The position numbers and the translations under genes were made by a program. Shown here piece after piece: positions 1 to 20,531 of a stretch of DNA of 20,531 nt. Below the pieces are notes generated by a model that saw only the letters and a program-made list of their open reading frames with translations, did not search any database and was not told the origin of the DNA. The stretch covers positions 13,578 through 34,108 of the forward strand of contig CAZHRF010000035.1 of NCBI GenBank assembly GCA_964534625.1, in the 5' to 3' direction. How positions within the stretch are numbered: position 1 is the first letter of the stretch; every line of letters starts with the position of its first letter. Source of the stretch: an uncultured archaeon. Lineage in GTDB: Archaea; Asgardarchaeota; Heimdallarchaeia; Heimdallarchaeales; Heimdallarchaeaceae.

Positions 1-85
1 TAGCTGTTTGCTCTTGTTCTTCTTCTACTATAGCTGTTTGCTCTTGTTCTTCTTCTACTATAGCTGTTTGCTCTTGTTCTTCTTC
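1..85. repeat. Perfect intragenic 30-bp tandem repeat, at least 2.8 copies, encoding IVEEEQEQTA on the minus strand
   Basis: TAGCTGTTTGCTCTTGTTCTTCTTCTACTA at 1-30 and 31-60, plus a 25-nt partial copy at 61-85. Cut by the window start. Confidence 0.97.
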
Positions 86-1444
86 AGCAAATATTTCTTC
101 TGGTTCAATTTCTATAACAGATTCCTTTGAGGGATCTAAATCTACAGGTACTTCAGTTTCTTCTTTAGACTGCTTATCTATAATGTCTTGTACATCTAAT
201 ATTTCCGATGAAGAAATAACTCGATTAGGGTCATATAGTAATATTAAATCTATCGTTTGTTTGTCAATTAATTCATTAATATTCTGACTCAAGAAGATAT
301 ATTTGTACTCTCCATAATAATACTCTTTATTCAAATATTTTTGGTCTAAGCCTTCCTTAATAGAGAATTTTTGGGGGAGAGCAATAGACAGTTTAATTTG
401 ACAATCATCACAAATATTTTCACTCATTCCAAGTAGTTCATTATTTGAACAAGTAGAACAAACTTTACCTGCTAGATCAAATACTGTTCTAAACAGATTG
501 TCATCAATTTTTTCGAGAAATAATGGAAAAAGATATTTTGTAACAGTTGTTTCTGCTTGATCAAACTCAGCTTTTATAGCAAAATCAACTTTCTGTAGTT
601 TATAAGTAAACTCAAGTCTATGATTAGGAAATAGTTGTTCCAAAGTCCAGATAACATCTAGCTTGTTTTGTTCAAAATCGAAACTTGAGGGTTGAAAGAA
701 TGAGATTAAATTATTTTCTTCATCATATAGTTTTCCTACTATAAAACAAGGTTTGTACTGAAGAGAAATTGTATCAACAATTTTCACTTCAGTTAATTCA
801 ATGGTTGTTTCATTTTTAAACTCAGATTTAACACCATACAGTCCGGGTTCTTCTATATTATGTTCAACTTTTGGTGTCTGATTAAAATTCTGTTTTACAC
901 CATTTATTTCATAATTAATTGTTGATTCTAGTGGCTTTCTTTCTACCACTTTATCGGGTAAAATAGAGGCGGTTTCTTCTATAATATATTCTTCTTCGTA
1001 CGGAGTGCCTATAATCTGTTGATTTTCCTTGTATATTGTATCATAATCTAATTGAAGATCCTCTTCATCAAATTCTATAGCATCTGTAAAGGCTTTATCA
1101 GCAATACCCATTTTTTTAACTTTTACTTTAATTTTATCTTGAGTTTCGCCACGTAAACATTTCAAAACCTTTTTTGCAGTAATTTTTTTATCAAATTGTG
1201 TGTCTTCAAAATATTCTTGCATCCAGTTTGCTAACCTGCGATCAAAAACAGAAATCTCAAATCCTTCTGCAACACGTTTAATGATTCTGGTACATTCACA
1301 GAGATTATTAACTTCAAAAGAATTTTCAAGGCCAGAACGAGTGTTACGGAAACTAGTTTCAAATTTTGATAGATCTGGAAAAGTATCTATGGCAATTTGC
1401 CAAGTGAGAGTGCCCCAAAATTTTTCATATTTAGAGTTGCCCAT
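1..1444 (-). CDS. Large acidic hypothetical protein (>481 aa, runs off the window), with a probable Ig-like/DUF11-type beta domain, a CxxC-x12-CxxC motif and a C-terminal 10-aa tandem repeat
   Basis: Translated by hand from ATG at 1444 (MGNSKYEKFWGTLTWQ...) with no stop before position 1. Absent from the ORF track because it lacks a stop. Contains KNETTIELTEVKIVDTI...VIWTLEQLFPNHRLEFTYKL, then VCSTCSNNELLGMSENICDDC, and ends in (IVEEEQEQTA)n. Confidence 0.85.
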   Translation of the reverse strand, partial: MGNSKYEKFWGTLTWQIAIDTFPDLSKFETSFRNTRSGLENSFEVNNLCECTRIIKRVAEGFEISVFDRRLANWMQEYFEDTQFDKKITAKKVLKCLRGETQDKIKVKVKKMGIADKAFTDAIEFDEEDLQLDYDTIYKENQQIIGTPYEEEYIIEETASILPDKVVERKPLESTINYEINGVKQNFNQTPKVEHNIEEPGLYGVKSEFKNETTIELTEVKIVDTISLQYKPCFIVGKLYDEENNLISFFQPSSFDFEQNKLDVIWTLEQLFPNHRLEFTYKLQKVDFAIKAEFDQAETTVTKYLFPLFLEKIDDNLFRTVFDLAGKVCSTCSNNELLGMSENICDDCQIKLSIALPQKFSIKEGLDQKYLNKEYYYGEYKYIFLSQNINELIDKQTIDLILLYDPNRVISSSEILDVQDIIDKQSKEETEVPVDLDPSKESVIEIEPEEIFAEEEQEQTAIVEEEQEQTAIVEEEQEQTA

Positions 1445-1505
1445 TGAATATCAGACATAATAATGTGATACCTATTATTAATGTTTTTACTTAATTGTGG
1501 AAACT

Positions 1506-1859
1506 TTAGTCGAAATATTCTTGAAGATTTGTAGGACCAATTCTTGTTGCTTCAAACTTCATGAGTAGCTGTTTGGCTATATTTACTAAAACTTGTTTTA
1601 CTCTCGAAGTCTTTTCTATGTCAGTTAAAGGATGAATTCTAATTACAATTCCGTCGTCTCGATTATTGATTATGGTGAAAAAAGATTGTTTTTCTTTTTT
1701 TTGAATAGCTAGTGATTCTACTAGTAGTGAATCGTTGCTCTCTGAAATATATGTTATTGATGTTTTTACTATACCGTCATCAAATTTTACAAAAACAGGT
1801 TCTAATTCTTCGAATGCCTTTTTTGCATCTATTTGCCCTTGAAGTACTACATGTGGCAT
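1506..1859 (-). CDS. Hypothetical protein (117 aa, alpha/beta pattern)
   Basis: ATG start, typical composition, co-directional with flanking genes. No motif recognised. Confidence 0.8.
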   Translation of the reverse strand: MPHVVLQGQIDAKKAFEELEPVFVKFDDGIVKTSITYISESNDSLLVESLAIQKKEKQSFFTIINNRDDGIVIRIHPLTDIEKTSRVKQVLVNIAKQLLMKFEATRIGPTNLQEYFD

Positions 1860-1896
1860 ATTTTATTCACTTAGGGTTTATTATTTTTCCTTTTCA

Positions 1897-2319
1897 TTAA
1901 TCTTTCTCTGAATCAAATTTTAGTGAAATAGAATTTATACAATATCTTAACCCAGTCGTTTCTTTAGGACCATCGTTGAACACATGACCTAAATGACCTC
2001 CACAGTTTTTGCAAATAATTTCCTCCCTAATCATACCATGTGATTTATCTACTTTTTTTACGATATTTTTTTCATCAATAGGTTGATCAAAGCTAGGCCA
2101 GCCACATCCTGAATCAAATTTGGCATCAGAATCGAATAGAGGTGTATCACAACCTGCACATTTGTACACTCCTTCTTCTTTATGAAGATAATAATTTCCA
2201 CTAAAAGGTCCTTCTGTTCCTTTTAATCTTAAAACTCTAAACTGTTCTTCACTAAGAATATCTTTCCATTCTTTTTCCGAACGTTGATATTTGCTATTTG
2301 ATTGCTCATTTTCTTTCAT
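1897..2319 (-). CDS. msrB: Peptide-methionine (R)-S-oxide reductase MsrB, Zn-binding type
   Basis: Motifs GTEGPF, CAGC and CKNC (Zn), [18 protein letters not shown] and catalytic RYCINS. Confidence 0.97.
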
Positions 2320-2411
2320 ACATGTAAATAAAAGATATCATATAAAATAAAGCTAGGTTTATTACAAAAAAACAAGGAAAAATCGAAAAAAAGAGATCGA
2401 AAAGGAATATT

Positions 2412-3722
2412 CTACCTCAATATTTCTAAATGTTGATAAAGTGGAAATTCTTTAGTTAATTCTGCTATATCTCTTTTTACTTCTTGTATTGCCTTTGAAT
2501 CGCCTTTCGCTTTTATTATTTTAGTTATTCCTTCAGCTATTATGGCCATCTCATTTTCTTTCATGCCTCTGGTAGTTACAGCTGGTGTGCCTATTCTTAT
2601 TCCTGATGGATTAAATGGACTTACTGGTTCATAAGGAACTGTATTTTTGTTTGTTGTTATATTTGCTTCATCTAAGGCATTTTGTATCATTTTTCCTTTA
2701 CCCGCTAGATTTTCGGGTCTTAAATCAATGATCATGAGATGATTATCTGTTCCATTTGATACTATTTTTATATCACGATCCATAAGTGCTTCAGATAATG
2801 CTTTGGCATTCTTAACTATCTGTTTGGCATATTCTTTGAACTCAGGTTGCATGGCAAGTTGAAAAGCAGTAGCTTTTGCAGCTGTCATATGATCATGGGG
2901 GCCACCTTGTAACCCTGGGAATACGGCTGAATCTATCAATTTCGCAAGATTCTTTTTTGTATTAGGATGATAAAGATCATGTAAACGATCTTCTTCTTTG
3001 CACATTATAATAGCTCCTCTTGGTCCTCTAAGACTTTTATGGGTTGTAGTCATAACAACATCTGCATAAGTAACAGGTGATGGATGAACTCCTCCCACTA
3101 CCAATCCTGCGATGTGGGAAATATCAGCGAGATGATACGCATCAACATCTTCAGCTATATCTTGAAAGGCTTTAAAATCAATTATACGTGAATAAGCAGT
3201 TAAACCTGAGATGATCATCTTTGGTTTTTCTTTTTTGGCTAAATCGTGAATAACACCCATATCTAGCCTTTCAGTTTCTTTATCGACGTTATAACTAATA
3301 CAGGTATAGTTTTTTCCACTAAAGTTTACATGGGAGCCATGTGTAAGATGACCCCCTGCATTTAAATCAAATCCAAGGAATTTATCTTTTAAGTCTAAAA
3401 GAGCAAAAAAGACCGCTTGGTTAGCAGGGGAACCAGAATAAGGTTGAACATTGACATGCTCACAACCAAAAAGCCTTTTTGCACGGTCAATGGCTATTAG
3501 TTCTATTTCATCAACTATATCATTACCCCCATAATAACGTTTTTCAGGGTATCCTTCACTATATTTGTTGGTAAAAACACTTCCAACACCTTGTAATATC
3601 GCTTTGGTCGTATAGTTCTCACTGGGAATTAATTCAATTCCTTCTTGTTGTCGTTTCAATTCTCTTAAAATAGCATCAGCAATAGCTGGGTCAACATCTC
3701 TTAAATCGTTCATTAATGTCAT
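2412..3722 (-). CDS. glyA: Serine hydroxymethyltransferase, bacterial type
   Basis: Motifs LIPSENY, NKYSEGYPEKRYYGG, NVQPYSGSPAN, GGHLTHG, PLP-lysine TTTHKSLRGPRG, AVFPGLQGGP and SGIRIGTPAVTTRG. Confidence 0.98.
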   Translation of the reverse strand: MTLMNDLRDVDPAIADAILRELKRQQEGIELIPSENYTTKAILQGVGSVFTNKYSEGYPEKRYYGGNDIVDEIELIAIDRAKRLFGCEHVNVQPYSGSPANQAVFFALLDLKDKFLGFDLNAGGHLTHGSHVNFSGKNYTCISYNVDKETERLDMGVIHDLAKKEKPKMIISGLTAYSRIIDFKAFQDIAEDVDAYHLADISHIAGLVVGGVHPSPVTYADVVMTTTHKSLRGPRGAIIMCKEEDRLHDLYHPNTKKNLAKLIDSAVFPGLQGGPHDHMTAAKATAFQLAMQPEFKEYAKQIVKNAKALSEALMDRDIKIVSNGTDNHLMIIDLRPENLAGKGKMIQNALDEANITTNKNTVPYEPVSPFNPSGIRIGTPAVTTRGMKENEMAIIAEGITKIIKAKGDSKAIQEVKRDIAELTKEFPLYQHLEILR

Positions 3723-3849
3723 AAACCTTAACCATAGAATACTTCTCTTTTTATACTTTAAATTTATCCATTTGATGATTTTTTACATTTATGAAGCAAC
3801 AAACCATCTGCACATACAGCATAGTATTTAACCTCTAAAGGTTTATTCG

Positions 3850-3884
3850 TAAAATTAAAAAATAGTAAGGGAAATTTCCCTTTT
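3850..3884 (-). terminator. Probable terminator of the cold-shock gene: 16-bp palindrome followed by a U-rich tract
   Basis: AAGGGAAATTTCCCTT at 3867-3882 is self-complementary. On the minus strand it lies about 45 nt after the csp stop and is followed by ACUAUUUUUUAAUUUU. Confidence 0.55.
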
Positions 3885-3925
3885 ATAAATTTGAAACTTT
3901 TTGTTTTATTAAGATATAAAAAATA

Positions 3926-4171
3926 TTATATTCCAAAGCCTAACTCACTAGGTTCAGCTTCTACTTTTTCAATAATCTCAACGCCAACAGCTTGTGGTCC
4001 TTTTTCTGTCTCTTCGATTTCGAACTCAACGATATCGCCTTCGCGCAATTCATTGAATTTGACAGCATCAAGTTGACTAAGGTGGAAGAAAATATCTTCT
4101 TCTTCTTCATCGTCAGCATTGATAAAACCATAACCGCGATGGGTAATGAGTTTTTTGATTTTTCCTTGCAT
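3926..4171 (-). CDS. Cold-shock domain protein (CspA family, 81 aa) with acidic C-terminal tail
   Basis: RNP1 RGYGFI, RNP2 IFFH, and LREGDIVEFEIEETEKGPQAVGV. Start moved from GTG 4198 to ATG 4171 (MQGKIKK) because GGAGGT lies 6 nt upstream and MQGK matches the usual CSD N-terminus. Confidence 0.93.
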   Translation of the reverse strand: MQGKIKKLITHRGYGFINADDEEEEDIFFHLSQLDAVKFNELREGDIVEFEIEETEKGPQAVGVEIIEKVEAEPSELGFGI

Positions 4172-4317
4172 GAGCTTACCTCCATTTAAGTTTTTCACAG
4201 TTTAGTTTTTCAAGGCGTGATACTCCTTGAGGTAAGAATAAATCTACCAGTTAAATCGCTAAAATGAGCAACTCATTTAGTTTGATTCAAGATAGTTGTC
4301 TAGAGGGGCTTTATAAG
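4172..4317 (-). promoter_or_regulatory. Putative csp promoter and long structured 5' leader
   Basis: TATA-like CTTATAAA at 4317-4310, stem-loops at 4259-4280 and 4210-4230, and SD GGAGGT at 4183-4178. The transcription start is inferred, not observed. Confidence 0.5.
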
Positions 4318-4471
4318 TACTCTGGTAGTTAGAATGGATAAGACAAACAAATAAAGAATATGGTAGATAGAACGTAAATTGGACGATCGAATCTTTTATG
4401 GTATATCTAATCGGAGATCGAAGTTGATTTTTTCATAAATAAATATATAAACAAACATTGGTACTTATTTT

Positions 4472-6316
4472 GTGAAGTATATGTCTAAAAAAAACGAAAT
4501 GAAAAGAACTAAGAAAAGCATTTTATGTGTGCTACTAATTTTAGCCCTTGTTTTATTTAATTTAACTATTATAGAAGGATTATTCTATCAATCAACAGAT
4601 ACTAATGAAGAATCTTTTATGGTTCCTATGCGAGATGGCATAAATCTAGCTACGGATGTCTATTTTCCAATTACTTACAAAGAAGGTTCAACATTCTCAA
4701 CTATTTTAATTCGAACACCATATAACAAGAATCATTTAAGTACTTACACACCTTATTTGACGGGAACAAGTTATATAGTTGTTGTACAAGATACTCGGGG
4801 TAGATTTTCTTCTGAAGGAATTGATACGATCTTTATGAATGCTTCAATAGATGGGTATGATACGATTGAATGGATTAAGAATCAGCCATGGTCAAATGGA
4901 AAAATAGGCACTTTTGGACCCTCAGCTTTGGGTATTGTTCAATTGTTTTTACAACTTTCCCAGCCAGAAGGACTTGAAGCCCAGTTCATTCAAGTTGCTA
5001 CACCCGATTTTTATACGACTGTATATCAAGGTGGGGCTTTTAGACAATCATTAATTCAAGGTTGGCTACAATCTCAAGGCAGTACATTTTGGTTGCCTAC
5101 CATTTATCAACATGAAACGTACTCAGATTTTTGGAAAAACGTTACTTTAACAGGCAAATATAATAAAGTTGTTAGTCCCGCTGTGTTCCAAGGAGGGTGG
5201 TACGACTGTTTTAGTCAAGGAACACTCGATAGTTTTATGGGGTACCAATATGATTCGCCAACTGAGTTAACTAATAAATCCCATTTGATTATGGGACCGT
5301 GGGGGCATGGTACAAATTATGAAACTCAACTGGGTGAGATTAACTTCCCTTCTAATGCTATAGATGTGTACACGATGGCTCTTTATGAGGATTTCTTTGG
5401 TCACTATCTAAATAATGAACAGCTAGTCAATCATCCAAAAGTGAGATATTATTGTATGGGACCTGAAGGGAGTAATAAAATTGGAAATTTCTGGCGAACA
5501 TCTGAAATTTGGCCGATTCCTGCGGAAAATACTTCTTATTATCTACATTCAGATTACACTATTTCAACAACCGTTCCATCAGAACCAGAAAGTTATACAT
5601 CTTACATTTATGACCCTAAAAATCCTGTTAATACTCGAGGAGGAAGCAATCTTAATATTCCATCTGGACCGTATGATCAAAAAAACATAGAAAGCAGATC
5701 TGATGTGCTTATTTTCACTTCAAGCGAATTAGAAGACTATGTGGAAGTTACAGGAAGAATAAAAGCAAAACTTTGGATTTCATCAAATTGCACAGATACT
5801 GATTTCACCGTAAAAATAACTGATGTTTACCCTGATGGAAGATCAATGCTTATACAAGATGGAATAATTAGGGCAAAGAATCGTAATCATAAATCTGAAC
5901 CCGTTTTACTCACACCAGATGAAATAGTGCCTGTAGAAATAGATCTCTGGAGTACGTCTTATATCTTTAATCCTGGACATAAAATACGAATAGCTATCTC
6001 AAGCTCAAACTATCCACGATTTAGTGTTAATACTAACACTGGCGCGTCTATCTTTTCTAATAACGATACATATATAGCCAATAATACCATATATCATGAC
6101 AGTGAGCATCCATCACACATAATATTACCGATAAATACAGATGGGGATATTCCAGGAACTGAAGACACAGCTACAACGACAAATACAACCTCTAGTAACC
6201 CAAAAACAGATACTGAAACGATACCCAGTGAAACAAATTTAGGTTTAATTGGAATAATAGCAGGAATATTTGTTCCTCCGATTTGTATGGTTATAATTAG
6301 AAAAAAATATTGGTGA
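4472..6316 (+). CDS. Exported, membrane-anchored CocE/NonD-family hydrolase (peptidase S15/Xaa-Pro dipeptidyl-peptidase-like)
   Basis: Motifs VPMRDGINLATDVY, RTPY, QDTRGRFSSEG, WSNGKIG, nucleophile GPSALG, GGWYD, GPWGH and a PepX_C-like domain (ISSSNYPRF). N-terminal hydrophobic signal, Thr-rich linker, C-terminal TM ending RKKYW. Start is GTG 4472 or ATG 4481/4499. Confidence 0.92.
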   Translation: MKYMSKKNEMKRTKKSILCVLLILALVLFNLTIIEGLFYQSTDTNEESFMVPMRDGINLATDVYFPITYKEGSTFSTILIRTPYNKNHLSTYTPYLTGTSYIVVVQDTRGRFSSEGIDTIFMNASIDGYDTIEWIKNQPWSNGKIGTFGPSALGIVQLFLQLSQPEGLEAQFIQVATPDFYTTVYQGGAFRQSLIQGWLQSQGSTFWLPTIYQHETYSDFWKNVTLTGKYNKVVSPAVFQGGWYDCFSQGTLDSFMGYQYDSPTELTNKSHLIMGPWGHGTNYETQLGEINFPSNAIDVYTMALYEDFFGHYLNNEQLVNHPKVRYYCMGPEGSNKIGNFWRTSEIWPIPAENTSYYLHSDYTISTTVPSEPESYTSYIYDPKNPVNTRGGSNLNIPSGPYDQKNIESRSDVLIFTSSELEDYVEVTGRIKAKLWISSNCTDTDFTVKITDVYPDGRSMLIQDGIIRAKNRNHKSEPVLLTPDEIVPVEIDLWSTSYIFNPGHKIRIAISSSNYPRFSVNTNTGASIFSNNDTYIANNTIYHDSEHPSHIILPINTDGDIPGTEDTATTTNTTSSNPKTDTETIPSETNLGLIGIIAGIFVPPICMVIIRKKYW

Positions 6317-6350
6317 AGACGAGATTAGTCGTTTCTTTTTTTTGTTTTTT
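6316..6350 (+). terminator. Short hairpin plus oligo-T terminator after the CocE gene
   Basis: GACGA-GATTAG-TCGTT followed by TCTTTTTTTGTTTTTT directly after the stop. Confidence 0.55.
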
Positions 6351-6427
6351 GAGAAAGCAAATTGACATTAAACTGGTTCTAAAATGAAAAGTATAAAAAC
6401 CATTAACAAATATATCGTTTGGTCATT

Positions 6428-7372
6428 ATGTGTGTTTTTAATATTAAGAAAATAGGTACGGTTAGAAGTCAATTTGCAGAACCTGCTGATCCTTTTATAA
6501 TGCGTGAGTATGAAAGTGAGATAATCATCGACGCTCGGTATAAAGAAGGATTATACAAACTAGATGATAGCGAATATATTCAGGTTGTTTTTAATTTTCA
6601 CTTGAACAACGATTATTCTCTTCAGACACGTACATATAGTTCAAAAATCAAGGGTGTTTTTGCTTCAAGGAGCCCTCATAGACCTAGTTCTATTGGTGTT
6701 ACAACTGTTAAAGTGCTAGAAATTAATGATAACGTTTTAAAAGTGAAAGGACTTGATGCAATAGATGGATCACCTGTTTTGGATATCAAACCTTATGCGC
6801 GCTCCATGGATGAAAAGGAAATAGCTAAGGTAGATAGGCAAAAGATGAAACAAAGCCCCCGATGGGAAATGACAAAGCTAATTCGAACAGAAAATTTAGA
6901 AGAATTACTGTTAAAGATAGGCGAATTACATGGGCATTATTGTGTAGGGTTGGCATTAGGAGTAATCGCAGGACAGAAACTAATGATGCAGATGACAAAA
7001 ATAACACGAGAAACAGATAATCTTACAGCTATAGTAGAAGTAAAGAACTGTTTTGTCGATGGGATCCAGTATGTTACAAGCTGTACGGTTGGCAAGAACA
7101 ATTTAAAGATAGAAGACAAGTTTAACAATATGGCTTGTACATTAGTTCAATCAGAAACAAACATCCAATTGAGAGCCGTCTTAAAAGAAAAATATCTTGA
7201 ACTAGTTGAAACCAAGTTACCTGATGTTTATGATTTTATTAAGAATAGAATAAAACCTGAAACAGAAGAAGAAAGGGAAGAGATGAGAAAAAAATCTACC
7301 AATGCTGCTTTTGAAATTTTAGCGTTAAAAGAAGAATTATTTGAGATTAAAGAAATAAAAAAGAAACATTAG
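6428..7372 (+). CDS. Fusion of a TrmO/TsaA (YaeB)-family tRNA m6t6A37 methyltransferase-like domain and an FmdE-like metal-binding domain
   Basis: N-half GVFASRSPHRPSSIG and LKVKGLDAIDGSPVLDIKPY (TrmO_N). C-half ELHGHYCVGLALG and NCFVDGIQYVTSCTVGKNNL (FmdE). ATG 6428 preferred over TTG 6419. Confidence 0.88.
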   Translation: MCVFNIKKIGTVRSQFAEPADPFIMREYESEIIIDARYKEGLYKLDDSEYIQVVFNFHLNNDYSLQTRTYSSKIKGVFASRSPHRPSSIGVTTVKVLEINDNVLKVKGLDAIDGSPVLDIKPYARSMDEKEIAKVDRQKMKQSPRWEMTKLIRTENLEELLLKIGELHGHYCVGLALGVIAGQKLMMQMTKITRETDNLTAIVEVKNCFVDGIQYVTSCTVGKNNLKIEDKFNNMACTLVQSETNIQLRAVLKEKYLELVETKLPDVYDFIKNRIKPETEEEREEMRKKSTNAAFEILALKEELFEIKEIKKKH

Positions 7373-7400
7373 TAATAGAACGCAGAATGAATGCTAATAA

Positions 7401-8321
7401 TTATTCCAATAATTTTTGACGAATCTTTTCAGCTAACTTAAAACTATCAGTTTCTTCTTGGTCGAAAATTAGTTCAATATCTTCTGGTTTGGTAACCTCC
7501 CCTATTCCAAGCTCTACTGCTCTTTTAATCTGCTCTTGATCAAAAATATTCCCTTTTTCCACCTCAACTGTGGTTCCCAATATACGTAAAATAGCAACTC
7601 CTACAGCGTCCATAGCAACTTTATCTGTACTAGCAAGAATAACATTGGCTTCTTTCATGGTACCTTCCATTGGCCCACCATCAACAAATGTTTTAACACC
7701 GTCCATTATTAGCAGGTCTGGTTTATAAACAGCATTAATCTCTGCTATCATTTTACGTTGATCTTTTGAGCTATGAAGTTCATTCATATATGAGTTACCA
7801 TCTAAATTACGGCGAGGAACTAAACCCACTGCATTTTTAAGAGAAAGAGTGAAATGACCGCCAAATTTATGAGTCTTTAAACACATTGTTTCAACAATAC
7901 ATTCAGCGTTGTGAAATATCTTTGCAAAAAGGAAACCATTTTTCCAATGGCTTTTTTCTGGTTTAACATGCACATATCCTTCTAAAGGTAATTCGGCAAG
8001 ATTCACTATATCAACATTCAATTCTTTTGCTAATTTGTACAATTCTTTTTTTCTGAATGTTTCTTCAGTATCCGCGGGACCACTACGCTCCGCTAAGGTA
8101 ATAGACTTTGCTCCTAAATATTTGAGTTTTTCAACAAGCGCATATAGTGTTTCCATTGATGTACTCGCAGGAGGTGGATCTGCTGTATTGAAATTAGGTT
8201 TAAGAATGACTTTTTTATCTTCTACAGGATTAATCCCTAAAAGATTAATGGCTTTTTCAACCCCTTTCTTTCTGTCATTAGTTGAGACTAAAGAGACTTG
8301 TACCATACTATTCACTAACAT
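7401..8321 (-). CDS. DUF362 domain-containing protein
   Basis: Motifs VILKPNFN, CLKTH, FTLSLKN, PDLLIMDG and ILASTDKVAMDAV. No ferredoxin extension. Confidence 0.88.
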   Translation of the reverse strand: MLVNSMVQVSLVSTNDRKKGVEKAINLLGINPVEDKKVILKPNFNTADPPPASTSMETLYALVEKLKYLGAKSITLAERSGPADTEETFRKKELYKLAKELNVDIVNLAELPLEGYVHVKPEKSHWKNGFLFAKIFHNAECIVETMCLKTHKFGGHFTLSLKNAVGLVPRRNLDGNSYMNELHSSKDQRKMIAEINAVYKPDLLIMDGVKTFVDGGPMEGTMKEANVILASTDKVAMDAVGVAILRILGTTVEVEKGNIFDQEQIKRAVELGIGEVTKPEDIELIFDQEETDSFKLAEKIRQKLLE

Positions 8322-8415
8322 AAATATTTTAGTTATTTTATAAATTATCTCTTTTTACAAATCGATTGTCCGAAACGTTTTAGTAGTTTAATCAATAATT
8401 AGATAATTGATTAAA

Positions 8416-8592
8416 ATGGCTGATATACCTAAAGATATTTACTGCTTTCATTGCGGAGAAAAATTCACTAAAACAAAAACAGAAGGTTTTGAAGAATGTC
8501 CACATTGTGAGAAAGGATTTGATGATCTCAGTGAAGAATCTCAATATGCTGTTAAACAATTAATGAAAGCGTGGATTGAACATTGTAAATAA
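8416..8592 (+). CDS. Small zinc-ribbon protein (58 aa)
   Basis: CFHCG-x13-CPHCE followed by an amphipathic helix. ATG 8416 is in frame with the track's TTG 8407. Divergent from DUF362. Confidence 0.8.
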   Translation: MADIPKDIYCFHCGEKFTKTKTEGFEECPHCEKGFDDLSEESQYAVKQLMKAWIEHCK

Positions 8593-8789
8593 TGTTTTTC
8601 CAGTAAGTAATTGTGAGAATTTGTACAATTTTGCAAAGTTTTCCATTATTCTTTTTCTTTCTTTTTTGAAATAGAAACTAGTTAGTATATTGTTTACATC
8701 TGTAGACTTCATTAGAATCAAGATGAGCACTTATAGTGGCTTTGACATTCGACAGTCTTATTCGATAAAACTTCTTATCTTTAATTTTA

Positions 8790-9350
8790 TTATGCTTCGC
8801 CTACTTTCTCGTTAAGTTTCTCTGTAGATTGCATTAATCCAGCTATATTCTTCGGGGTAAAGAAACCATCAAAATCGCCAAATCGCTGAATATATTCAAT
8901 AATATGATTGCTAGATTCGGTAGGTAAGGAAAATATTTGCTTAATCCCTTCTTCTTCACTCCCCATGACTTCTTCTGAAGTAAACTTTATTCCACGCTTT
9001 TTTTGTATTTGTACTACTTTTTCGATGTCTTTTACTAAGTAAGCCAAATGGTGTACTCTTCCCCCATATTTCTGGCAATATTTTTCTACGATAGAATCTT
9101 CTGATAGTCCTTCGCTAATTACTATAACTGGCAGAGTATCGTGTAATTTGATACATGTAGTGATGGCATTAGCATGCGCAACCTTAAACGATTTATACTT
9201 TTTATAAGGTAAAACGTTCATTAATTCAGCCATCAGTTTTTCTCTCTCACCCATTTTAACTCTATATGCCAAGTGATCAAGTTTTATAATTAAATCTTCT
9301 AGGCCTGTTTCTTGCAGTTCTTTATTTAATTTTTCAATATTCAATTCCAT
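8790..9350 (-). CDS. VOC/glyoxalase-superfamily metalloenzyme resembling the catalytic C-terminal domain of 4-hydroxyphenylpyruvate dioxygenase
   Basis: LDHLAYRV, GGRVHHLAY, IKQIFS, IIEYIQR and GFFTPKNIAGLMQSTE parallel the HPPD C-terminal motifs. SD-like GAGGAG upstream. Confidence 0.8.
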   Translation of the reverse strand: MELNIEKLNKELQETGLEDLIIKLDHLAYRVKMGEREKLMAELMNVLPYKKYKSFKVAHANAITTCIKLHDTLPVIVISEGLSEDSIVEKYCQKYGGRVHHLAYLVKDIEKVVQIQKKRGIKFTSEEVMGSEEEGIKQIFSLPTESSNHIIEYIQRFGDFDGFFTPKNIAGLMQSTEKLNEKVGEA

Positions 9351-9535
9351 TTTAATCTCCTCAGTTTAACTTCTTATGAAATTTAAAAATTTTATCAAAT
9401 AACAACTTTAGTATCAACTGTCATTTCATGTTTTCTTATTCCAACTCTTTCTATTTTGATTTGCTAACATTTTTTGTGTACACTCTACATCTAGGGGTGA
9501 GAAGATTTAATAATAACTGATAATTTGGAAAAATA

Positions 9536-10843
9536 ATGGTTATAGCTTCAAAACGTTCTTCAAAACGTCTTATTACATTTGATCTTGTTAAATCTGTTGC
9601 CATTCTTGGCATGGTTTTTCTTCACTCATTTTTATATAATTGGGAAGGAGCGGAAGACGCAAGGATACTACCTGGTGATCCTCCTCCTGATGTTATTGTA
9701 CAAGTACTTTTTTATATTATCTCGATGGCTGGTCTGTTTTTTATCATTTCAAGTGCTTTAACGAGTTATAAAGCCTATAATAGGTTAGTCTCAAAGAAAA
9801 ATACACTTAAGCAACTCACTTGGAGCGGGATAATAACCGGTATTGTTATTTATTTTGTGCACTTCTTTTTTATTCTGGTAGTAAAACCTGAATCAGGCTA
9901 TCTTTATTTGTGGATTTTGAATGATCCTGAACAACCCATACTCTCTTTGTCCCAGATGTTACAAGCATTAATTCATCAAGACGCTTTGGCAATTATTGGT
10001 TTAAATTTAATTGTTGTTTCACTTGTTCTAAATCTGCTTTTCAGAAATGAAGGATATACACGATCTACCCGAAACTATGTTATACTCGGTATAGTGGGAA
10101 CAGTTATTCTGGCGTTAACCCCTTTTGTTAGATCGATTCTTTTTCCTATAGTTCAAGCTGCAATAGACAATGAAAAATATCTATTTGCGATGATGATCAA
10201 TAGTCTATGTGGTGATTGGTTTCCACTCTTTCCATATCTTGGTTATGCTTTTTATGGTTTAATTTTAGGTCTTGCTTTGGCTAAAAAAGAGTCGTACAAT
10301 AAATCCTCTTTAGTACTTTTTTCTGTAGGTCTTGTTTGGCTTTTAATAGGCTCTCTTGGATTAAAAATTAGATTTGGCTCAATTTATACGGGGCTATATG
10401 AAGAGCTTTCTCATCGGGGGATGGTCTTTCGATCTTTCTTACAATATAGCCAAATTGGCTTGAGTCTTTTACTTATTGTGTTTTTACTGAGAGTATTAGA
10501 CTATAGACCAGATGAAATACGAGAGAAGTATATCAAAAAACTTTCTTGGCTAAATAGATCGGGGTTGGTTTCCCTTACTATATTTCTTTATGAAGCATTA
10601 GTAAAAGCTCTTTTTGGTAGGCTTCTATACTTTATCTGGCCTTTATGGGCAAAAGAAATGTGGTCTATAGCTATCTTTGGTTTTATTAGTGTGATGTTCT
10701 GGATTGTTATAGCAAAACTTTGGCAAAGTATTAATTTTAAAGGCAGTCTTGAATGGACTATCCCCAAAATTGTTGAATTGTTTACAGGCAAGAAGACAGA
10801 TAAATTTGTACATTCACTTCCCAATGGTTCGCATGCAAAGTAG
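9536..10843 (+). CDS. Polytopic membrane protein, DUF1624/HGSNAT-like acyltransferase or DUF418-like family
   Basis: KRLITFDLVKSVAILGMVFLH, FPLFPYLGYAFYG, SLTIFLYE and KGSLEW, with about 10-11 hydrophobic segments. TATA-like TTTAATAA at 9506-9513. Confidence 0.8.
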   Translation: MVIASKRSSKRLITFDLVKSVAILGMVFLHSFLYNWEGAEDARILPGDPPPDVIVQVLFYIISMAGLFFIISSALTSYKAYNRLVSKKNTLKQLTWSGIITGIVIYFVHFFFILVVKPESGYLYLWILNDPEQPILSLSQMLQALIHQDALAIIGLNLIVVSLVLNLLFRNEGYTRSTRNYVILGIVGTVILALTPFVRSILFPIVQAAIDNEKYLFAMMINSLCGDWFPLFPYLGYAFYGLILGLALAKKESYNKSSLVLFSVGLVWLLIGSLGLKIRFGSIYTGLYEELSHRGMVFRSFLQYSQIGLSLLLIVFLLRVLDYRPDEIREKYIKKLSWLNRSGLVSLTIFLYEALVKALFGRLLYFIWPLWAKEMWSIAIFGFISVMFWIVIAKLWQSINFKGSLEWTIPKIVELFTGKKTDKFVHSLPNGSHAK

Positions 10844-10925
10844 TTTTTCATATAATATCAATATTATAGCTAATTTTTATAAAGCATAACTCCTTATATA
10901 GAATATTAGGGTATTGGTGTATTAG

Positions 10926-13100
10926 ATGACTGTTCATAGGATTAAAGTGCTCTATTTAGATGATGAAAAGGCGCTGTTAGAAATTACTAAACTTTTTTTG
11001 GAAAAAGAGCATGATACATTGGAGGTAATAACGTCTGATTCCCCAGAAGAGATTATTGAAAATTGGGAGAGATATAGCGATTCTATCAATGTTATCGTAT
11101 CTGATTATCAAATGCCTAATATGAATGGCACAGACTTTCTAGAAGTTTTGAGAAAAGAAAAGCAATCTGATATCCCTTTTATCATTTTTACTGGCAAGGG
11201 ACGAGAAGAAGTTGCCATCAAAGCGTTAAATCTTGGTGCTAATCGATATATACAAAAAGGGTCTGACATTCAATCACAATATGGGGTTTTAGCACAAGCC
11301 ATTATTCAAGAAGCTAATTATTGGCGTATCAAAAAGGAAAACCTTCAACATATTAAGGAAAACGTCCAAACATTAAAAATTTTGCAGACAAGCTGGAACG
11401 CTATACCTGATATAATAGGAATTCAAGATAATAATTACAATATTATCCGATATAATGAGGCAGGTTATAGATTTCTTGGTATGATCCAAGATGAAGTTCG
11501 TGGTAAGAAATGTTATGAATTGATAGGAAGGAAAACCAATTGTGAAATCTGTGCAACGAAAGAAGTATACAAAACAAAACAACCAGCTGAAGTTGAAAAG
11601 TATGTGGAAGAGGTTGACAAATGGTTTAATGTAAGGGCATATCCACTCTTTGACGAGATGGGGGAAATAAAAAATATAATCGAACACTTGCGGGATATTA
11701 CGAAAAGAAAACAGACAGAAATCGAGTTAAGAGAAAAAAATGTACTCTATGAAACGATGGTACAAAACCATCCAGCAGGGATTGCTATTATAGGGCGAGA
11801 TTATAAAATTGATTTTGTGAATAACCAACTAACAGAACTTACAGGGTATAACAATGAAGAATTGGTGGGAAAGGATTTTCGTTTATTTCTAAGTGAGAAA
11901 AGCAAAGAGTTTGTAGCTAAAAAATATTTAGACCGTCGTGAAGGAAAGAAACTTGCTTCTGTTTATGAATTTAATCTCTTGAGCAAAGAAAATAAAGAGA
12001 TTCCAGCAGAGATGCATGTTTCTATTTTTAAGATTGGAGGTGAAGTAAAAAGTTTAGCTCAAATGTTAGATATATCTAAAACTAAAAAAAATGAAGAACG
12101 CTGGAAATATGCTTTAGAGGGATCTAAAACAGGAGTTTGGGATTGGACTATTTCCTCTGGGCAAGTCTATTTTTCAGCTATTTGGAAAAAGATGCTAGGT
12201 TTTAATGAATCTGAAATACAGAATGATTTAGAAGAATGGGACAAACGCATACATCCAGAGGATAGAGAAATGGTTTACGAAGTGCTCAATGCTCATCTGG
12301 CTGGTGAAACGCCATATTATGAAGTTGAACACAGGATACAAACACGTGATGGAGCATACAAATGGATCCTTGATAGAGGGAAAGTATTTGAATGGAACAA
12401 TGATGGGGAACCAATTAGAGCTGTTGGCACCCATATTGATATTGATGAAGAAAAACGACAAAGAGAAAGAGAAAGTTTTTTGTTTGATTTACTTAATCAT
12501 GATTTAAAAAACAAAAATATGGTCATTAAAGGATATTTGGACTTATTAGGTGAAATTGAACTCAATAAAAAAGCAAATGAGATTATCCAGCGAACATTAG
12601 AGACAGTGAACCAAACTGCCACTCAATTAGAAAAGATCCATATGTTGCGAGGATTAGAAGAGCAAAGTGATAGAATAATCAATTTGGATAAAATACTGAC
12701 TTCTGTTATAAACCAAAATAAAGTAGCAGCTAAAGAAGCAAATATTAGTATAAACTATACAAATCAAGCTGCACAAGTTAAAGCAGGTATCTTATTACAA
12801 GAAGCGTTTTATAATCTCATAGAAAATGCAATAAAGCACTCAGAATGTTCAAACATTATTGTTGAAGTAGAAAAACATGACAAATTTGTATTAGTCAAAA
12901 TTATTGATGATGGAAAAGGTATTGATAGTGACTTGATTAATAACATATTTGATAATGGGAATGGCGATGGAACTGATTCTTGTGCTGGCTGTTTAGGACT
13001 AAGATTGGTTCGCAAATTAATTTATACATACAAAGGCGAAATATCTATTATAAATGAAAATGGAACGAAAATAACGATAAAGCTTCGTTCGGCAGCTTAA
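10926..13100 (+). CDS. Cytoplasmic hybrid sensor histidine kinase, REC-PAS-PAS-PAS-HisKA-HATPase
   Basis: REC: YLDDE, SDYQMP, IFTGKGREEVAIKALNLGA, IQKG. Three PAS/PAC segments. H-box NHDLKN, N-box NLIENAIKH, G1 DDGKGI, G2 GCLGL. No TM helix. Confidence 0.93.
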   Translation: MTVHRIKVLYLDDEKALLEITKLFLEKEHDTLEVITSDSPEEIIENWERYSDSINVIVSDYQMPNMNGTDFLEVLRKEKQSDIPFIIFTGKGREEVAIKALNLGANRYIQKGSDIQSQYGVLAQAIIQEANYWRIKKENLQHIKENVQTLKILQTSWNAIPDIIGIQDNNYNIIRYNEAGYRFLGMIQDEVRGKKCYELIGRKTNCEICATKEVYKTKQPAEVEKYVEEVDKWFNVRAYPLFDEMGEIKNIIEHLRDITKRKQTEIELREKNVLYETMVQNHPAGIAIIGRDYKIDFVNNQLTELTGYNNEELVGKDFRLFLSEKSKEFVAKKYLDRREGKKLASVYEFNLLSKENKEIPAEMHVSIFKIGGEVKSLAQMLDISKTKKNEERWKYALEGSKTGVWDWTISSGQVYFSAIWKKMLGFNESEIQNDLEEWDKRIHPEDREMVYEVLNAHLAGETPYYEVEHRIQTRDGAYKWILDRGKVFEWNNDGEPIRAVGTHIDIDEEKRQRERESFLFDLLNHDLKNKNMVIKGYLDLLGEIELNKKANEIIQRTLETVNQTATQLEKIHMLRGLEEQSDRIINLDKILTSVINQNKVAAKEANISINYTNQAAQVKAGILLQEAFYNLIENAIKHSECSNIIVEVEKHDKFVLVKIIDDGKGIDSDLINNIFDNGNGDGTDSCAGCLGLRLVRKLIYTYKGEISIINENGTKITIKLRSAA

Positions 13101-13271
13101 TTTTTCGAATGCTCTATTTTATATTCGTTTGCAACTATATGGGCTTATAGCAAAGGTAAAGGGGGTTGGTTTTAGGGAAATTATCCATATCCATATTCTT
13201 GATTGTTAATTTACTTTTATAGCTAATAAATACTGTGTTTATACCTACTATACAGATTTCTAGCAGGACTT

Positions 13272-14174
13272 TCATCTTATTCTTATAGGTAAAAACATTG
13301 GAACGCTCCTTTTATATTTTTCATATTCTTCATATCGTTCTTGTAATCTCTCTTCGATCATTGGAATGCTAATAAAAATAAAAAGTAATGTGATGCTTAC
13401 CGGTCCAATTATTGTCCACCAATATTGTGGATCAGTAGCCAAACAGAAAAGATACAAACCCCACCAAAAACTTACTTCGCCAAAGTAGTTGGGATGTCTG
13501 CTGTGCTTCCATAGTCCTTCATTTATTATTTCCCCTTGTTTTTTATTCTTAGAAAATCTAATTAACTGTTGGTCACTAATTGCTTCTACCATTATAGCAG
13601 TAAACGTAACAATTGTAGCTGTAACATCCAAGATATTAAATGGTGTTGTCACATGTGTCAACACAGGGTAAAGGGATAAACAGCCAAGAAACACAAGTAT
13701 GGTGGGCATAAGCTCGATTCCAGTGAGGTTGATTAACCAAAAATATTTGGGATTTTCTTTTCTAAGTTTTTCATACCTCCAATCAACATGGCTCATTCCT
13801 CCCCATCCTCTTGCCCAATTATAGGTTAATCTACCACCCCAGAAAATAACAAGAAATAAAACCAAGATCTGTCTAATAGTCAAATCAAATACTGTACTAT
13901 TTGTTGTTGATAACCAGTAGAAGGCTATAGGAATTGGGGCCACAGACCAATATGGGTCGTAGAGGCTCGCATTATTGAAAACGACATTAAATAGATAAAT
14001 AGTCAATGTGGCTCCAATATCAGCTATAAGAGCAATAAAGATAGGATGAATAGTTTTAGGCAAAATAATAGTAATTAAGATTGCTACAATAAGTGCTATA
14101 ACATAAGAAAAAAAACAGATTATGAATGCAATATTTCTACTCATTTTTGAACTTTTTTTTCCCATTTTGTTCAT
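13272..14174 (-). CDS. DUF1295 family membrane protein (steroid 5-alpha-reductase/ICMT clan)
   Basis: NASLYDPYWS, DWRY, EAISDQQL, GLWKHSRHPNYFGE and YEKYKRSVPMFLP, with multiple TM segments. Confidence 0.9.
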   Translation of the reverse strand: MNKMGKKSSKMSRNIAFIICFFSYVIALIVAILITIILPKTIHPIFIALIADIGATLTIYLFNVVFNNASLYDPYWSVAPIPIAFYWLSTTNSTVFDLTIRQILVLFLVIFWGGRLTYNWARGWGGMSHVDWRYEKLRKENPKYFWLINLTGIELMPTILVFLGCLSLYPVLTHVTTPFNILDVTATIVTFTAIMVEAISDQQLIRFSKNKKQGEIINEGLWKHSRHPNYFGEVSFWWGLYLFCLATDPQYWWTIIGPVSITLLFIFISIPMIEERLQERYEEYEKYKRSVPMFLPIRIR

Positions 14175-14337
14175 ATCCTTAAATCAATAACTGATTATCA
14201 TCTAAACTTGTAATTAAAATTTATCATATGAAGTTATACTTAGGTAACAAAAAGTGTATGTAGCATGTTTTCTTTTTATTACTTCTATCTTTTTGGGACT
14301 AAACTATACTTTTTATTTTAGTATGGAATAAGCTATC

Positions 14338-14715
14338 ATGAAGATAATGAGCTCAAATCTAGAGAAGAAAATATTAATTGTCGATGATGAAAGTGATATC
14401 CGAGAAATTTTTAGAATCGCATTAGAGAAATACAAAGTATTCACAGCAAAAGACGGTAAGGCAGCTATTGGTGCTTACATTAGTAATAGACCAGATTTGA
14501 CTTTACTAGATTTGCGAATGCCTGATATGGATGGTTTCGAAACAGCAAAAGAGCTCATCAAAATAGATCCCAATGCAAAAATAATGCTCATCTCAGCGTA
14601 TAATGAGTCAAAACTATCCCAACAGGGTATTGTGGGCCAAGAGTGTATTGTGGGATATCTTAAAAAACCAATTACCATAAAAAAACTAAGAAATAGTATA
14701 GAAAAAATCTTATAA
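14338..14715 (+). CDS. Single-domain CheY-like response regulator
   Basis: ILIVDDE, phosphoacceptor LLDLRMPDMDG, ISA and YLKKP. No output domain. Confidence 0.93.
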   Translation: MKIMSSNLEKKILIVDDESDIREIFRIALEKYKVFTAKDGKAAIGAYISNRPDLTLLDLRMPDMDGFETAKELIKIDPNAKIMLISAYNESKLSQQGIVGQECIVGYLKKPITIKKLRNSIEKIL

Positions 14716-14892
14716 TACACCTTAACAGACTTGAAAGTGGGAGAATGCGTATTAAATGTATATCTGCTCGTTTGATTTGTGGGTGTTTTAAAAGTAATTT
14801 AGTTTATTTTAACCTTCCAAAGAGATTGTATCTTCATATATGTTAGTACATTCGTATAGTTTTTAATACTCGCCTACAAATAGTTTACTGTA

Positions 14893-15345
14893 ATGATTCA
14901 AGCTATCTACCTTATGTCCAAATCTGGCGTACCATTAGTGTTCTTAGATTGTAAATCAAAGATAGAAAATGACGTAACAGAGGCTACTTTATTCACTGGA
15001 GTAATAGCTGCTATTCAAGCAGCTTTAGAAACGATGGCAGTAGGTGATCCTACTTATTTTACATCCTCTGATAATGAGGTTTTCCTTGATGCTTCAAAAA
15101 ATTATGCTTTAGCGCTGATAAAAGATAAAGAAGACCAATACTCTCAGGAACAGATATATGAAATAATCGCTGAAATAAGTAAAAAAATTAATGAACAATT
15201 CCCACAAATAAATGAACAATTTGCCGGAATCAACCCCATTCAAAAGGATACAATAGAATTTATTATTCTCTCGATAATTGAAAGATGGGACGATAAAACA
15301 GCAGAAAGTAGTGCTAGTAAGGTGCTTAGAGATTCTCTTTGGTAA
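14893..15345 (+). CDS. Longin/roadblock-type small protein (Asgard eukaryotic-signature type)
   Basis: MIQAIYLMSKSGVPL followed by helix LFTGVIAAIQAALETM, then beta strands and a long helix. TATA-like TTTTAATA at 14861-14868. Confidence 0.72.
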   Translation: MIQAIYLMSKSGVPLVFLDCKSKIENDVTEATLFTGVIAAIQAALETMAVGDPTYFTSSDNEVFLDASKNYALALIKDKEDQYSQEQIYEIIAEISKKINEQFPQINEQFAGINPIQKDTIEFIILSIIERWDDKTAESSASKVLRDSLW

Positions 15346-15387
15346 AGGACCTGTGTGGACAATTAATCGCAACTATTCGATTCGTGC

Positions 15388-15405
15388 CATTTCATTTCAT
15401 TTCAT
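15388..15405. repeat. Pentanucleotide repeat (CATTT)3CAT
   Basis: CATTTCATTTCATTTCAT between two convergent genes. Confidence 0.6.
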
Positions 15406-15471
15406 AGTATAAATCTAATTATATCGTATTATTATCCTTTGCTGTTTTTTATGTTGGTCTTTAAAATGCTA

Positions 15472-16380
15472 TTATGAGTTATCCTCGAATATTTTTTTAG
15501 GTAAGACTGCGCGAACACCTGGTGTTATATCAACCAATTGACTAATTCGCATATCTACAGTACAACTACAGAGTCCATATGCTTCTTCACGCGTTAATCC
15601 CTTTTCTTGTACCAACCAGTTAATCATGTCACGCAAAGCTATTTTACATGCTTCATCTGTATTTTCTCCCCAAGCTGTAGTCATATAATAGTCTTTGTTC
15701 TCATAATGTGGTCTTTCAATCTTCTTTTCTTTATTGACAACTAATTTAATAGTCACATCAGCATCGATTTCGACAGCTGTCCCGCATACCTCACCATCGC
15801 CTTGCACCGCATGAACATCCCCAACAGCAAAAAGGGCTCCTTCAACAAAAACGGGGAGGTAGACTGTAGTGCCAACAGTACAAGCTCTAGAATCCATATT
15901 TCCTCCGTATTCTTTAGGAATTAACGTACCATGATCATGTTTTACTTCAGTAGGGGCAACTATTAGCGTTCCAGGAAATGGATCAATAGGAATTTTAATA
16001 TTTTTACTGAACAGAGCATAATCGTCCTTAATTGGGATAATTCTTGTCCAAGGTTCGGGAAATTCTGGTGCTAAAAAACCAAACTCAGGAATTATACAAC
16101 AAGCCCCTTGGGAGGCAAGCTCAATATCTAGTATATGTACTTCCAAAGTATCGCCTGGTTCGGCTCCTTCAATATAAACTGGCCCAGTAGCTGGATTGAC
16201 ATGTTCCATATCTAAATCTACAGGAAGATCTGTGGGTTTCTGTATTGCTTGGTTAAAAGCATCTTTGCATTCAAAAATGACTTTGTCTCCAGATTTAATT
16301 TTGAGAACATAATCATTTTGTTTATCTGCGCTGTATACAACATTTTTCATTGAAATACGATGTATTTTTTCTTTCTCCAT
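15472..16380 (-). CDS. Acetamidase/formamidase family protein (FmdA_AmdA)
   Basis: NPATGPVYIEGAEPGDTLEV, GGNMD, VYLPVFVEGAL, GDVHAVQGDGEVCGTAVE and EAYGLCS. Confidence 0.93.
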   Translation of the reverse strand: MEKEKIHRISMKNVVYSADKQNDYVLKIKSGDKVIFECKDAFNQAIQKPTDLPVDLDMEHVNPATGPVYIEGAEPGDTLEVHILDIELASQGACCIIPEFGFLAPEFPEPWTRIIPIKDDYALFSKNIKIPIDPFPGTLIVAPTEVKHDHGTLIPKEYGGNMDSRACTVGTTVYLPVFVEGALFAVGDVHAVQGDGEVCGTAVEIDADVTIKLVVNKEKKIERPHYENKDYYMTTAWGENTDEACKIALRDMINWLVQEKGLTREEAYGLCSCTVDMRISQLVDITPGVRAVLPKKIFEDNS

Positions 16381-16554
16381 TTTCTCTCAGATTCTGGTAT
16401 ATCATCAATAAATTAAAAATCTTTTTGAGTTTTCCGAAATAGTGTTCAACTGCTAAGTTTTCGTGATCACATAAGCAAAAATACAGTCTAGATGGATAAA
16501 CCCTTTAATTTTTTTCTTAATTTGGAAGTACGAGTTGTGAAACCCTTTGTTGTC

Positions 16555-18816
16555 TTATTTTATTTCGAATATCGCTGTAATTTTATTATTGAGAAGATTC
16601 TCATATTCTTCAAAATTACTTAATGATTCATCAGGATATTTTTTAATATGTTCTATTATTTCTGACTGATTCAACCATTTGGCCAATTGCTCGAGTTGAC
16701 TTGAAATCTGATAACTATATTCATCTGTGACAATCATTAAGGTTAGGTTGGCTTTAAGTGAATAAAGAGCAAGTGTATACTTATCTTGTGTAATGCTAAA
16801 GATCCCTGTTGAACCAAACATTTGTTTTGAAAAAGACTTGATTGCACTTAATAATCCTGAAATTAAAATATCATCAAGATTGCTTTCTAAAATTTTTTTA
16901 CTGAAGTATGGTATGCCCGCATTCGAAAGCAACATAACCATATATACATTAGTCTTTTGTATATCAAGTTTAATATCAGCAGTAGAAAGAGTTTGTTCCA
17001 CAAGACTCAGACAAGATAAGATCTTCTCGCGCAGTACACGTTCGGGAAGCGATTGGATAAGTACCTCTTTTTGTTGCGTTTTTCTAAAATAGTTTATAAT
17101 TTTATGTAAAAAAGCGGGTCTTGTGCTCTTTTTATCAAGTTTTTTGAGATCAATATACAATTCTTTATACTTTTTAATTAGATAGTGACTTATTTCAATT
17201 GACTTATTTGTAAGTTCAGTTTTCTCTCTAATCTTTTTGAGTTTAGATTCAAAATAGCTAGGTTCAAGTTCGAAATTCTTCAAGAATAAGTTACAAAAGG
17301 CAATATAAACTTCTGTGATAAACTTATAATATTTGCTCGTTAGGTTCTCAGCTAAAAGACTAAACATTTTAGCGTGTTTCTTGATCTCCTTTTTTAAGGT
17401 TGAATAATGACCCAAATGGGCTCTAAGAAGCAGTGCCCTCAAATAAGTTGTAAAAATACTATAACTTAAACTGTACATTTCGTGTTGATTGGCTTCCATT
17501 AAACTACTATTTAACAACGAACATGCTGTTGATAAATTAAGTATTTTTAATTCAATTAATCCTTCATAAAGTGTTAGCCAAAATTGGAACGATTTGTCTT
17601 CTATATCTTCTGCACGTTTTTTTGCTAGATCTAAAATATAGTTAGATTCATCATACTTATCTAAATGTGTTGCTATTAAGGCCAAAAACGCCAATCTGTT
17701 TGGGAGTGTTTTTTCGTCTTGGACGAGGATATCTTTCAATTTATTGTATATAACTATAGTTTCTTCTTTCCATTCACTCTTATTGACCACAAGCTCAAGT
17801 AGTTGCATGCCAGTAACTATAACCTTGTAAAATTGTTGTTTGGCTAAATAGTGTAGATATACTTGATGTAAAGCAGCGATTGCTTTGTCAACTTGACCTT
17901 GTTTTCGATAATTAAGTGTTTGGTTACTTAAAGCTGCCATTTCTGCATCTTTGTCGGCAATTTCTTTAGCTAGGTGAATACTTTTATCAAAAAAATCTAT
18001 AGATAGATCAAGATTACCATAATCGGTGGCCACTGTGCCAAAGAGATTGTAAACAGCTGCTAAAATAGACCTGATAGGAAGGGATATGAAAAGATCTTTG
18101 TTTTCGTCCCATAATGCTAAAGCTTTGTCTAAGTGTTGAAGGCGGTGAAAATACCATCCTTTATTGATCAAGTATGACACTTTATATTTATTAAGTAGGG
18201 TAGTACATGCTTTAAGATTTGTGAGTTCATTGGTTTTTAAATATTCAGAAAATTTAGATAAAAACTTTTGATAGATAGATAACCGAAAGGCCAATTCTTT
18301 TGTCTTAATTCCAAAATCACTGGAAAGACAAAGAACCTCTAATGCTTCGCCATATATTAGAAAAGAATGAACTGATATATTTATTGCAGTAAATGAAGGT
18401 AAAAACTCTTTTGAGCTAGAAATATTGAGTACTTCAAATACGGTTTTTTCCCCTTTTTCAAATTGCTTACTATAAAGAAAATCTTTTGCAGAAACTATTT
18501 TTACAATGGCCTCATTAGAAAATTTTTTCTTAATGTCTGCTATTTTTGATTGGTACTCTGGGATGTTTTTACTAAGTCCTAAGAAAAGTTGAAATAAGAA
18601 AGAAAAATCTGTGCTAATTAGAGGTGAACTACTATCTAAAAGTGAAAGAACAGCATCTCCTAATTTGTACTGAAATTCTTGAAAAGTGTGTGTTGTTGTG
18701 TGTGTGTGTGTGATACTGTTATTTATCTCTTTTAGTAACAATTTTCGTGTATTTACAGATAACAGATTGATTAAATATTGATAATCTGCAGGAATTTTTT
18801 CTTTATTATAATTCAT
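16555..18816 (-). CDS. TPR/alpha-solenoid protein with C-terminal longin-like domain (753 aa)
   Basis: TPR-like repeats (YNLFGTVATDYGNLDLSIDFFDKSIHLA; LSNQTLNYRKQGQVDKAI). The C-terminal about 130 aa (16555-16950) read VYMVMLLSNAGIPYF...LISGLLSAIKSFSKQMFG. Confidence 0.82.
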   Translation of the reverse strand: MNYNKEKIPADYQYLINLLSVNTRKLLLKEINNSITHTHTTTHTFQEFQYKLGDAVLSLLDSSSPLISTDFSFLFQLFLGLSKNIPEYQSKIADIKKKFSNEAIVKIVSAKDFLYSKQFEKGEKTVFEVLNISSSKEFLPSFTAINISVHSFLIYGEALEVLCLSSDFGIKTKELAFRLSIYQKFLSKFSEYLKTNELTNLKACTTLLNKYKVSYLINKGWYFHRLQHLDKALALWDENKDLFISLPIRSILAAVYNLFGTVATDYGNLDLSIDFFDKSIHLAKEIADKDAEMAALSNQTLNYRKQGQVDKAIAALHQVYLHYLAKQQFYKVIVTGMQLLELVVNKSEWKEETIVIYNKLKDILVQDEKTLPNRLAFLALIATHLDKYDESNYILDLAKKRAEDIEDKSFQFWLTLYEGLIELKILNLSTACSLLNSSLMEANQHEMYSLSYSIFTTYLRALLLRAHLGHYSTLKKEIKKHAKMFSLLAENLTSKYYKFITEVYIAFCNLFLKNFELEPSYFESKLKKIREKTELTNKSIEISHYLIKKYKELYIDLKKLDKKSTRPAFLHKIINYFRKTQQKEVLIQSLPERVLREKILSCLSLVEQTLSTADIKLDIQKTNVYMVMLLSNAGIPYFSKKILESNLDDILISGLLSAIKSFSKQMFGSTGIFSITQDKYTLALYSLKANLTLMIVTDEYSYQISSQLEQLAKWLNQSEIIEHIKKYPDESLSNFEEYENLLNNKITAIFEIK
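18686..18712. repeat. Dinucleotide microsatellite (TG)8 plus (GT)4 in the 5' part of the TPR-longin CDS
   Basis: (TG)8 at 18697-18712 and GTGTGTGT at 18686-18693. Encodes THTHTTTHT at codons 36-44. Confidence 0.92.
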
Positions 18817-18817
18817 T

Positions 18818-18886
18818 ATATTAATGTACTTGGTTGAAATATATTAATGTACTTGGTTGAAATATATTAATGTACTTGGTTGAAAT
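18818..18886. repeat. Perfect 23-bp tandem repeat x3, 1 nt upstream of the TPR-longin start codon
   Basis: ATATTAATGTACTTGGTTGAAAT at 18818-18840, 18841-18863 and 18864-18886, with no spacers. Confidence 0.98.
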
Positions 18887-19080
18887 TTTAGTTGATAAAT
18901 ATTGCATTACATCTGTGTGCTGCATTACACATCCCTTTCTTTTACTACATATAGTCCCATTATCTGGGGGAGATGGAAAATTACTTACAATACAATAAAA
19001 AAAAAGTGTCTTTTTTTTGAAAAAATGCATGTATTTAGATTTGTTCTGAGGCGATTTCTGAAATTGAAACAAAAAAACAT

Positions 19081-19146
19081 AATATTTAAATATTTGCTTT
19101 ATTTTATTTCATATAACAAATCTTGGTTGCACATCAACCTGATTTG
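19081..19146 (+). promoter_or_regulatory. Putative promoter and inverted repeat upstream of the caspase-like gene
   Basis: Palindrome AATATTTAAATATT at 19081-19094 contains TTTAAATA. Inverted repeat CAAATC-TT-GGTTG-CACAT-CAACC-T-GATTTG at 19117-19146. Confidence 0.45.
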
Positions 19147-19157
19147 AAGTGATAAAG

Positions 19158-20504
19158 ATGAAAAAAAGAGCAATAATTGGTTTAATGGTCTTAACAGCCA
19201 TATTAATTGGGATTGTACCATCTAATGGAATGCACAGGGCACCTCCTGGCGCATCTATTGTACAAATAACCTCGCCTACTAACGGGGCTACTGTAAGTGG
19301 TACAGTAACAATCGAACTATCTAAGTCTGCAGATATCTACATTGATGAAGTAAAAGTAGCAAGTGGTGTTTCCTCATACAATTGGGATACAACCGCTTAT
19401 GCTGATGGATCTCATGTAATCCAAGCTCAAGGGAGCAGAGGTTACGATGCAGATCAAATATCTGTGACTGTTAATAACGGTGGAAGTACTCCTGAAGACA
19501 ATCCTCCGGTAGTACTAATCGAAAGTCCAGCAAGTGGAGCCACAGTAAGTGATACTGTTTCTATTCAAGTTTCTGTGACTGATGAAGATTCTTTAACTGC
19601 TGATATATACATTGATGGTTCATATGTGATTAGCGCTAACAGTTATAGTTGGGATACAACCGCTTATGCTGATGGTGTATATTCTATTTACGCTGAAGCT
19701 ACAGATAGTGCTAGTCAAACTGGTTCTGATGAGATATCTGTAACTGTTGATAATTCTGGTTCGGGAGAAGAACCCCCTTCAGGTGGCGATGGGATAGTTA
19801 ACAAATATGCTGTTATAGTGGGTATTTCCGATTATGAAGCAATAAGTGATCTATCTTACTGCGATGAAGATGCTAATGATATGTATGCTCATTTTAACTC
19901 CCTTGGTTATGAAGTAGAAGTTTATGGGGATCATACAAATTCATATACACACTATACCGGTTTGGCAACGGAAGCTAATGTTAAATCTGCTGTAGCCAAT
20001 ATGATCAATAAAGCTGATGAAGATGATATAATAGTATTCATTACTTCTGGTCATGGTGGAGCATATACGAATGGACCACCTCATAGCCGATATCAATACT
20101 TATGCATGTGGGATACAAATAGCGGAGAAGATGGTGAGGATGGTATTATTACCGATACTGAATTCCAAAATATGTTCGCTAGCATAGTTAGTAGAACATT
20201 CATATTCATAGATCACTGCTACGCTGGTGGTATGAATGAAGTTATGAATGTTGCTAATAGTCATCTCATTTACATGGCCACAACTTGTACCGATAATGGT
20301 TATGGCTATGATTACCCTTCAGCAGAAAATGGCGCATGGACACATTACTTCCTAGAAGTTGCTTGGCAGCAATATTATGGTGGATCAGCTACTGTATCGA
20401 TGGAAGATGTATTTGCTTATGCCCACTCCGTTTATCCTTATGGTGGCGGAGACGAACCTCAACAATTTGATGGAAATACGGGTAGCTACTTTTATGTAGT
20501 TTAA
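19158..20504 (+). CDS. Secreted caspase-like peptidase (C14 family) with two N-terminal bacterial Ig-like domains
   Basis: Signal peptide MKKRAIIGLMVLTAILIGIV. Two Big-type repeats (ITSPTNGATVSG / IESPASGATVSD...WDTTAYADG). C14 motifs KYAVIVGISDY, DEDA, TSGHG (His codon at 20052) and FIDHC (Cys codon at 20217). ATG 19158 preferred over GTG 19149. Confidence 0.88.
   Translation: MKKRAIIGLMVLTAILIGIVPSNGMHRAPPGASIVQITSPTNGATVSGTVTIELSKSADIYIDEVKVASGVSSYNWDTTAYADGSHVIQAQGSRGYDADQISVTVNNGGSTPEDNPPVVLIESPASGATVSDTVSIQVSVTDEDSLTADIYIDGSYVISANSYSWDTTAYADGVYSIYAEATDSASQTGSDEISVTVDNSGSGEEPPSGGDGIVNKYAVIVGISDYEAISDLSYCDEDANDMYAHFNSLGYEVEVYGDHTNSYTHYTGLATEANVKSAVANMINKADEDDIIVFITSGHGGAYTNGPPHSRYQYLCMWDTNSGEDGEDGIITDTEFQNMFASIVSRTFIFIDHCYAGGMNEVMNVANSHLIYMATTCTDNGYGYDYPSAENGAWTHYFLEVAWQQYYGGSATVSMEDVFAYAHSVYPYGGGDEPQQFDGNTGSYFYVV
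19382..19675 (+). repeat. 27-bp identical direct repeat in the duplicated Ig domains
   Basis: TTGGGATACAACCGCTTATGCTGATGG at 19382-19408 and 19649-19675, 267 nt (89 codons) apart. Confidence 0.9.
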
Positions 20505-20513
20505 ACCTGACCA

Positions 20514-20530
20514 TTTTTTTCTTTTTTTTT
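20514..20530 (+). terminator. Archaeal-type oligo-T terminator
   Basis: T7-C-T9 starting 10 nt after the peptidase stop. Confidence 0.65.
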
Positions 20531-20531
20531 A

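Follow-up and report, generated by a model that had tools for sequence, protein, structure and literature searches.

A probable duplication-born core promoter before a TPR-longin gene of an Asgard archaeon

The locus and its genes

The window, i.e. the whole stretch of DNA that was analysed, comprises 20,531 nucleotides (C35:13578-34108 of the MAG of an uncultured archaeon of the Heimdallarchaeaceae) and comes from a genome with a GC content of 32%. We were concerned with a gene on its minus strand and with the intergenic region of 332 bp that lies between it and a divergent gene. The features are as follows, with scores in bits taken from the promoter matrix described below.

16555 to 18816, minus strand: gene encoding 753 aa; the N-terminal ~200 aa are unique, the middle is TPR-like and the C-terminal part has a longin fold
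~16567 to 16947, minus strand: longin-fold domain, residues ~624-750 (AlphaFold2 model and Foldseek)
17863 to 18060, minus strand: TPR-like part, residues 253-318 (sub-threshold Pfam match)
18697 to 18712, minus strand: (CA)8 tract, nt 105-120 of the coding sequence, codons 35-40
18817 to 18886, minus strand: array of three 23-bp units (copies 18886-18864, 18863-18841 and 18840-18818) plus a trailing A
19005 to 18997 and 19025 to 19020, minus strand: T9 and T6 runs, separating the array from the far TATA box
19085 to 19092, plus strand: palindromic box TTTAAATA (the far TATA box), scoring 12.8 bits (plus strand) and 11.2 bits (minus strand)

An in-frame stop lies at -30 to -28, and the next start codon in the frame is ATG 18816; besides it there is no ATG, GTG or TTG before codon 26. 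Residues 253-318 of the encoded protein match TPR_12 of Pfam with 26.6 bits (E 6.8e-6), the cut-off being 30.1 bits. The last ~140 residues are common to ~50 clusters, mostly of proteins of ~700 aa. The C-terminal domain was folded by AlphaFold2 using an alignment of 27 homologues, giving a model with a pLDDT of 85.3 and elements in the order E-E-H-E-E-E-H-H-H. The modelled topology is beta-beta-alpha-beta-beta-beta-alpha-alpha, as expected of a longin domain. Foldseek matched the model with TRAPP Bet5/Trs23, Sec22b, VAMP7 and sedlin (E 3e-4 to 1e-3, TM 0.45-0.61), and roadblock/LAMTOR proteins scored about as well as longin domains. No longin domain of Pfam exceeded its curated threshold, the sole match being Sybindin (E 0.064, 13.8 bits vs a cut-off of 25), and one homologue matches Fuz_longin_1 at E 0.005. 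Judged by the model, the label TPR-longin appears reasonable at the level of the fold.

The gene is one of ~10 paralogues in the genome. No orthologue was found in 40 related genomes, where the best identity was 26% and the matches were to paralogues only; none of the paralogue loci in these relatives lies next to caspase-like or formamidase genes. A search of 5.8 billion proteins returned only the protein itself, and no close relative. Large lineage-specific expansions of Roadblock/longin proteins have been described in Asgard archaea (10.1101/2020.10.19.343400).

The divergent gene encodes an Ig-Ig-caspase-like protein, and has its ATG at 19158 with the Shine-Dalgarno (SD)-like sequence GAAGTGAT. 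The GTG at 19149 is probably not its start. The TTTAAATA box, around which there is a perfect palindrome AATATTTAAATATT at 19079-19098, is the strongest box of the intergenic region and lies 73 nt before ATG 19158. It is probably the promoter of the divergent, SD-led caspase-like gene, and the palindromic box may be bidirectional. Oligo-T tracts terminate archaeal RNA polymerase, and the T6 and T9 runs are likely to stop minus-strand transcripts that come from upstream.

Other functions of the intergenic region were considered and rejected. The would-be leader of 273 nt running from the far box is unstructured (z = -0.46) and there is no Rfam match at E <=1 in 18600-19300, and on these grounds a non-coding RNA was discarded. 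The array is also traversed by an upstream ORF (18821-19072, minus strand), for which Pfam gave no match; all frames reach the TAA of the unit within three units, and we judge the ORF fortuitous. A scan for promoters and terminators of bacterial type gave nothing above shuffled controls, save one weak hairpin near the caspase-like gene.

The tandem array

In the array ATTTCAACCAAGTACATTAATAT occurs three times in succession without a mismatch (18886-18818, minus strand), followed by A at 18817 and then the ATG at 18816-18814. The trailing A is also the first base of the 23-bp unit. The array spans -70 to -1 relative to the ATG of the TPR-longin gene, i.e. it directly abuts the start codon. Tandem Repeats Finder applied to 18817-18886 returned a period of 23, 3.0 copies and 100% matches, with a score of 140, in agreement with the triplicated 23-bp unit before the ATG that had been noticed from the sequence alone. 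The 46 mismatch-free repeated bases cannot be explained by chance.

Allowing up to three mismatches, the 23-bp unit occurs nowhere in the genome (3.37 Mb in 120 contigs) but at these three places, and it was not found in any of the 40 related genomes. Exact-pattern searches of JGI metagenome contigs with the unit junction and with the first 41 nt of the gene gave no match. We also looked for degenerate older copies of the unit in the flank. The best agrees at 16/23 bases in a shifted register beside the array, and is equalled in ~19% of random intergenic segments; it was therefore rejected.

Promoter layout in this genome

A leaderless layout has been described for most archaea (PMC6028130, PMC4983044), with the promoter box ~26 nt before leaderless starts (PMC6028130). 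We examined the layout in this genome using the upstream regions of 2,515 long ORFs; these are crude calls, taken from the first ATG and of at least 100 aa. In genes with an SD-like word the positions -12 to -6 are rich in G. Genes without an SD word exhibit an A-rich patch at -35 to -32, then T, and then A across -30 to -22. Among the 1,772 genes of the latter kind, TATA-like octamers start 90 times at -31, 120 at -30, 106 at -29 and 69 at -28, over a background of ~20-30 per position, i.e. there is a peak of about five-fold with its mode at -30. There is no such peak for the SD genes. A matrix trained on the peak sites of the no-SD genes, and hence on the same crude ORF calls, corresponds to an A-rich BRE followed by TTTWWATA. 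At strong leaderless promoters T is the commonest base at -1 (50%).

The sequence-only reading had cited TATA-like boxes before three other genes of the window. All are present: TTTAATAA at -30 of 9536, CTTATATA at -33 of 10926 and TTTTAATA at -32 of 14893.

A second box at -65 to -45 was found for 9/288 leaderless-type genes, which is not above the background of 7.6%. Tandem TATA boxes as a general design of this genome were rejected, since second boxes are no commoner at leaderless genes than elsewhere.

The unit junctions resemble a leaderless core promoter

Each junction between units of the array reads TTAATATA. The sequence occurs three times.

18840 to 18847, minus strand: proximal junction box TTAATATA, -31 to -24; proposed TATA box, with predicted transcription start site (TSS) at 18817/18816
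18863 to 18870, minus strand: distal junction box TTAATATA, -54 to -47; possible second promoter, with predicted TSS at ~18840/18839
18817 to 18824, minus strand: third TTAATATA, made of the unit end and the trailing A, -8 to -1, 6.8 bits

The positions of the first two are those that had been proposed in the sequence-only reading, with one box at -31 to -24 and another 23 nt upstream. The third is too near to the ATG to serve that start codon.

In its context (caagtaca-TTAATATA-tttcaa) the junction scores 7.7 bits on the genome-trained matrix, at -31 and at -54. A score of at least 7.7 bits occurs at only 0.13% of intergenic positions, and at -33 to -28 it is found for 12.2% of no-SD genes vs 0.9% in control windows, giving a likelihood ratio of ~13. 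On the opposite strand the junction reaches only 3.1 bits, and therefore the box points towards the gene. The 8 nt upstream of the box are caagtaca; A at -3, -6 and -7 relative to the box fits the BRE, whereas the G at -5 and the T at -4 deviate from it. There is no SD sequence before ATG 18816, i.e. no word of GGTG/GAGG type at -16 to -4, and the start of the box at -31 falls in the genome-wide peak of -31 to -28. The bases at -2/-1 of the TPR-longin gene are T/A, so that -1 is A. Initiation at this A (18817) would restore a pyrimidine-purine step, placing the start of the box at exactly -30 and giving a leader of 1 nt. Among recognisable sequences, the junction boxes are the only candidate TATA-box promoter for the TPR-longin gene. 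We infer that the box is used and that transcription starts at the predicted TSS.

The dependence of the boxes on copy number was explored using modelled alleles. With one copy, nothing within 130 nt of the ATG reaches 3 bits; the sequence-only reading had stated that the box would be missing from a single-copy allele, and this is borne out by the model. A two-copy allele has one box at -31, and a three-copy allele has boxes at -31 and -54. Every further copy adds another box 23 nt upstream, and the number of boxes is thus the number of copies minus one. On going from two to three and then four copies the proximal box is unchanged and upstream boxes are only added. When ~40,000 random duplications of 23 bp were simulated in intergenic DNA, 0.64% yielded a junction-spanning box of at least 7.7 bits, a statistic that is post hoc and refers to one locus. 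The rarity of such a junction box, together with the distance required from the start codon, makes chance unlikely.

Thus the proposal that the array builds the core promoter of the gene holds in silico, in the leaderless position of the box, its match to the genome consensus and the boxless one-copy model. We consider it probable that this is a core promoter born by duplication before the TPR-longin gene. The course of events could have been as follows. A 23-bp segment directly before the TPR-longin start codon would have undergone a recent, lineage-specific tandem triplication. The AT-rich end of the unit (TTAATAT) would thereby have been joined to the A of the next unit, generating a TATA box, with the proximal box 31 nt before the ATG at the spacing of the leaderless genes of this genome. 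Binding of TBP/TFB at the proximal box would then lead to a transcription start at the ATG or 1 nt before it (18817/18816) and a leaderless mRNA. The second junction would be a redundant upstream copy, perhaps giving a minor transcript with a leader of ~23 nt. It is possible that the distal box gives a leader of ~23-24 nt that has no SD site. Two TSSs are known for 7.5% of Haloferax genes, in most cases giving a leaderless and a leadered transcript (PMC4983044); the two promoters of such genes are not copies arising from a perfect tandem repeat. The simplest reading would be that the duplication was kept for having made a working promoter. None of the 40 relatives has an orthologue that would show a one-copy ancestral state.

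Alternative explanations of the array

Assembly of a MAG can go wrong at short tandem repeats, so that the array might be an artefact and the true genome single-copy. Logan contigs are built from a 31-mer graph (k=31), in which repeated 31-mers need a 23-bp unit to be present at least three times. In SRR7048224 the Logan contig extends from the gene exactly 30 nt into the array and so crosses one unit junction; on the far side, a contig of SRR7048228 that is also present in four other samples runs into the array for exactly 30 nt and breaks off. The contigs from both sides stop at k-1 bases because the unit is present at least three times, and therefore the samples hold at least three copies. 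Since the contigs break within the array this is a lower bound only, and minority alleles are not readable. The sequence-only reading had allowed that reads might show one copy; instead the independent contigs imply three or more. With contigs from at least six runs crossing the unit junction and breaking 30 nt in from the two sides, and a 69-bp array that is below the typical read length, the array is almost certainly not an artefact. Over ~20 kb there is 100% identity between the MAG and the sample contigs compared, which come from several runs. The samples represent a single clonal population, in which divergence between samples cannot show; the assemblies moreover give the consensus sequence only.

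An array that is real might still be a neutral product of slippage with no promoter role, the gene being transcribed from elsewhere and the junction boxes being incidental AT-rich matches. There are ~10-20 short intergenic arrays in the genome, and TATA-like words come easily in AT-rich DNA. Moreover, the palindromic box at 19085-19092 reaches its 11.2 bits on the minus strand too, and could be an alternative origin of transcripts. Yet the T6 and T9 runs lie between this far box and the gene, and the one-copy model has no other site of 3 bits or more inside 130 nt. The position and score of the junction box (likelihood ratio ~13) also argue against incidental matches, as does the finding that just 0.64% of random duplications give such a box. 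We regard neutral slippage as unlikely. The three units might otherwise be iterated binding sites, i.e. operators for a transcription factor with the candidate core CAACCAAG. This core also occurs once near the divergent caspase-like gene, CTTGGTTG is found again at 19122-19129 in the same intergenic region, and there is a near-palindrome TACATTAATATA inside the unit. However, CAACCAAG is not enriched in intergenic DNA, with 15 intergenic sites (4 of them here) vs 78 coding. The copy at 19122 agrees with the unit at 14/23 bases, which is within chance for a region of 330 nt, and neither the remainder of the genome nor the 40 relatives contain the unit. Operators are thus very unlikely, and CAACCAAG/CTTGGTTG was rejected as a regulatory motif for want of enrichment in intergenic DNA. 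Replication-origin iterons and a CRISPR-like array were also rejected, as the units are contiguous without spacers; no orc1/cdc6 or cas gene was found among the eight ORFs of the window that were scanned against Pfam.

The (CA)8 tract and the possibility of a contingency locus

The sequence-only reading had coupled the array with the (CA)8 tract lying about 105 nt away, and the coordinates confirm this distance. Nowhere else in the 3.37 Mb of the genome is there a CA/TG run of at least six units, and only three other dinucleotide runs reach eight units or more. Gain or loss of one CA unit would lead to a protein truncated at residue 52-60. No length variant of the (CA)n tract is on record, there being a single protein sequence in the 5.8 billion proteins.

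The two repeats might together constitute a contingency locus, in which the array expands and contracts often, setting promoter strength or start site, while (CA)8 toggles the reading frame. The outcome would be heritable, reversible variation in a TPR-longin regulator. Two rare types of repeat lie 105 nt apart on one gene, both within the promoter or the 5′ coding region; (CA)8 is rare in this genome as set out above, the array is one of ~10 perfect non-triplet arrays, and a rough post-hoc estimate of the probability of such a pairing within 150 nt is ~0.004. The truncation caused by a one-unit change in the CA tract and the relation of box number to copies minus one both fit with this reading, and there are precedents in bacteria (PMC12817950, PMC8262952). 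Against it, no variant allele is seen, with one protein sequence on record and sample contigs that are all identical (as consensus sequences only). An array of three 23-bp copies is short and expected to be modestly unstable, and changes from two to three to four copies leave the proximal box as it is. Two other promoter arrays, on contigs C42 and C28, are invariant across samples that are themselves one clonal population, and the genes that follow the other arrays are unrelated (DUF498, RadA, a DNA methylase and others). The sequence-only reading had suggested a scan for repeats abutting other TPR or longin genes. Upstream microsatellites are present in 2/9 other TPR-longin paralogues, for a base rate of 6.3% (P ~0.11), and so, leaving out the index gene, the association (P ~0.1) is not significant. 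Frequent expansion and contraction of the array coupled with frame toggling is quite unlikely in our estimation. That a promoter minisatellite adding a TATA box per unit and an in-frame (CA)n on/off switch make this a true archaeal contingency locus is distinctly unlikely.

The two paralogues with upstream microsatellites have (TTGTC/TTGTT) x ~12 at C26:31338-31396, ~200 nt upstream of the gene, and (TTTTTA/TTCTTA) x ~7 at C23:7079-7122, ~45-90 nt upstream.

Comparison with known promoter repeats

The TPR-longin array belongs to a known class of promoter tandem repeats, of which the nearest examples on record are bacterial. In Mycobacterium tuberculosis the dop promoter is multiplied by duplication of 57 bp, with a copy number that varies among and within cultures, and the repeat has been proposed as a transcriptional modulator (PMC12817950). 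As would be the case here, a short unit bearing promoter elements has been tandemly duplicated directly upstream of a gene, and copy number sets the number of promoters. However, the dop promoters are bacterial, of sigma type, and contained whole within the units, whereas here the promoter would be of the archaeal TATA/TFB kind with its box made at the junction. In addition, variation among strains and cultures was shown for dop, while the present array is known from one clonal population. In Haemophilus influenzae hmw1A the number of 7-bp repeats between two promoters grades expression (PMC8262952). The two systems share a repeat tract lying between or overlapping promoter elements, but there are 13-24 copies of a 7-bp unit in hmw1A compared with three of 23 bp here. 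Moreover, experiment showed that more repeats lower expression from the upstream promoter of hmw1A, whereas here added copies are predicted to add TATA boxes.

With a TATA-like box ~26-30 nt before the start codon and no SD sequence, the proposed junction promoter resembles archaeal leaderless BRE/TATA promoters. According to PMC12993045, which cites Reiter et al. 1990, the TATA box has a role in start-site selection. The (CA)8 tract is similar to the simple sequence repeats (SSRs) of coding-region phase variation in prokaryotes (PMC3315296), in that it is a two-base repeat close to the 5′ end of its gene and that changes in unit number would shift the frame; it differs in having no observed length polymorphism. 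No account of a TATA box formed where copies of a perfect tandem repeat meet came up in a literature search, and none of phase variation driven by repeats in Asgard archaea, although such absence is no proof; the search likewise returned no paper on SSR-based phase variation in archaea.

Provided that the junction box is used, the locus would be a clean natural example of how a core promoter can arise by tandem duplication of a short segment; the TBP/TFB system concerned is common to archaea and eukaryotes. A series with one, two, three and four copies would be a simple template for the effect of tandem TATA boxes on the choice of start site. The array adjoins a member of the longin-domain families for which Asgard archaea draw interest. 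Should copy number or the CA tract be variable, the repeat-driven phase variation of bacterial pathogens would be extended to free-living Asgard archaea, and if the contingency reading were true, a eukaryote-like TPR-longin regulator would provide the earliest description of repeat-driven phase variation in them. We note that this is an observation at a single locus of an uncultured organism, and that the concept is already known in bacteria.

Other arrays in the genome and the ends of the contig

A 26-bp unit repeated 2.6 times is found at C42:21083-21150, directly before a DUF498 gene (ATG C42:21165). There is a 9.8-bit box at -30 of this gene and an identical one 26 nt upstream, i.e. the layout is as at the TPR-longin array. 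This array is identical in at least six Logan sample contigs. At C28:38205-38235 a 13-bp x 2.4 array touches an 8.5-bit TATA box at -29 of a RadA/Rad51 gene, and it is identical in the samples checked. Nothing can be concluded from the invariance of both, given the 100% identity of all sample contigs with the MAG. There are ~11 arrays, and by a rough estimate ~6% of intergenic DNA lies in such promoter cores, so that two or three arrays placed in this way are at most a weak enrichment. The perfect intergenic arrays at C3:87574-87659 (17 bp x 5.1) and C25:18286-18390 (37 bp x 2.8) have no box at leaderless distance.

A perfect 30-bp x 2.8 repeat lies at positions 1-85 of the window, inside an ORF at 2-1444 on the minus strand. 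Its period is divisible by three, and it is therefore an in-frame protein repeat at the window edge. At the other end, Logan contigs run from the end of C35 (20477-20531 of the window) into contig C44, from base 25343 downwards, with an overlap of 55 nt. The two MAG contigs are therefore adjacent, and the next genes beyond the end of C35 are PadR and a HAAS-domain gene.
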